Source of the DNA: a virus | Lineage: Duplodnaviria; Heunggongvirae; Uroviricota; Caudoviricetes | Direction: 5' to 3' (one strand) | Length of the DNA: 14,548 bases | IMG/VR virus record: IMGVR_UViG_2529293142_000010 | Shown: positions 1-14,548 of the stretch, one piece after another | Layout of the letters: each line of letters opens with the position of its first letter | How positions within the stretch are numbered: position 1 is the first letter of the stretch | The notes under the pieces: model-generated | The model's database searches: none | What the model saw: only the letters and a program-made list of their open reading frames with translations | What the model was told of the DNA's origin: nothing | Made by a program: the position numbers and the translations under genes

Positions 1-209
1 TCTGTCTTGGAAAGAAAAATTACGTGTTCTTCGGTAGCGATCACGGCGGCGAGCGTGGTGCACTGCTGTACGGGCTGATCGGCACCTGCCGTCTGAACGG
101 TATCGATCCGGAAGCGTATCTGCGCCATATTCTGAGCGTACTGCCGGAATGGCCCTCCAACCGTGTTGACGAACTCCTGCCATGGAACGTAGTTCTCACC
201 AATAAATAA
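1..209 (+). CDS. IS66-family transposase, C-terminal fragment (5' end lies outside the window)
   Basis: Frame is open from the window edge to TAA at 207-209. The translation ...KKNYVFFGSDHGGERGALLYGLIGTCRLNGIDPEAYLRHILSVLPEWPSNRVDELLPWNV matches the conserved C-terminal motif of IS66-family transposases as I remember it. Confidence 0.8.
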   Translation, partial: CLGKKNYVFFGSDHGGERGALLYGLIGTCRLNGIDPEAYLRHILSVLPEWPSNRVDELLPWNVVLTNK

Positions 210-238
210 GCGTCAATACGGTGCTCCGTTGACGCTTA
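207..238. repeat. Perfect 10-bp inverted repeat (TAAGCGTCAA / TTGACGCTTA) with a 12-nt spacer at the IS terminus
   Basis: Read directly from the sequence: 207-216 and 229-238 are exact reverse complements. The left arm overlaps the transposase stop codon. Confidence 0.7.
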
Positions 239-239
239 C

Positions 240-335
240 AGGCAAGGCGACGCGGATCTGGTTCTTTGTTGTTTCCCGCTCGGACTTGAATGTTTCGGCA
301 AGGTCACCGCTACGAGTCTGGTCTGATATGGCCAT
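240..335 (-). pseudogene. 5' remnant of a gene interrupted by the IS66-family element (first 32 codons MAISDQTRSGDLAETFKSERETTKNQIRVALP)
   Basis: ATG at 335-333 is preceded by AGGAG (rc of 344-348) with an 8-nt spacer. The frame runs into the IS-derived sequence and stops at 215-213 after 8 further codons. Confidence 0.45.
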
Positions 336-350
336 TTGATAAACTCCTGA

Positions 351-376
351 AAACAAAAACCCGCCAAGTGGCGGGT
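351..376 (-). terminator. Rho-independent terminator closing the minus-strand cassette
   Basis: GC-rich hairpin CCCGCC-AAGT-GGCGGG at 360-375, followed on the minus strand by TTTTTGTTT (rc of 351-359). It lies about 20 nt downstream of the stop of the small ORF at 397 and is asymmetric, with no T-run on the plus-strand side. Confidence 0.75.
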
Positions 377-396
377 CTACAGGAACAACTCTAAGT

Positions 397-567
397 TTAT
401 TTTTTCTGTTTAAAATTGTCCAACTCAGGTTCTTTAACGCTTTCTGTCATGTAATCCAATCCATCAAAAGGTACTTCAAGCATTATACTGCTTTCATAAT
501 CAGCCATGGATTGCTCTGCTTGCGTTGGCTTACTTTGCTGTGAGTTGTCATTATTTGATGTTGTCAT
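397..567 (-). CDS. Small acidic hypothetical protein, 56 aa (MTTSNNDNSQQSKPTQAEQSMADYESSIMLEVPFDGLDYMTESVKEPELDNFKQKK); below the ORF-track length cutoff
   Basis: ATG at 567-565 lies 3 nt after the stop of the upstream membrane-protein gene (571-573); stop TAA at 399-397, just before the terminator. Same strand and same AT-rich composition as its neighbour. Hand translation gives 11 D/E, 5 K and no R. Confidence 0.5.
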   Translation of the reverse strand: MTTSNNDNSQQSKPTQAEQSMADYESSIMLEVPFDGLDYMTESVKEPELDNFKQKK

Positions 568-570
568 CAA

Positions 571-1125
571 CTATGCCTTATTTATCAAAAGAAAAGTAAC
601 CGATAATATGAAAAAACCGAAAGATAACGCAATTCCTTCAAAAAGATAACGAGCATAAACTGCCTTTTCTTTATGAAGACTTTCGATCAATTCAACAGCT
701 TTACCATACTGAAACATATGGTATCTAAGCGTTTTAATTTTATCACCGTAAAGTAAAAAATCATGCTCTTCTTTTCGCTTATGAATAGGCATTTTTGGTA
801 TATCTTTCAGTCCCCAAGTACGCCATAGGAAAAAAAAGCACATAACAATACAAACAAAGCATAGATATGCACAAAGTATAGATAATGTTAAAAACCAATT
901 ACTCTTTAGCCCACTTTTGAAATCAACAGTCCCAAATACAGCCAGTAGAGCAGAGGTTTCTACAGCTAAAATAGCAAGAAGGTAGTTAACTTTGTCCTCA
1001 AGACGACGATATGTTGATTTTGCTTCCTCATATCTATCTTTATAATATGACGAAATAAAATCAGCGCCTATAGTCTCAATTGCCTTTTGTTCTTCTGTTG
1101 TATCTATTGGCGAACACTTGCTCAT
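571..1125 (-). CDS. Hypothetical inner-membrane protein, 184 aa, three predicted TM helices with a charged N-terminal region of about 45 aa and a basic loop of about 60 aa
   Basis: ORF track. Hydrophobic stretches are LLAILAVETSALLAVFGTV, FLTLSILCAYLCFVCIVMCFFFLW and GIALSFGFFILSVTFLLI. Very AT-rich, roughly one third G+C by eye against over half in the structural genes. ATG at 1125 lies 7 nt after the stop of the upstream gene. Confidence 0.75.
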   Translation of the reverse strand: MSKCSPIDTTEEQKAIETIGADFISSYYKDRYEEAKSTYRRLEDKVNYLLAILAVETSALLAVFGTVDFKSGLKSNWFLTLSILCAYLCFVCIVMCFFFLWRTWGLKDIPKMPIHKRKEEHDFLLYGDKIKTLRYHMFQYGKAVELIESLHKEKAVYARYLFEGIALSFGFFILSVTFLLINKA

Positions 1126-1132
1126 TTCTTAA

Positions 1133-1480
1133 TCAACCAACAACTTTCTTACACGGGAAAGAGCCAATAATTTTCGGAGCATCCATGCTGTTCTGCAACA
1201 ACTGGACGTTCAGGAAACGCGTTTTAGTGCCCGGTCGATGGATATACTCGAACCCATAATTGTTGCCATCTTTGGCAGGCATCAACTCCATTTTGATCTG
1301 CATGCCTGTACCGTCTTTACCCAACATTTTTACTTTTTGGGATGTTACTGTTTCGCCATTGATTTTAAATAATGAGTCAGGGATCGCATCCATACGAAAG
1401 TTGCCGCATTGCATCGTTATGGTGTTTGCACTTACACCAACAGACACTAACGCCAGCAATGAAAATATCCATCGTTTCAT
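1133..1480 (-). CDS. Hypothetical secreted/periplasmic protein, 115 aa, with an N-terminal signal peptide (MKRWIFSLLALVSVGVSA|NT) and two Cys in the mature part
   Basis: The ORF-track frame 1133..1561 begins at an upstream alternative start; the first ATG with a Shine-Dalgarno (GAGAGGA upstream) is at 1480-1478, and the protein from there opens with a classic positive-hydrophobic-AXA signal peptide. There is no lipobox, so it is not called a lipoprotein. The start is 2 nt after the stop of the frameshifted tail gene. Confidence 0.7.
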   Translation of the reverse strand: MKRWIFSLLALVSVGVSANTITMQCGNFRMDAIPDSLFKINGETVTSQKVKMLGKDGTGMQIKMELMPAKDGNNYGFEYIHRPGTKTRFLNVQLLQNSMDAPKIIGSFPCKKVVG

Positions 1481-1482
1481 TT

Positions 1483-1978
1483 CTATAATCCTCTCTGCAA
1501 AGCAGTGCTGGATGGCATATCCTGCGCACCGCGCGCTTCGCACATCATATCCATGTACCACGCCTGGCCCCTTGTGTCGCCAGTGTACATAATCCCGCGC
1601 ACAATATAAACGCCATCCGTTGCGATGCTGGCAGGCTGCGATGTGGTGCCGCTTAGCGTGATATTTCCATCCGTGTTCTGGTCGGTGATCTGACCACCAG
1701 CCATCGCAATATCGTTGTTCGACAACGCGGTACGATACACTGCAGCCTGATCCAGCTGAATGAGTCCGTTAACCCGGATGTTCGGATTAATAAGCGCGCG
1801 GACGTTTACGCCGTTACCGATAGTCTGCTGCGGCATGCCAATAAGCCCGGTAGCGCTGTTTGAGCACAATCGCTTCATGAACATATTCGTTATTCGCCAC
1901 CATCTGGCGCTGACCATCCACGAATTGCCATGTTGCGCCACATTGCCCGGCTACGTTATCCATTAGGTGCCGCGTCAT
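1483..1978 (-). pseudogene. Phage tail-region gene of about 165 aa carrying an internal +1 frameshift (two overlapping reading frames)
   Basis: An ATG at 1978-1976 overlaps the stop of the upstream 190-aa gene in an ATGA arrangement and opens a frame with good codon usage that stops at 1816-1814 (MTRHLMDNVAGQCGATWQFVDGQRQMVANNEYVHEAIVLKQRYRAYWHAAADYR). The ORF-track frame 1483..1941 has junk-like W/C-rich translation at its 5' end but well-behaved codons from about 1830 down to its stop. Total length 496 nt is not a multiple of 3. Confidence 0.45.
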
Positions 1979-2547
1979 GCCAAAGAGTACCGCCCCCGGG
2001 GGAATACAGTAGCAGGCATTTCAGGCGTCAGGCCTTCGGTCGCGCCTTTGGCTTCGAAGTCTTTCATCAGCGCACGGTTTACATCAGCGACCGTGTAACC
2101 GGCAGCCAGCGTCTGTGAGGTTATACTGGTGGCAAAAGCCAGATCAGTATCTGCTGCCTGAATCAGGACGTAGGAATCAACCGGACTGTCTTTTCCTGTA
2201 ACCGAGTAGCGAATTTCACCGCTGAAAATCAGTCCGTAGTTGCGACCATCACTCTGGCCCACGTCCGCCGCGTCAACTTCCCGCACTGTCCCGACGTCGC
2301 TTGCCGACACCTCCGGCGCGATACCGTCGTAACCCGCAATCAGACGCACTTTCGAAAACTCCTGCCCGGTAATTCGGTTCACAGTATCTGCCGAGAGGTT
2401 ATAAATTTTGATAGTCCCTACCCGGGACGCGCTGCTGATGTTGAACCAGTCGATCGTAAAGGTGACTTTGAAATCACTTAGCTCAATTCCCTGACCGTTC
2501 CCGTCCACAAGCTGCAGCTCGAAATGTCTCATCCAGTTCTGTGACAT
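1975..2547 (-). CDS. Phage tail component, 190 aa (function not recognised)
   Basis: ORF track; ATG start; 2-nt gap after the upstream gene stop; typical codon usage; sits in the post-tape-measure tail gene chain. Confidence 0.7.
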   Translation of the reverse strand: MSQNWMRHFELQLVDGNGQGIELSDFKVTFTIDWFNISSASRVGTIKIYNLSADTVNRITGQEFSKVRLIAGYDGIAPEVSASDVGTVREVDAADVGQSDGRNYGLIFSGEIRYSVTGKDSPVDSYVLIQAADTDLAFATSITSQTLAAGYTVADVNRALMKDFEAKGATEGLTPEMPATVFPRGRYSLA

Positions 2548-2549
2548 GC

Positions 2550-2852
2550 TTACTCCGTTGATACCAGTAAATGGCTGCGACCGCCCAGGTCAGTTTTTGT
2601 GGGGTAATCCTGTGTGTTGTCATCACAGACCACCACCAGCTTAAAACCAAGCCCCATACAGGCGTACTGCGCCAGCAGGTCAGCACCAGTGACGAGAGGA
2701 ATACCGGAGATTACCGGCTCCCCTCTGTCGCTCTGCAGGTCCATAATCCAGTACAGATCGCGCCATATGATGCTAATCCACCAGGTGACACCACCCAGGA
2801 CGATGCTGAACTGCTGGTTGTCCGCTGTCAGCGGAATTTCCTGAATTGTCAT
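2550..2852 (-). CDS. Phage tail component, 100 aa (function not recognised)
   Basis: ORF track; its ATG overlaps the stop of the upstream 41-aa ORF (ATGA). Confidence 0.65.
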   Translation of the reverse strand: MTIQEIPLTADNQQFSIVLGGVTWWISIIWRDLYWIMDLQSDRGEPVISGIPLVTGADLLAQYACMGLGFKLVVVCDDNTQDYPTKTDLGGRSHLLVSTE

Positions 2853-2974
2853 TTGCCGCCCCCCAGTAATGACGCCACGTTACCCGTGATGCTTTTCAGC
2901 AGTGAAGTATCTGGAGGTTTTGTGGTTTTGTTGCCGCTGTTCTGTACCGCCGACGTGCTGGCCCCTTCCTTCAT
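2849..2974 (-). CDS. Small hypothetical protein, 41 aa (MKEGASTSAVQNSGNKTTKPPDTSLLKSITGNVASLLGGGK); not in the ORF track
   Basis: Its ATG (2974-2972) overlaps the TGA of the upstream ORF and its TGA (2851-2849) overlaps the ATG of the downstream ORF, both as ATGA. Codon usage looks ordinary. Confidence 0.4.
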   Translation of the reverse strand: MKEGASTSAVQNSGNKTTKPPDTSLLKSITGNVASLLGGGK

Positions 2975-3270
2975 GTTGGTTTTATCCGCGACGGTAATCT
3001 GCTATGTCCGGGAGATAATGACCTCCCGTCAGGGTGAGGACGGCGGACTAGGACGTTTTCGGTTGTCTTGTCCGTCGTCACTTCCAGCGCCCGGATCAAC
3101 ATGTTGCTGTACAGCCGTTTACCGGTTACCACATCGAAGGGGATACGGCTTTCCTGCAGACCCAGTAGCTCCTGATACGTCTGCTGAGGACTCAGGCCGA
3201 GCAGGCTGGTAGCCGTCAGGTTACTGGCAAAATCCAGCAATGCGCCGCCACCGGCAAAACCAACCTCCAT
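2971..3270 (-). CDS. Phage tail component, about 99 aa
   Basis: ORF track frame 2971..3276 begins at a GTG; the first ATG is at 3270. The 5' two thirds have good codon usage; the last 25 or so codons are rich in rare codons (AGG, AGA, ATA, TTA), so the true 3' end is uncertain. Confidence 0.55.
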   Translation of the reverse strand: MEVGFAGGGALLDFASNLTATSLLGLSPQQTYQELLGLQESRIPFDVVTGKRLYSNMLIRALEVTTDKTTENVLVRRPHPDGRSLSPGHSRLPSRIKPT

Positions 3271-3392
3271 CACCACTTCTGACGGTTTTTATAGGCATGA
3301 TCAGCGACAGCGGCCCCGACCTCTACCGGATGCTCTGTTATTTCAAGCATATCTGTGTGCTTCTCTGAAATAACAACACTGGGAACAATCAT
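3270..3392 (-). CDS. Possible small ORF, 40 aa (MIVPSVVISEKHTDMLEITEHPVEVGAAVADHAYKNRQKW) filling the gap after the tape measure gene
   Basis: ATG at 3392-3390; its TGA overlaps the ATG of the next gene by one base (TGATG). The Shine-Dalgarno is weak (AGGA immediately adjacent to the ATG). It contains the 10-bp inverted repeat at 3336-3375. Confidence 0.25.
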   Translation of the reverse strand: MIVPSVVISEKHTDMLEITEHPVEVGAAVADHAYKNRQKW

Positions 3393-3439
3393 TCCTATTT
3401 TTCTGCTCTGCTGATGAAAAAGTGTAGAGAGAATATCCA

Positions 3440-5428
3440 CTAACCCACCCTCACCTGATTACTTCGCATGACCTGAGCATTTGCAGACTGTTGCCGACGT
3501 GCAACCTCATTACCGACAGCGTGCGGATCTCCGCCACCGTAAATGTGGTAGGTATTTTGCTGGTTAACCTCTGTCACTTTGCCACTAATTCCCGCCACGG
3601 CAGCCTTATTAATCAGCTCTCGAGAATAGATATTTCTTCCATTCTCATGCTGGATAATGCTGCTCATCAATGCTGACATGGTTTGCGGATCGCTCATATT
3701 CAGGGCAGCCCGGGGATCCACTCCCAGTCGTTGCGATACAGCCCTGATATACGCGGTTGTGTTGTTATTATCAGACGCAGGTGCCCAGGTAGAGATAATT
3801 TTCTCCACACTGTTTATTCCCCGTCCGGCGTACAGCATTAACTGACGAGCAAGAGCCCGTAATCCATCAAAAGCGGTTTCAAATCTGGCAAATCGCCCGC
3901 CCGGGCGTTCAAGAGAAGCCCCAGCCTGACCAGCAAAATTAAGATTTCCCGGATTGTTATTCCGTTCTCCTCGTTTCGTAGCCTGTGCATGTTGTTCCGG
4001 CTCATCATCACCAAACCAGCCGCGTACCGTCCGGCCCACACTGCGGGGATCAAATCCCCAGTGCTCTTTAATCCAGTCGGCAGTACTGTTAGCGCTGTCT
4101 GTAACCATCGGCATCGCTGACGGATTTTCGCTGCCCTGATTAAGTATCTGTTTGCCGATGCTGACGGCATCAGCCCAGCGGCCATCTTTGATAGCGTTGA
4201 GCAGGTCGGCGATCATGTTCAGCATTTTGCTGAATTCGCCCATCTGGTCGATGAAGTTGCTGAAATCCCACTTCAGGGACCATGATTTGGGGTCAATATT
4301 GAGCAGTTTCGCCAGCGCTTTCACCAGGTCGTTAACGGTCGTTTCAAGGTCACGAACCATCTTCAGCGCGGCATCAACCTCCGGTTTCCACTTGCCCCAG
4401 TCAATCAGGCTGTCGCCGCCTTCCTTCCAGGTCTGATAGTCCTCCCACAGGAGGGCAATCCCCGCCGCCAGCGCGGTAATGAGGCCAATCGGCGACATCC
4501 AGAACGTACTGTTCAGAATGCGCAGCGCAATCGTCAGTGCGCCAAACAGCGAGATCAACTCCCGCGTTTGCTTATCCAGCGATTGCCACCAGGTGATGAG
4601 GCCTGATGTCCCCTCAATCAGTCTGAAGAACAACCGCCCGATAATATCCCCGAGCGCCAGAATGCCTTTTATGGCTTTCGTCAGGGTCTGCTCGATACGC
4701 GGGAAGTTGTCCAGGATATGGCGGCGCAGAGTGTCCAGCGAACCCGCAAGCCCACCCGCAAGATTAGAGCCGATTTTGTCACGGGCCATGCCTGCCATCG
4801 CGCCAAACTCACGCAGGGAGGTCATAAATTTGTTGGAGCTTCTGGCCGCCTCGTCAGCATTGAAGCCGATAGCTTTCGCCATTGCGCTGTACTGCCCGGA
4901 GAAGCCACCCACACCGCGACGCACAGCCATCAGGGTATTTTCGTCAATGCCCAGCATCTGCGCATACTGGTTAGCACGGTAATACGGCATGTCGCTGAGC
5001 TTCTGGCCTACCCCTGTAAAAATAGCGGCCATGTCACGCATGTTACCGCTGGCATCCCGTGTCTGTACCCCCAGACGATTCAGAAATCCCTCCGCCCCGG
5101 GATTATTACGAATAAACCGGGAGAGGTTTTCCAGAGAAGATCGCGCAGCGTCCACGCTGCCGCCAACCTGCGAAACCGCATAGCCAATAGACTGAATTCC
5201 CTGGACTGTCGCTCCGGTGCGCTGTGACGCCCAGTAAAGATTATCCAGACCGGAGGCGATCTTAGCCGTGAAGGCCACCACGGACAGCGCAGTTCCTTCG
5301 ACGGCCAGCCCCATTTTGATGACATTTGCAGTTGTACCGGCGAGGACAGAACCGAATTTTTTCGCTCCTGCATCATCCACACTGAAGCCAAGCGAGACGA
5401 GGAAATCTTTAATAGTTTCAGCGTTCAT
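3440..5428 (-). CDS. Tail tape measure protein, about 662 aa
   Basis: Large ORF directly downstream of the frameshifted chaperone; Ala/Gly-rich helical N-terminal part; internal hydrophobic segments (LISLFGALTIALRILNSTFWMSPIGLITALAAGIALLW). The ORF-track start at 5449 is a TTG; the first ATG is at 5428, preceded by GGAGAGAGG. Confidence 0.85.
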   Translation of the reverse strand: MNAETIKDFLVSLGFSVDDAGAKKFGSVLAGTTANVIKMGLAVEGTALSVVAFTAKIASGLDNLYWASQRTGATVQGIQSIGYAVSQVGGSVDAARSSLENLSRFIRNNPGAEGFLNRLGVQTRDASGNMRDMAAIFTGVGQKLSDMPYYRANQYAQMLGIDENTLMAVRRGVGGFSGQYSAMAKAIGFNADEAARSSNKFMTSLREFGAMAGMARDKIGSNLAGGLAGSLDTLRRHILDNFPRIEQTLTKAIKGILALGDIIGRLFFRLIEGTSGLITWWQSLDKQTRELISLFGALTIALRILNSTFWMSPIGLITALAAGIALLWEDYQTWKEGGDSLIDWGKWKPEVDAALKMVRDLETTVNDLVKALAKLLNIDPKSWSLKWDFSNFIDQMGEFSKMLNMIADLLNAIKDGRWADAVSIGKQILNQGSENPSAMPMVTDSANSTADWIKEHWGFDPRSVGRTVRGWFGDDEPEQHAQATKRGERNNNPGNLNFAGQAGASLERPGGRFARFETAFDGLRALARQLMLYAGRGINSVEKIISTWAPASDNNNTTAYIRAVSQRLGVDPRAALNMSDPQTMSALMSSIIQHENGRNIYSRELINKAAVAGISGKVTEVNQQNTYHIYGGGDPHAVGNEVARRQQSANAQVMRSNQVRVG

Positions 5429-5657
5429 TATCCTCTCTCCATTTCTCAATGCGCCGCTGGTTATCCGCTTTTACCGCCAGATGGTCATTCAAGAGAGCAA
5501 TGTCATACAAATCGACAGAGCCATCTTTAAGTGCTGTATAGGGAATTAACCCGGCGTCAACCGGATTGAGAAGGTAGGACAGCCCGTCCGGCAGGCTGTT
5601 AAACGTCAGCCCTGTTGCAGGCTCTGCGTCGTGCTGGTAAGGGGTGTAGGCAAAAAA
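5425..5657 (-). other. -1 frame extension of the tail assembly chaperone (GT-like fusion product); slippery heptamer T_TTT_TTG at 5657-5651
   Basis: The chaperone reads ...GGA AAT TTT TTG...; after a -1 slip the frame stays open for about 77 codons across the otherwise non-coding 177 nt between the chaperone stop and the tape measure start, ending at TGA 5427-5425 beside the tape measure ATG. Confidence 0.65.
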
Positions 5658-6058
5658 TTTCCCAGCGAATCGGCGACCACCCGCGCCACCAGATGAAGCA
5701 TGACCAGCAAGTCAATATCATCAAACATCAGTTCGCCATGGGTAAATACCGGCACCCATCCGTCCATATGACGCCGCGATACCACCGCAAGACAGGGATG
5801 AATAATCGCATCGGTGTCATCTTCGGTCAGGGAAGACAGTTCCTCAGCGATACGCGGGAGCATGGTTTCAAACACCGGTTTTAACTGCTCGAATTTCACG
5901 GTGTCGATTTTGCCATCAGCAGGCAAACGGGAGCGAATGCTCCCGAAATCTGACATCATTCCCGCCAGTACCGGCAGAAGTTTGCGGGTCACTTTCAGCT
6001 GGTCAAAAACGCTGAGTTTTGCCGTGCGATATTTCACACCTTTGATTTCGAATTCCAT
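5606..6058 (-). CDS. Tail assembly chaperone (G-like), 150 aa
   Basis: ORF track; located between the tube-like gene and the tape measure gene; followed by a long open -1 frame. Confidence 0.75.
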   Translation of the reverse strand: MEFEIKGVKYRTAKLSVFDQLKVTRKLLPVLAGMMSDFGSIRSRLPADGKIDTVKFEQLKPVFETMLPRIAEELSSLTEDDTDAIIHPCLAVVSRRHMDGWVPVFTHGELMFDDIDLLVMLHLVARVVADSLGNFLPTPLTSTTQSLQQG

Positions 6059-6061
6059 GTA

Positions 6062-6502
6062 TTAAAACTCCCCGAGAACCTGGTCAATCTTGCCGCAGTC
6101 AAACACCCACGGCATCGTATTACCGGTTTTAGCGTTGGCGTTATCCGGTTGTTTCTGGAACGCAACACTGCGTGCCGTGATGATGTCGCCGCTGACCTTG
6201 TTGCGGATCACGATAACGTTATTCCCCCATGTGGCAGAAGACTGGCTCTGTGCGTTATACGCCAGCGACAATTTTTTATTTGTCGGTGATGTCTTCAGAA
6301 GGTTAACGGTAATCGTCCCGCTTTTTTCTGCATGGAGGCTGTGCATTACTTCACCATCAGCACCGATGGTCATGGTGTTTTTAGGACCGCCCATCGCAAC
6401 CACAATCCCCTCTTCAGAACTTGCAGAACCGTACCCGAGGTCAATCGAACCGGTCGGCCCGGTCAGCGTCGCAGTGACATCCATAAAAGAATAGGTAGAC
6501 AT
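6062..6502 (-). CDS. Tail tube-like protein, 146 aa (resembles what I recall as the DUF3277 family)
   Basis: ORF track; ATG start; size and position between the sheath-like gene and the chaperone, matching the sheath-tube-chaperone-tape measure order of contractile-tail phages. Confidence 0.7.
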   Translation of the reverse strand: MSTYSFMDVTATLTGPTGSIDLGYGSASSEEGIVVAMGGPKNTMTIGADGEVMHSLHAEKSGTITVNLLKTSPTNKKLSLAYNAQSQSSATWGNNVIVIRNKVSGDIITARSVAFQKQPDNANAKTGNTMPWVFDCGKIDQVLGEF

Positions 6503-6512
6503 TCACTTCCCC

Positions 6513-7658
6513 TTAGCGAACAACGTTAATCTGTACGTCAGCGTAATGAACCGCGCCTGCAAGTTTTATTGCAGCCTGAATCACCGGAGCCTTACGGGCT
6601 TCACGTTCTGATTGTGCCTGTTCATCCAGCGGCTGGGCGTATACGTAATAACCTTTGGGCAGTGTGTCACCTGATGACAACTGACCAAGGTCGCCCCCGT
6701 TCCATACACCCGGAGCAATCAGTCCATTCTGAACGGCCTGATCCAGTGATTTTTCAACATTTGATAACAGTCGGGTAATACCGGCTTCAGTCTGGGGAAC
6801 TTTCGTGGTGCTGGTATAAAGCAGGTTATAGAGGTTGGTCTGCACATAATTCTGTAACCAGTCCAGGCCGTGGCGTTCATCAAAGAAATCGCCGTTAGCC
6901 ATCACTCCCTGCTGGAGGATAGCCGTATCATTCTGGTAGTACACGAATACATTGCAGTTTTTTGCATCAAGTGCCGATGCCTGGCTGACTGTCAGTGTTT
7001 CATACCCGACACCCGGCTCCTGCTTAAACTTGAGCGTAATCGCGGTATTACTGCCATTGAAATTAACCGTGAATGCCCGGCCAAATGCAGATAACGCAGC
7101 GTATTTATTACCCGATGAATACTGAATAAAACTGCGTGAATATCCGGCATTTTTCAGTTTTGATGCCAAATCATCGCTGGATGCAGTCTGCAGGCATTTC
7201 TCATCGCTTGTCGTAATCGCCAGAATACGGCTTACAGAAGAGGATTCGATCGCCGCAGCCACTTTCAGCCAGTCTGCATCCGGAATATCTTCATCGTCTG
7301 CAATCCCCAGCCCATACCATGAAGTATAATCGAGCATGGCATTCACAGCCTGCTCCAGCGTCTCAGGCGTGGCCTGTTCGCTGTCTCCCTTCGTTTTCAC
7401 CCAACGACCAACAAAAACCTCCTGAGGTTTCGGTGATTGAGAGAAAAACACCTGCGCAGCCTTATATTCTGGTGATTCCACGCCAAAATCTTTTCCAATA
7501 TCTTCCGCGGCAGAATAACGGCGAATGCGCTCACTTACCGGAATGATTGTGGACGGGCCGAGAATGAGTAATGCACCAAAATTTCGCCCTGATGCTGCAC
7601 GCGGCGACATGATCACATCAACATTAACAACGTTTGATACAGGCAAGCCCTGTGCCAT
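6513..7658 (-). CDS. Tail sheath-like or major tail protein, 381 aa (resembles what I recall as the DUF3383 family)
   Basis: ORF track; ATG start; size and position immediately upstream of the tube-like gene. Confidence 0.7.
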
Positions 7659-7661
7659 AGC

Positions 7662-8270
7662 TTAATCTCCGAAAAAGATGACTGGTGCTTCCACCAGCGA
7701 TTTAATACCGTACTCGCGCACAACCTTCCGGCGCAGACGCACCGTCATATCGTAGCGGCGGACCCATTGCTGATTAATAAGTTCAGGGAAGGGAGTCAGA
7801 CCTGTGTAATCGCCAAGAGACAGCCCCAGCGCATTCAGTGCTGCGTTGTTCTGCGGTACAGATATACCGTCACGAAACCGGGACGCATACACCATCCCCG
7901 CCGGACCATAAAACGAAGCCATACACTCAATCGTTTCATGCCGCCAGAGCTGAGAGCCATCATCGGTCTGTCTGGTGAATGCCGGACTGTCATCACCTGA
8001 CCATCCGATAACCCCAAACGCACACCAGTTCGTTTCAGCCGGTAGCAGTGGCGGCTGCTCTTTCTGCCAGCGCGGACGAACCATCCCGGCAGACAGACCG
8101 GAAACGTTACGCATCCACTGGCTTAACAGCCTGTCGAGCGCTTCGTCATAATCCGGATCGCCACTGGTTGGTATCAGCCATCCGCGCTCTGTGCTGGTGT
8201 TATTGCTCAACCGGAGTTCCCCCATCAAACGGCAGCAACTCACAATGCGCCTGAACGAATCCGACACCAT
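7662..8270 (-). CDS. Head-tail joining or tail terminator-like protein, about 202 aa
   Basis: ORF-track frame 7662..8288 starts at a TTG; the first ATG is at 8270 and another at 8225. No good Shine-Dalgarno at any of them, so the start is uncertain. Overlaps the 3' end of the upstream gene. Confidence 0.65.
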   Translation of the reverse strand: MVSDSFRRIVSCCRLMGELRLSNNTSTERGWLIPTSGDPDYDEALDRLLSQWMRNVSGLSAGMVRPRWQKEQPPLLPAETNWCAFGVIGWSGDDSPAFTRQTDDGSQLWRHETIECMASFYGPAGMVYASRFRDGISVPQNNAALNALGLSLGDYTGLTPFPELINQQWVRRYDMTVRLRRKVVREYGIKSLVEAPVIFFGD

Positions 8271-8589
8271 AAGCTGTATACGGGTCAACGAAGGTCACAC
8301 GGTAATCACGGCCCTGATACGTCACGATATCGGAATCACGGCCAGTCTGTCCCTGCGTCAGTCGCTCAGTCGTCACAATCAGAATTGCACCACTGATTAC
8401 CTGCCCTGCCTGCATACGGCGGTTTTCCAGAGAGCGATCAACAGTTACGACTCCGGCAAACTGCTTTTTAACTTCACTGTCGCTGCCGATCCCGTCCTCA
8501 TCCACCGTTTGCACTCGGCGTGTTACCCACAAATTGAAGTCGCAAAAATCGGGGTCAAAAAGCACATCTGTTACATCAAGAGTCGGCAT
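8200..8589 (-). CDS. Head-tail connector or tail completion-like protein, 129 aa
   Basis: ORF track; ATG start; overlaps the upstream gene stop by 14 nt. Confidence 0.7.
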   Translation of the reverse strand: MPTLDVTDVLFDPDFCDFNLWVTRRVQTVDEDGIGSDSEVKKQFAGVVTVDRSLENRRMQAGQVISGAILIVTTERLTQGQTGRDSDIVTYQGRDYRVTFVDPYTAYGVGFVQAHCELLPFDGGTPVEQ

Positions 8590-9130
8590 CTTTATCCCTC
8601 ACAACATGGGTAATGGCTCTGCGATATTGCCCGGTGTCAATTAATGGTTTCGCCAGATCGGTTCCCGGAGATTCGCCAGCAGCACGCCGGGCAAGTTCCA
8701 GTGTTGCCCCCTTGCGCCCCCGACGAGCCCGGGCTTCAACAGTGCTGTCAGCAAGCGGCGTAAAGCCGGTAATGGTCATGTAACGCCTGACGCCATTAGC
8801 GGCCAGCGTTCCGGCACGGTTGAGTGCGCGTTCTGCTCCCGCAGCATTACCATCAAGTGCAGCCTGCGCCGCGGCTTTGAGCTGCGGCACCGTCTGCTCT
8901 TCTGCCGATTTAACGCCGGGGACCAGGTGAGGTCGTGGCGGGATGTTCTGCTCTGGTGAGCCGTATTCGTTGAGGTAACCGATGCCCGCATTACCAAACG
9001 GAACATCATCCCGCCCGCTGTCTTCCGAAGGGATGCCGACCAGCACATCTTTTTTGGTTAACGACCTGAGCGCATCCAGAATGGCCTTAGCGTTATCCAC
9101 CCTCGTTGTTACACCGCTTTTGAAACTCAT
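8576..9130 (-). CDS. Phage structural or head-tail joining protein, 184 aa
   Basis: ORF track; ATG start; 4-nt overlap with the upstream gene. Confidence 0.7.
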
Positions 9131-9534
9131 AGCTGGCGACCGCCTGCACCGAACATCGTGATCAACTGATAAAATTCAGCGCCATATCGGGTGTTATTCC
9201 AGAAGCCTGCATCAGGATTCAGCGTCGCGCTGATGTCATAACTGACACTTACCTTGTCAACGGACTTTGAGGACTGAACACCATTGGTTGAGCCGCCAGG
9301 GCCACCAGCCAGCATCGCCCTGCTGTCAGCCGCCCAGAGCGTCATGTAGTGCGCAACGAACAATCCGGCAAAGTACGGAAACAACTTTTTGCCGGTGACG
9401 TTTTCGCTCAGCAGTTCATCTGCCAGATTCAGACGAAACTGGATTTGCGCTTCGGGATATTTGGCAGGGTCAGCAAACTGCGGGAAGTCGCGGCGAAAAT
9501 CACTTACCGCTGGCAGACTTTGATTCTTTGGCAT
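9127..9534 (-). CDS. Head-tail adaptor-like protein, 135 aa (possibly DUF4054-like)
   Basis: ORF track; ATG start; position after the capsid gene. Confidence 0.65.
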
Positions 9535-9721
9535 TTTTTACCTCGTTACGCGCGTCTGTGGCTTTGCCAACGGATACTTCCGCGTGCGCACGAGTGAACC
9601 AGTGCGTGGCAACGTCTTCCTCCACAGCATGACGGCCTTTAACAAACTCGCGCCGTGAACCGTCGGGAAGCGTGAGCACAAACGGGGTATGTACGTGTAT
9701 TACTGCATTATTTTTTGCCAT
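9500..9721 (-). CDS. Small hypothetical phage protein, 73 aa, Lys-rich C-terminus
   Basis: ORF track; ATG start; lies between the capsid and adaptor genes; 35-nt overlap with the downstream gene start. Confidence 0.5.
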
Positions 9722-9762
9722 CGGGTCATCCTTAATGGCCCCGCCAGGGGGCCATATGGCTG

Positions 9763-10704
9763 TTAAATGCCATCAACGTACGAAATGGTTTCTTTGTACA
9801 CTGGCTCGACTGCACCCAGCTTGCCGTAGTAAGTGACGATCTGATACAGACCGCGATACTGCACCGGCACGCTCTGAAGCGGAACCAGCGGGTAGCGGAC
9901 GTATTTTTTATCGTTGGTGTACGCAACCATGCGATCCTTATTCCCCACACCACGGCCTTTCAGCCATTTAACCGCGCGGATATTCAGCGGAACACCGTTC
10001 TGGTGATAGCTGATGGTGTTGGTCTGAAGGTACGTCAACAGGGACTGGTTACCCGCAGATGAAACGATGATGCTGGACAACAGAGCAAACTGCTCAGGCG
10101 GGATCAGCAAATCACGCGGAACCACAGAGTAACCGGAAGCGGCCCACGCATCAGACAGCACCTGGTTAATGCTTGCGCGGATTTCGTCCGGTGTTGAGGT
10201 TGCCCACGTTTTGGCAGCGTTGTTGACAGGCACACCGTCCAGGGTAACAAGACCTTTCAGGTTTAATGCGGAATCGCCAACATATACCTGTTCATCGTTA
10301 TCCATCTGCCATTTCAGTTGCATACCGTCATACTTCTGCGTATCAATCGGGCGGCCGACCTGCTGAGCAGCCTGCAATTCTATGACCGTCCAGCCAAGTT
10401 CCATCCCCCACAGGTTCAGCGGGTTACCGGATTTGCCGATATCCACGTTCACGCCAGCAATAGCGGTTGAGTCTTTGCCTACCCAGTTTTTGCCATTCGG
10501 ATTTGCACCAGTACCCGCAGCGGCGAAGCTGGTATTCGTCCAGCTGGAAATGTCATCTGCGATGGAGACATCTTCACGCAGTTGGATATCGCGGGTCCAG
10601 GTGTACCCCACCAGTGGCAGGTTCAGCGTCTGGTCGAGTCGCTCCAGCTCCCCGATGAGAAAGGCACCAGAGCTGTCAACGGTTGCCTGATCAAAAGTAA
10701 TCAT
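9763..10704 (-). CDS. Major capsid protein, 313 aa
   Basis: ORF track; ATG preceded by AAGGA 9 nt upstream; the longest head-module ORF after portal and MuF, directly downstream of a decoration-like gene. Confidence 0.75.
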   Translation of the reverse strand: MITFDQATVDSSGAFLIGELERLDQTLNLPLVGYTWTRDIQLREDVSIADDISSWTNTSFAAAGTGANPNGKNWVGKDSTAIAGVNVDIGKSGNPLNLWGMELGWTVIELQAAQQVGRPIDTQKYDGMQLKWQMDNDEQVYVGDSALNLKGLVTLDGVPVNNAAKTWATSTPDEIRASINQVLSDAWAASGYSVVPRDLLIPPEQFALLSSIIVSSAGNQSLLTYLQTNTISYHQNGVPLNIRAVKWLKGRGVGNKDRMVAYTNDKKYVRYPLVPLQSVPVQYRGLYQIVTYYGKLGAVEPVYKETISYVDGI

Positions 10705-10715
10705 TCGTCTGTTCC

Positions 10716-11222
10716 TTAAATCTTCCAGGAAATTTCTGCATTGCCGTCAGCATCACCGGCACCTGTGAATTCAGCGTTGGTCAGCACCACGTTTTTGCCA
10801 CTGACTGACGTGGCCATGAATCCACCCAGCGGCACTTTGATGGATTCATCAGTGGAGACGACAACGTATACCGGGTCGCCTTTTTTGATGGTGCTGGCAT
10901 CAAAATCAGAACCGAGATTAACGGTCACGTAGCCACGCTTCATTGCGTCGCCCGGGAAGTTCTTGCCACTCCCCACCTGGCGAACCATGTCCGGCTGCGA
11001 AGTGGTCGGATAAGGGCGCACATAGATCCCCTTCACCTTGTCTGCGGTATCACCATCTGCCAGCGGCACGAAAAAACCGTCATCATCGTATTTACCAGCC
11101 AGCCCATAGGCAGCAAAGGCGTTATCGGATTTAAGGACCACCGGTTCGACGGTTAAGTCCTGCGGGCGAGAGACAGCCCCGGCAATGCCAACAGGCATCC
11201 GGTACAGAAATACATTATTCAT
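10716..11222 (-). CDS. Head decoration or structural protein, 168 aa (possibly DUF2190-like)
   Basis: ORF track; ATG start; Gly/Asp/Val-rich; position immediately upstream of the major capsid gene. Confidence 0.65.
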   Translation of the reverse strand: MNNVFLYRMPVGIAGAVSRPQDLTVEPVVLKSDNAFAAYGLAGKYDDDGFFVPLADGDTADKVKGIYVRPYPTTSQPDMVRQVGSGKNFPGDAMKRGYVTVNLGSDFDASTIKKGDPVYVVVSTDESIKVPLGGFMATSVSGKNVVLTNAEFTGAGDADGNAEISWKI

Positions 11223-11224
11223 TT

Positions 11225-11482
11225 TTACCCTTTACGGTTTGCCCAGAATTCGGCGTTTTGTTTGTTCAGGGAAGCGATACTGGTCATGCCCATGTTTGGG
11301 CGCTGTGCATCGCCGGTGGTGGCGCGGGTGTTTCGCCCTTTGGCAATCTCAGACACGGCATTAAACGCCATGTCGACCGATTGTTTCGGTAATTTGCGGA
11401 TATCCGCATCACCGACTATCTGGCGAACCAGCGTTTTGTCAGCAGAAGCCAGAACCTCACGTTTGAACGCGGTCGGTTTCAT
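11225..11482 (-). CDS. 85-aa ORF that is probably the C-terminal part of the upstream scaffold/protease-like gene rather than an independent gene
   Basis: ORF track. Its frame stays open, with no start codon, for a further 90 codons upstream to 11752, encoding an acidic low-complexity stretch ([49 protein letters not shown]...) and overlapping the 3' end of the 11650..12444 ORF. Confidence 0.5.
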   Translation of the reverse strand: MKPTAFKREVLASADKTLVRQIVGDADIRKLPKQSVDMAFNAVSEIAKGRNTRATTGDAQRPNMGMTSIASLNKQNAEFWANRKG

Positions 11483-11649
11483 CTTACGGCTCAGATCAAT
11501 ACCCGGAACAATAACTTCGGCACGCCAGGCTGAGTCACCAGTAATCGTGGTTTCCTCTTCATCGTCCTCGCCGTCACCGGTCGGATTATCGTCAGGCTTA
11601 TTATCGTTATCGCCCGTGGCATTTCCTTCCAGCTTAGCCAGCAGGGCTT

Positions 11650-12444
11650 TCAGTAATGTTTTGAGGTCATCATCACTGTCGCCGGTTGGGCCTCCCCCAT
11701 CTCTGGTGCTTTGTCCGGTAGTGGTTGCTGCGGGGACAGGTTGATATTGAGATTAACGCCCTGCGGCAAATCCCCCTCATCTCCTGTAACCGATGCGGGA
11801 GCCGACTCCACCAGTTCGTTCATGGTGTCGGCATCTCCTGTCTTGATGGCCGCACGCATGCGGTTCCACCAGTTTTTCTTTTGATTTGCCATTGTGTCTC
11901 TGTCTCCAATTGCACAACGATTTCCGGCTCTGCCTTTAGGGACAAGAGCCACATGGTTTCCGGTAATATCGACCTGCTCAGCTTTACCTGGCTCGGTCTG
12001 CTCGTACTCCGCGTCATAGCCGCACGACACTTCGCGCAGGCCATCTTCGATAAGCTGAATGGCGTTTTCGTCTTTGACGATAAGGTCAGCCAGCATCAAA
12101 TCAGACTGCTCACCCGTCCCGCGCCGGACATTCTGGAGGTGCCCGACAGCAAGCTCTTTCCAGTTCTCGGGATTTACCAGCCGCACATTCCCGTTTTCAT
12201 CTTCAGGATGCAGAATCGTGATGCTCATCCCTTCGAATGAGGCAAGCGTGGCCGGATGGAATACCTGCTCAGGAGAACGCGTGACGACTATTTCACCGAA
12301 CTTATCGGGTTTCAGTTTTGGCAGGTCATCAGCACCATAGAGCTGCTTACCTGTTCGTCCTATCGGCACGTCTTTGCACAGCAACGAGCCGTCAGCCAGC
12401 TGATAGCGGGTTTCCCCCAGCCGGGTATTGAAAAAATATTTCAT
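11650..12444 (-). CDS. Scaffold/protease-like head protein, 264 aa as written (DUF2213-like); probably truncated by a frameshift
   Basis: ORF track; ATG start with AGGT upstream; position after the MuF-like gene. A run of five C on the plus strand at 11694-11698 (GGGGG on the coding strand) is where a 1-nt length change would join this frame to the 85-aa ORF frame, giving about 400 aa. Confidence 0.7.
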
Positions 12445-12458
12445 GTGTTACCTGCGAT

Positions 12459-13232
12459 TCAGGCGGGATAAGAATGGGAGGTGGGAAAAACGATTTCTTT
12501 ATAACAGCGACAATTCGGGAGCTCGCCAGCGTGACCGGTCATGCCATCAAGCGTTGGAGGTTTGCCCCATTCGACAAATTTACCTTCCATTTCCCGATGA
12601 GAATGCCTGACGTCACCATCTTCGGCTGTACGCCAGATATAACCATTCGAACCAATTGCCAGCGCACGCGCCTGATCCAGCGCGCCGGTTGCACGTCCAA
12701 GTTCAGTACGGGCAATCAGGTCAGCTCTGGACTTTGCTATATCACCCGATGCGGCTATTTCTTTAGCAAAATGTTCCGCTCTCCCACCGGTCACAACAGC
12801 TTCAATCGCCCGATTCTGGATGTCGTACACCCTGTCAGCCGCCTCGAGGGGTAGCGATTTAATGTACTTAACCTGTTCAGCAACGATGGATTTCATCACC
12901 TGCCCTGGCGGGGCACTGTTTACCAGATTGCGTAGCTCACGGCTGATGGTTTTGCTGTGTTTACGCCACTGCTCATCATTCTTGCGCACAATATCGGCGG
13001 TAAAGTTTTCCGCGACCTTTGTCGCCCAGGGGGTGATGATTTCACTGTAGCGTTCCAGCGCCTCAATAATTTCCGTGATACTGTCATTTGAACCATCGTA
13101 GTGACCATTTACGATGTCCCCTACCGCCCGCGCTATCCTGCGTAGGCTGGTTCGATACCGGATTTCCGCCTGACGGTTCCTGCGGTTCGTCATCAGGTTC
13201 GCCGATGCCGGGCGGCGCTTCATCTTCGGCAT
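12459..13232 (-). CDS. Phage head morphogenesis protein, MuF / SPP1 gp7-like, 257 aa
   Basis: ORF track; ATG at 13232 preceded by GAGGA; position directly after the portal gene; overlaps the portal 3' end by 149 nt in another frame. Confidence 0.8.
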   Translation of the reverse strand: MPKMKRRPASANLMTNRRNRQAEIRYRTSLRRIARAVGDIVNGHYDGSNDSITEIIEALERYSEIITPWATKVAENFTADIVRKNDEQWRKHSKTISRELRNLVNSAPPGQVMKSIVAEQVKYIKSLPLEAADRVYDIQNRAIEAVVTGGRAEHFAKEIAASGDIAKSRADLIARTELGRATGALDQARALAIGSNGYIWRTAEDGDVRHSHREMEGKFVEWGKPPTLDGMTGHAGELPNCRCYKEIVFPTSHSYPA

Positions 13233-14469
13233 TCTCGATGTCCTCGTCGGTAATGGATGCCCCGATGCCGGTTACGTCAGAATTTTCTCGCAAATCAGTC
13301 ATAGCGGCCTTCAGTGTCATCAGACCATCACCCAGCGCTGTACTGATTGCGTTGGTAGTGTTTAACGCCACCGTTGAGCGATCGACATCAGACATTTGCC
13401 AGAGCGGGTTAAACTCAAACGTGAAATCGTCCGGCAGCGGCTTGCCAAGCTCCGAACGATGCATGATGTCCAGTATCCGCCGCACCGGAAGACGTAAACG
13501 CCTCTCCTGCAACGAACTGATGCGGTCGTAATAGTTGGCAAGGTCTGCATCACCGGTAGAAAATCCTTTCGGGGACTGTCCGAACAACCGCACCAGTGGG
13601 ATACCAACAGCGCCACTAATCTGTTCTGCAAACTGTGATAGGATGTCATCCAGACCACTGAAGCTGTACTGATGCGTTTCAAACTTATCCCGCGAGTCCA
13701 TGAGCGTCATGCCTTCATTGCTCTGGAACTGTCGAATCAGGTCGATATTCTTCAGCAACGCTTCATACGCAGGACCACCAAGTGCGATAAGCTCGCGTAG
13801 CTTCTCCACGCTGTAGGTACGCAAATGCGCTTTGTAGACCAGCTGCGCCGCGCCGACAGTAGCGCTGTCGAACGCGGTAAGACGATCCCAGATACGCTCT
13901 ACAACCGACATTCCCCATTCGTTCTCGGTCATCTTCTGCTGAAATGGCAGCGTGACGCCATCAAAGCGAATCAGTCGACTGTGATGAATGCGCCAGGCAG
14001 GAATTCCCGTTGCTGTGGTCACCACATCGTAAAACTCAGGTTTACCCAGGTCCGGCCCCATATCTTTAATGCGGCGGGTCAGTACCGGGTCAATCATCCA
14101 GCGGTCGAGCGGGAGAATCCCCTTAAACTTGCCCTTACCGATGGTTTCGGGTCGCAGCGGGGTCATTGGTGCCTGCCCCTCAATCATGATGAAACCCACC
14201 GCGCCGCCGTAGAGACGCGACCATTTCAGCACGTCATTCAGCGCATCCCAGATTTGCAACTCATCCAGTTGTGATTCGAGAATGCCACGATCTTTTGCAT
14301 CAATTTCCGAAGTGATGCGAATGCCTTTGCGGGTCATATCATCCGGGATAGCATCGACTGCTTCGCCGATGATCCAGGATGAACGATAGGACCATTCCAC
14401 CAGCATGCGGTTACGACTGGTGAAATTAGCCCGGTAGGTGGATGCTGAGTGCTGGTTAGGTGTCTGCAT
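13084..14469 (-). CDS. Phage portal protein, 461 aa, with an acidic C-terminal tail
   Basis: ORF track; ATG start; first large gene of the head module; typical portal size; Asp/Glu-rich disordered C-terminus. Confidence 0.8.
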   Translation of the reverse strand: MQTPNQHSASTYRANFTSRNRMLVEWSYRSSWIIGEAVDAIPDDMTRKGIRITSEIDAKDRGILESQLDELQIWDALNDVLKWSRLYGGAVGFIMIEGQAPMTPLRPETIGKGKFKGILPLDRWMIDPVLTRRIKDMGPDLGKPEFYDVVTTATGIPAWRIHHSRLIRFDGVTLPFQQKMTENEWGMSVVERIWDRLTAFDSATVGAAQLVYKAHLRTYSVEKLRELIALGGPAYEALLKNIDLIRQFQSNEGMTLMDSRDKFETHQYSFSGLDDILSQFAEQISGAVGIPLVRLFGQSPKGFSTGDADLANYYDRISSLQERRLRLPVRRILDIMHRSELGKPLPDDFTFEFNPLWQMSDVDRSTVALNTTNAISTALGDGLMTLKAAMTDLRENSDVTGIGASITDEDIENAEDEAPPGIGEPDDEPQEPSGGNPVSNQPTQDSAGGRGHRKWSLRWFK

Positions 14470-14500
14470 CCCTACGCGGGCAATAAAATTCTCATAACCA

Positions 14501-14548
14501 TCAGCTGTGGCCTGCGCAGTTCGCCGCAGGACTCGTTTGTTTCGTGCC
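14501..14548 (-). CDS. 3' end of the upstream gene, presumably terminase large subunit (only the last 15 codons are in the window)
   Basis: A minus-strand frame is open from the window edge to TGA at 14503-14501 with common codons (...GTKQTSPAANCAGHS). The identity is inferred only from the usual terminase-portal order. Confidence 0.3.
   Translation of the reverse strand, partial: GTKQTSPAANCAGHS

Follow-up and report, generated by a model that had tools for sequence, protein, structure and literature searches.

A probable moron-slot terminator between the baseplate hub and central spike genes of a prophage interrupted by an IS66-family element

In phage lambda, RNA polymerase modified by the Q protein ignores intrinsic terminators. 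One of the defining traits of morons is their independent expression in the lysogen. Morons have been described as autonomous, terminator-bounded units located in phage hotspots (bioRxiv 10.1101/2024.10.15.618418; PMC9122126). In P22-type phages, the tailspike gene is immediately preceded by the 'ant moron', within a Q-dependent late operon (PMC2629481). The window (the whole stretch of DNA that was analysed, 14,548 nt) carries a hairpin with a U-tract that most probably serves as the terminator of such a moron slot, here in the tail module of a prophage. Its elements are the following:

378..357, minus strand: extended hairpin of the putative terminator, made of the core and three extension pairs
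375..370 / 365..360, minus strand: core stem of the hairpin, CCCGCC / GGCGGG, six GC pairs
369..366, minus strand: hairpin loop, ACTT
359..350, minus strand: U-tract of the putative terminator, TTTTTGTTTT (U5GU4)
349, minus strand: a single C between the U-tract and the Shine-Dalgarno sequence
348..344, minus strand: Shine-Dalgarno sequence AGGAG, with an 8-nt spacer to the ATG
335..333, minus strand: ATG of the spike gene

Hairpin, U-tract, Shine-Dalgarno sequence (SD), ATG and all the phage genes are found on the same (minus) strand. The site has the composition of an intrinsic terminator, namely a GC-rich stem-loop directly followed by a U-tract and oriented with transcription. The predicted folding energy of the hairpin by itself is about -15.3 kcal/mol, and the 83-nt stretch that holds it folds more strongly than its shuffled versions (z = -2.55). 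In a scan of the whole 14.5-kb window, the hairpin ranked first among the terminator-like sites. The scan overall remained at chance level, with 16 sites seen versus 14.2 expected, so the case for a terminator rests on conservation and covariation and not on the scan count.

A previous sequence-only reading of this DNA had described a terminator T-run abutting AGGAG-N8-ATG at 335, which is exactly what is present on the minus strand. Its statement that no room is left for a promoter also holds, as the foot of the stem and the ATG are 21 nt apart, too close for a sigma-70 promoter to fit. A promoter-like match further upstream (TGGACA-17-TAAACT at 422..394, minus strand) was considered for the spike gene and rejected, because its transcripts would begin just before the hairpin, the match is restricted to this cargo class and the scan as a whole does not rise above chance. 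The U-tract of the window contains one T fewer than every other copy compared. In the window's cargo class only, UUCCUG (380-385, minus strand) can pair with CAGGAG (344-349, minus strand), forming an outer helix that would hide the SD. As a general feature, this SD-sequestering helix was rejected, since it is not kept in the other cargo classes.

The gene that follows the SD is interrupted by the insertion sequence (IS), with these features at the junction:

1..239, plus strand: right end of the IS66-family insertion sequence
207-209, plus strand: stop codon of tnpC of the IS66-family element
about 215-239, plus strand: terminal inverted repeat of the IS, ending in ...GACGCTTAC
240..247: 8-bp stretch predicted as the target site, AGGCAAGG (CCTTGCCT when read along the gene), deduced from a reference copy
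213..239, minus strand: tail of a fusion ORF read from the IS, VSVNGAPY, then a stop codon at 215..213
335..240, minus strand: start of the baseplate central spike gene, 32 codons (MAISDQTRSGDLAETFKSERETTKNQIRVALP), with the same sequence as in intact alleles

Positions 1-240 of the window are 100% identical to annotated IS66-family tnpC ends. The element has the terminal repeats (GTAAGCG...) and the tnpC DDE transposase of this family, and the Pfam domain DDE_Tnp_IS66 is recorded on contigs carrying the same junction. A reference copy of the IS in gatB ends in GTAAGCG... and ...GACGCTTAC (CGCTTAC) and is flanked by an 8-bp duplication, ACCAAACT. On the basis of this copy and its flanks, the end of the IS was placed at 239, a base which is by coincidence the same as the next base of the target. 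The earlier claim of a gene intact for 32 codons up to an IS66-family terminus is therefore borne out by both the intact alleles and the gatB copy, and the junction that it had left to be defined is fixed at 239.

A duplication of 240-247 is predicted at the other end of the IS. In the case of a simple insertion, the other junction would read CGCTTAC + CCTTGCCT + GGCATTATTCAG, followed by the remaining spike gene. The window does not extend to this second junction, which was also absent from all collections searched. No junction-spanning record was found among complete E. coli genomes by megablast with window positions 1-420, and the exact junction was not encountered when genome, viral and metagenome collections were scanned. 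The 32 spike residues and eight IS codons together encode a 40-aa fusion peptide. This exact peptide is a gene call on at least 13 draft contigs of other isolates, all of which stop inside the IS. Its presence on contigs of other isolates indicates that the insertion is real and common to a lineage; GCA_900007745.1 is one example of an isolate carrying the junction. The 40-aa ORF called as a gene in public annotations is thus the stump of an essential tail gene.

The 892 nt adjoining the IS show 98.5-99.8% identity to 21 complete E. coli genomes. The ORF agrees with the intact alleles over exactly 32 codons (335..240) and continues in these 21 genomes to 250 aa, which provides the uninterrupted allele that the sequence-only reading had set as its test; the product is annotated as a membrane-puncturing spike protein. 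Carriers of the intact prophage include E. coli 2013C-4465 and O103:H2 12009. In the intact allele, the N-terminal spike domain (Pfam PF18352) covers residues 31-132 with an E-value of 2.4e-44, and a GpV Apex motif is also matched (Pfam, E 1e-4); the window itself keeps residues 1-32 only. An N-terminal OB-type domain, a C-terminal apex motif and a position after the hub, as expected of a spike, are all found in this allele. Upstream lie the genes of the tape measure, a Dit-like protein, the plug and the hub; downstream, those of the wedge protein, baseplate J, DUF2612, the tail fibre and an invertible fibre segment. Of 5426 complete E. coli genomes, 307 contain the spike gene.

The cut gene is the prophage's own baseplate central spike, the tip of the tail. 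It had been taken for a fourth gene of the neighbouring cassette, an assignment which is contradicted by the conservation of the spike, by the conserved baseplate genes on either side and by its presence with different cassettes or with none. The breakpoint of the IS coincides with the start of the first folded domain. An insertion after codon 32 removes every folded domain and thus creates a null allele of an essential tail gene. Having lost its spike, the prophage is unable to build a tail tip and is defective. On the other side of the spike gene, phage SEN34 (L004) has an extra 45-aa ORF and ~240 nt between spike and wedge (4257-4496), where the two genes abut in the E. coli prophage. This interval may be a second small insertion slot.

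Compared with the intact prophage, the window carries single-base indels at 354-359, 1861, 1991, 3028, 3049, 3290, 11221 and 11695. Through them, the U-tract has lost one T and the hub and Dit-like genes are broken. Other isolates that share the IS junction lack the first six. The indels are explained either by sequencing errors or by private decay in a prophage that was already dead. A first reading of the hub and Dit-like frameshifts as prophage decay was dropped, as they are private to the window and may be sequencing errors. Two other differences were observed. In the head-tail connector region (9539-9787), ~250 bp do not align to the 2013C-4465 prophage, which is elsewhere 97-99% identical; this looks like a small mosaic replacement. 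An isolate with an identical IS junction (L099) differs from the window by ~70 substitutions in 10 kb, clustered from hub to tape measure, which suggests that a related prophage recombined with it once the IS was in place.

Upstream of the hairpin, three small genes separate the spike gene from the hub gene:

397..570, minus strand: 57-aa acidic cargo gene, last in the slot (phrog_18231, function unknown)
571..1125, minus strand: 184-aa membrane-protein cargo gene (phrog_18554, function unknown), GC 0.31-0.37
1133..1480, minus strand: 115-aa signal-peptide protein, first in the slot (phrog_3443), semi-conserved across the phage family
1483..2547, minus strand: baseplate hub gene, which borders the slot upstream and is broken here by two private single-base indels

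Each enterobacterial relative compared has its own set of small genes at this position between hub and spike:

Window type: 115 aa + 184 aa + 57 aa
vB_EcoM-689R2: 111 aa + 170 aa
SEN34: 113 aa + 140 aa
YP3: 113 aa + 266 aa

The hub homologues of Providencia PSTCR3 (37% identical) and Bordetella IFTN9 (33% identical) overlap the start of the spike gene, and neither cargo nor hairpin is present in these two. Variation was further assessed in 80 viral contigs with spikes at least 90% identical. Across these contigs, the identity of hub and spike is at least 90-99%; the interval between them ranges from 700 to 1885 nt and contains ~16 unrelated cargo types. The first position is usually taken by a member of the ~113-aa signal-peptide family, whose genes are 52-68% identical where the hub exceeds 93%. 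The GC content is 0.31-0.43 over positions 397-1480 versus 0.52-0.58 in the flanks. The slot cargo presents three of the features of a moron: a deviant base composition, nothing or other genes at the same site in relatives, and a putative terminator of its own. The slot is an accessory-gene hotspot with fixed borders, the stop codon of the hub on one side and the conserved terminator-SD block on the other.

Among complete E. coli genomes, 21 carry the window's cargo. The class-specific genes are those of 184 aa and 57 aa alone. The three-gene cassette proposed earlier is consequently reduced to these two, the 115-aa gene being a semi-conserved member of the slot. No Pfam match was obtained for any of the three slot genes of the window, and PHROGs lists all three as of unknown function. 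With PADLOC, the 184-aa protein gave a weak match to PycTM (E 9e-4) and the 57-aa gene none. Other classes carry a YafO toxin, a DUF2335 membrane protein, or gene pairs with a weak HEPN match.

Several details of the slot genes were noted. In the contigs compared (window 1133-1480; L017-L096), the first gene always encodes a signal-peptide protein, which is either the ~113-aa phrog_3443 type, a 241-aa protein with a lipobox, or a protein of 158-175 aa. The 113-aa family diverges far faster than the hub or the spike; its N-terminal half is variable and its C-terminal half (NVQLLQNSMDAPKIIGSFPCKK) nearly invariant. Six two-gene classes (L023, L032, L047, L054, L065 and L090) combine a protein of 243-266 aa with one of 123-142 aa, the small protein having SRAYY..H and RN.ADY motifs and a weak HEPN_IX match. 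In class L033, a 192-aa protein is paired with a YafO-family toxin. In YP3 (L005), a direct repeat of ~125 bp (2455-2578 and 3377-3500) flanks the 266-aa cargo gene. Its second copy ends at the spike ATG, both copies contain a promoter-like TTGACT-17-GACAAT, and the terminator is absent.

In the window class, the genes from the hub onward are spaced by only 2-7 nt. No promoter-like site was found ahead of this cargo, the sole sigma-70 match being at the 3' end of the 57-aa gene. In nine of 20 other classes, promoter-like matches are found close to where the 115-aa gene meets the cargo, such consensus matches being weak evidence. The cargo of the window class might be expressed only late.

The block formed by the putative terminator, SD and ATG is kept in 77 of the 80 close viral contigs. 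It is also found in SEN34, vB_EcoM-689R2 (689R2), 683R1, Mulock, ST16 phi5.2, yong1 and Omnitron. The sequences located 5' of the stem are unrelated between cargo classes; similarity starts precisely at the 5' base of the stem and runs through the U-tract, GGAG and ATG. The GGAG lies at the same distance from the ATG in nearly all relatives. Among 16 variants of the hairpin, all cells (107/107) can pair, and three of the seven pairs are changed on both sides. None of 500 shuffles attained this result, and slid controls pair at 28-55%. Compensatory changes are found in yong1 (C-G to U-A), Mulock (G-C to A-U) and Omnitron (C-G to G-C). The energies of the hairpins among relatives range from -11 to -16 kcal/mol. 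In the structural region of SEN34, the hairpin is the only strong co-directional terminator.

The block is missing where the cargo is missing (PSTCR3, IFTN9), as well as in three classes with cargo on the opposite strand (L070, L086 and L095; ST405; Magia). There are two departures from this pattern: YP3 has co-oriented cargo yet no hairpin, and one class (L053, L087, yong1) retains the hairpin though its main ORF runs on the opposite strand. On this comparative evidence, the presumed terminator-SD-ATG block is part of the phage backbone and under selection.

The 4-nt loop (window 366-369 and its equivalent in L017-L096) is hypervariable, with ACCC, ACTT, GGAT, ATCC, ATTC, ACCA, GCTT and TTCG among spikes at least 95% identical. 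Of these, GGAT and ATCC are reverse complements, and identical cargo is associated with differing loops in L021 and L055.

Late transcription of this phage family appears to be governed by a Q protein. In the closest intact E. coli prophage, a region beyond the window encodes a full-length Q antiterminator (PF06530, E 3.5e-42). Downstream of Q, all the lysis and structural genes are co-oriented, which is the organization of a Q-antiterminated late operon. Between the Q region and the holin gene of the intact E. coli prophage (L007), a strong terminator with a 9-bp stem and a run of seven T (26936..26915, minus strand) resembles tR'. SEN34 has an annotated Q-like gene and is a plaque-forming myovirus (PMC5261728). 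Since the spike is indispensable and SEN34 has the same block, polymerase must pass the hairpin in lytic growth. The sequence-only reading had proposed either read-through, in an attenuator-like arrangement, or a leaky terminator. The first part stands insofar as the spike gene can be transcribed only by polymerase that passes the hairpin; the attenuator does not, as the 5' sequence is unrelated among classes and no Rfam family is matched above its threshold. The read-through is best explained by the Q antiterminator of the phage, judging from gene content and order.

From the structure, its conservation and covariation, its link to the cargo and the presence of Q, we infer that the hairpin and U-tract very probably form the terminator of a moron slot, stopping lysogenic transcripts and being passed by Q-modified polymerase in lytic growth. 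The host phages would be temperate myoviruses with lambda-type regulation (SEN34-like), and the intrinsic terminator would represent the fixed 3' border of the slot between the hub and central spike genes. In the lysogen, transcripts begun in or before the cargo would end at the hairpin, which would provide the cargo mRNA with a stable 3' end. Insulated from transcription of the cargo, the genes for spike, wedge and tail fibre would thereby be kept silent. Upon induction, polymerase modified by Q at the late promoter would ignore the hairpin, as it would the tR'-like terminator after Q, and would read on into the spike gene, whose ribosome-binding site directly follows the U-tract. In the window, an IS66-family element has been inserted after codon 32 of the spike gene.

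The hairpin could instead be a deliberately leaky terminator that sets stoichiometry, reducing transcription for the low-copy baseplate tip, wedge and fibre below that for the high-copy sheath and tube encoded upstream, with or without Q. This function, which could coexist with that of a moron terminator, is in line with the position of the hairpin, which separates the tube, sheath, tape-measure and hub genes from the spike, wedge and fibre genes. Retention of the hairpin where the main cargo ORF lies on the opposite strand points in the same direction, unless the block was simply inherited. However, the cargo-free relatives overlap hub and spike without any hairpin, and it is also absent from YP3 and three cargo classes. 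Its absence in those relatives implies that a dosage dial is not required by the tail module and that the hairpin tracks the cargo and not the operon. A leaky terminator of this kind is consequently regarded as unlikely.

It is more doubtful still that the hairpin is mainly a recombination breakpoint, whose terminator-like appearance would be a by-product, or that each cargo brought along a similar terminator. Every class shows its break in homology precisely at the 5' base of the stem, and the loop varies (GGAT and ATCC being reverse-complementary, and the same cargo having different loops) next to a nearly invariant stem and downstream sequence. One could imagine, with an equally small probability, that the hairpin is the crossover point of an undescribed exchange site, at which cargo is swapped by template switching or microhomology in the stem. 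If true, this would explain both the exact breakpoint and the hypervariable, once inverted, loop, and the terminator would double as a cassette boundary, loosely like an integron attC site. Yet neither a recombinase nor a partner site is present at the upstream border, and homologous recombination within the conserved hub and spike genes would be enough to move the cargo. Free drift of the loop is expected in any terminator, and the conserved U-tract would be unneeded by a pure recombination site.

An attenuator, with termination regulated by an alternative RNA structure, a leader peptide or a ligand, is very improbable. A terminator immediately 5' of an SD would suit it, and the UUCCUG/CAGGAG helix could hide the SD in the window's class, but this helix is restricted to that one class and the unrelated sequence 5' of the stem makes a conserved antiterminator or sensor impossible. 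No leader ORF is present and no Rfam family exceeds its threshold; a sub-threshold Trp_leader match (22 bits, for a gathering score of 41 bits) reflects the hairpin alone. Finally, a chance hairpin without function, as the chance frequency of terminator-like sites in the consensus scan might suggest, is hardly credible and is refuted by the conserved structure, the covariation and the SD-relative position, which in this top-ranked site is kept across genera with compensatory changes.

With the moron-slot terminator as the preferred reading, the 'cassette' consists of accessory genes carried in a phage hotspot, and a four-gene system does not exist here. The hotspot belongs to a prophage family present in ~6% of complete E. 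coli genomes and holds ~16 small gene sets, mostly uncharacterised. Its sharp borders ease the harvest of candidate defence or exclusion genes. The locus also offers a natural system for measuring a Q-type antiterminator against a strong internal terminator.

The locus can be compared with four described systems. Like the lambdoid morons (HK97 gp15; the 'ant moron' of P22/epsilon34), it contains variable, compositionally deviant genes between conserved tail genes, the set is absent or different in relatives, and late transcription has to pass the closing intrinsic terminator. Unlike them, it is located in a myovirus tail of the SEN34-like family, between hub and spike, without an evident promoter in the window's class and with one terminator-SD block behind many unrelated cargos.

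The IS resembles other members of the IS66 family (tnpA-tnpB-tnpC, 8-bp duplication) in its GTAAGCG/CGCTTAC terminal repeat and in a tnpC end 100% identical to annotated copies. In contrast to full copies, only one end lies within the window, and the duplication is predicted.

As in the P2-like hotspots (old/tin, Z/fun; PMC9122126), one of which is near baseplate or tail genes, fixed sites between conserved phage genes are occupied by a wide choice of small systems, toxin-antitoxin-like and HEPN-like genes among them. The PADLOC matches are weak here, a defence role of the cargo is putative, and a Q antiterminator takes the place of an Ogr-type activator. The similarity to lambda tR' lies in an intrinsic terminator within the late unit downstream of Q, and a tR'-like terminator follows Q in the intact relative; the window-type hairpin differs in being situated ~18 kb into the operon, at the border of a moron. 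A moron-slot terminator in a Q-controlled late operon is of a well-known kind, and the bounded hotspot is useful but unsurprising.

Follow-up and report, generated by a model that had tools for sequence, protein, structure and literature searches.

A membrane protein and its small acidic partner as candidate defence cargo in a variable slot of the baseplate genes of SEN34-like prophages

Do three short, low-G+C genes near one end of a prophage fragment form a single horizontally acquired module, and if not, which of them travel together and what might they do? The question arises from a window of 14,548 nucleotides (the whole stretch of viral DNA analysed, IMG/VR record IMGVR_UViG_2529293142_000010), for which an initial annotation made from the letters alone had placed a three-gene exclusion or defence cassette between the last tail gene and an intrinsic terminator, at the 3′ end of the late operon. 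The three minus-strand ORFs that it described, encoding 115, 184 and 56 aa and here called genes A, B and C, are indeed present at 1480..1133, 1125..571 and 567..397, with gaps of 7 and 3 nt. The features of the region are as follows.

1..238, plus strand: end of an IS66-family element with the transposase C-terminus (ORF 24..209; Pfam DDE_Tnp_IS66_C, E = 1.3e-17)
239..335, minus strand: 5′ remnant, about 32 codons, of the spike gene (membrane-puncturing spike family), from alignment to the start of the 251-aa CB9615 spike
349..378, minus strand: intrinsic-terminator-like hairpin (stem 378..357) with a T-rich tail, from a terminator scan and fold
397..567, minus strand: gene C, 56 aa, acidic (net charge -6), hydrophilic and without a signal peptide, from the ORF
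571..1125, minus strand: gene B, 184 aa, predicted inner-membrane protein, from the ORF, AF2 model and charge distribution
1133..1480, minus strand: gene A, 115 aa, predicted secreted protein, from the ORF, signal peptide and AF2 model
1483..2547, minus strand: baseplate hub gene, flanking the slot on its left (matches to phrog_196 ‘baseplate hub’ at E = 1.8e-41 and 1.2e-27)

The window holds a temperate myovirus prophage of SEN34-like (Brunovirus-type) affiliation that has decayed. Its intact counterpart in E. coli O55:H7 CB9615 is 99.8% identical; there the order hub-A-B-C-hairpin-spike continues with genes for sheath initiator, baseplate J, wedge and fibres. The spike gene of the window is cut by the IS66-family element at 238/239, and an ORF at 213..356 continues into the insertion sequence. 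Segment 1..238 has thousands of matching places (4569 E. coli genomes), prophage homology begins only at 239, and the spike remnant also aligns with the starts of spike genes in other genomes. Because of this truncation, genes A, B and C merely look like the end of an operon: the gene upstream of them is the hub, the spike remnant lies below the hairpin, and the intact prophage continues with spike, wedge and fibres, so that the proposed position behind the last tail gene of the late operon does not hold. The hub gene itself is broken in the window by two compensating 1-nt indels relative to the intact 354-aa CB9615 gene, in homopolymer runs at about 1991 and about 1861.

Genes A, B and C share one orientation, and only 2 nt separate the hub gene from A. 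G+C content falls from 0.541 in the hub gene through 0.428 in A to 0.335 in B (GC3 0.243) and 0.357 in C, and stands at 0.546 in the spike remnant, which confirms the sharp drop towards the membrane-protein gene reported initially; the same gradient (hub > A > cargo < spike) is seen in nine relatives. An Rfam scan gave no match near threshold, and a promoter scan 5′ of A and of B gave no sigma-70-like site above chance. The hairpin downstream of C folds with an energy of -21.4 kcal/mol (z = -3.0), and its AACCCGCC-loop-GGCGGGTTTTTTGCTTTCTGGAG motif is common to the loci of SEN34, 611R5, FP4, 97-3250, SCU-301 and CUVET16-465 and recurs at Salmonella, Serratia and K. aerogenes loci, while the Mulock hairpin has a variant stem (AGCCCAC...GTGGG) and a different downstream sequence. 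As the hairpin is kept in all relatives irrespective of cargo, the terminator is not cargo-borne. Judged from these loci, it is a phage backbone element 5′ of the spike gene and the right-hand boundary of a cargo slot; the intrinsic terminator described initially is thus real, at 378..357, but is not owned by the cassette.

Between A and the hairpin, the cargo differs in SEN34, Mulock, 611R5, FP4, 97-3250 and SCU-301, with alternative occupants that include HEPN-like proteins, a DUF4282 membrane protein, and secreted or anchored proteins. The plug, hub, spike and gp25 sequences are 97–100% identical in 97-3250 and SCU-301, yet the cargo there is another, and among E. coli genomes B-C is found in 29 versus 305 with the hub 3′ end. 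On this comparative evidence, the slot between hub plus A on one side and hairpin plus spike on the other is a variable cargo site inside the baseplate gene block. B-C, confined to one slot of one phage lineage, shows both the replacement polymorphism at a fixed position and the distinct composition by which morons are recognised, whereas A, with A-like DNA in 283 E. coli genomes, does not show the former. This supports the earlier suggestion of horizontally exchanged low-G+C cargo within the tail module. As for the synteny comparison recommended at that stage, the slot does vary across related prophages, but the three genes do not always occur together and only the B-C pair is constant.

In several respects the slot resembles known morons and defence hotspots (HK97 gp15; the P2/P4 hotspots, which are defence hotspots of temperate phages, PMC9122126): B-C is low in G+C at a fixed site between conserved backbone flanks, near-identical phages swap unrelated genes at one position, and the occupants include membrane, secreted and HEPN-like proteins. 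It differs in that no promoter of its own was detected and the terminator belongs to the backbone. The literature searched yielded no description of a hotspot at this position, between hub/A and spike in Brunovirus-type, SEN34-like myoviruses.

Gene A encodes a protein with a signal-peptide-like N-terminus (MKRWIFSLLALVSVGVSA|N), two invariant cysteines and an 8-stranded beta-barrel in the AF2 model (pLDDT 81). It matches phrog_3443 over its full length (E = 1.4e-51). An orthologous locus in strain EL361, 98.6% identical, carries the NCBI product name STY1065/STY2022 family, and a further homologue is likewise named STY1065/STY2022 family phage-derived protein; a scan of the NCBIfam release with A and a PDB sequence search with its profile returned no match. 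Assignment to the PliC/MliC periplasmic lysozyme inhibitors was considered and rejected, as neither sequence-profile membership nor a partner lysozyme or transglycosylase was found. Homologues of A form at least 386 clusters across Enterobacterales, and A follows the hub gene in nearly all relatives, among them SEN34, Mulock, YP3, 611R5 and GZ7.

The distributions of A and B-C diverge: in about 90% of related prophages, and in every sequenced phage of the lineage, A is present and B-C absent. At one locus (L032) B and C are 99–100% identical to the window and A only 67%, and at another (L040) A is 94% identical and B 52%. A different lipoprotein takes the place of A in CUVET16-465 and Serratia; in Serratia this non-A lipoprotein precedes B-C, and in K. 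aerogenes B-C comes after a fusion of an A domain with a lipoprotein. Since A and B-C are not co-inherited, an outcome that the initial annotation had itself named as refuting its proposal, the single three-gene module fails. By these comparisons, A is a lineage-conserved accessory gene that assorts apart from the mobile cargo B-C; its product is a fixed, predicted periplasmic accessory protein outside the B-C module, and possibly an exclusion factor. Taken as a whole, this anatomy, with a cargo slot, a B-C pair, an independent A and truncation by the IS element, is a reading that we hold with high confidence.

B and C, by comparison, are inseparable. C lies directly 3′ of every close B homologue checked (Salmonella, K. 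aerogenes, Serratia and 14 of 14 IMG/VR loci), and across four genera the partner is retained even where B is at 37–45% identity. The 3 nt between the B stop and the C start in the window become overlapping or abutting ends in relatives, so that at all close loci the two genes have the close spacing, common direction and co-inheritance of toxin-antitoxin-like pairs. The pair is present in 29 of 5426 E. coli genomes as two allelic types (21 and 8 genomes), and its carriers include pathogenic and commensal E. coli as well as Salmonella. C, a member of phrog_18231 whose homologues share the motif YExxI(M/I)xxVPFGDLxVxTES, appears to be a small cytoplasmic protein and is probably disordered. From gene order across these loci, B-C is the true cargo of the slot and C the obligate downstream partner of B. 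Searches of the literature by accession, locus tag and family name returned nothing on the pair.

In the window, C is in frame with B and a single TAG stands between them; a read-through fusion was rejected because C is in a different frame in the Salmonella, Serratia, K. aerogenes and metagenomic homologues. Among distant B relatives, a small co-directional hydrophilic ORF abuts the stop codon in 4–5 of 7 (P ~0.01), and about 12 have a hydrophilic tail fused after the third TM helix. Under the topology predicted for B (below), such tails would be extracytoplasmic, which is awkward for a cytoplasmic role of C. Homology of C to these small ORFs or tails was also rejected, a C-family HMM performing no better than on shuffled controls, and the resemblance is one of position only, a possible analogy.

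Gene B, a member of phrog_18554, encodes a protein with three TM helices at about residues 48–66, 77–104 and 160–181 (AF2 model, pLDDT 79), in a predicted N-in/C-out topology. The hydrophobic helices of B, the signal-like start of A and the acidity of C had all been described correctly from the letters. B has a conserved N-terminal helix on the cytoplasmic side (RYEExKxxYRRLEDKxN) together with an IPKMP motif, and 15 of the 23 invariant residues fall within positions 27–58. With a periplasmic loop of just 10 residues, the predicted topology places nearly all of the conserved non-membrane mass in the cytoplasm, and the cytoplasmic helical stalk and juxtamembrane motifs appear to be the best-conserved parts of the protein.

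None of the three proteins had initially been assigned to a family. A probably belongs to STY1065/STY2022 and matches phrog_3443, C belongs to its own PHROG, while B, beyond its PHROG, bears a weak likeness to the PycTM membrane effectors of Pycsar: it matches the PADLOC PycTM model PDLC02365 at E = 9e-4 (17.6 bits, residues 31–140). A search of 1.84 billion proteins with a B-family profile recovered 81 full-length relatives of about 160–190 aa at E < 1e-3. PycTM models were matched by 21 of 75 distant relatives scanned with PADLOC (best E 1.1e-8), with 46 PycTM-model matches in all (21, 13 and 12 members per model) against a handful for other TM effectors, although TM-rich sequences can yield spurious HMM scores. 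Faint precomputed matches to PF18967 exist for Salmonella B homologues and P0152; the copy of Pfam used here gave no PF18967 match at E <= 1 for B, 18 close relatives or 75 distant ones. The Pfam scans also gave a weak 8xMP (PF24838) signal, a family on which the literature search offered nothing relevant. A PDB sequence search with the B profile found nothing, and a profile search of genome contigs with the B alignment gave no confirmed relative. In one relative, the gene occupies the cargo end of a Tn7-like element.

The likeness to PycTM (Pfam PF18967 and the PADLOC models) extends to size (about 160–185 aa), to a collinear architecture of cytoplasmic N-terminal helix, two TM helices, helical cytoplasmic segment and last TM helix, and to carriage on a mobile element, and the HMM matches of B and of many profile-detected relatives, weak as they are, are consistent. 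Against this, B scores far under the family thresholds, and Pycsar has no counterpart of the obligate small acidic partner. No PycC cyclase was found in the window, near close homologues from three genera, at 14 IMG/VR loci or near 7 distant relatives, more than 30 loci overall; the known activation of PycTM therefore cannot apply, and activation by cCMP or cUMP is not expected. In a domain-centric screen (NAR 2026), PycTM belongs to the canonical Pycsar operon with its cyclase, not to B-C. From these profile matches we infer that B, which has no cyclase partner, is remotely related to the PycTM effectors. The PADLOC check advised initially thus returned a resemblance to an anti-phage membrane effector class, and no known system; on the window and the alternative cargos alike, PADLOC found no known defence system beyond this weak match.

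These features make B-C a reasonable defence candidate. Tentatively, and with rather less than even confidence, we favour an abortive-infection or exclusion module that works without a cyclase and has C as the regulator of B. Borne by the prophage, the pair would be expressed in the lysogen, where C, bound to the basic cytoplasmic face of B, would hold B inactive or serve as a sensor. Infection by a second phage would remove or titrate C, and freed B would oligomerise and perturb the inner membrane, halting the infection. A precedent for such logic is lambda RexA/RexB, a two-component membrane abortive-infection system. B-C would likewise consist of a prophage multi-pass inner-membrane protein and an adjacently encoded, predicted cytoplasmic partner that controls a membrane-depolarising protein. 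The two systems share no sequence similarity, C has 56 aa versus 279 aa for RexA, and in B-C the effector comes first.

An unlikely alternative is that B, with C, is a superinfection-exclusion factor that acts at the inner membrane to block entry of DNA from incoming, notably related, phages while the cell survives. Inner-membrane blockers of DNA entry are known in HK97 gp15, P22 SieA and T4 Imm, and HK97 gp15 is an exclusion moron of the tail region. B is an inner-membrane protein encoded by low-G+C cargo in the tail block near the hub, tape-measure and spike genes, the other cargos of the slot are often membrane-anchored or secreted, and the envelope localisation typical of exclusion proteins is predicted for B (three TM helices) and for A (signal peptide, two invariant Cys, barrel). 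Yet A, B and C match none of the known exclusion families (Sie, Imm, Sp, Cor, Llp, gp15-like) in Pfam, NCBIfam, PHROGs, PADLOC or PDB sequences, the mainly cytoplasmic conserved mass of B suits a periplasmic blocker less well than a cytoplasmic sensor or effector, and its relatives match abortive-infection effectors.

We give about as little credence to B-C as a selfish toxin-antitoxin-like element or a lysogen-fitness moron that affects prophage stability, envelope physiology, stress tolerance or colonisation. The tight coupling of a membrane protein to a small acidic partner, the occurrence, without an accompanying sensor enzyme, in Salmonella and in both pathogenic and commensal E. coli, and retention in a decayed prophage would suit such a role; restriction to one slot of one lineage, with B found neither in plasmids nor in sequenced free phages, the family-level likeness of B to defence effectors, and a slot that also houses HEPN-like proteins typical of defence argue against it. 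It is improbable that B-C, transcribed with the late operon, serves the lytic cycle of the phage itself, be it as a holin/antiholin-like pair, in lysis timing, or at the membrane during tail assembly or release. The pair is embedded on the late-operon strand without a recognisable promoter and recalls holin-antiholin pairs in joining a small membrane protein to a small partner, but its composition is foreign to the backbone, and it occurs in only about 7–10% of related E. coli prophages and in no sequenced free phage of the lineage (which have unrelated genes there), so that it is dispensable for the phage cycle. Least probable is a three-component exclusion or defence operon of secreted, membrane and cytoplasmic parts, since the short gaps, shared orientation, G+C of all three genes below backbone level and adjacency of A to B at most B-carrying loci are outweighed by the many prophages and phages with A alone, the lipoproteins that precede B-C in Serratia and K. 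aerogenes, and the independent recombination of A and B-C alleles.

A bolder version of the favoured abortive-infection or exclusion reading, which we regard as rather doubtful, is that B-C founds a two-gene anti-phage system in which a very small acidic protein, in place of a cyclic nucleotide, gates a PycTM-like effector. The hub-to-spike slot would then be a defence hotspot so far overlooked, and the genes that also occur there (those for HEPN-like, DUF4282, secreted or anchored proteins and the barrel protein A) would be new exclusion or defence genes.

Should B-C prove inert against phages, what is left would be a decayed prophage with a commonplace moron slot. If the pair protects lysogens, Pycsar-type membrane effectors would be reusable without a nucleotide signal, under the control of a mini-protein, and the slot would be a new and easily mined hotspot for defence discovery, with conserved flanks in hundreds of E. 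coli, Salmonella and Klebsiella prophages. Such cargo would in that case influence how susceptible pathogenic E. coli (O55:H7, O103:H2, O45:H2 and ETEC H10407) and Salmonella are to phages, a matter of relevance to phage therapy and phage typing.

Three minus-strand genes, here called A, B and C, are closely packed, with gaps of 7 nt between A and B and 3 nt between B and C. The ORFs, gaps, terminator and drop in G+C described in the initial annotation were all confirmed: G+C content is 0.541 in the upstream baseplate hub gene, 0.428 in A, 0.335 in B (GC3 0.243), 0.357 in C, and 0.546 in the remnant of the baseplate spike gene. The minus strand of the window encodes late genes of a temperate myovirus, including a portal, a MuF-like protein, scaffold/protease, major capsid, sheath, tube, chaperone, tape measure, plug, and hub. 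The region considered here contains the following features.

1-238: end of an IS66-family element (Pfam DDE_Tnp_IS66_C, E = 1.3e-17), with thousands of matching places in E. coli genomes
335..239, minus strand: baseplate spike gene remnant, first ~32 codons, between the hairpin and the IS
378..357 (stem; whole element 349-378), minus strand: intrinsic-terminator-like hairpin, GC-rich with a T-rich tail
567..397, minus strand: gene C, ORF of 56 aa
1125..571, minus strand: gene B, ORF of 184 aa
1480..1133, minus strand: gene A, ORF of 115 aa
1483-2547, minus strand: hub gene, split into 190- and 152-aa ORFs relative to E. coli O55:H7 CB9615

The prophage in the window is decayed. Its homology ends at position 239, and at the 238/239 junction the IS66-family end abuts the prophage and cuts the spike gene after ~32 codons. 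None of the complete E. coli genomes searched has this junction, so in the source strain the remaining baseplate and fibre genes have been displaced or deleted. Two indels, 131 nt apart, distinguish the hub gene from its CB9615 counterpart: one nucleotide is missing from a G-run (~1991) and one is added to an A-run (~1861). They represent either real decay or homopolymer sequencing error. In relatives (L006, L008, L009), the tape-measure protein bears a lytic transglycosylase annotation or a precomputed Pfam SLT match; a Pfam scan of the window's tape measure (3440-5449) gave just a weak PhageMin_Tail match.

CB9615 contains an intact prophage 99.8% identical to the window, with the gene order tape measure, Dit-like, plug, hub, A, B, C, hairpin, spike, sheath initiator, baseplate J, wedge, and fibres. 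This order places the three genes midway through the baseplate block, and their apparent position at the 3′ end of the late operon reflects truncation of the prophage by the IS. The family of the spike protein (Pfam PF18352) is presumably the Gp138-type spike family. The hairpin just 5′ of the spike gene folds at −21.4 kcal/mol (z = −3.0 vs. shuffles), and a strong hairpin at this mid-block site is kept in SEN34-like phages and prophages (L002 ~4780-4815; L015-L018; L005-L014). Together with the spike ribosome-binding region (AACCCGCC-loop-GGCGGGTTTTTTGCTTTCTGGAG), it is kept in nearly all relatives, with a stem variant in Mulock. Because this conservation holds despite differing upstream cargo, the terminator is a backbone feature and the right-hand recombination boundary, not an element of the cassette itself as initially annotated. 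Late transcription must either read through this hairpin or restart after it. On the left, sequence comparison puts the recombination boundary at the stop codon of A, and megablast similarity to FP4-type prophages stops ~9 nt inside the 3′ end of this gene.

The interval between A and the hairpin is a variable slot; synteny comparison found differing genes there in six relatives, as follows.

SEN34: 138-aa protein, N-terminally anchored
Mulock: 148-aa anchored Cys-rich protein
vB_EcoM-611R5 (L004 4333-4845): 170-aa protein bearing a HEPN-like motif, RNNLFH
E. coli FP4: 121-aa secreted protein
E. coli 97-3250: DUF4282 membrane protein
E. coli SCU-301: 258-aa protein and 123-aa protein (L017 1445-1816), Pfam HEPN at 19.3 bits, below the cut-off of 22

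No PADLOC model matched the alternative cargos of these six relatives, and the HEPN-like proteins of 611R5 and SCU-301 are possible further defence cargo.

Gene A lies outside this variable cargo. Its family, named “STY1065/STY2022 family phage-derived protein” by NCBI and phrog_3443 in PHROGs, comprises at least 386 homologue clusters across Enterobacterales, and A is found directly 3′ of the hub gene in all matching sequenced phages of this group (SEN34, Mulock, YP3, vB_EcoM-611R5 and relatives, GZ7, RCIP0034, and Wanchaivirus). A-like DNA occurs in 283 of 5426 complete E. coli genomes, a number similar to that for the hub 3′ end (305). Every member has a signal peptide, and two cysteines (C25, C110) are invariant. 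Together, the wide distribution, the place after the hub, and these protein features indicate that A is an accessory protein, predicted to be periplasmic, that is fixed in the phage lineage and not cargo. In K. aerogenes prophages (L012 4098-4988) the A domain forms the C-terminal part of a 296-aa lipoprotein, while an unrelated 224-241-aa lipoprotein (LSSCSWDPNG...) takes the place of A in Serratia (L009 4147-4821) and E. coli CUVET16-465 (L018 2216-2941). Alleles of A in two E. coli prophage loci (L016, L017) are just 59-60% identical to a third (L001), although plug, hub, spike, and gp25 show 97-100% protein identity between them, so A represents a diverging allele set within a conserved backbone; the differences cluster in the signal peptide and first strands. 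The G+C content of A is intermediate between that of the backbone and that of the B-C cargo, whose composition is foreign.

B has just 22 close homologue clusters, and no homologue was found in sequenced phages or on plasmids. In every locus examined (Salmonella L005-L008, Serratia L009-L011, K. aerogenes L012-L014, and 14 IMG/VR contigs), a small acidic ORF comes immediately after B, and the hairpin and spike gene come next in that order. Word-based search overlooked these C homologues, which share the motif YExxI(M/I)xxVPFGDLxVxTES. E. coli carries two types of B-C alleles, the window type in 21 genomes and a Salmonella type in 8; the latter includes the commensal reference strain IAI1 (L046 2231-2937; NC_011741.1 ~2730903-2731609), where intact B (176 aa) and C (57 aa) occupy the same slot without RefSeq annotation. 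This match is likewise unannotated in seven other genomes. These counts, set against the 283 genomes with A-like DNA, show that the three genes do not always travel together. At one locus (L032) B and C are 99-100% identical to the window and A just 67%, while at another (L040) A is 94% identical and B 52%; A and B-C thus recombine independently. The constant pairing of B and C, along with this independence of A, resolves the proposed cassette into one backbone gene plus a two-gene module, and leaves the original reading of A, B, and C as a single functional module highly improbable.

In the AF2 model of B (pLDDT 79), the protein starts with a long helix (10-66), followed by a second (77-104), a short one, and a long C-terminal helix (129-183). 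Three TM segments with an N-in/C-out topology are predicted from hydrophobic stretches and Lys/Arg distribution: eight K/R residues precede TM1 and 12 fall in the 105-159 loop, with just 2 in the 67-76 loop, so nearly all soluble mass is predicted to be cytoplasmic. Of 23 invariant residues, 15 fall within positions 27-58 (RYEExKxxYRRLEDKxN...E56) and another four within L106-P113 (IPKMP). B matches the PADLOC model of PycTM, the transmembrane effector of Pycsar systems, weakly (E = 9e-4), and some homologues have faint precomputed matches to PF18967 (PycTM). The B-family profile recovered 81 full-length proteins of ~160-190 aa among 1.84 billion representatives; of 75 relatives scanned, 21, 13, and 12 matched three PycTM models (best 1.1e-8), and a few matched CBASS 2TM, CARF-TM, or RT-SLATT effector models. 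B is thus probably remotely related to the TM effectors of Pycsar, described in the literature as disrupting membranes in abortive infection (PMC11224242). No cyclase gene was found at any B locus examined, close or distant, and B is therefore not part of a Pycsar system.

C lacks a signal peptide. It is acidic, with a net charge of −6 to −7 across its homologues, and at most 3 nt lie between B and C. Seven distant B-like genes have readable context, one at the cargo end of a Tn7-like element, and none has a cyclase beside it. Downstream of four of the seven (five by ORF scan), a hydrophilic ORF of 34-53 aa in the same direction abuts the B-like stop codon, against a background of ~15% in the loci read (P ~0.01). 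About 12 of the 81 B-family representatives have instead a hydrophilic C-terminal tail of 50-80 aa, often acidic and starting with an internal Met, and other distant B-like genes have the 34-53-aa hydrophilic ORF overlapping their end (tailed or ORF-followed set: P0150, P0158, P0165, P0167, P0182, P0189, P0199, P0204, P0207, P0222; L019, L021, L022, L024). This suggests that a small partner of B-like proteins has been repeatedly fused and split. A C-family HMM did not detect the distant ORFs or tails above shuffled controls, so their likeness to C is positional only. Under the predicted topology, a tail fused after TM3 would be extracytoplasmic, in tension with a cytoplasmic role for C.

We tentatively favour, at somewhat below even odds, a role for B-C as a prophage-borne abortive-infection or exclusion module, in which B would be a PycTM-like membrane-perturbing protein acting without a nucleotide signal and C would control it as inhibitor or sensor. 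Non-lethal superinfection exclusion at DNA entry is an unlikely alternative explanation for the pair, and a toxin-antitoxin-like or lysogen-fitness moron is equally unlikely. A role in the phage's own lysis is more doubtful still. A promoter scan returned nothing above chance. Both TM effectors and temperate-phage hotspots for cargo are established categories (PMC9122126). A literature search by accession, locus tag, and family name found no mention of the A, B, and C proteins. To judge by the databases and literature searched, neither the hub-spike slot nor the coupling of an orphan PycTM-like protein to a mini-protein seems to have been described before. Although its case is built on weak homology, the B-C module is a clean and cheaply testable candidate.

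What the first reader, a model, noticed from the sequence alone, without database searches (positions are those of the whole stretch)
397..567. Unlisted 56-aa acidic ORF wedged between the membrane-protein gene and the terminator
Absent from the ORF track (under 60 aa) but well placed: it starts 3 nt after the upstream stop and ends about 20 nt before the terminator hairpin, on the same strand and with the same AT-rich composition. The protein is strongly acidic with no Arg. Small acidic proteins next to membrane effectors can be regulators, antitoxin-like partners or DNA mimics.
Basis: seen in the sequence. Interest (0 to 1): 0.45.

Follow-up and report, generated by a model that had tools for sequence, protein, structure and literature searches.

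The report
Small acidic partner of prophage membrane protein
The 56-codon reading frame is a real, conserved gene that always follows one family of prophage membrane proteins distantly resembling a pore-forming anti-phage effector; it is most likely that protein's small cytoplasmic regulatory partner, but its function has not been tested.

Summary
Window 397-567 (minus strand) is a 56-aa ORF (pI 4.2, no Arg). It starts 3 nt after the stop of a 184-aa three-helix membrane protein gene (571-1125) and ends 18 nt before a terminator hairpin (357-378).

It is a genuine gene. RefSeq annotates it as hypothetical protein WP_000213604.1, and PHROGs holds it as phrog_18231. In every locus examined, each homologue of the membrane protein (27-99% identity) is followed by a 46-64 aa acidic ORF starting -4 to +13 nt from its stop. 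I recovered 15 distinct small-protein sequences. Fourteen share the core Y-E-x-x-I-M-x-x-V-P-F-G-x-L-x-x-x-T-E-S. On unsaturated pairs dN/dS is 0.10-0.21.

The pair also occurs in an unrelated tail-gene context, so it moves as a unit. Here it is AT-rich cargo (31-34% GC against about 54%) in a variable slot between the baseplate hub and spike genes of a SEN34-like myovirus prophage. The terminator belongs to the phage backbone, not to the cassette.

The membrane protein gives weak but repeated matches to PycTM, the Pycsar pore effector, and no cyclase is nearby. The small protein matches no known family.

Best reading (inferred, confidence about 0.4): a disordered acidic cytoplasmic partner that binds and restrains the membrane effector in a prophage defence or exclusion module.

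The parts
397..567 (-). The small ORF: 56 aa, acidic (pI 4.2) and cytoplasmic, with no signal peptide or membrane segment. It has a hydrophilic acidic N-terminal tail (residues 1-23), a conserved core at residues 24-43 (YESSIMLEVPFDGLDYMTES), and a short C-tail ending in basic residues (KQKK).
   Evidence: Searches give the sequence. Searches show the PGAP annotation. One search gives phrog_18231. Searches give the 15 syntenic homologues, the core motif and dN/dS of 0.10-0.21. One search gives the three-segment charge and hydropathy pattern.
576..579 (-). A Shine-Dalgarno-like AAGG, 8 nt upstream of the small ORF's ATG. It is embedded in the last codons (Lys-Ala) of the membrane-protein gene, which suggests translational coupling.
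   Evidence: TAAGG or GGAGG lies 5-12 nt before the ATG in 13 of the 15 loci inspected.
571..1125 (-). The 184-aa integral membrane protein partner. It has an N-terminal cytoplasmic helix with the invariant motif RYEEAKxxYRRLEDKxN and three long helices each carrying a membrane span. Glu56 in span 1 is invariant, and the cytoplasmic loop (104-160) is basic. It is weakly PycTM-like.
   Evidence: One search gives the ORF. Searches give the family alignment and invariant columns. One search gives the AlphaFold2 model (pLDDT 79, helices 21-66, 77-104 and 129-183). Searches give the PADLOC PycTM models (10 of 18 members, best E 1.6e-5). One search gives the loop charge of +1 to +6 in 12 of 13 homologues. 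One search gives phrog_18554.
347..378 (-). An intrinsic-terminator hairpin (AGACCCGCC-ACTT-GGCGGGTTT followed by a T-tract), immediately before the spike gene's ribosome-binding site. It is a backbone element of this phage group, not specific to the cassette.
   Evidence: One search detects it. One search shows it after the small ORF in all loci. Searches show the same hairpin upstream of the spike gene in three relatives that carry different cargo.
1133..1480 (-). The neighbouring 115-aa protein with a signal peptide (STY1065/STY2022 family). It lies between the hub gene and the cassette and is found more widely than the pair, so it is not an obligate part of the module.
   Evidence: One search gives the ORF. 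One search gives the PGAP name. Searches show it present in genomes that lack the pair. One search gives phrog_3443.
239..335 (-). The 5' remnant (about 32 codons) of the baseplate spike gene, cut off by an IS66-family element that occupies window 1-238.
   Evidence: homology to intact prophages starts at query position 40, which is window 239. Searches show the intact 753-nt spike gene in relatives. One search shows window 200-239 matching annotated transposase or mobile-element ends.

Best explanation
Window 397-567 (minus strand) encodes a real 56-aa cytoplasmic protein that is the dedicated partner of the 184-aa membrane protein encoded just upstream. The two genes form a mobile, translationally coupled module carried as AT-rich cargo in the hub-spike slot of a SEN34-like myovirus prophage.

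Proposed mechanism. The membrane protein is a small oligomerising, membrane-permeabilising effector of the PycTM kind. The small protein is largely disordered. Its conserved 20-residue amphipathic core (Y-E-x-x-I-M-x-x-V-P-F-G-x-L-x-x-x-T-E-S) folds onto the effector's basic cytoplasmic face, and its acidic tail adds electrostatic affinity. This holds the effector closed. When the small protein is lost, titrated or degraded, for example during superinfection, the effector would be released and the membrane depolarised, which would exclude or abort the incoming phage.

Shown here: the gene is real, it is conserved under purifying selection, it is coupled to and co-inherited with the membrane-protein gene, the pair moves as a unit, and the acidity and three-segment layout are conserved.

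Inferred, not shown: physical binding, the inhibitory direction of the regulation, pore formation, and a role in defence or exclusion.
For: 1. Coding reality. An ORF of 46-64 aa follows every membrane-protein homologue examined, across 27-99% identity and 15 distinct small-protein sequences, and it is always acidic (pI 4.1-4.7). On pairs where dS is not saturated, dN/dS is 0.10-0.21 for the small ORF and 0.07-0.13 for the membrane protein. A Shine-Dalgarno-like TAAGG is conserved.

2. Partnership. The start lies -4 to +13 nt from the partner's stop in loci with an intact partner gene. Pairwise identities of the two proteins correlate at r = 0.91, and 0 of 5000 permutations reach that value. 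The pair also occurs in an unrelated tail-gene neighbourhood (L027). A 27%-identity homologue on a 183-kb metagenome contig still has an overlapping (ATGA) 46-aa acidic ORF.

3. Asymmetry of damage. The membrane gene is frameshifted in E. coli 2000-3039, truncated in L022 and carries indels in L046. The small ORF is intact in all three cases, and no locus shows the reverse.

4. Effector nature. Three PADLOC PycTM models hit 10, 9 and 6 of the 18 family members (best E 1.6e-5), and no other family hits comparably. The most distant homologue aligns co-linearly over profile positions 17-160 of 165. PycTM is described as forming membrane-spanning pores (PMC11224242).

5. Charge complementarity. 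The cytoplasmic loop of the membrane protein carries +1 to +6 in 12 of 13 homologues, and the small protein carries -3 to -8.

6. Cargo status. GC is 0.31-0.34 against 0.53-0.56 in the flanks, and the slot holds different genes in related prophages.
Against: There is no experimental or structural evidence that the two proteins interact. The only joint model, an artificial fusion folded without an alignment, had low confidence (pLDDT 60, and 42-56 over the small-protein part).

The PycTM similarity is weak. The window protein itself scores E 9e-4. The current Pfam-A gives no PF18967 match at E <= 10. Membrane proteins are prone to compositional matches.

No promoter scoring 9 of 12 or better lies upstream on the coding strand, and the cassette sits inside the late baseplate operon. 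It may therefore be expressed only during lytic growth, which suits a defence role in lysogens less well.

The correlation of identities may reflect nothing more than linkage.

The lesions in the membrane gene are few, and those in L046 may be sequencing errors.

The direction of regulation, inhibitor or activator, is not constrained by any result.
Confidence: 0.4

Rival explanations
1. The small protein is a positive factor rather than an inhibitor. It could be a sensor or adaptor that recognises a component of an invading phage, or a host cue, and then switches the membrane protein on, much as RexA activates RexB. Alternatively it could be an assembly or insertion cofactor needed for the membrane protein to function.
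For: The same coupling, co-inheritance and joint mobility fit this reading equally well. The rapidly diverging N- and C-terminal segments (alignment) could be recognition surfaces caught in an arms race.
Against: A 20-residue conserved core flanked by disordered tails is small for a specific sensor. In three loci the membrane gene is damaged while the small gene stays intact. That pattern is expected if the membrane protein is the harmful component and the small one is harmless or protective, but it is weak evidence.
Confidence: 0.2
2. The pair serves the phage's own lytic cycle or self-immunity and is expressed late with the baseplate operon. One possibility is a membrane protein that modulates lysis timing, DNA entry or exit, or exclusion of sister phages. 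The small protein would then protect the resident phage from its own effector, as Esc does for SieB in P22 or an antiholin does for a holin.
For: The cassette lies inside the late operon. Gaps to the genes on its upstream side are only 3-7 nt, and no convincing promoter of its own was found. The only terminator is the backbone one shared by all relatives.
Against: The pair is optional cargo. It is absent from most related prophages and from all 50,697 phage records. It has foreign base composition and occurs in a different gene neighbourhood in L027. It is not next to lysis genes. There is no Pfam match to holin or SieB families.
Confidence: 0.2
3. The small protein acts independently of the membrane protein, as an anti-defence factor or DNA mimic (Ocr- or ArdA-like) or as some other host-takeover peptide. 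On this view its adjacency to the membrane gene is incidental.
For: It is small and acidic, it is phage-borne, and it has no homologue of known function.
Against: It was never found without the membrane partner, including when the search started from the small protein itself. The acidic residues are not conserved in position, whereas a hydrophobic core is. Net charge is only -3 to -8 over about 56 residues. The start is translationally coupled to the partner's stop in every lineage.
Confidence: 0.05
4. The ORF is not a separate gene. It is either a chance open frame in AT-rich DNA or a C-terminal extension of the membrane protein made by stop-codon readthrough, since the two are in frame in this window.
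For: In this window the TAG stop of the membrane gene is followed in frame by TTG-ATG and the whole small ORF.
Against: The frame relationship is not conserved. Offsets of -4, +1, +2, +3 and +13 nt occur among homologues, yet each has its own ATG and a Shine-Dalgarno-like site. The frame stays open with dN/dS well below 1 at saturating divergence. No Rfam family accounts for the region.
Confidence: 0.03

Closest known systems
PycTM, the transmembrane effector of the Pycsar anti-phage system
   Same: It is a membrane protein of about 160-185 aa with an N-terminal helix followed by membrane spans. The family here gives repeated weak matches to three PADLOC PycTM models, co-linear over nearly the whole profile. 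PycTM is described as killing the infected cell by forming membrane pores (PMC11224242).
   Different: No PycC cyclase, or any other nucleotide-signal generator, lies beside it in any locus; the neighbours are phage tail genes. The conserved partner is a 56-aa acidic protein instead. The similarity is below any curated threshold, and the current Pfam-A gives no PycTM match.
Lambda RexA/RexB and P22 SieB/Esc (prophage two-component exclusion or abortive-infection pairs; from general knowledge)
   Same: Each is a prophage-encoded pair in which a small inner-membrane protein is the effector and a soluble partner controls it. RexA activates the RexB channel, and Esc neutralises SieB for the resident phage.
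   Different: No sequence similarity was detected. RexA is a 279-aa folded sensor, and Esc is an in-frame internal product of sieB. Here the partner is a separate, mostly disordered 56-aa protein encoded downstream. The location also differs: the immunity region in those phages, the baseplate operon here.
Morons in phage tail-gene clusters, such as HK97 gp15 (a superinfection-exclusion membrane protein) and the lambdoid cor, lom and bor genes (from general knowledge)
   Same: These are optional cargo of foreign base composition inserted between conserved tail genes and followed by a terminator. They encode envelope proteins that benefit the lysogen.
   Different: No promoter of its own was detected, and the terminator belongs to the backbone. 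This is a two-gene module with a cytoplasmic partner rather than a single membrane or lipoprotein gene. No homology was detected.
Type II toxin-antitoxin pairs with a membrane-acting toxin and a disordered protein antitoxin
   Same: Two small, co-transcribed, translationally coupled genes. One product is potentially harmful and the other is small, acidic and largely disordered with a short conserved binding segment. Inactivating lesions are seen only in the putative toxin gene.
   Different: The small protein has no DNA-binding domain. Gene order is toxin first. Neither toxicity nor neutralisation has been tested. Neither protein matches a known toxin-antitoxin family in Pfam, NCBIfam or PADLOC.

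Membership tests
Pycsar (pyrimidine cyclase anti-phage system) | An adjacent PycC pyrimidine cyclase gene that makes the activating cCMP or cUMP | tested here: not met
   In all loci the neighbours are phage hub, spike and other tail genes or small unknown proteins. No cyclase domain appears in any gene table.
Pycsar (pyrimidine cyclase anti-phage system) | An effector that matches the PycTM family profile | tested here: inconclusive
   PADLOC PycTM models hit 10, 9 and 6 of 18 members, with a best E of 1.6e-5; the window protein scores 9e-4. Precomputed PF18967 flags appear on 4 relatives, but the current Pfam-A gives no match at E <= 10.
Pycsar (pyrimidine cyclase anti-phage system) | The effector is activated by a cyclic nucleotide and permeabilises the membrane | not testable with these tools
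   This needs biochemistry or physiology. No cNMP-binding domain was detected in the 184-aa protein.
Type II toxin-antitoxin system | Two adjacent, co-oriented, tightly spaced small genes inherited together | tested here: met
   Spacing is -4 to +13 nt in loci with an intact partner gene. The identity correlation is r = 0.91. The pair moved together into a different context.
Type II toxin-antitoxin system | The antitoxin carries a DNA-binding domain and autoregulates the operon | tested here: not met
   No Pfam, NCBIfam, PADLOC or PDB match was found for any of 12 small-protein sequences. No upstream promoter or operator was identified.
Type II toxin-antitoxin system | The toxin is toxic on its own and is neutralised by direct binding of the antitoxin | not testable with these tools
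   There are only indirect hints: lesions confined to the membrane gene and opposite charges. The fusion model was uninformative.
Phage moron | Optional insert between conserved phage genes, with base composition unlike its flanks | tested here: met
   GC is 0.31-0.34 against 0.53-0.56. The slot holds other genes in FDAARGOS_1289, strain P4 and phage SEN34. Only 29 of 5426 complete E. coli genomes carry a version.
Phage moron | Its own promoter and terminator, allowing expression from the repressed prophage | tested here: inconclusive
   The terminator is present but belongs to the backbone. Only weak (8 of 12) sigma-70-like matches lie upstream. No expression data were found.
DNA-mimic or anti-restriction proteins (Ocr/ArdA-like) | A folded protein displaying a conserved array of acidic side chains, acting independently of neighbouring genes | tested here: not met
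   The conserved positions are hydrophobic or Gly/Pro (Y24, V32, P33, G, and E42 and S43), and the acidic tail varies in sequence. The gene was never found without the membrane partner.

The most novel reading that the evidence does not exclude
An orphan PycTM-like pore effector that is gated by a dedicated, intrinsically disordered 56-aa acidic protein rather than by a cyclic nucleotide. This would be a minimal two-gene, protein-controlled abortive-infection or superinfection-exclusion module. It travels as cargo in prophage tail-gene slots across Enterobacterales, with more distant versions outside phages (L042).
Probability: 0.25. Interest if true: 0.6.

Novelty: new variant of a known kind. 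Interest (0 to 1): 0.42.

Why it matters
If the pair works as proposed, it would show that a Pycsar-type membrane effector can be cut loose from nucleotide signalling and placed under the control of a tiny protein partner. That would add a compact, easily transferable module to the list of prophage-borne exclusion and defence systems.

It also illustrates two practical points. Sub-60-aa genes that gene callers and ORF tracks drop can be obligate partners of larger genes; the gene table for two Salmonella loci omits the small ORF, and in E. coli IAI1 PGAP annotates neither gene. The hub-spike junction of SEN34-like prophages is a cargo slot worth mining.

The module occurs in pathogenic E. coli lineages (O55:H7, O103:H2, O45:H2, ETEC H10407) and on hundreds of contigs, with sources that name Salmonella enterica, so it may affect phage susceptibility in those strains.

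As it stands, this is an uncharacterised but ordinary-looking accessory gene pair.

Tried and rejected
- The word-seeded search with the 56-aa protein found only clusters at 98% identity or above.
- The exhaustive phmmer search of 1.84 billion representatives found only the protein itself plus two long proteins (E 4e-6 and 8e-4) that I take to be low-complexity matches. Homologues were reachable only through synteny with the membrane gene.
- The profile-based scan of GTDB genome contigs for the membrane protein confirmed nothing.
- tblastn of the membrane protein against 50,697 phage records found no match.
- A profile search with the membrane-protein alignment added only two new relatives.
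- PDB sequence searches with both profiles found nothing meaningful.
A hand-made fusion was accepted but gave a low-confidence single-sequence model, which I do not use as evidence.
- The weak Pfam '8xMP' hits led nowhere in the literature.
- Searching papers for the RefSeq accessions found nothing.
- Stop-codon readthrough was rejected because the frame offset varies among homologues.
- A non-coding RNA explanation was rejected because there is no Rfam match above noise.
- The idea that the terminator defines the cassette was rejected, because the hairpin is present whatever the cargo.

Full report
**What is in the window**

On the minus strand, an ORF runs from the ATG at 567-565 to the TAA at 399-397. 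It encodes 56 aa: MTTSNNDNSQQSKPTQAEQSMADYESSIMLEVPFDGLDYMTESVKEPELDNFKQKK.
- The protein has 11 D+E, 5 K and no Arg, with a pI of 4.21.
- It starts 3 nt after the TAG stop (573-571) of a 184-aa ORF at 571-1125.
- It ends 18 nt before the only terminator-like hairpin on that strand, whose stem is at 378-357 and is followed by a T-tract.
- GC content is 0.31-0.39 across 301-1050, against 0.53-0.56 in the phage genes to the right.

The ORF was 'unlisted' only because of the 60-aa cut-off.

**Genomic setting**

The window is the tail and baseplate region of a myovirus prophage of the SEN34 type, all on the minus strand. The genes present include tape measure/lytic transglycosylase, Dit-like protein, plug, hub, spike, sheath initiator, baseplate J and wedge.

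In intact relatives the gene order is: hub, a 115-aa signal-peptide protein (STY1065/STY2022 family), the 184-aa protein, the 56-aa protein, the hairpin, then the spike gene. In this window an IS66-family element (1-238) has cut the spike gene off after about 32 codons, so homology to intact prophages begins at window 239.

Distribution in complete E. coli genomes:
- 21 of 5426 carry this cassette at 98.4% identity or above.
- These include O55:H7 CB9615, O103:H2 12009, O45:H2 and ETEC H10407.
- Eight more, including IAI1, carry a version about 65% identical.

PGAP annotates the small ORF as hypothetical protein WP_000213604.1 or WP_000213605.1. PHROGs holds it as phrog_18231, of unknown function (E 6e-44).

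**The hub-spike junction is a variable cargo slot**

Related prophages carry other genes at this position:
- E. coli FDAARGOS_1289 has a 121-aa gene on the opposite strand.
- Strain P4 has a 121-aa gene on the same strand.
- Phage SEN34 has 77-aa and 138-aa genes.

The hairpin AACCCGCC-NNNN-GGCGGGTTTTTT, followed by GGAG and the spike start codon, is present in all of them. The terminator therefore belongs to the phage backbone and not to this cassette.

No sigma-70-like promoter matching 9 of 12 positions or better lies upstream on the coding strand. Only 8-of-12 matches are found. Gaps between hub, the 115-aa gene and the 184-aa gene are 3-7 nt. Independent expression in lysogens is therefore not established.

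**Is the small ORF a gene?**

Sequence searches with the 56-aa protein alone found only near-identical copies. I therefore searched through its neighbour.

The 184-aa protein has relatives at 27-60% identity on contigs from public assemblies and metagenomes. Where a source names an organism, it is Salmonella enterica, Klebsiella aerogenes or Serratia nematodiphila. In every locus examined, an ORF of 46-64 aa follows. Its start lies -4 to +13 nt from the partner's stop wherever the partner gene is intact.

This gave 15 distinct small proteins, all acidic (pI 4.1-4.7). Fourteen of them share a 20-residue core: [YF]-E-x-x-[IV]-[MI]-x-x-[VS]-P-[FL]-G-x-[LV]-x-x-x-T-E-S. The core lies between two variable segments:
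- a hydrophilic acidic N-terminal tail of 19-35 aa, with net charge -2 to -9;
- a short C-tail that usually ends in Lys or Arg.

Further support for a translated gene:
- Synonymous sites are saturated for most pairs. Where they are not, dN/dS is 0.10-0.21 for the small ORF and 0.07-0.13 for the membrane protein.
- A Shine-Dalgarno-like TAAGG or GGAGG lies 5-12 nt before the ATG in 13 of the 15 loci inspected.
- In this window the two ORFs are in frame, but the offset varies among homologues (-4, +1, +2, +3, +13 nt). Readthrough fusion is therefore excluded.
- Rfam offers no RNA explanation for the region.

The ORF is a real protein-coding gene. I put confidence in that at about 0.95.

**The two genes form a unit**

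Pairwise identities of the small proteins and of their membrane partners correlate at r = 0.91, and 0 of 5000 permutations reach that value. This shows at least that the two genes are not shuffled relative to each other.

In L027 the pair, followed by a hairpin of its own, sits in a different tail-gene neighbourhood with Mu-type chaperone and DNA circulation genes. The most distant homologue (27% identity, L042, on a 183-kb metagenome contig) is followed by an overlapping (ATGA) 46-aa acidic, poly-Gln ORF. That ORF lacks the VPFG core.

The 115-aa secreted protein is not part of the unit. It occurs without the pair, and other genes replace it upstream of the pair in L008, L026 and L027.

Damage is asymmetric. 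The membrane gene is frameshifted in E. coli 2000-3039, truncated in L022 and carries several 1-nt deletions in L046 (these may be sequencing errors). The small ORF is intact in all three. No locus shows the reverse pattern.

**The membrane partner**

An AlphaFold2 model built on an 18-sequence alignment (pLDDT 79) gives three long helices at 21-66, 77-104 and 129-183, each containing a hydrophobic span.

Invariant residues include the N-terminal RY-E-xxxY-RLEDK-N motif, Glu56 inside span 1, Cys89, a P-x-M-P motif after span 2, and H151 and K154. The loop at 104-160 carries a net charge of +1 to +6 in 12 of 13 homologues. This implies that the N-terminus and this loop face the cytoplasm, where the small protein would be, since it has no signal peptide.

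Homology evidence:
- The only recurring family signal is PycTM, the Pycsar membrane effector. Three PADLOC models hit 10, 9 and 6 of 18 members, with a best E of 1.6e-5. The window protein itself scores 9e-4.
- The L042 homologue aligns over profile positions 17-160 of 165.
- Four relatives carry precomputed PF18967 flags, but the current Pfam-A shows nothing at E <= 10.

PycTM is described as forming membrane-spanning pores when activated by cCMP or cUMP from the adjacent PycC cyclase (PMC11224242). No cyclase is present in any locus here. The family is therefore at most a remote, orphan relative and not a Pycsar system.

**The small protein**

It has no match in Pfam, NCBIfam, PADLOC or the PDB, either as a single sequence or for 12 homologues.

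Its layout is a disordered acidic tail, a 20-residue core with hydrophobic residues spaced as on one face of a helix (M21, Y24, I28, V32), then P-F-G-x-L, and a basic end. This is typical of a peptide that folds on binding a partner. That reading is an inference. The only joint model I could obtain, a single-sequence fusion, had low confidence and I do not use it.

**Most likely mechanism**

The mechanism is inferred, with confidence of about 0.4. The small protein is made in step with the membrane protein by translational coupling. Its core binds the effector's basic cytoplasmic face and holds the PycTM-like effector inactive. Loss, titration or degradation of the small protein would release the effector and compromise the membrane. 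That would give superinfection exclusion or abortive infection.

The rivals are:
- It acts as an activator or sensor, in the manner of RexA (0.2).
- It has a late-expressed role in the phage's own life cycle or self-immunity, like Esc or an antiholin (0.2).
- It is an independent anti-defence factor or DNA mimic (0.05). This is disfavoured because the gene is never found alone and its acidic residues are not the conserved ones.
- It is not a separate gene (0.03). The comparative data contradict this.

**Novelty and verdict**

The ORF itself is already annotated as hypothetical. What is new is the recognition that it is an obligate, conserved partner of a PycTM-like membrane protein, and that the pair is mobile cargo in a prophage baseplate slot.

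I found no paper on either protein, and neither the small protein nor the pairing matches a described defence or toxin-antitoxin family.

I rate it as a new variant of a known kind: a prophage membrane effector with a small regulatory partner. It is of moderate interest and worth a simple toxicity/rescue and phage-challenge experiment.

Noticed in passing
window 1-238 (+) and 239-335 (-): An IS66-family element end (transposase C-terminus at 24-209) has inserted into the baseplate spike gene, leaving only about 32 codons of it. This prophage copy is therefore defective, yet the cargo cassette is intact.
   Followed up: partly
window 347-378 (-); L029 about 1905-1935, L030 about 2065-2095, L031 about 1650-1680: A strong intrinsic-terminator hairpin sits in the middle of the late baseplate operon, directly in front of the spike gene's ribosome-binding site, in all relatives whatever their cargo. 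How downstream baseplate and fibre genes are transcribed past it (antitermination, partial readthrough or a downstream promoter) is not explained.
   Followed up: partly
L034 (E. coli IAI1, NC_011741.1) 2231-2937 (-): An intact 176-aa + 57-aa version of the pair lies in a 774-nt stretch where RefSeq/PGAP annotates no gene at all. The gene table returned for L005 and L006 (Salmonella) also lacks the small ORF, although the sequence there is intact.
   Followed up: yes
L032 (E. coli 2000-3039, NZ_CP101302.1) 834-1389: The membrane-protein gene is split by a 1-nt insertion into 73-aa and 115-aa pieces while the small ORF is intact. The 115-aa fragment forms a cluster of 15 member sequences on 5 contigs (P0011), so the lesion is not unique to one assembly.
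   Followed up: partly
window 1133-1480 (-): A 115-aa protein with a cleavable-looking signal peptide (MKRWIFSLLALVSVGVSA|N), of the STY1065/STY2022 family and phrog_3443. Its gene starts 3 nt after the hub gene and is conserved much more widely than the pair. A secreted protein encoded inside a baseplate operon is unexplained.
   Followed up: no
L042 2492-3120 (metagenome contig Ga0222677_1000009, 183 kb): The most distant membrane-protein homologue (27% identity, 163 aa) sits outside any recognisable phage tail cluster, next to a repeat-rich (YKNGK...) lipoprotein gene. It is followed by an overlapping 46-aa acidic ORF with an 11-residue Gln run and no VPFG core.
   Followed up: partly
window 568-573 (-): In this lineage only, the small ORF is in frame with the membrane-protein gene, separated by TAG-TTG. 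TAG readthrough would therefore give a 241-aa fusion. The arrangement is not conserved in other lineages, so it is probably coincidental.
   Followed up: yes
S. Typhi CT18 genes STY2020 and STY2021 (literature only): Two S. Typhi-specific 'putative bacteriophage' genes used as diagnostic PCR markers (PMC5126401). By their numbering they lie next to STY2022, which gives its name to the family of the 115-aa protein here. They may be that prophage's cargo in the same slot. The adjacency was not verified.
   Followed up: no

Follow-up and report, generated by a model that had tools for sequence, protein, structure and literature searches.

Introduction

The PycTM proteins of Pycsar are reported to be effectors that are activated by cCMP, which is supplied by a neighbouring cyclase, and that impair the membrane (PMC11224242, PMC12489823). 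The SLATT 2TM effectors, which are associated with CBASS/SMODS and with DRT10/UG17, combine a helical stalk with a TM hairpin; their core contains two TM helices and has both ends in the cytoplasm. Pfam 8xMP (PF24838) is a family of octameric membrane proteins. Among prophage functions, lambda RexAB is a two-component membrane abortive-infection (Abi) system consisting of a membrane effector and a second protein; RexB has four TM helices and RexA is a large cytoplasmic sensor. The gp15 gene of phage HK97 is a moron (the term is used here as defined in PMC3594210), i.e., an AT-rich insertion in the tail operon with its own terminator, coding for a single small YebO-like protein of the inner membrane that is expected to act from the prophage (PMC3594210).

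We analysed a window of 14,548 nucleotides of E. coli DNA (IMG/VR record IMGVR_UViG_2529293142_000010), numbered from its first letter, in which a gene for a three-TM protein of 184 aa (571-1125, minus strand) is followed by a gene for a protein of 56 aa (397-567, minus strand). We hold with middling confidence that the two genes form a self-contained, horizontally mobile cassette, carried as a moron by a decaying myovirus prophage, within its tail/baseplate module. The 184-aa protein and its relatives resemble PycTM (PADLOC models PDLC02363-02365) in size (~160-185 aa), in predicted inner-membrane location and in their defence or mobile contexts, and the HMM matches run colinearly from the N-terminal helix through the TM pair to the C-terminal part; they differ from PycTM in that no family member has an adjoining PycC cyclase, its place being taken by a partner of ~55 aa or a fused tail. 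The helical stalk and TM hairpin are shared with the SLATT 2TM effectors, whereas the 184-aa protein is modelled with a third, C-terminal TM helix that would bring its C-terminus outside, and no SMODS/CD-NTase, SLOG or reverse-transcriptase partner adjoins the cassette in the loci examined. Similarity to 8xMP aligns the N-terminal helix and TM1-TM2, but it covers only the first half of the protein and scores below threshold. The proposed logic of a prophage membrane effector with a second protein is that of RexAB, to which there is no homology, a disordered peptide of about 55 aa standing where RexAB has its large sensor. The gp15 moron likewise has no sequence similarity to the cassette, and gp15 has no partner. 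PANGU systems (nucleoid-protein plus TM effector) were also considered and were rejected, as the partner is not a nucleoid-associated protein.

Results

Site of the cassette within the prophage

The window contains a myovirus prophage with a tail of the E217/PhiTE/SEN34 type, and its genes include those for portal, capsid, tape-measure, baseplate plug and hub. In intact relatives, e.g., that of O55:H7 CB9615, the gene order is baseplate hub (354 aa), a 115-aa signal-peptide protein, the 184-aa protein, the 56-aa protein and the membrane-puncturing spike; the cassette thus lies between the hub and spike genes of what is, in the window, a defective prophage. The spike gene was cut by an IS66-family element whose 3' end occupies positions 1-250 on the plus strand (tnpC C-terminus at 24-209); the element ends at ~245-250, within the 5' portion of the spike gene, of which only the first ~30 codons remain (about 245-335, minus strand, start at 335). 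A search of 5,426 complete E. coli genomes did not find this IS66/spike junction. The hub gene (1483-2547, minus strand) is split into ORFs at 1975-2547 and 1483-1941, and comparison with the unbroken CB9615 gene (354 aa) shows two frameshifts ~130 nt apart, one caused by a 1-bp deletion and the other by a 1-bp insertion. This may represent a pseudogene of a decaying prophage, or it could be a pair of sequencing errors. Despite the hub frameshifts and the IS66-cut spike, both cassette ORFs are intact, and the 184-aa ORF differs from the CB9615 copy by one substitution.

The GC content of the TM gene is 33.5% and that of the partner gene 35.6%, compared with ~53-54% for the phage genes. An intrinsic-terminator-like hairpin at 357..378 (minus strand; AGACCCGCC-ACTT-GGCGGGTTT, then a T-run) ends the cassette immediately before the spike gene, and an equivalent hairpin is found 3' of the Salmonella cassette. 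No sigma-70 consensus promoter was found upstream of the cassette in the phage copies, so that transcription solely with the late tail operon is possible; in this respect the phage copies differ from the HK97 gp15 moron, which has a demonstrated promoter.

The hub-spike junction is variable. It holds the cassette in Salmonella and Serratia prophages also, and in phage SEN34 and further prophages of E. coli it holds unrelated small genes. Such alternative cargo, coding for proteins of 77-241 aa, was located in loci L035 (3116-3481), L036 (3117-3482), L037 (2680-3351), L007 (5147-5821) and L019 (4216-4941), and none of these genes gave a significant Pfam, PADLOC or NCBIfam match. It has the look of a cargo hotspot that is as yet unexplored, and if the cassette serves defence or exclusion, the hub-spike junction of SEN34-like myovirus prophages would be marked as one worth mining.

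Directly after the hub gene comes the gene for the 115-aa protein (1133-1480, minus strand; GC ~42% over 1133-1486). Its product has an N-terminal signal peptide (MKRWIFSLLALVSVGVSA/NT) and matches phrog_3443 (function unknown), with no Pfam, PADLOC or NCBIfam identity. We place this gene outside the cassette unit because the protein or close relatives of it also stand beside other cargo (FDAARGOS_1289, P4, IAI1) and because Serratia has unrelated genes in that place. The 115-aa protein may be a separate periplasmic moron product, e.g., an exclusion factor.

The cassette occurs in 29 of the 5,426 complete E. coli genomes, in 21 of them at ~99% identity and in 8 more, including IAI1, as a Salmonella-like variant of 65% DNA identity. 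Some part of the region 210-1600 of the window is shared by 333 E. coli genomes, chiefly the 115-aa and hub sequence. A tblastn search of 50,697 phage records gave no match, and none of the pattern matches from a scan of genome contigs was confirmed by tblastn. The base composition, together with the patchy presence among related phages, fits a moron; likewise the low GC content, the terminator shared with the partner gene and the variability of the junction agree with the initial annotation, which had taken the 184-aa gene to be prophage cargo.

The 184-aa membrane protein

The gene at 571..1125 (minus strand) is an intact ORF of 184 aa with an ATG start. Kyte-Doolittle analysis in 19-residue windows gave hydrophobic segments at ~46-66, ~77-101 and ~161-183. 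Residues 1-46 include 8 K/R and 10 D/E, the loop at 102-160 (59 aa) is basic (13 K/R and 4 His), and TM2 contains four Cys (C85, C89, C92 and C96), only C89 being conserved within the close clade. The AlphaFold2 model, made with an alignment of 24 homologues (mean pLDDT 83.4, pTM 0.67), has helices at 10-66, 77-104, 118-126 and 129-183 arranged as a long up-down-up bundle, in which the distal two-thirds make up a cytoplasmic stalk and the remaining third is the three-helix membrane part. In 40 family members K/R number on average 17.0 in the N-terminus and loop 2 together, versus 2.3 in loop 1 and the C-terminus together, a distribution which, with the model, supports an N-in, C-out orientation. 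The predicted order of parts is a helical stalk with the N-terminus inside, TM1, TM2, a basic cytoplasmic linker with a helix, TM3, and the C-terminus outside.

These data are in agreement with the initial annotation, which had recognized by eye three TM helices with a charged N-terminus, a Cys-rich TM2 and a basic loop, and had drawn attention to a Glu in TM1 as possibly functional. Glu56 does lie inside TM1; however, it is not a family-wide residue, being invariant in 14 enterobacterial-type sequences and replaced by I, A, V or L in the other 26 of the 40 members, and it is therefore clade-specific. The positions that are invariant or nearly so across the whole family are Y27, L42, E43, K45, L106, Y140 and K154.

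That the ORF is a real gene is supported by its homologues, which occur at 37-60% identity in Salmonella, Klebsiella and Serratia and at ~22-28% in a remote clade. The family is small and sharply bounded, with 15 representatives at E<=1e-3 among 1.84 billion entries and a few dozen 90% clusters among 5.8 billion. The 176-aa Salmonella variant is listed in 1,249 blocks of the indexed collection, and the gene pair is common in Salmonella. The 184-aa protein falls in PHROG 18554 (phrog_18554; function unknown) with E 1.9e-129. Independently truncated alleles were seen in the databases: P0008 (115 aa, E. coli), P0018 (167 aa) and P0022 (147 aa, Serratia). These could represent selection against a toxic product, or the usual decay of prophages.

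The best PADLOC matches of the family were consistently to PycTM, colinear and near full length. PDLC02365 was matched by 19 of the 40 members (best E 1.9e-7), PDLC02364 by nine and PDLC02363 by five. P0023, which is 46% identical to the 184-aa protein, matched PycTM with E 2.2e-5 (residues 24-178 on model positions 8-148 of 160); the match of the window protein itself to PDLC02365 is weak (E 9e-4, 17.6 bits) and could be inflated by hydrophobic composition. A few members matched CBASS '2TM effector' models, six of the 40 matched NCBIfam SLATT_1 (best E 0.012), and twelve matched Pfam 8xMP (best E 5.2e-5), all of the latter below the 30-bit gathering threshold. The UniRef name of P0048 is SLATT-domain protein, and precomputed matches to PF18967, which we take to be the Pfam family of PycTM, exist for four Salmonella variants. 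Our own Pfam scans of the protein, of 17 relatives individually and of the 40-member alignment gave no PF18967 or SLATT match at E<=1 and returned sub-threshold matches only (8xMP, DUF2207_C and others); no cyclic-nucleotide-binding domain was detected in the scans of the protein and of the alignment. A homologue search at E<=10 gave no sequences bridging the family to PycTM or SLATT. Fold searches against the PDB and viral models returned generic long helical bundles only, and a profile search of PDB sequences gave nothing meaningful, i.e., no solved relative by sequence. A literature search on the RefSeq accessions, the PHROG identifier, DUF5706/PF18967 and 8xMP found nothing relevant. Taken on sequence, the 184-aa protein is probably a remote homologue of membrane effectors of the PycTM/SLATT class, from which it differs by its additional predicted TM helix at the C-terminus.

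A transporter subunit, or a holin of a lysis cassette, would have been contrary to the function first proposed for the gene. No transporter homology was found, and there was no holin match in Pfam or PHROGs; the neighbours are the baseplate hub and spike genes, and the gene stands outside any lysis cassette. Of the proposal that the protein is an effector or exclusion component, the repeated colinear matches to PycTM, weak to moderate in score, and the mobile and defence contexts described below speak indirectly for the assignment as a candidate function.

The small partner protein

The initial annotation treated the membrane protein as a stand-alone gene and overlooked a small partner, which in some lineages is fused to it; its interpretation was partly supported, right in direction with the partner missed. 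The partner gene (397..567, minus strand) starts 3 nt after the TAG stop of the TM gene, with a Shine-Dalgarno-like AAGG within the end of the TM gene, and codes for a hydrophilic, acidic protein of 56 aa (11 D/E, 5 K/R) with a core motif DGLDYMTES and a C-terminal KQKK. It matches PHROG 18231.

The pairing is obligate in the loci examined. Among 45 loci, a small ORF of 44-71 aa (~16 distinct partner sequences) lies 3' of the TM gene in 41 of 42 copies, and the sole copy without one runs off its contig. The spacing ranges from -4 to +153 nt and is mostly -4 to +10 nt, and the partner follows the TM gene in the Salmonella, Serratia, Acinetobacter and metagenomic relatives. An HMM trained on three fused tails and nine free partners was searched against every ORF of 30 aa or more in the 45 loci (3,596 ORFs); at E<0.1 all of the matches were ORFs just 3' of TM genes, including sequences outside the training set (L026, 1e-6; L028-32/L038, 1.4e-8; L042-44, about 1e-10; L034, 2e-4). 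The partners share a polar N-terminal part containing Pro and Lys (with the sequence KPERPP in the remote clade), a core that follows the pattern G-P/D-L-x-V/M-x-T/S-E/Q-S, and a Lys-rich C-terminus.

In two separate lineages the partner is fused to the C-terminus of the TM protein. P0031 and P0038 are fusions of 245 aa, the P0031 tail matching the free partner of L020 with E 5e-8; in the other lineage P0033 is a fusion of 279 aa, whose tail matches the free partner of L015 with E 7e-7. In the AlphaFold2 model of the natural fusion P0031 the tail is disordered, with no evidence of docking.

Programmed read-through or frameshifting that would join both ORFs was considered and rejected. In nine distinct loci, including the window, the frame of the partner relative to the TM gene is 0 in two, +1 in three and +2 in four, and since the frame varies among loci, recoding does not explain the pairing. 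In the window (567-573, minus strand) the TM and partner ORFs are in the same frame with only TAG-TTG between them, and read-through of the one stop would recreate a natural-looking fusion; this is probably coincidence because the frames differ in other loci.

Contexts of related cassettes

The contexts seen were all mobile elements or defence islands. In L014 and L040 the cassette is cargo of a Tn7-like transposon, one copy being beside glmS, and in L011 and L015 it lies in prophage regions. Three loci are defence-island-like: L020 has the cassette with genes for MC2, CTD6 and a UvrD-helicase; L042 has it with genes for a 1,713-aa NERD-kinase-helicase protein and a SAVED protein, the latter about 7 kb from the cassette and outside the pair; and L017 (Acinetobacter) has it with HEPN and helicase genes, beside an inovirus. 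No cyclase or CD-NTase was found within 5-8 kb of the cassette in the window or in any of the related loci examined. In the Tn7-borne copy of L014 a promoter-like site with 10/12 matches lies 33 nt upstream of the TM gene and a hairpin follows right after the small gene; judged from these elements the transposon-borne pair looks like an autonomous transcription unit.

Discussion

We think the chances about evenly poised that the cassette is a self-contained abortive-infection or exclusion module, in which a small peptide acts as the control of a PycTM/SLATT-like membrane effector. The membrane protein would be kept inactive in the lysogen; the disordered partner of ~55 aa would either restrain it as an inhibitor, like a labile antitoxin, or act as a sensor that relays a trigger. 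Upon infection by another phage the control would be lost, or the trigger received, whereupon the membrane protein could oligomerise through its stalk and TM helices and permeabilise or depolarise the inner membrane, and such damage would abort the infection or block its establishment. A cyclic-nucleotide synthase would not be involved, unlike in Pycsar or CBASS.

The topology presents a puzzle for this module. If, as the fold and the positive-inside rule predict, the C-terminus is outside the cytoplasm, then the fused tails should be periplasmic; yet no signal peptide or other export signal was found on the free partners. Either the free partners are exported by an unconventional route, or TM3 does not span the membrane permanently, or the side of the membrane on which the partner acts differs between its free and fused forms. 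It poses a concrete question of how small proteins reach or regulate membrane effectors. One elaboration, which we consider quite unlikely, is that the cassette represents an unrecognised anti-phage class, in which a PycTM/SLATT-like pore-former is governed by a disordered peptide of ~50 aa rather than by a nucleotide messenger, and in which the peptide, free or fused, serves on the periplasmic side as a sensor or plug that detects a phage tail or injection machinery. Free partners would therefore need unconventional export, possibly via the effector itself.

The position of the cassette in a phage tail module bears upon two other explanations. It could be a non-lethal superinfection exclusion system, with an inner-membrane protein and a periplasm-exposed partner or tail that block genome injection in the manner of HK97 gp15 or P22 SieA. 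A tail-module moron coding for an inner-membrane protein is what gp15 is (PMC3594210); the cassette adjoins the hub and spike genes, and a C-out topology would put the fused tails in the periplasm, where the tail tip of an incoming phage acts. We regard this as rather unlikely, however, given that known Sie proteins are unrelated in sequence, that the free partners lack export signals, that the HMM similarity points to pore-type effectors, and that the family is carried on Tn7-like elements and defence islands as well and is tied to no particular phage. Alternatively, the genes might serve lysis timing, in a holin-like way, or virion assembly as accessories to the lytic growth of the phage itself, as might be expected of a small multi-TM protein whose gene is packed in a late baseplate operon with no consensus promoter of its own found. 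That the cassette is missing from most related prophages and, at the protein level, from all 50,697 phage records, and that relatives also exist outside phages, makes such a role extremely improbable; moreover, no holin family was matched, neither endolysin nor spanin is adjacent, and a protein of this size with a long cytoplasmic stalk does not resemble a holin.

The pairing with a small protein raises the question whether the cassette is simply an addiction module, i.e., a membrane toxin with a labile small antitoxin that stabilises its mobile carriers and has no dedicated anti-phage role. Two small coupled genes that stay together in all but one of 42 copies and are spaced in most loci by -4 to +10 nt are a toxin-antitoxin-like feature; the partner is predicted to be disordered and is probably labile, the carriers are prophages and transposons, and several truncated TM alleles (P0008, P0018, P0022) were encountered, as expected for a toxic gene. 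Many toxin-antitoxin-like modules are Abi systems, so that this explanation overlaps our main reading, and an 'antitoxin' fused covalently and lying across the membrane is hard to square with classical toxin-antitoxin logic; as a separate explanation we find it very doubtful. The same conserved small neighbour, which stands where a cyclase might be expected, argues against an orphan effector of Pycsar or CBASS type whose activating cyclic nucleotide would come from a cyclase located elsewhere in the genome or brought in by the invading phage. The best PADLOC matches are PycTM models, as this would predict, but with no cyclase or CD-NTase within 5-8 kb at any locus examined and no cyclic-nucleotide-binding domain detected, we consider it highly improbable.

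Returning to a peptide-controlled membrane effector, if the cassette does serve defence or exclusion, then an effector of PycTM/SLATT type would work there with no signal-producing enzyme, controlled by a tiny peptide only, and a function would be assigned to a gene pair common in Salmonella. The effector class itself is known; what is probably new, judged from the sequences, is the replacement of the signalling enzyme by a peptide partner in a rare and mobile unit. The architecture is minimal and easily tested because the whole unit is about 730 bp, and the cassette joins the many uncharacterised candidates for defence as a compact and testable one.

Additional observations

E. coli IAI1 carries an intact cassette of the Salmonella type (176 aa plus 59 aa) at about 2730903-2731609 of NC_011741.1 (L038 2731-3437), in a gap of the RefSeq annotation, and seven other complete E. 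coli genomes have the same match of 65% identity, likewise lacking RefSeq annotation. In L017 (Acinetobacter rudis, 5515-5889) two small ORFs of 51 and 54 aa are in tandem and both match the partner HMM; the second ORF behind the adjacent partner was matched in L017/L018. In L039 (A. calcoaceticus) a partner-like ORF (8667-8831) appears only after a gap of 153 nt. These arrangements suggest that partners have been duplicated and lost in the Acinetobacter loci.

Follow-up and report, generated by a model that had tools for sequence, protein, structure and literature searches.

The small gene at positions 1133..1480 (minus strand, TGA 1133-1135 included) of the 14,548-nucleotide stretch of viral DNA analysed here (hereafter the window) encodes a 115-aa exported protein (phrog_3443) that, judging from related loci, is almost certainly a swappable cassette and almost certainly not an obligatory part of the virion. 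Two accessory slots separate the hub of the baseplate from the spike in temperate myophages of this type, and the gene fills the one nearer the hub. Its product would, with near certainty, be exported via Sec and its signal peptide cleaved, leaving a 97-residue basic, predicted β-barrel. The favoured though tentative reading of our analysis is that this barrel may protect the cell from within the periplasm, in the manner of a superinfection-exclusion factor.

The window is a portion of a SEN34/Brunovirus-like prophage of E. coli and is 99.4% identical to an intact prophage of E. coli O55:H7 CB9615, in which the 115-aa protein has a 100%-identical counterpart (WP_000832850.1). In the direction of transcription, the genes run from the tape measure through a baseplate protein, the plug (Pam3_gp18), the baseplate hub, the 115-aa gene and variable gene(s) to the spike, which in intact relatives is followed by the gp25-like, baseplate J, wedge and fibre genes. 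The hub gene of the window (1483..2547, minus strand; phrog_196; TAG 1483-1485) is broken by two indels, +1 at 1859 and -1 at 1989, and the tape measure ORF (3440-5449) ends in a muramidase-like C-terminal domain (3479..4009, minus strand), a candidate periplasm-exposed partner of the 115-aa protein. Eight homopolymer indels in all, which may or may not be genuine, were noted in the sequence. Starting 7 nt past the stop of the 115-aa gene lies the gene for a 184-aa membrane protein (571..1125, minus strand), the cargo of the second variable slot, followed by that of its partner, a 57-aa acidic protein (397..570, minus strand; phrog_18231). A terminator-like GC-rich hairpin with a T-run (357..378, minus strand) closes this accessory block ahead of the truncated spike gene, which is reduced to its first 32 codons (239..335, minus strand). 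Homology between the window and its relatives ends at 239, within the spike gene, and positions 1..238 (plus strand) hold the end of an element that we take, from reading the translation of its ORF, to belong to the IS66 family (transposase C-terminal ORF 24-209) and that replaces the remaining tail module. The 115-aa gene thus seemed to lie at the end of the tail region because this element removed the downstream tail genes.

The start of the gene is well defined. The ATG at 1480-1478 opens a 115-codon ORF that the TGA at 1135-1133 closes, and a Shine-Dalgarno sequence, GAGAGGA (1489..1495, minus strand), precedes the ATG by 8 nt and so overlaps the last codons of the hub gene; purine-rich counterparts of it are present in relatives. 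The hub TAG (1485-1483) and the ATG are spaced by 2 nt, and in 92/94 related loci the distance between hub stop and start is between -8 and +11 nt, the two loci outside this range being lipoprotein fusions. The original prediction had described translational coupling to the last tail gene; the tight coupling holds, but the upstream gene is the baseplate hub and not the last of the tail genes. Near-identical prophages are annotated in RefSeq with exactly this 348-nt gene, in agreement with the ATG and ribosome-binding sequence proposed earlier. As had also been argued, the longer frame is not the gene: an in-frame start upstream is absent from 53/94 loci, in-frame stops often occurring 1-5 codons upstream, and the 142-aa ORF from GTG 1561 is ruled out by RefSeq, the PHROG profile and the 94-locus start survey, which all favour ATG 1480 and thus make that ORF an artefact of the overlap with the hub gene.

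Codons 1-18 (1427..1480, minus strand) encode the signal peptide MKRWIFSLLALVSVGVSA, with cleavage by SPase I predicted after VSA. In a heuristic test, the N-terminus of the product, MKRWIFSLLALVSVGVSA continuing with NT past the cut, displays K2/R3 in its n-region and V-S-A at -3/-1, while the h-region LLALVSVGV reaches a Kyte-Doolittle 9-residue mean of 2.7 versus a maximum of 0.84 over the remaining protein. All three signal-peptide heuristics are passed by 91/120 homologues, and across the family the N-termini drift in sequence with the charged/hydrophobic/AxA pattern retained; the textbook signal peptide first recognized here is supported by these heuristics and by the behaviour of the family. 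A lipobox (L-[AS]-[GA]-C) was sought in the 115-aa protein and not found, there being no Cys ahead of residue 25. Given a Sec-type signal peptide, the mature domain is expected to be periplasmic.

This mature 97-aa domain (1136..1426, minus strand; 10.8 kDa, pI 9.4) has two Cys residues near its termini, as noted at the outset. The proposed check on homologues found Cys25 (mature Cys7; codon 1406..1408, minus strand) in 121/121 sequences and Cys110 (mature Cys92; codon 1151..1153, minus strand) in 120/121, the sole aligned sequence lacking the equivalent of Cys110 being a frameshifted copy. Modelling of the mature domain with AlphaFold2 from a 32-sequence alignment (pLDDT 87.9, pTM 0.76) yielded an all-β structure of seven long strands plus a short hairpin, the opening strand containing Cys7 and the closing strand Cys92; a Cys7-Cys92 disulfide thus probably closes the barrel, consistent with the disulfide-stabilised fold suggested earlier, and a barrel stapled in this manner would fold in the periplasm and would not be a virion component. 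The suggested structure prediction gave a β-barrel of good confidence, and its companion Foldseek search returned nothing significant against PDB plus BFVD (best E 0.3); a PDB sequence-profile search gave nothing under E 0.19. In the fold-match list, the figures were 8.9 for a haemoglobin linker, 7.6 for Cap15 and 5hal, ~7.4 for avidins, 6.9 for PhiA, 6.6 for Brucella PliC, 6.5 for the T6SS immunity protein BtaiB, 5.7 for YdhA/MliC and 5.6 for PliC-St. On the model, these are matches among generic barrels. Avidin/calycin-like and Cap15-type barrels differ from the 115-aa protein in showing 5-11% identity only and no significant Foldseek match; nor does either setting fit, avidins being biotin binders and Cap15 an effector in the membrane that faces the cytoplasm. 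The predicted mature barrel is as such one with no close structural or sequence relative.

At the family level, residues 1-114 match positions 1-114 of the 115-position phrog_3443 profile (E 1.4e-51), catalogued as "unknown function", and the RefSeq orthologue in the 97.7%-identical EL361 prophage bears the NCBI name "STY1065/STY2022 family phage-derived protein". A word-indexed search recovered 386 homologues, from hosts including Escherichia, Salmonella, Klebsiella, Raoultella, Serratia, Photorhabdus, Pantoea, Dickeya and others, whereas a profile search run exhaustively against 1.84 billion representatives matched only 47. The family includes a distant subfamily (~35% identity), in which the signal peptide and both Cys recur, as well as lipoprotein fusions (L031, P0141, P0164) that carry a lipobox; matches to giant repeat proteins (P0121, P0143) merely summed weak repeats and were discarded. 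Among complete E. coli genomes, 283/5426 (about 5%) carry the gene, in every case on the chromosome. Most matches labelled "plasmid" fall on non-mobilizable records as large as a phage genome (25-77 kb), which probably are circular phage genomes; one weak plasmid match (30% identity) lies on a 617-kb Rahnella replicon. Searches of Pfam (E <= 0.1), NCBIfam and PADLOC gave no match for the protein, and the literature, including that on SEN34/Brunovirus/Mulock phages and on exclusion linked to baseplates, yielded no paper dealing with the STY1065/STY2022 family. With 386 homologues and a core dN/dS of 0.08 (see below), comparative analysis identifies this as a genuine gene, belonging to a family that is already catalogued and functionally uncharacterised; exported morons in tail regions are, moreover, a known kind. 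Its distinctive properties are (i) a slot fused to the hub stop, (ii) alternative exported occupants of that slot, (iii) ancient alleles and (iv) a barrel without a close structural relative.

The order of hub, 115-aa gene, variable cargo and spike was found in every locus examined, including cultured phages, in which the gene occupies the same position; in the distant subfamily, 27/27 loci have the hub, then the family member, then a gap of 60 nt to 4 kb, then the spike. Loci L001-L034 were picked via the 115-aa protein itself, and an unbiased sample was chosen by hub protein (80 IMG/VR loci, 79 informative), in which phages closely related to that of E. coli are over-represented. Here, a full-length 115-aa protein was encoded in 69/79 loci and other genes filled the slot in 10/79, with the remaining tail genes of those 10 loci being 94-100% identical. 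In 6/10 replaced loci, a 241-aa lipoprotein (MSRLAITTIVFSLFLTSC followed by SWD) is encoded at the same offset; at one of these (L052), the tape measure is 100% and the spike 97% identical to the reference. In the other 4/10, a secreted protein of ~150 aa (MKKQVIVAITMLISTTSFA followed by EP) is found, its TTG start lying 2 nt after the hub TAA in L094, and in 3/4 of these loci the last 17 codons of the displaced gene remain as a scar. Two loci (L012, L028) carry tandem diverged paralogues. Diverged alleles, tandem paralogues, lipoprotein fusions and unrelated exported proteins are thus all swapped beside near-identical tail genes. Since unrelated exported proteins replace the 115-aa protein, the slot always holds an exported protein and the 115-aa protein is dispensable for the tail, in line with the original view that it is not a virion component.

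Allelic variation at the slot is of a different order from that of the flanking tail genes. Measured against the CB9615 reference proteins among the hub-selected loci, median identity is 97% for the hub, 95% for the spike, 99% for the tube and 98% for each of the tape measure, plug and baseplate J, versus 61% (range 51-100) for the 115-aa protein. Its synonymous differences are near saturation (pS 0.62-0.68), while dN/dS falls from 0.95 in the signal peptide (residues 1-18) to 0.43 in the mature N-terminus (19-39) and 0.08 in the core (40-113), a region that is highly conserved across the family; in the last 120 hub codons, pS is 0.23 and pN 0.03 for in-register pairs only. Positive selection was rejected, the divergence being ancient (pS ~0.65) and dN/dS below 1 in all regions. 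Together, near-saturated pS and low core dN/dS indicate from sequence comparison that the alleles are ancient and swapped by recombination at the 3' end of the hub gene, with the core strongly constrained. On a uniform tail background, six allele classes of the 115-aa protein could be distinguished; these were not associated with classes of spike, tape measure, baseplate J, sheath or other genes (AMI <=0.11, within permutations), and the data therefore give no hint that individual alleles recognize a particular tail part. With the downstream cargo, the association was weak (AMI 0.15 versus a permutation maximum of 0.12), and the notion that the 115-aa, 184-aa and 57-aa proteins form one system was rejected on that ground.

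The gap between the 115-aa gene and the spike holds shuffling one- or two-gene modules. Two membrane proteins, one of the DUF2335 type and one of 79 aa, are among them, as are a pair containing a YafO toxin (PF13957, E 4e-17), proteins of 250-270 aa whose partner is weakly HEPN-like, and the 184-aa family, with which the 57-aa acidic family co-occurs; a PycTM match of the 184-aa protein (E 9e-4) was set aside as likely noise from transmembrane helices. Base composition steps down across the region, with GC at 53-57% in tail genes, 40-43% in the 115-aa gene and 31-37% in the cargo. The terminator (378-357) follows the three-gene block as a whole and belongs to it, not to the 115-aa gene alone. 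A crude consensus scan for a sigma-70-like promoter on the coding strand upstream of the 115-aa gene found none. We infer that the protein is made with the late tail operon, since its start abuts the hub stop.

For the protective function proposed above, the following sequence of events can be envisaged. The protein would be exported to the periplasm, where its conserved core would face a partner. There, the core would bind an item bared by an incoming contractile tail, either the tip of the tube or the ejected tape measure with its muramidase; alternatively, the partner may be a conserved envelope component needed by the tail. Binding would then stop genome entry or envelope damage. Support for this exclusion reading comes from export features kept during sequence drift, invariant Cys residues in the two terminal strands, dispensability (10/79), a fixed position and hub-stop junction (27/27 and 92/94 loci), a slot in which every occupant is exported, tandem paralogues (as in immunity-gene arrays), lipoprotein variants of the outer-membrane type, ancient allelic diversity with a constrained core, low GC relative to the tail genes, and neighbours resembling toxin-antitoxin or defence genes (YafO toxin, HEPN-like), as well as from the precedents of T4 Spackle, T5 Llp and Ltp. 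Arguing against it, PADLOC, Pfam, NCBIfam and PDB sequences yielded no similarity to a known exclusion or defence protein and the fold matches were to generic barrels only; no promoter was found upstream, though the lysogen is where exclusion matters most; and the alleles do not co-vary with tail classes. Receptor masking, one of the roles first put forward, is unlikely for a soluble periplasmic protein.

To our knowledge, few periplasm-acting phage-exclusion proteins are understood, T4 Spackle being the sole soluble periplasmic example that we can name. Spackle (gp61.3), at ~10 kDa, acts in the periplasm by blocking the lysozyme domain of the tail-tip component gp5 of incoming phage (PMC7677548, PMC7650644). 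The likeness resides in both being small, phage-encoded periplasmic proteins, with action of the 115-aa protein on a tail enzyme being hypothetical; Spackle differs in being an early gene of a virulent phage, encoded outside the tail module, and comparison of the two found no sequence or fold match. Lipoproteins acting at phage entry, namely T5 Llp and TP-J34 Ltp (PMC9586334, PMC3952083), offer a second precedent. With these and with Cor of phi80/N15, the 115-aa protein shares an envelope-targeted product encoded beside tail-tip/receptor-binding genes, and the lipoprotein-fused variants and alternative lipoprotein in its slot extend the resemblance; it differs from them in being soluble, i.e., without a lipobox, and in showing no co-variation with neighbouring tail genes.

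It is unlikely, though not fancifully so, that the protein has nothing to do with exclusion and is instead a lysogenic-conversion or fitness factor, e.g., by binding a ligand in the periplasm and so changing envelope stress or the resistance to serum or host lysozyme. Lambda Lom and Bor, prophage SodC and HK97 gp15 are morons encoding envelope proteins in late or tail regions, the moron concept reportedly going back to Juhala/Hendrix, and with such well-known exported morons of tail regions (lom, bor, sodC) the 115-aa gene has in common an exported accessory product encoded among tail genes, deviant GC, presence or absence among close relatives (69/79 versus 10/79) and a terminator after its block. 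Being exported, dispensable and low in GC, it would suit such a role, an avidin/calycin-like barrel could hold a small ligand, and the gene is intact within a decayed, IS-truncated prophage. This last point says little, however, as the prophage is 99.4% identical to an intact one. The gene also differs from the Lom/Bor/SodC/gp15 type in having no detected promoter of its own and a start fused to the hub stop (92/94), features that together point to late, lytic expression; moreover, it has no homology to those morons, its slot is itself conserved and always has an exported occupant, and the gene is strictly bound to one tail module and was not found elsewhere.

A related and still less probable proposal would have the protein inhibit the C-terminal muramidase of the tape measure, as an analogue of Spackle or of MliC/PliC, and so guard the cell wall from incoming or progeny tails. 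The tape measure C-terminus is homologous to PDB 7q47 "Endolysin" (E 9e-14) and 9vvp Gp29 (E 1e-20), and matches phrog_873 and phrog_7182, "tail injection transglycosylase". PhiA provides a secreted eight-stranded barrel that is disulfide-stabilised, in a group with the lysozyme-binding MliC/PliC-type motif SGxxY (PMC8334348), to which the invariant loop D-G-N-N-Y (71-75) of the 115-aa protein bears a loose likeness. Beyond being secreted barrels, however, the MliC/PliC/PhiA proteins (PF09864) and the 115-aa protein share no profile homology: Pfam returned no MliC match, hhalign gave a probability of 0.1% against an MliC/PliC alignment (the E. coli MliC sequence used having been confirmed against PDB 2f09), and unrelated barrels rank higher among the fold matches. 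The Ser of SGxxY is not conserved, its place being taken by Asp/Asn in the family and Pro/Thr in the distant subfamily. In addition, the tape measure C-terminus forms one class versus six for the 115-aa protein, and the L052 tape measure, identical to the reference, is accompanied by a lipoprotein instead. The lysozyme inhibition raised as a candidate in the original prediction is thus left without sequence support.

Improbable too is a role as a late periplasmic regulator of lysis or release, whether as a T4 RI-like sensor, an antiholin partner or a protection from lysis from without; the conserved stop-start junction is most simply explained by late co-expression with the tail and the predicted location is periplasmic, but similarity to holins, antiholins or spanins was not found, the lysis genes of these lambda-like phages sit elsewhere according to a passage of PMC6856289, and unrelated exported proteins replace the 115-aa protein without other changes. 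Lastly, it is very improbable that the protein serves in the baseplate or its assembly and that its hydrophobic N-terminus is something other than a signal peptide: fixed position within the baseplate block and tight hub coupling would suit such a part, but the n-region/h-region/AxA architecture persists despite free sequence drift, the invariant Cys pair would require an oxidising compartment, lipoprotein-fused variants occur, and 10/79 otherwise near-identical tail modules are without the protein, whereas a baseplate protein should be present in every functional one.

Returning to exclusion, a broader and more doubtful proposition can be drawn from the comparison of loci, namely that the hub-spike junction of SEN34-like myophages may be a dedicated slot for exported proteins, translationally coupled to the hub, the occupants of which would constitute a hitherto unrecognised class of gatekeepers in the periplasm, intercepting contractile tails as they penetrate or the proteins they eject. 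Such gatekeepers would comprise the alleles of the predicted disulfide-stapled barrel, their lipoprotein-fused versions, unrelated lipoproteins and secreted proteins, with competition between phages across Enterobacterales maintaining the alleles as a polymorphism of long standing.

Whatever the function, our analysis identifies a two-slot accessory hotspot between hub and spike, i.e., an exported protein followed by toxin-antitoxin- or defence-like modules, that helps in the mining of prophage cargo, and the analysis of start codons corrects mis-annotated starts in published phage genomes, in which the signal peptide had been cut off. If the family does block tail penetration or genome entry, it would represent a widespread prophage barrier in E. 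coli, Salmonella, Klebsiella and their relatives, and such a barrier would bear on the host range of phages used in therapy.

Among published relatives of the 115-aa predicted Sec-exported protein, SEN34_20 (L003 6001-6342), QBP28333 (L005 5001-5279), and QBP27692 (L006 5043-5276) have each been annotated from starts approximately 20-36 codons too late, with the signal peptide thereby lost from the annotation. Once corrected, all three starts adjoin or overlap the stop codon of the baseplate hub gene.

The family also occurs in larger and in duplicated forms. In some relatives (L031 7424-8314; L013; P0141 and P0164 from the exhaustive profile search), the target domain is C-terminal in lipoproteins of roughly 265-300 aa, with a lipobox bearing A/T at +2, i.e., of the outer-membrane type, and with a preceding N-terminal domain of ~190 aa. 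This N-terminal domain has no Pfam match, nor does the L031 copy match NCBIfam or PHROGs. Elsewhere, a tandem pair of diverged family copies occupies the hub-to-spike interval at two loci (L012 ~7536-8345 and L028 ~1274-2840; Serratia and Pseudescherichia). At three further loci (L094 7537-7590; L101; L107), the ~150-aa secreted replacement protein gene is followed by a 17-codon remnant of the target 3' end, MDAPKIIGSFPCKKVPG and its stop codon; this remnant marks a recombination joint within the conserved core of the target. Giant repeat proteins P0121 (4267 aa; E 1.7e-42) and P0143 (851 aa; E 1.8e-11) also score highly against the family profile; these scores arise only from the summing of 13-20 weak repeat matches to a stretch of ~40 residues, and we therefore take both proteins as spurious or extremely remote members.

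Upstream in the tail module, the tape measure protein ends in a muramidase-like domain of ~180 aa (3479-4009, minus strand), related to PDB 7q47 ("Endolysin") and 9vvp (Gp29). By sequence relationship, the tape measure is predicted to carry a virion-associated cell-wall hydrolase at its C-terminus.

Relative to the CB9615 prophage of E. coli O55:H7, the window contains eight single-base indels (354, 1859, 1989, 3028, 3049, 3285, 11221, and 11695), nearly all in homopolymer runs. Three genes are split by these indels: that for the baseplate hub (1483-2547), one for a baseplate protein (2853-3440) and, at ~11226-12446, the DUF2213 head gene. The indels reflect either a prophage in decay or sequencing errors at homopolymers. 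The spike gene (239-335, minus strand) is itself cut after codon 32, where it meets at position 239 the end of an insertion element (1-238; transposase C-terminal ORF at 24-209, plus strand) that we take to be of the IS66 family from a reading of the ORF translation. This junction is present in none of the complete E. coli genomes of the collection.

Between target and spike lies a hotspot (397-1125, minus strand, in the window; hub to spike in the hub-selected IMG/VR loci L035-L114) in which one- or two-gene modules are shuffled. In the window, the module encodes a 184-aa membrane protein and a 57-aa acidic protein. The former (571-1125, minus strand) has a weak PADLOC match (E 9e-4, 17.6 bits) to PycTM, the transmembrane effector of Pycsar systems; as there is no cyclase near its gene, this match is probably noise from the transmembrane helices. 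This accessory block is separated from the spike gene by a GC-rich hairpin with a T-run after it (357-378, minus strand). The hairpin falls within what should be a single late operon, and late antitermination of the phage would have to pass it. Other modules include a YafO-toxin pair, proteins of 250-270 aa together with a HEPN-like partner, a DUF2335 protein, and a 79-aa membrane protein; together, the modules of this interval look like prophage cargo of the TA/defence type.

Follow-up and report, generated by a model that had tools for sequence, protein, structure and literature searches.

The window analysed here is the whole 14,548-nt stretch of the viral record IMGVR_UViG_2529293142_000010. 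On its minus strand, positions 2547 to 1483 hold one baseplate hub gene of exactly 1065 nt, the same length as the intact gene, which encodes 354 aa after repair of two one-base indels. The intact full-length frame present in relatives is absent from the window, where three ORF fragments were found. The first piece (1975-2547, minus strand, 190 aa) starts at the true start codon of the hub gene, ATG 2547, and contains native residues 1-186, then YSLA out of frame and a TGA at 1975-1977. The second piece (1814-1978, minus strand, 54 aa) comprises native Met191-Leu229, followed by 15 out-of-frame residues and a stop at 1814-1816. The third piece (1483-1860, minus strand) covers native Asn230-Leu354 in the same frame as the first, and in the ORF list the ORFs 1975-2547 and 1483-1941 likewise share a frame.

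The two indels were located by base-by-base alignment to E. coli O55:H7 CB9615. Over 1201 aligned nt the window differed from CB9615 at five places, namely three substitutions, the loss of one G and the gain of one A. The G was lost from a G-run at 1990-1991 (minus strand), changing GGGGGCGGG to GGGGGCGG; all relatives have GGG and the window has GG, and aligners put the gap at 1992. The A was gained in an A-run at 1859-1861 (minus strand), changing CTCAAC to CTCAAAC; all relatives have AA and the window has AAA, which restores the original frame. The two indels are of opposite sign, compensate each other and lie 131 nt apart, with a synonymous T-to-C substitution private to the record between them (1967, minus strand).

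The initial annotation had placed the start of a split gene at ATG 1978, and much of what it saw in the letters was borne out: the ORF from ATG 1978 to the stop at 1814-1816 exists and encodes 54 aa, no stop interrupts the +1 frame between 1941 (where it opens in the ORF list) and 1483, and the comparison with relatives confirmed that the two frames together specify an unbroken stretch of homologous protein. The boundaries, however, had to be redrawn. ATG 1978 is the internal Met191 of the 354-aa hub, and the break supposed to lie near 1830 is the one-base insertion in the A-run. The 'ATGA overlap' is present in the sequence but is no gene junction; because of the lost G the upstream 190-aa ORF runs into TGA 1975-1977, and this creates the overlap. 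The frame break is thus real in the record, although only one of two compensating frameshifts had been recognised, and the product is not about 165 aa but 354 aa, both in intact relatives and in the repaired window gene. Nor is this the last tail gene, since three small ORFs and a 32-codon spike stump come after it.

In CB9615 a single 1065-nt CDS (WP_000081725.1, 354 aa) spans all three window ORFs, and the equivalent gene of Salmonella phage SEN34 encodes 355 aa and is annotated as 'baseplate hub'. The hub region matched approximately 300 complete E. coli genomes with up to 99.6% identity, as well as temperate myoviruses (Escherichia phages vB_EcoM-689R2 and related phages, Yersinia phage YP3, and SEN34 with 80%). 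One uninterrupted hub ORF was found in CB9615, SEN34, YP3, the approximately 300 E. coli genomes, 10 metagenome contigs and the same-lineage assemblies; homologues have one gene here and not two with the boundaries seen in the window. The repaired hub translation was identical to the proteins of two related loci (L010 and L011 in our numbering of loci). It matched the PHROG 196 baseplate hub profile over residues 1-352 (E 4.2e-89) and the hub gp19 of cyanophage Pam3 (7yfz_t, PDB 7yfz) over residues 99-295 (E 2.3e-12), and reached 22.7 bits with Pfam PF22759 (E217_GP41), which is under the curated cut-off of 27. In CB9615, SEN34 and loci L007-L018 the hub follows the tape measure, Dit-like and plug genes and precedes the spike, the full order being tape measure, Dit-like, Pam3_gp18-type plug, hub, two to three small ORFs, spike, sheath initiator, baseplate J, wedge and fibre.

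Judged by these matches, the gene is an ordinary member of the baseplate hub family of SEN34-like prophages, distantly related to the Pam3 gp19 and E217 gp41 hubs, and it belongs to a SEN34/Brunovirus-like myovirus prophage remnant in E. coli. The SEN34-like (Brunovirus) hubs, such as WP_000081725.1 and SEN34_19, are closest, with 99.6% nucleotide identity of the window to CB9615 and 80% to SEN34, and they share the synteny of the window (tape measure, Dit-like, Pam3_gp18-type plug, hub, small ORFs, spike). The window copy differs from them in its two compensating one-base indels and in lying in an IS66-truncated prophage. As for the hubs of Pam3 (gp19) and Pseudomonas phage E217 (gp41), the neighbours in the window match Pfam Pam3_gp18, Dit_like and the E217-type sheath and tube; Pam3 gp19 has 229 aa compared to 354 aa for the E. 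coli hub.

Neither hub indel was found in complete E. coli genomes. The G-run deletion occurred in 0 of 189 of them, a 56-mer across the run showing a 1-nt gap in all 189 matches, and the A-run insertion in 0 of 129, with a 1-nt gap for a 61-mer in all 129 matches. The 39-mer carrying the A insertion had no match in metagenome contigs, compared to 10 for the intact 38-mer, and a scan of contigs from one genome per species yielded neither the frameshifted nor the intact allele, so that it is uninformative on the question. Fragment proteins of 54, 152 and 101 aa were absent from a collection of 15 billion proteins, and no complete RefSeq E. coli genome matched the window at 100%.

The hub was intact (354 aa) in L009, L010 (13 samples), L011 and L016, and also in L017-L018; in L009, L010 and L011 the Dit-like ORF (195 aa) was intact as well. 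In L016 a single contig leads from an intact hub of 354 aa to the small ORFs that follow it in the window as well. Loci L006 and L007 are identical to window positions 1-1838 except for T6 versus T5 at 360, and the plug protein of the window has two amino-acid variants in common with L015 (AFDY02000034.1), L016 (NEOK01000069.1) and L017/L018 (Logan SRR057628_203). The search for the same hub lesion in independent assemblies of the lineage, as expected of a lineage-level pseudogene, gave none in L009-L011 and L016-L018. On these comparisons both hub indels are shown to be private to this record.

An exact copy of the 190-aa fragment was found in two Logan contigs, and we first read this as independent support for the G-run deletion. 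The reading was rejected. One of the two contigs, L004, belongs to another lineage (97.4% identity), has its own scattered C/G-run indels and is without the 1861 insertion, and the split gene calls of the other, L005, look as noisy as those of L004. The deletion in L004 and L005 therefore points to an error-prone site and not to shared ancestry. The same G-run and A6-run lesions arise independently in other lineages, in contigs whose other genes are visibly shredded, and such recurrence in noisy assemblies marks the two runs as error-prone sites.

We also compared the rest of the record with its nearest sister contig, SRR057628_203 (12,999 nt, window 14530-1532), which is possibly not a data set independent of the source record. 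The two are identical except at 11 positions, all with the intact allele in the sister contig, and 10 of these positions fall within 1861-4345. Six are one-base indels, at 11227 (A6 to A5), 3291 (A6 to A5), 3049 (+A), 3028 (+C), 1990-1991 (G3 to G2) and 1859-1861 (A2 to A3), and five are substitutions, at 4345, 3875, 3004, 2854 and 1967, four of them transitions. At the end of the DUF2213 gene, the A6-to-A5 change at 11227 is found in neither L018 nor CB9615, and an intergenic T6-to-T5 change at 360 is private against 11 loci. These two contractions lie outside the main patch and suggest a general homopolymer-length problem in the record. In total 12 differences, seven indels and five substitutions, are private to the record. 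A first count against L007 and L010 had given 10 private substitutions in the patch; six were genuine sub-lineage variants common to L015, L016 and L017, and five are private.

The private differences are strongly clustered and rich in indels. The patch at 1861-4345 makes up 17% of the prophage length and contains 10 of the 12 differences (five indels and five substitutions; binomial P = 1.2e-6), and five of the seven indels lie within 1861-3291 (P = 2e-4). The ratio of indels to substitutions was 7:5 for private differences and 1:161 for natural variation between the window and CB9615 (Fisher P = 7e-9), a contrast that is inflated by selection against indels in functional copies. Five of the seven private indels alter the length of a homopolymer. 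Three shorten a 6-nt run to 5, and 17 runs of at least 6 nt remain in the window. The marks of an artefact, namely differences that are private to one record, indel-rich, homopolymer-linked and clustered, are thus all found in this set of 12.

The same patch breaks the neighbouring Dit-like baseplate gene (2849-3440, minus strand), which encodes 195 aa in relatives and is intact in L007-L010 and L014-L018. In the window an A is lost at 3291 (A6 to A5), an A is gained at 3049 and a C at 3028, and a substitution is found at 3004. The three private indels split the gene into ORFs of 56, 101 and 41 aa, and the private T-to-A substitution at 2854 destroys its stop codon.

The prophage itself is truncated by an insertion sequence. 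Positions 1-238 of the window are the right end of an IS66-family element, with the TnpC C-terminus at 24-209 and a terminal inverted repeat ending in ...GACGCTTAC at 238. Prophage homology begins at 239, within the spike gene, of which 32 codons are left, and the remaining baseplate and fibre module (rest of the spike, wedge and fibre genes) is absent and replaced by the IS66-family end. With its spike, wedge and fibre genes removed by IS66, this copy of the prophage is non-functional whether or not its hub gene is intact, and the relaxed selection under which a lineage-level pseudogene could persist is present. The IS66/spike junction (213-335) makes a 40-aa chimeric ORF, which was found on 13 contigs from NCBI and Logan (8 places among the matches listed). 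None of the 5,426 complete E. coli genomes has the junction, which is present on draft and Logan contigs and so is a useful lineage marker.

Between hub and spike, at 397-1480 (minus strand), lie three small ORFs without family matches: one of 115 aa whose N-terminus resembles a signal peptide, one of 184 aa for which membrane segments are predicted, and one of 57 aa. Unrelated ORFs take their place in SEN34 and in the paralogous prophage, so from the sequences compared this region looks like a variable moron-like slot. Further upstream, a DUF2213 / Pa193_gp24-like head gene (11227-12444, minus strand) has lost a C at about 11696, changing GGGCGGAGG to GGGGGAGG and leaving a truncated ORF of 264 aa. 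This lesion looks like a genuine mutation of the lineage because, unlike the hub lesions, it is common to SRR057628_203 (L018).

A sister assembly, GCA_000225185.3, was found to contain two related prophages, one intact (L015), with a 353-aa hub and the full baseplate, and one IS66-truncated (L012, AFDY02000083.1). From the head genes onwards the two do not differ until they are inside the last 50 nt of the hub; at about window position 1530 they diverge, and past it both the hub C-termini and the small ORFs are different. Breaks in draft contigs fall at 1530-1841. As the two copies share one sequence on the upstream side of about 1530, the affected stretch is a multi-kilobase repeat in GCA_000225185.3. 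Genomic repeats are a typical place of poor consensus or unpolished sequence.

Taken together, the two hub indels and the three indels of the Dit-like gene are probably sequencing or assembly errors. We favour this reading because the differences are private, indel-rich, clustered and largely homopolymer-linked, and lie in a region that is repeated in the sister assembly. The hub indels would be part of a 2.5-kb patch of low-fidelity consensus (1861-4345), and this patch would fall in the stretch that the sister assembly has in duplicate, its other prophage of this family being intact and without a difference upstream of about 1530. Some features count against an error: the insertions at 3049 (+A) and 3028 (+C) and the five substitutions are not classic homopolymer errors, and a dead prophage copy would tolerate real frameshifts. 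Two copies, seen directly in the sister assembly, may also be present in the window's own strain, in which case collapsed short-read contigs (L015, L017/L018) might show the intact copy alone and hide true lesions of the truncated copy. Two more specific sources of the changes were considered and set aside. Nanopore errors at methylation motifs were dismissed, since on inspection no Dcm or Dam context was common to the private substitutions. A mismatch-repair-deficient mutator lineage fits the transitions and the homopolymer indels but not the 2.5-kb clustering or the two non-homopolymer insertions.

The main alternative, which we consider doubtful, is that the record is correct and that the hub and Dit-like genes carry genuine indels and substitutions, acquired in this strain alone by pseudogenisation after the IS66 truncation, possibly by slippage, a gene-conversion patch or a patch of error-prone repair. 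The element is defective, with the IS66 end at 238 cutting the spike after 32 codons, and selection on it is relaxed; the DUF2213 frameshift at 11696 common to the sister contig tells that real frameshifts do occur in this prophage, transitions make up four of the five private substitutions, and alleles of the truncated copy could go unseen in collapsed two-copy assemblies. Against this alternative, in L016 and L009-L011 single contigs run from an intact hub into downstream genes unique to the truncated copy, L009-L011 even reaching the truncated spike stump; hub and Dit-like gene are intact in these otherwise identical loci. The collapsed SRR057628 contig has the intact allele at all 11 sites as well. 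The distribution of the changes also argues against decay: 10 of 12 differences fall in 17% of the length, and the other 10 kb of the sister comparison holds one A6-to-A5 change only. Such clustering does not look like neutral decay, and the 7:5 ratio of indels to substitutions is far from natural variation at the locus. No conversion donor for the private patch was found in 5,426 complete genomes, and the absence of the 54-, 152- and 101-aa fragments among 15 billion proteins points the same way. In a narrower form, the 10 changes in 1861-4345 would be real and would have arisen in a dead prophage copy, by a localised mutation shower or as a conversion tract donated by an unsampled, already decayed paralogue. 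This we regard as improbable; if true, the compensating hub frameshifts would be one of its footprints.

The initial annotation had left decay, an assembly error and recoding side by side. Error is now the best supported of them, and decay holds for the element as a whole, with its IS66 truncation and shared DUF2213 frameshift, while for the hub gene it would be the less likely reading. Recoding, in which ribosomes would shift to make the full-length hub from the split frames, was refuted, and we give it next to no credence. The two frames do jointly encode a conserved protein, and recoding is used in tail modules elsewhere. Here it would need two separate shifts of opposite sign, and neither break is conserved in the approximately 300 genomes, SEN34, YP3, the 10 metagenome contigs or the same-lineage assemblies. 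Neither GGGGGCGG nor CTCAAAC is an X XXY YYZ heptamer in the reading frame, and in the zero frame the 30 nt that follow the first lesion contain TGA, TAA and TAG. The candidate was rejected on these grounds: no homologue with either break, the need for two shifts, and no in-frame slippery heptamer.

Tail modules do have a well-known example of genuine recoding, the programmed -1 frameshift in the lambda G/GT tail assembly chaperone genes. The break in the hub gene has no relation to that frameshift, being unconserved, without a slippery heptamer and in need of two shifts; a candidate site of the lambda type is instead found in the chaperone gene of the window, at about 5652-5658. In the region of about 5420-5660 (minus strand), with a T6 run at 5652-5657, GGGAAATTTTTTG lies near the end of the tail assembly chaperone gene (5606-6058), and the -1 frame after it is open through the DUF6889 ORF to the start of the tape measure, an arrangement as in lambda G/GT. 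Judged from this arrangement, GGGAAATTTTTTG is a plausible candidate for the place where genuine recoding happens in this tail module.

In annotation, a single frameshifted baseplate hub gene should replace the three ORFs at 1483-2547, which are neither separate genes nor a recoding candidate, and the Dit-like gene needs the same re-annotation. The case also shows that a frameshift can produce an apparent 'ATGA overlap'. Whether an artefact or a private pseudogenisation of a trivial kind, the frame break indicates nothing new. Should the lesions be real, no biological consequence would be expected from them, because the prophage had already been inactivated by IS66.

Follow-up and report, generated by a model that had tools for sequence, protein, structure and literature searches.

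The minimal baseplate of the cyanophage Pam3, a myophage, is built from six components, of which the tube initiator, plug and hub make up its inner core along with the spike (PMC9942802). Assembly of the full baseplate also needs the spike gp20, the sheath initiator gp21, the wedges gp22 and gp23, and the fibre gp24, whose genes follow the tape measure gene in the order given (PMC9942802). A second described system is SEN34, a Salmonella phage of the genus Brunovirus, which forms plaques, is induced by mitomycin, and has a contractile tail (PMC5261728). Related prophages of Escherichia coli are located at the yfhH/tadA locus; examples are those of O55:H7 DEC5B and CB9615, and the records labelled 'vB_EcoM-606R2'.

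Here we compare these systems with a 14,548-nt stretch of viral DNA (the window), in which every gene lies on the minus strand. SEN34 covers 81% of the window at 82% identity, and its structural module is collinear with that of the window, with two small genes placed between the SEN34 hub and spike. Prophages of this family are common in E. coli: among complete genomes, 252 of 5426 contain at least 80% of the window, with identities of up to 98.8%. The best fully annotated intact relative, the prophage of E. coli O55:H7 DEC5B (L002), aligns with window positions 239-14548 at 97.8% identity with eight single-base gaps. It is highly probable that the window covers the head to the baseplate of a temperate myovirus prophage that is SEN34-like (Brunovirus-like) and of the type found in E. 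coli or Shigella, with a tail module that is collinear with that of Pam3, a spike gene cut by an IS66-family element, and distal genes that lie beyond this element. The features that bear on this reading are given below from high to low coordinates.

11225..12444, minus strand: head gene of the DUF2213/Pa193_gp24-like type; its intact form has 406 aa, and a private -1 at 11695 in a C run shifts the frame here.
3440..5428, minus strand: tail tape measure gene, 662 aa, intact; tblastn match over residues 1-663 at 98.6% to the DEC5B homologue, with a weak match to TIGR01760.
2853..3440, minus strand: tube initiator gene of the Dit_like, Pam3 gp17-like type, which has 195 aa in its unbroken form; PF21821 matches the two fragments as well as the intact homologue.
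2550..2852, minus strand: baseplate plug gene, 100 aa, intact; PF22479 (Pam3_gp18) at E 1.3e-23, and Pam3 gp18 in the PDB at E 1e-3.
1483..2547, minus strand: baseplate hub gene, encoding 354 aa in its unbroken form; matches to phrog_196 (baseplate hub) at E 2e-88 and to Pam3 gp19 at E 2.4e-12.
1133..1480, minus strand: gene for a predicted exported protein of 115 aa; phrog_3443, with a signal-like N-terminal sequence.
571..1125, minus strand: gene for a predicted three-helix membrane protein of 184 aa, variable cargo with a GC content of about 0.34; phrog_18554.
397..570, minus strand: gene for an acidic protein of 56 aa, variable cargo; phrog_18231, found in intact relatives.
357..378, minus strand: hairpin resembling an intrinsic terminator, which closes the cassette and precedes the start of the spike gene; 9-bp stem with six GC pairs, and a T tract.
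240..335, minus strand: codons 1-32 of the baseplate spike gene, whose intact form has 250 aa; tblastn match of residues 1-32 at 100% to the DEC5B spike.
240..247, no strand assigned: 8-bp target-site duplication AGGCAAGG (read as CCTTGCCT in the orientation of the genes); in L025 this octamer directly adjoins the opposite end of the IS.
1..239, plus strand: right end of an IS66-family element, with the 3' end of tnpC at 24-209 and the terminal ...CGCTTAC; partial match to NF033517.

The initial annotation, made from the sequence alone, described only small genes in the approximately 1.9 kb that follow the tape measure gene, and there are indeed no ORFs longer than 190 aa between 3440 and 1483. 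Its further statement that no large baseplate gene follows the tape measure was not borne out, as positions 1483-3440 contain the genes for the tube initiator, plug, and hub. These identities were checked in three ways, using Pfam, PHROGs, and the solved Pam3 structure 7YFZ. The intact homologue of the tube initiator matches PF21821 at E 1.7e-33 and gp17 of PDB 7YFZ at E 6.5e-18, while the match of the hub to PF22759 (E217_GP41) lies below the Pfam cut-off. In intact relatives the tape measure gene is followed by genes for a 195-aa Dit_like protein, a 100-aa Pam3_gp18 plug, and a 354-aa hub. The short length of the ORFs in this region of the window results from single-base indels that break up the 195-aa and 354-aa genes. 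The tube initiator is spread over three frames (-1 at 3289/90, +1 at 3049, and +1 at 3028, giving three tblastn pieces) and its stop codon is altered at 2854; the hub is divided into ORFs of 190, 54, and 152 aa by a -1 at 1991 and a +1 at 1861. Programmed frameshifting in these two genes was ruled out by the uninterrupted ORFs found in all relatives. A nonsense change at 3004 was also ruled out, since counting on the alignment places it at the third codon position of the ancestral frame. The presence of short ORFs downstream of a tape measure gene is, then, not evidence of a missing baseplate: here they stem from frameshifts in the tube initiator and hub genes of a compact Pam3-type baseplate, and the remainder of the module would be hidden by the edge of the window, which falls inside the IS.

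Some further features were observed in this part of the tail module. The tail assembly chaperone gene runs from 6058 to 5606, and next to it a 54-aa DUF6889 ORF (5582 to 5418) lies in another frame and overlaps the start of the tape measure gene; this ORF may be the usual frameshift extension of the chaperone. In the hub of L002 (13246-14310), the N-terminal part (residues 23-89) weakly matches WD40-type beta-propeller designs, probably because of an extra beta domain or a composition effect. A 65-bp deletion in one relative that shares the IS junction of the window (L009/L017; compare window positions 1475-1539) fuses the hub gene with the gene for the 115-aa exported protein to give a 449-aa ORF. 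The deletion is a further sign of decay in this lineage.

The spike gene of the window is interrupted early in its length. The sequence switches from spike to IS at 239/240, and the spike ORF continues into the IS to a stop at 213; a search of the window for an intact central spike gene (gp20-like) gave codons 1-32, then the IS. The intact homologue of this spike matches PF18352 and spike structures in the PDB (E 1e-13 to 1e-7). An IS had been reported here initially, and it is the right end of an IS66-family element (positions 1-239): it has the tnpC transposase, the terminal inverted repeat GTAAGCG, and an 8-bp duplication at both junctions, one in the window and the other in the IMG/VR contig L025. 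The same right junction was found in at least 13 draft contigs (L009-L012, L014, and L017-L024), all of which end inside the IS, and the insertion into the spike is therefore real. The junction occurs in none of the complete E. coli genomes, and an exact 40-mer across it had no match in genome_contigs or viral_contigs; the exact tape measure protein of the window is also not on record. The call of a defective prophage in the initial annotation is supported by this lesion, in which the spike is cut after codon 32 and which is seen independently in the 13 or more contigs.

The complementary end of the element was also sought. A left junction was predicted as CGCTTAC followed by CCTTGCCT and the continuation of the spike, and a search for it found it once, with the same octamer, in L025 (viral_contigs); the pattern had no match in metagenome_contigs. 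Beyond the IS, the remainder of the spike gene in L025 is followed by genes for a sheath initiator (117 aa), a Baseplate_J protein (399 aa), a DUF2612 wedge (226 aa), a fibre (287 aa), and a chaperone (200 aa), and further on by an alternative fibre tip with a chaperone and a pin fragment, all of them open. This distal stretch is 99.97% identical to that of the intact relative L007, and the distal proteins have matches among solved structures from Pam3, E217, and Pa193, namely those of the spike, sheath initiator, and wedges. The IS piece of the window is 98.8% identical, and that of L025 98.9% identical, to one full 2.5-kb copy in L026, with 158 bp between them left uncovered. The matching junctions, the shared octamer, and the fit of both pieces to the L026 copy indicate one simple IS insertion.

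These observations bear on where the missing genes of the window are located. It had been suggested that the receptor-binding genes are encoded elsewhere, and this is not supported: L025 carries the distal baseplate and fibre genes intact directly beyond the IS. Baseplate and fibre genes elsewhere in the same prophage had been named initially as the observation that would speak against a loss of the module; such genes are present in the lineage, in L025 and the intact relatives, although this stops short of the source genome itself. Judged from L025, a contig that is not tied to the strain of the window, the source genome probably has its distal genes directly beyond the IS, where about 4.5-5.5 kb of distal baseplate and fibre genes would adjoin the element beyond the start of the window. 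Against this, an IS-mediated deletion or inversion may have occurred in this particular genome.

The order of genes in the tail module would be that of Pam3: sheath, tube, chaperone, tape measure, tube initiator, plug, hub, spike, sheath initiator, two wedges, and fibre. Within this order, the 1.9 kb after the tape measure supplies the tube initiator, plug, and hub, which in Pam3 form the inner core assembled around the hub-spike complex. A low-GC set of three small genes with a terminator fills a slot between the hub and spike, and the baseplate operon resumes at the spike. A 2.5-kb IS66-family element has inserted after spike codon 32 with an 8-bp duplication, and the window begins inside the element. 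We infer the assembly roles of the SEN34-like baseplate proteins from Pam3, the SEN34-like family having no structure of its own. By this analogy, the hub-spike complex would nucleate the baseplate, and a spike reduced to its 32 N-terminal residues would block tail assembly. With this nucleating spike disrupted, the prophage would be unable to make a baseplate, and it is predicted to yield no infective particles with a contractile tail of the kind shown for SEN34. It is very likely that the prophage is defective owing to the IS in the spike gene, and this verdict is independent of the indels; the frameshifts in the tube initiator, hub, and head gene would be either added decay or sequence errors.

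The frameshifted genes were also taken initially as a sign of decay. The tube initiator, the hub, and the DUF2213/Pa193_gp24 gene are all frameshifted in the window, but as evidence of decay they are open to question because the indels may be sequence errors. A second private -1 was observed at 11221-11226, in a T run between the DUF2213 gene and the start of the cement gene. All eight single-base indels are private to the window, being absent from close relatives that include contigs with the same IS junction, and six of the eight lie in homopolymer runs. Compared with its closest relative, L010, which shares the IS junction, the window has six indels and five substitutions, all located in 359-4345, and there are no differences in 4346-11126 (range test P about 3e-4; 11 kb compared). 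In natural E. coli variation, indels are far fewer than substitutions. The ratio of indels to substitutions near 1, along with the clustering, is explained by local sequence error no less well than by decay. The placement of all 11 differences within one 4-kb stretch, with none in the next 6.8 kb, points to either a local sequence-quality problem or unusually local decay.

An explanation in which the IS insertion is the sole real lesion, and the eight indels that break the tube initiator, hub, and DUF2213 genes arose as errors of sequencing or assembly, has a probability that we place slightly below even. It agrees with the absence of the indels from every close relative, with their frequent position in homopolymers, and with the 6:5 ratio confined to 359-4345. 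The insertions at 3028 and 3049 do not fit it as readily, as they are outside homopolymers, and the -1 at 1991 recurs in two independent read-set assemblies (L005 and L006), both of which have many other indels. Matches to the 190-aa hub fragment are confined to two short read-set assemblies, which differ from the window in what lies downstream. In addition, such a pattern of indels is also what slippage produces in a dead prophage. The frameshifts need to be checked against reads before pseudogenes are called.

The genes between the hub and spike lie in an AT-rich cassette, as was recognized initially: the GC content changes from 0.52-0.56 to 0.34-0.40 in the region of about 250-1500. In the relatives L002, L007, and L015, the identical three low-GC genes are flanked by a hub gene and a spike gene that are both intact. 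In intact relatives the cassette is followed by the genes for the spike, sheath initiator, Baseplate_J protein, DUF2612 wedge, fibre, and chaperone. The cassette has not replaced a distal tail module, because the same genes occupy the same place in intact relatives; the description of the prophage as truncated is not supported either. The low-GC genes occupy a slot for accessory genes that is native to the baseplate operon. It is distinctly unlikely that the distal module (spike, wedges, and fibres) was lost and that the AT-rich cargo and the IS stand in its place, leaving a truncated element. The window does hold nothing past spike codon 32, and IS elements can cause adjacent deletions; set against this are the native position of the cargo genes and the signature of simple transposition, in which the left junction and target duplication of L025 lead into the whole distal module. 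Although the baseplates of the Pam3-type family are small, with six components in Pam3 (PMC9942802), the idea that the small proteins encoded after the tape measure alone make up a complete minimal tail tip is almost certainly wrong, as even Pam3 needs the spike, sheath initiator, two wedges, and fibres besides the tube initiator, plug, and hub, all intact relatives encode spike to fibre downstream, and two of the three genes concerned (tube initiator and hub) are broken here. For annotation, the appropriate call is a prophage made defective by an IS66 insertion in its spike gene, not a truncated one.

A mildly interesting by-product of this analysis is confined to the variable slot between the hub and spike and its uncharacterized low-GC genes. 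The 115-aa gene keeps its place next to the hub gene across SEN34-like phages, with tblastn matches in SEN34, YP3, Mulock, GZ7, and Omnitron at 31-61% identity, whereas the genes that come after it vary among relatives. Its protein has just 59-61% identity to the homologues of SEN34, YP3, and 606R2-type records, and this gene appears to diverge fast because the adjacent hub-side DNA is about 94-98% identical in the 606R2-type records. Searches of the cassette proteins against Pfam (E up to 10), NCBIfam, and PADLOC yielded nothing usable. The 184-aa protein had no Pfam match and no tblastn match among 50,697 phage records, and its single-sequence AlphaFold model is all helical with low confidence (pLDDT 62). 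This protein has a weak match to PADLOC PycTM (17.6 bits, E 9e-4), and no pyrimidine cyclase gene was found next to its gene; at that score and without an adjacent cyclase, the protein does not qualify as a Pycsar PycTM effector.

Six different contents of the slot were recorded in all: window 397-1480, L001 11180-11851, L003 15006-16254, L004 9566-10410, L005 5902-7500, and L006 3611-4341. None of them has a significant match to a PADLOC defence family, and DUF2335 in L003 is the sole family match. With different small genes in each relative examined, the slot has the appearance of a hotspot for accessory genes within the baseplate operon. The cassette resembles phage morons, which are accessory genes of late operons that have a terminator of their own, in its low GC content (0.34-0.40 vs 0.53), the terminator-like hairpin at its 3' end, and its variable content at a fixed slot. 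Morons have their own promoter, and no convincing promoter was found at the cassette. A more specific proposal, which we regard as unlikely, is that the slot is a hotspot for exchangeable genes that benefit the host, and that the low-GC set (115-aa exported, 184-aa three-helix membrane, and 56-aa acidic proteins) forms an undescribed superinfection-exclusion or abortive-infection module that has stayed intact while the tail genes around it decay.

At their end, relatives carry a Pin-type invertase with oppositely oriented alternative fibre-tip and chaperone genes (L002 6255-8419 and L025 1-1745), which suggests an invertible host-range segment at this location.

The element is of a kind that is already known, and nothing in it is new: a SEN34-like prophage with a compact baseplate of the Pam3 type, inactivated by an IS66-family insertion. 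The insertion itself is similar to other IS66-family insertion sequences (tnpA-tnpB-tnpC) in the C-terminus of tnpC, the GTAAGCG/CGCTTAC termini, the 8-bp duplication, and the length of about 2.5 kb by comparison with L026, and differs in that the window holds just the last 239 bp of the element. Sequence-level homologues of the Pam3 proteins gp17 (tube initiator), gp18 (plug), gp19 (hub), gp20 (spike), gp21 (sheath initiator), and gp22 (wedge) are encoded downstream of the tape measure gene of the SEN34-like family in the Pam3 order (PDB 7YFZ; PMC9942802); the Pseudomonas phages E217 and Pa193 are further systems of comparison. The SEN34-like family differs from Pam3 in its hub of 354 aa, about 125 aa longer than the 229 aa of Pam3, and in having accessory genes between the hub and spike; a fibre with an invertible tip and Pin also sets the relatives of the window apart from Pam3. 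SEN34 and the E. coli relatives share with the window the gene order from portal to hub, at nucleotide identities from 82% (SEN34) to 97.8% (E. coli), and the slot for small genes between the hub and spike, and they carry a distal module of baseplate, fibre, and Pin invertase genes at the end of the prophage. Unlike them, the window has a spike cut by an IS66-family element and private frameshifts in three genes, and its hub-spike cargo is unlike that of both SEN34 and 606R2.

Follow-up and report, generated by a model that had tools for sequence, protein, structure and literature searches.

A conserved candidate -1 frameshift in a tail assembly chaperone gene from a SEN34-like Escherichia coli prophage

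Gene Order and Occurrence of the Locus

The DNA analyzed here (hereafter the window) is a stretch of 14,548 nucleotides of a tailed virus (IMG/VR record IMGVR_UViG_2529293142_000010), in which the genes for sheath, tube, chaperone and tape measure follow each other in this order on the minus strand. The sheath gene (6513-7658), which belongs to a myovirus-type tail, matched Pfam PF11863/DUF3383 (E = 4.5e-101) and phrog_205 ('tail sheath'). The tail tube gene (6062-6502; Pfam PF11681, E = 8.6e-61) lies directly upstream of the chaperone. The zero-frame ORF of the tail assembly chaperone (5606-6058) begins with an ATG at 6058, ends with a TGA at 5608-5606 and encodes a short form of 150 aa. It was recognized as Pfam Phage_TAC_15 (PF21822) over residues 6-138 (E = 2.9e-30; 105.8 bits against a gathering threshold of 22) and as phrog_1688, 'tail assembly chaperone' (E = 1.5e-64), and RefSeq names it 'phage tail assembly chaperone'. 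From its stop to the next ATG there is a gap of exactly 177 nt (5605-5429). The gene that follows (3440-5428, 662 aa) starts with the ATG at 5428-5426, as does the RefSeq CDS, and its match to phrog_2276, 'tail length tape measure protein' (E = 1e-281), supports its reading as the tape measure gene, as the initial annotation had proposed.

The region 5300-6200 matched CB9615 at 99.9%, and chaperone, slippery run and extension (see below) are all intact in the window. Phages with E. coli as recorded host matched the chaperone region at 98%, and of 5426 complete E. coli genomes, 315 (about 6%) carry this region. Also, comparison of the window with the closest complete genome revealed several single-base indels, and among the tail genes at least that at 2547-1484 is broken.

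The -1 Frame Extension

The initial annotation had described a -1 frame open for about 77 codons from a heptamer at 5657-5651, filling the 177-nt gap, and all these coordinates hold on the minus strand. After T_TTT_TTG there are 77 sense codons in the -1 frame (5651-5421), followed by a TGA at 5420-5418. Counted from the TTT at 5654, the extension (5418-5654) comprises 78 codons and the stop, and the start of the tape measure gene overlaps its end by 11 nt. Upstream, the -1 frame is already open from 5711, that is, 19 codons before the slip site.

The 78-aa peptide encoded in this frame matched Pfam DUF6889 (PF21829, E = 1.2e-20; 73.4 bits against a gathering threshold of 23.9) and phrog_4364 (E = 1.9e-23), the domain occupying its residues 38-76 (5427-5543). 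The predicted long form of the chaperone has 213 aa, with the extension as its C-terminal part. A database protein, P0037, whose gene has T7 in place of T6, equals the predicted fusion (...SLGNFFAYTPYQ...). Stops make up 7.0% of the -1-frame codons in the 17 minus-strand ORFs, which gives P ~3.5e-3 for 78 stop-free codons; since the window also contains an unrelated open -1 run of 95 codons (1768-1483), the open frame alone is weak evidence. What lifts the observation above chance is the match of the peptide to DUF6889 and phrog_4364, together with the conservation of the arrangement.

The Slippery Run

The shift site lies in a run of 13 nt, G_GGA_AAT_TTT_TTG (5663-5651, minus strand), which is invariant in 9 phages of the enterobacterial clade (about 53-98% identity to the fusion product by tblastn). 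It contains three overlapping zero-frame heptamers: G_GGA_AAT (5663-5657), A_AAT_TTT (5660-5654) and T_TTT_TTG (5657-5651). The zero frame of the chaperone reads ...CTG GGA AAT TTT TTG CCT..., so that T_TTT_TTG stands in X_XXY_YYZ phase. Such in-phase heptamers were counted at 14 of 3943 codon positions. The slippery site named in the initial annotation, T_TTT_TTG, is present and in phase; it is, however, only one of three candidates.

In the 9 phages, the codons GGA AAT TTT TTG showed zero synonymous variation, and nearly all other conserved codons vary. Because all four codons of the run are synonymously invariant, A_AAT_TTT would be at least as likely a shift site as T_TTT_TTG. In two of the 9 phages, the -1 frame is closed by a stop three codons upstream of the run, which restricts where the shift can take place. 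In E. coli reporters without a stimulator, these three heptamers gave 0.07-0.12% shift, which is near background, and adding a pseudoknot did not bring U_UUU_UUG up to 1% (Sharma et al., 2014, Table S3). Owing to these reporter values, the efficiency of the shift in the chaperone gene could be very low, or the shift could rely on some further stimulator.

Conservation across Relatives

Among 161 loci that have both domains, with identities down to about 30%, the DUF6889 part is in frame -1 with respect to the chaperone in 157. The initial annotation had named loss of the -1 frame among homologues as what would speak against a frameshift, and this is not what was found. The four remaining loci are one close relative with an indel and three in-frame fusions (L084, L085, L110), of which L084 is devoid of any T-run; as these three fusions indicate, not every lineage needs the frameshift. 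Across the family, the extension measures 74-85 codons and in most relatives a long ORF begins between -11 and +4 nt from its stop.

Diverse relatives were drawn from a scan of viral contigs with an alignment of the fusion. In 62 of 71 distinct relatives, the homologous codon has an in-phase X_XXY_YYZ heptamer, in the form of T_TTT_TTN, C_CCT_TTY, A_AAT_TTT or G_GGT_TTT, and all but one of the relatives with a heptamer share a U_UUY core. TTT accounted for 76% of the Phe codons at the site and for 32% elsewhere (Fisher p = 5e-16), in loci with a median of 60% G+C. The description of the site as a conserved chaperone recoding signal is supported both by the frame and by the heptamer.

All 40 phage records found by tblastn with the fusion product align to it in two pieces, and single-ORF proteins of about 190-210 aa, with about 30% identity, align through the predicted junction. 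The chaperone and DUF6889 domains are parts of one polypeptide, because single-ORF proteins span the junction, L084 is a fusion and P0037 corresponds to the predicted product. Altogether, the position of the element, the startless domain and its conservation came out as the programmed -1 frameshift proposed in the initial annotation would predict.

Search for Stimulators

The initial annotation had suggested a search for a downstream hairpin or pseudoknot, and neither folding, RNAalifold nor Rfam revealed one. Single-sequence folds of the downstream region were no more stable than those of shuffled sequences (z-scores of 0.07 and -0.03), and the nearest hairpin starts 20 nt past the heptamer, where a spacing of 5-9 nt is expected in a cassette. 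On the 9 phages, RNAalifold gave a consensus energy of only -0.37 kcal/mol for a conserved downstream structure. Rfam gave no relevant match on the shift region, the sole match being a chance one to mir-46 (E = 0.38). In a 181-nt fold, a structure spanning the slip site (CUGGUGG... paired with ...CCUUACCAG) was set aside, since a ribosome about to shift would enclose its upstream arm or have passed it.

Upstream of the run, the segment GGGUGGUC (5675-5682, minus strand) is complementary to the 3' end of 16S rRNA and is a candidate upstream stimulator by its predicted duplex and its invariance. The duplex of GGGUGGUC with GAUCACCUCCUUA is predicted at -12.2 kcal/mol, the strongest of its kind on the minus strand of the whole window, and its codons CGG GTG are synonymously invariant in the 9 phages. 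The predicted pairing involves the GAUCACC part of the 16S tail and not CCUCC. From the 3' end of the segment to the three heptamers, the distances are 11, 14 and 17 nt, or 16, 19 and 22 nt if it is aligned on the canonical GGAGG core. For an SD-like stimulator across the family, profiling by position with a short anti-SD probe gave no significant signal. A zone test with a longer 16S tail gave means of -6.2 vs -5.1 kcal/mol (p = 5e-4), a modest enrichment calculated from sequences that are non-independent. GGGUGGUC is a possible 5' stimulator of the shift, suggested by complementarity and codon invariance.

Alternative Explanations

The two frames could also be joined by the RNA polymerase, which would add one U on T6 and give a minority of mRNAs with fused frames, like that of P0037. 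Such transcriptional slippage would suit the T6 homopolymer at the site, T7 or T8 in some relatives, and the T7 DNA variant, which encodes exactly the fusion. Homopolymer runs are known slippage sites (PMC5009743; PMC4066793), and for T4-like chaperone genes a non-ribosomal mechanism has been proposed (Vladimirov et al., 2022, as cited by PMC12846349). Nevertheless, 29 of the 71 distinct relatives have only T3-T4 and 21 of these 29 keep an in-phase heptamer; the phase of the heptamer is conserved although it is irrelevant to transcription, and synonymous invariance extends to GGA and AAT, outside the T-run. Efficient transcriptional slippage in E. coli takes runs of about 8-9 or more. As a family-wide mechanism it was rejected, since the T-runs of at most 4 at the 29 sites are too short for polymerase slippage. 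We consider polymerase slippage very unlikely to be what joins the two frames, with room for a minor contribution at the T6 of the chaperone gene.

Even less probable, in our opinion, is that the -1 ORF forms a separate small gene, translated into a DUF6889 protein of 50-60 aa from a start of its own, e.g., the CTG at 5582. This is how RefSeq and many GenBank records present it. In near-identical E. coli genomes, RefSeq/PGAP carries a stand-alone 54-aa 'DUF6889 family protein' (5418-5582, CTG start; WP_071819661.1, locus L001, 9619-9783), and the many other stand-alone homologues were called with 43-108 aa, most of them 50-63, often under the name 'NTP pyrophosphohydrolase'. The initial annotation had reported the extension as missing from the ORF track, which holds only in part for public records, as RefSeq has it as a separate small gene and two GenBank phages have the joined product. 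However, a search of the -1 frame found neither ATG nor GTG, and the first TTG falls within the DUF6889 domain, which it would truncate. The annotated starts vary between records, as is typical of gene callers guessing. Between slip site and domain core, 44 of 72 distinct relatives are devoid of any ATG, GTG or TTG, and only one of the 72 has a start with an SD-like sequence there. Also, protein conservation starts right at the junction and not at the annotated start. If the gene were independent, the slippery site would have no reason to be conserved. The RefSeq gene is probably an annotation artefact of an unrecognized frameshift.

That the element is a relic in a decaying prophage, its frames as described and nothing functional made in the source host, is hardly credible: the single-base indels across the window and its broken tail gene (2547-1484) would fit, but the chaperone, the run and the extension are intact and match both CB9615 and the E. 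coli phages, the region recurs in E. coli genomes as given above, and decay would bear on expression in one host and not on the identity of the frameshift element.

Proposed Mechanism

We interpret the locus, with high confidence, as the tail chaperone gene of a SEN34-like (Brunovirus-type) temperate E. coli myovirus prophage, which would be expressed as a short form and a -1 frameshifted long form. What the sequences show directly are the two frames, the homologies of the domains, the missing start of the extension and the conservation of the -1 arrangement and its slippery site; we infer the slippage itself, its efficiency, the heptamer that is used and the roles of both forms. The majority of ribosomes would stay in the zero frame as far as the TGA at 5608-5606 and release the 150-aa short chaperone, expected at about 16.5 kDa. 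A minority would slip one nucleotide back on G_GGA_AAU_UUU_UUG (5663-5651) and translate 77 further codons in the -1 frame, finishing at 5420-5418, atop the start codon of the tape measure gene. The resulting 213-aa long form, expected at about 23.5 kDa, would consist of chaperone residues 1 to about 135, a flexible linker and the helical DUF6889 domain. A long form with Phe at position 136 (...SLGNFFAYTPYQHD...) would be expected from a shift on A_AAU_UUU or G_GGA_AAU, or from P-site slippage before decoding of UUG, and one with Leu at this position (...SLGNFLAYTPYQHD...) from tandem slippage on U_UUU_UUG. If the roles resemble those of lambda gpG/gpGT, the tape measure protein would be coated by the N-terminal part that both forms share, the C-terminal domain that the rare long form carries would bring in the tube protein and so start tail polymerization, and both forms would be absent from the final virion.

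A more tentative proposal, which we hold to be rather doubtful, is that this is a stimulator-poor cassette that would owe its efficiency to the three stacked invariant heptamers and maybe to the upstream pairing of GGGUGGUC with 16S rRNA. If this were true, ribosomes would shift on A_AAU_UUU or G_GGA_AAU instead of the P2-type U_UUU_UUG, and the gene would offer a dnaX-like, 5'-stimulated chaperone frameshift. The whole Pfam DUF6889 family, and with it the genes named 'NTP pyrophosphohydrolase' or 'DUF6889 family protein' in many Enterobacterales records and in RefSeq E. coli genomes, would then be artefacts of annotation that represent the C-terminal domain of a frameshift product.

Significance for Annotation

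The chaperone frameshift changes no concept, and its value lies mainly in annotation. It confirms the identity of the chaperone and tape measure genes in a type of prophage carried by about 6% of complete E. coli genomes. In RefSeq and in many further records, the long chaperone loses its C-terminal domain to a separate small gene, which has a non-canonical start or the misnomer 'NTP pyrophosphohydrolase'. Pfam DUF6889 could be re-described as the C-terminal domain of long-form Phage_TAC_15 chaperones; our literature search found no paper naming DUF6889 or Phage_TAC_15. The gene also adds one more chaperone frameshift without 3' structure, and its three overlapping heptamers, together with a candidate 5' rRNA-pairing motif, make it a clean test case for site efficiency.

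Comparison with Known Systems

The type for -1 chaperone pairs, with lambda G/GT and P2 E/E+E' as examples, was reportedly set by Xu, Hendrix and Duda in 2004. The sequence features of this type, i.e., the position of the gene, a startless -1 ORF, an in-phase heptamer and conservation, are all found in the window. A pair of this type would also supply both proteins, alike in their N-terminus, at a fixed ratio in vivo, each of them required for tail assembly and missing from the virion. The initial annotation had called the chaperone 'G/GT-like', which stands as an analogy but not as a family assignment: a Pfam scan at E <=0.01 gave only Phage_TAC_15 and DUF6889, without any similarity to lambda gpG/gpT or P2 gpE/E' families, and for the extension, whose homology to GT or E' had been suggested as a check, it gave DUF6889 only. 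The heptamer of lambda, G_GGA_AAG, resembles the G_GGA_AAT of the window. In lambda G/GT, the N part is the binding partner of the tape measure and the C part that of the tube protein (PMC5009743). Lambda is a siphovirus, whereas the phage of the window has a myovirus-type tail, and for the window such roles of the parts are an assumption.

In P2, E/E+E' is made by a -1 shift at TTTTTTG without downstream structure (PMC3091744). P2 shares with the window the myovirus tail, a chaperone gene placed just before the tape measure gene and the same TTTTTTG heptamer; its proteins are shorter, with 91 aa for E and 142 aa for E+E' vs 150 and 213 aa in the window. The two additional overlapping heptamers are not known from P2.

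A 5' Shine-Dalgarno-like stimulator of -1 shifts acts at 9-14 nt from the shift site (PMC5009743). The E. coli dnaX and IS-element cassettes have such a 5' stimulator, and the window may share with them an upstream rRNA-pairing element; unlike these cassettes, it is without a 3' hairpin and its predicted pairing is with GAUCACC and not with CCUCC.

For the chaperone genes of Vandenendeviridae and Andersonviridae (Pseudomonas phage Adele), a -1 frameshift has been proposed, the -1 frame being open in all relatives with a conserved T-run near the 3' end (PMC12846349). As in the window, the ORF between chaperone and tape measure is routinely misannotated there as a hypothetical gene. The motif in these phages is GTTTTT, and the likeness to the window considered here is one of arrangement.

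The closest comparison is offered by two phages in which a 'tape measure chaperone frameshift product' is annotated, Klebsiella phage Mulock (MN098327, QFG06717.1; 58% tblastn identity to the fusion) and Burkholderia phage Magia (MT701587, QPB08698.1; 36%). Their joined products are predictions, not experiments. In the window's own lineage (E. coli RefSeq genomes, vB_EcoM-606R2, SEN34, YP3), the joined product is not annotated. Both phages have the gene order and the -1 join of the window, within the same protein family. The slippery run of Mulock, GGGAAATTTTTTG, is identical to that of the window, and Magia has only C_CCT_TTT, at the place of the window's A_AAT_TTT. The frameshift arrangement of the chaperone gene is real and conserved, but it is ordinary, and it is already annotated in related phages.

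Organization of the Chaperone Locus

Read along the minus strand, the genes stand in the order sheath, tube, chaperone ORF, gap and tape measure. The tail sheath gene (6513-7658, -) matched Pfam DUF3383 (PF11863, E 4.5e-101) and phrog_205, the tail tube gene (6062-6502, -) matched PF11681 (E 8.6e-61), and the chaperone ORF (150 aa, 5606-6058, -) matched Phage_TAC_15 (PF21822, 105.8 bits vs a 22-bit cut-off) as well as phrog_1688 "tail assembly chaperone." The next gene (662 aa, ATG at 5428, -), proposed in the initial annotation to encode the tape measure protein, does so according to its phrog_2276 match (E 1e-281). Of 5426 complete E. coli genomes, 315 contain the region. Positions 5300-6200 share 99.9% identity with a prophage in E. 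coli O55:H7 strain CB9615. Identity to the region is 98% in four Escherichia phages whose recorded host is E. coli (vB_EcoM-606R2 and relatives), 84% in Yersinia phage YP3 and 77% in SEN34, a Salmonella phage of the genus Brunovirus.

Elsewhere in the window, the tape measure protein has a lytic transglycosylase-like C-terminal region (~3440-4000, C-terminal third of the gene); residues ~466-650 match phrog_873, phrog_7182 and phrog_7694, and RefSeq names the homologs "lytic transglycosylase." Also, single-base indels relative to CB9615 occur at about 11696, 11227, 9736, 3291, 3049, 3028, 1992, 1861, and 360, attributable either to misassembly at short runs of G/C or to decay of the prophage. 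The pair at 1992 (near 1991/1992) and 1861 shifts ~130 nt of a tail/baseplate gene (354 aa; 1484-2547, -) out of frame, and the resulting stop (1977-1975) splits it into two apparent ORFs (1975-2547; 1483-1941). The stretch 9550-9710, near small head-tail genes (in CB9615, the STY1053-family and DUF4054 region), aligned poorly to CB9615, and ~100 nt are missing from the window there.

Reading Frames at the Putative Slip Site

The zero frame at the site reads ...CTG GGA AAT TTT TTG CCT ACA..., which places the heptamer T_TTT_TTG (5657-5651, -), proposed in the initial annotation as a -1 frameshift site, in X_XXY_YYZ phase. The geometry described there was also accurate: the -1 frame continues for 77 sense codons past the heptamer to a TGA (5420-5418) located 8 nt past the first base of the tape measure ATG, and fills the gap of exactly 177 nt (5605-5429, -). 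Two further in-phase heptamers, absent from the initial annotation, overlap it: A_AAT_TTT (5660-5654) and G_GGA_AAT (5663-5657). Additional in-phase X_XXY_YYZ heptamers occur inside minus-strand ORFs at 7584 (A_AAT_TTT, sheath gene), 12436 and 11076 (both T_TTT_TTC), 835, 760, 616, 14197, 6963, and 3950.

The -1 frame is open already from 5711. By composition alone, an open frame here is only mildly surprising (P ~3.5e-3 for 78 stop-free codons at a local off-frame stop rate of 7%), and -1 frames of this length do open by chance in the window, as shown by an unrelated 95-codon run (1768-1483, -, within ORF 1483-1941) whose W/R/H/C-rich translation is typical of off-frame sequence. What raises the observation above chance is homology, since the peptide read in the -1 frame hits both phrog_4364 and Pfam DUF6889 (PF21829, E 1.2e-20, 73.4 bits vs 23.9).

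Conservation of the Arrangement in Relatives

The locus has two frames, both with domain homology, no independent start for the second, and a conserved -1 relationship between them. Separate HMMs for the N and C parts were used to score all stop-to-stop segments of all loci, including 80 diverse viral contigs retrieved with a C-domain motif. The C part lay in the -1 frame in 157 of the 161 loci having both parts, the remaining four being three in-frame fusions and one close relative with an indel. The -1 frame, whose absence from homologs would by the initial annotation have counted against the frameshift, is clearly conserved. Among the distinct diverse loci, the extension measures 74-85 codons in all, the zero-frame tail past the site 7-25 codons, and in most a long ORF begins -11 to +4 nt from the extension stop.

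A search of the conceptual fusion against 1.84 billion representative proteins returned 1358 relatives. Several are single-ORF proteins of ~190-210 aa with ~30% identity, aligned continuously over the predicted junction; each is a rare singleton taken from an automatic assembly. The closest, P0037, reads ...SLGNFFAYTPYQ..., identical to the predicted product, and is encoded by a copy of the window's locus with T7 in place of T6; it may be taken as a picture of the shifted product, not as proof of shifting. In a few distant relatives (L084:2398-3091; also L085 and L110) the chaperone and DUF6889 parts share one continuous frame. L084 lacks any T-run at the junction (..LRAYLAYKPAKF..) and is apparently a genuine fusion; this lineage may produce the long form only, or obtain the short form by another route.

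The Slippery Site

The in-phase slippery site is conserved, with suppressed synonymous change. An in-phase X_XXY_YYZ heptamer occupied the homologous codon in 62 of 71 distinct diverse loci (C_CCT_TTT 19, T_TTT_TTT 17, T_TTT_TTC 13, C_CCT_TTC 9, T_TTT_TTG 8, A_AAT_TTT 7, G_GGT_TTT 3), and a U_UUY core or more was found in all but one. In these relatives, of median 60% G+C, TTT accounted for 76% of Phe codons at the site vs 32% elsewhere in both coding parts (Fisher p 5e-16).

Across the nine members of the enterobacterial clade (the window, YP3, SEN34, Mulock, GZ7, ST340-VIM1phi10.1, Omnitron, yong1, EKP1; tblastn identity to the fusion product ~53-98%), the 13-nt run G GGA AAT TTT TTG showed no variation. 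Synonymous variation was usual in the 46 alignment columns with an identical degenerate amino acid in all nine phages (mean pairwise codon difference mostly 0.4-0.8), and was zero only at G133 (GGA), N134 (AAT), F135 (TTT), L136 (TTG), R126 (CGG), V127 (GTG), E2, and D81. As T_TTT_TTG needs just the last T of AAT, the invariant GGA and AAT point to selection also acting on A_AAT_TTT and/or G_GGA_AAT. Across the family as a whole, some lineages have only the A_AAT_TTT-equivalent position (e.g., Burkholderia phage Magia, GGC CCT TTT ATC), others only the T_TTT_TTG-equivalent one (e.g., GGT TTT TTG).

In E. coli, frameshifting without a stimulator, with that of IS911 and with that of IS3 reaches 0.118, 0.247, and 0.765% for U_UUU_UUG, 0.070, 0.355, and 11.4% for A_AAU_UUU, and 0.069, 0.112, and 1.05% for G_GGA_AAU (Sharma et al., 2014, PMC4066793, Table S3). 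T_TTT_TTG is a legitimate candidate for the shift site but no likelier than the overlapping A_AAU_UUU. The choice of heptamer affects the product at residue 136 at most, as either Phe or Leu. Two relatives have a stop in the -1 frame three codons 5' of the run, which restricts the shift to the run.

Candidate Stimulatory Elements

A downstream hairpin or pseudoknot, suggested as a check in the initial annotation, was found neither in single-sequence folds nor by RNAalifold or Rfam. The 91 nt 3' of the site folded no better than shuffles (z 0.07), the closest hairpin beginning 20 nt downstream; the 181-nt context gave z -0.03, RNAalifold on the nine phages gave -0.37 kcal/mol with covariation absent, and Rfam had no relevant match at the locus.

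Upstream, GGGUGGUC (5682-5675, -) has the strongest predicted pairing with the 16S 3' tail (-12.2 kcal/mol) on its strand in the whole 14.5-kb window, and coincides with the synonymously invariant codons CGG GTG (R126, V127; region 5675-5690, -). Counted from its 3' end, the spacing to the heptamers is 11, 14, and 17 nt; the published spacing for upstream stimulation of -1 shifts is 9-14 nt (PMC5009743). We retain it as a candidate stimulator only, because its predicted partner in the rRNA is GAUCACC and not CCUCC, the spacing aligned on the canonical core is longer (16, 19, and 22 nt), and family-wide enrichment of 16S-complementary upstream motifs is modest.

Proposed Mechanism and Alternative Explanations

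We consider it very probable that the locus undergoes -1 ribosomal frameshifting. A minority of ribosomes would slip on the run at 5663-5651 (-), giving a 213-aa long form beside the 150-aa short form. By analogy with lambda gpG/gpGT (PMC5009743), the shared N part would bind the tape measure protein, the DUF6889 domain would recruit the tube protein, and both forms would be absent from the virion. The AlphaFold2 model of the fusion (8-sequence alignment, pLDDT 80.7, pTM 0.73) predicts an N-terminal domain of mixed alpha/beta structure (1-137) and a helical C-terminal domain (161-212), joined by a linker of low confidence (146-157) that starts a few residues past the junction.

Transcriptional slippage is very improbable: a minor route at the window's T6 is still conceivable, but for the family it is implausible, as the T-run is four or shorter at 29 of 71 sites, 21 of which keep an in-phase heptamer. 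A stand-alone DUF6889 gene, as called in many records, is highly improbable and was rejected on start codons and conservation at the junction: the -1 frame contains no ATG or GTG, a start at the earliest TTG (codon 49 of 78) would truncate the conserved domain, 44 of 72 loci have no ATG/GTG/TTG between site and domain core, and one of 72 has a start there with an SD-like sequence. That the locus is a dead relic is barely credible.

Annotation and Comparison With Known Systems

In near-identical E. coli genomes, RefSeq presents the extension as a gene of its own (5418-5582), a 54-aa "DUF6889 family protein" that starts at CTG; elsewhere it is an empty gap or an "NTP pyrophosphohydrolase," a name that nothing here supports. 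Such small-protein calls (many Enterobacterales records; database relatives P0002-P0033) have inconsistent N-termini and range from 43 to 108 aa, most 50-63. The frameshift is of a textbook kind, and within the Phage_TAC_15/DUF6889 family GenBank already annotates it in Magia and in Klebsiella phage Mulock, whose 13-nt run is that of the window and whose joined CDS (QFG06717.1) is named "tape measure chaperone frameshift product." We found no paper naming DUF6889 or Phage_TAC_15, the paper on SEN34 is silent on the frameshift, and a 2025 paper argues equivalently for a different group of myoviruses (PMC12846349). What is gained is a correction to the annotation and a neat case for testing frameshifting without a 3' stimulator.

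The locus belongs to the tail assembly chaperone frameshifts conserved in long-tailed phages. The label "G/GT-like" of the initial annotation is apt for the way it would work, which is that of lambda G/GT, but not for sequence: a Pfam scan at E <= 0.01 returned only Phage_TAC_15 and DUF6889, so that the chaperone is no sequence relative of lambda G/GT or P2 E/E+E' at this level. The closer likeness is to P2, also a myovirus, where no downstream structure was found either and the same TTTTTTG (U_UUU_UUG) is the heptamer used (PMC3091744).

Follow-up and report, generated by a model that had tools for sequence, protein, structure and literature searches.

A one-base loss in a G run as the probable cause of a split DUF2213-type head gene in a defective prophage

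Two minus-strand open reading frames (ORFs) in the window, which is the whole 14,548-nt stretch of DNA in the IMG/VR record IMGVR_UViG_2529293142_000010, are the pieces of a single gene, as the restored frame is collinear with the gene of relatives. Judged from sequence, this split gene is a DUF2213-type gene of 406 aa that is predicted to encode a head maturation protease or scaffolding protein. The break is probably the result of a real mutation, the loss of one base in an unconserved run of G, that disrupted a prophage gene, and not a site of programmed recoding. The lesion is not novel and has already been flagged as a frameshifted pseudogene in the public genome FDAARGOS_1059.

The two pieces of the gene

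The 5' piece, which carries the DUF2213 head protease/scaffold part of the gene (12444..11650, minus strand), consists of 264 codons, starting with an ATG at 12444 and ending with a TGA at 11652-11650. Its translation and the alignment to intact relatives indicate that codons 1-250 are authentic, with Met249 at 11700-11698 and Gly250 at 11697-11695. After the residues KAPEMG, 14 out-of-frame codons are read before this premature stop. The coding strand at the break is ATGGGGGAGG, in which five G are present at 11694-11698, one of them being the G of the ATG codon, and a longer coding-strand reading across the five-G run is CCAGAGATGGGGGAGGCC. Alignment with the relatives maps the missing base exactly to this run (11694..11698, minus strand; C5 on the plus strand), which is the site of the one-base deletion.

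The 3' piece of the same gene (11225..11695, minus strand) is read in the -1 frame with respect to the 5' piece; it contains codons 251-406 and the stop codon, encoding an acidic linker and a C-terminal scaffold-like region. The 85-codon ORF (11482..11225, minus strand) is the tail of this 3' piece, read from the internal Met322 to a TAA at 11227-11225. A preliminary description of the DNA had noted that the frame of this ORF is open far upstream of its ATG, and both the ORF listing and the translation bear this out. The frame is stop-free back to 11752, and no ATG, GTG or TTG was found upstream of 11482 in this frame over its open length. The acidic, low-complexity linker that had been placed in the open stretch is likewise visible in its translation. 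A rough estimate of the chance of 90 stop-free codons is 0.95^90, or about 0.01, and the open second frame is therefore not accidental. The stretch that marks the upstream limit of the open second frame in the translation (11696..11752, minus strand) is open simply because it happens to overlap the 5' piece, and it falls outside the ancestral reading of this frame. When one G is inserted at 11694-11698, a product of 406 aa is obtained, close to the fusion of about 400 aa that had been foreseen, and this product is collinear with and equal in length to the DUF2213 proteins of close relatives.

Intact relatives and predicted function

A region of 1.5 kb around the gene was searched against 5,426 complete E. 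coli genomes, and the locus was found in 339 of these, always on the chromosome. In the best-matching genomes, the gene is a single CDS of 1221 nt annotated as "DUF2213 domain-containing protein". The gene order in the relatives is Mu F-like minor head protein, DUF2213 gene, "structural cement protein Gp24" and DUF2184 major capsid protein. In the alignment with E. coli A41, the only frame-changing difference is the presence of GGGGGG in A41 versus five G in the window. Salmonella SEN34 (Brunovirus), Hafnia yong1, Citrobacter Omnitron and Klebsiella GZ7 also have one ORF each, of 400-410 codons, which continues from the DUF2213 domain through the acidic linker and the C-terminal region without a change of frame, and GZ7 retains this single ORF at a nucleotide identity of about 67%. 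The intact prophage and phage proteins (WP_240764358.1 of E. coli A41, WP_000873179.1 of O55:H7 CB9615, and those of vB_EcoM-606R2, SEN34, yong1, Omnitron and GZ7) are encoded at the same locus position as in the window and have the same domain order, consisting of the DUF2213 domain, the acidic linker and a conserved C-terminal region. Unlike the interrupted copy in the window, however, each of them is encoded by one ORF of 400-410 codons. The comparison with full-length homologues proposed in the preliminary description thus yielded a single ORF in the relatives with the acidic linker in frame. Two separate genes in related phages had been named as the outcome that would speak against a split gene, and the opposite was found: one ORF, and no conserved second start.

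Multiple profile matches point to the identity of the gene. The Pfam family PF09979/DUF2213, labelled Pa193_gp24 in newer precomputed hits, matches residues 16-181 of the 264-aa piece with E = 1.2e-42 and 146.1 bits, versus a gathering cut-off of 22. The repaired 406-aa protein matches PHROG 1961 end to end and also matches three PHROGs annotated as 'head maturation protease'. The 3' piece alone matches positions 231-416 of the PHROG 1961 profile, which is its C-terminal half, with E = 7e-57, and the G-restored protein aligns over its full length with nine relatives, including the region beyond the DUF2213 domain. These matches agree with the initial reading of the locus as a protease- or scaffold-like head gene with an acidic linker. 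The annotation of the relatives and the Pfam matches of the neighbouring genes place the locus in the head module, with portal and minor head genes on one side and the cement and major capsid genes on the other. A phmmer search against all PDB chains found no homologue of the intact protein at E <= 1.

A member of the PF09979 family, gp24 of Pseudomonas phage Pa193, is a putative scaffolding protein; its residues 286-326, which follow the DUF2213 domain, fold into a helix-turn-helix and bind the inside of the capsid at the five-fold vertices (PMC11456595). The Pfam family is common to gp24 and the E. coli protein, but gp24 is 478 aa long and comes from a virulent Pbunavirus, whereas the E. coli protein is 406 aa long and comes from a prophage. 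By analogy, the C-terminal region of the E. coli protein may be the counterpart of the capsid-contacting part of gp24. The 264-aa product keeps the DUF2213 domain but would be devoid of this capsid-engaging part; such a truncated product is probably non-functional and would not be expected to support head assembly.

Variation inside the G run and rarity of the deletion

The protein motif at the run is Met-Gly-Gly-(Gly/Asp/Glu)-Pro, and intact relatives read GGGGGG, GGGCGG or GGGTGG at the site of 11694-11698. In IMG/VR, the intact form is present in 117 contigs. The first Gly codon is GGC in 62 of these, as it is in the O55:H7 prophages, SEN34, yong1 and Omnitron, and GGT in 46, as in vB_EcoM-606R2. 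In the remaining 9, and in E. coli A41, it is GGG, which creates the run of six G (G6). A C or T therefore breaks the run in 108 of the 117 intact contigs. Since the homopolymer is a minority synonymous variant, the site does not look like one selected for slippage, as such a site would keep the run.

The form with five G (G5) is rarer still. It is found in one IMG/VR contig (IMGVR_UViG_2529293142_000025), which overlaps the window, sharing an identical 40-mer at a matching offset, and from which the window probably derives. Among the complete E. coli genomes, the allele was traced with a 36-nt query centred on the run, which under the 28-nt exact word of megablast matches the G5 allele alone, and it was found in one of the 339 genomes with the locus, FDAARGOS_1059. 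In a search with 80 nt, the other 59 rows among the matches listed span 81 nt, which means that the extra base is present in those genomes. No exact match to the G5 allele was found in a set with one genome per species. From these sequence comparisons, the G5 allele appears to be a rare derivative of the minority G6 variant.

The DUF2213 gene of FDAARGOS_1059 (I6I16_RS12710 in NZ_CP066032.1) resembles that of the window in having G5 at the same position and a span of 1220 nt, and it is marked as a 'frameshifted' pseudogene by PGAP (NCBI). Its sequence background is not that of the window, from which it is separated by about a dozen substitutions over 1.5 kb, and within a 4.5-kb stretch the neighbouring portal, minor head, cement and major capsid genes are annotated as intact. 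The G5 allele sits at two places in the FDAARGOS_1059 chromosome, which represents either a duplicated frameshifted prophage region or the same miscall made twice.

These alleles suggest how the gene may have been broken. In a prophage sub-lineage, the first Gly codon of the Met-Gly-Gly-Gly motif would have changed synonymously from GGC or GGT to GGG, creating the six-G run, from which strand slippage would have removed one G in the sequence of the window. As a consequence of this loss, translation would end 14 codons further on, resulting in a 264-aa product that lacks the acidic linker and the C-terminal region. The 85-codon ORF is no gene of its own, and the G5 lesion would belong to a set of inactivating lesions in a defective, IS-truncated prophage. 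The hallmarks of a pseudogene formed by homopolymer slippage are present, namely an uninterrupted ORF in close relatives, the loss of one base in a mononucleotide run, and further inactivating lesions in the same element (the Dit-like, 354-aa and spike genes).

State of the surrounding prophage

Comparison of the window with two O55:H7 prophages revealed eight single-base indels. One is the change from G6 to G5 in the DUF2213 gene (11696), and a second, from A6 to A5 (11227), falls in the gap between the DUF2213 stop codon and the start (ATG) of the cement gene. Three indels are located in the Dit-like baseplate gene (2853-3440, minus strand; 195 aa in relatives), consisting of a change from A6 to A5 at 3291, an added A at 3049 and an added C at 3028, and the correct frame of this gene is lost from about codon 51 onwards. 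The 354-aa gene of the baseplate region (1483-2547, minus strand) has a change from G3 to G2 at 1992 and an added A at 1861 (A2 to A3), which together enclose an out-of-frame patch of 131 nt with stop codons. The eighth indel, a change from T6 to T5 at 360, is intergenic and upstream of the spike gene. Five of the single-base indels in the window are homopolymer contractions.

The membrane-puncturing spike gene (239-336) retains its first 32 codons before IS66-family sequence begins. Positions 1-247 of the window are the end of an IS66-family transposase gene (tnpC), which is present in thousands of E. coli chromosomes and plasmids, and the match to the prophage stops at about 239. With its broken baseplate genes and a spike gene truncated by IS66-family sequence, this E. 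coli-type prophage is therefore defective. Downstream of the major capsid gene, the STY1053-family gene (9500-9760, minus strand) has a short form of 73 aa, as in O55:H7 DEC5B; in O55:H7 CB9615, it is longer by about 145 nucleotides and encodes 122 aa.

Real mutation or sequencing artefact

The indels also raise the question of whether the missing G was ever missing in the strain. In a sequencing or assembly artefact, the strain would have six G, the consensus would have under-called the homopolymer and the gene would be intact in vivo; this is a possible explanation, though a rather unlikely one. The exact 264-aa product is recorded in one other assembly, a Logan contig from the read set SRR057628, which is identical to the window over 12.9 kb except at 11 positions. 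Compared with all the relatives, the window has seven further single-base indels, and the six of them that fall in the overlap with the SRR057628 contig are absent there, including all three of the Dit-like gene. In addition, 10 of the 11 differences between the two sequences cluster at 1861-4345, as expected of a low-quality stretch. The assembly of the window is thus either error-prone in its other single-base indels or the prophage is heavily decayed. Among the other carriers of G5, the contigs L011 and L013, which carry further G-run deletions as well as broken portal genes, may also reflect noisy reads.

The same comparison provides evidence against an artefact, as the G5 deletion is the sole indel that the SRR057628 assembly reproduces. 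This favours a real mutation, whereas the other indels of the window are either assembly errors or private decay of very recent date. However, SRR057628 may be the read set behind the assembly of the window, so that the agreement of the two assemblies is not fully independent evidence. Other occurrences of G5 are found on two backgrounds besides that of the window. One is FDAARGOS_1059, a finished genome, in which both places carry the allele, and the other is GCA_051691725.1 with its counterpart in the Logan assembly of SRR28921461. In the latter background, the codon adjacent to G5 is GGT, and GCA_051691725.1, which is 2% divergent, also shares the change from G3 to G2 at 1992. The recurrence of G5 fits a slippage hotspot and is also consistent with systematic miscalling of the homopolymer. 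Furthermore, a prophage cut by an IS element is expected to gather lesions of this kind. Taken with the SRR057628 comparison, these occurrences suggest a real deletion and not an error in base calling.

Recoding, switching and two-gene readings

The preliminary description had left the choice between a frameshift mutation or homopolymer error and a genuine recoding event that yields two isoforms. The former is supported, as the intact 406-aa ORF is the rule and the break is a rare one-base loss from G6, whereas the latter is not. With recoding, a -1 slip on G GGG G by the ribosome, or slippage of an RNA or DNA polymerase, would give both a protease-only form of 264 aa and a fusion of 406 aa, or the tract would act as a reversible, phase-variable on/off switch; overall, this is very improbable. 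The required shift is indeed -1, the P-site Gly-tRNA could re-pair from GGG to GGG one base back, the -1 product would be identical to the intact protein, and the same deletion is present on at least three sequence backgrounds. Nested protease and scaffold products are also known in other phages, as in C/Nu3 of lambda and I/Z of Mu.

On the other hand, the two-frame layout is found in just one of the 339 complete E. coli genomes and one of 118 IMG/VR contigs, being absent from the other 338 and 117, respectively, and from every related phage examined. The run itself is not conserved: a C or T interrupts it in most of the intact contigs, and among related phages the minority G6 lineage is the one exception to such an interruption. 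The zero-frame codons are ATG GGG GAG, and G GGG GAG does not conform to the X XXY YYZ pattern, since a slip would require GAG in the A site to re-pair with GGA. No downstream stimulatory structure was detected in the 103 nt from the G run, for which the minimum free energy is -27.4 kcal/mol with z = -1.29, 22 of 200 shuffled sequences being as stable. Moreover, a tract of five G is short, be it for slippage in transcription or for contingency switching, and neighbouring essential genes are broken too. The allele frequencies do not resemble those of a phase-variable tract either, with G5 in a single genome of 339 and G6 itself confined to a minority (9 of 117 contigs). It is most doubtful that the G6/G5 tract acts as a recurrent slippage hotspot by which head assembly is reversibly switched off in this prophage lineage, or that a low level of -1 slippage in the P site keeps the G5 allele functional. 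An internal in-frame start at Met249, in the manner of lambda Nu3, was also considered but seems unlikely; there is no convincing ribosome-binding site before it, and GZ7 has Leu (TTG) at this position.

A further reading of the locus, and an exceedingly improbable one, is that it holds two genuine genes, one for a protease and a small one for a scaffold, the latter starting from the ATG at 11482. The 85-aa ORF is indeed predicted by gene callers on at least 24 public-assembly contigs, but the upstream gene is damaged or replaced in every examined contig with a called 85-aa ORF. The causes of this damage are the G5 deletion, other homopolymer deletions, a TGG-to-TAG change at codon 307 and a Mu-like element (L009). 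The start Met of the 85-aa ORF, Met322, is replaced by Val in SEN34, yong1 and Omnitron and by Ala in GZ7, and is therefore not a conserved start. Moreover, the frame of this ORF continues as conserved protein sequence through the 270 nt upstream of its ATG.

For annotation, the 264-aa and 85-aa ORFs are best treated as a single frameshifted pseudogene and neither as two genes nor as a recoding site. Beyond annotation, the significance of the locus is small, although it can serve as a useful negative control for recoding scans. Read from the sequence alone, a gene that breaks at a homopolymer and continues in a long open second frame mimics recoding. Here, recoding was quickly dismissed by three checks, which are the allele frequency in relatives, synonymous variation within the run and the condition of the genes nearby.

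A candidate recoding site in the tail assembly chaperone gene

A different gene of the window has the appearance of a recoding site. In the tail assembly chaperone gene (6058..5606, minus strand; region 5418-6058), the sequence G GGA AAT TTT TTG is present at about 5651-5663; within it, A AAT TTT and T TTT TTG (5651-5660) are both X XXY YYZ heptamers in the zero frame. The -1 frame remains open for about 80 further codons, through a small ORF that is annotated separately by NCBI as DUF6889. By its sequence features, this site looks like a classical programmed -1 frameshift of the G/GT type and is likely the real recoding site of the window. Xu et al. reportedly described in 2004 the programmed -1 frameshift of phage tail assembly chaperones, of the lambda G/GT type. 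Such a site is a case of real recoding in a phage structural module, and the chaperone gene of the window seems to hold one. The lambda G/GT-type site has a canonical heptamer and an overlapping second frame that is conserved in relatives, whereas the break in the head gene has neither.

Other breaks of the DUF2213 gene

Various other breaks of the gene have been observed in public assemblies, and together they are the pattern of a prophage gene that drifts without selection during lysogeny. The TGG-to-TAG change at Trp307, which leaves ORFs of 306 and 85 aa, is present in the Logan contigs L008, L010, L012 and L014, which represent a different lineage of the same prophage and four independent read sets; it is a second cause of a split in this gene, unrelated to the G5 deletion. 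In other contigs, a single base is missing from CTGGGGGAAA (gene position 27) or from CCGGGT (gene position 942). In Shigella flexneri, an in-frame variant of 371 aa (P0003) is found in 17 contigs, in which 35 linker residues between two PTGD repeats are gone; the deletion is equivalent to about 11585-11690 of the window. Many further Shigella entries are contig-end fragments of the DUF2213 gene.
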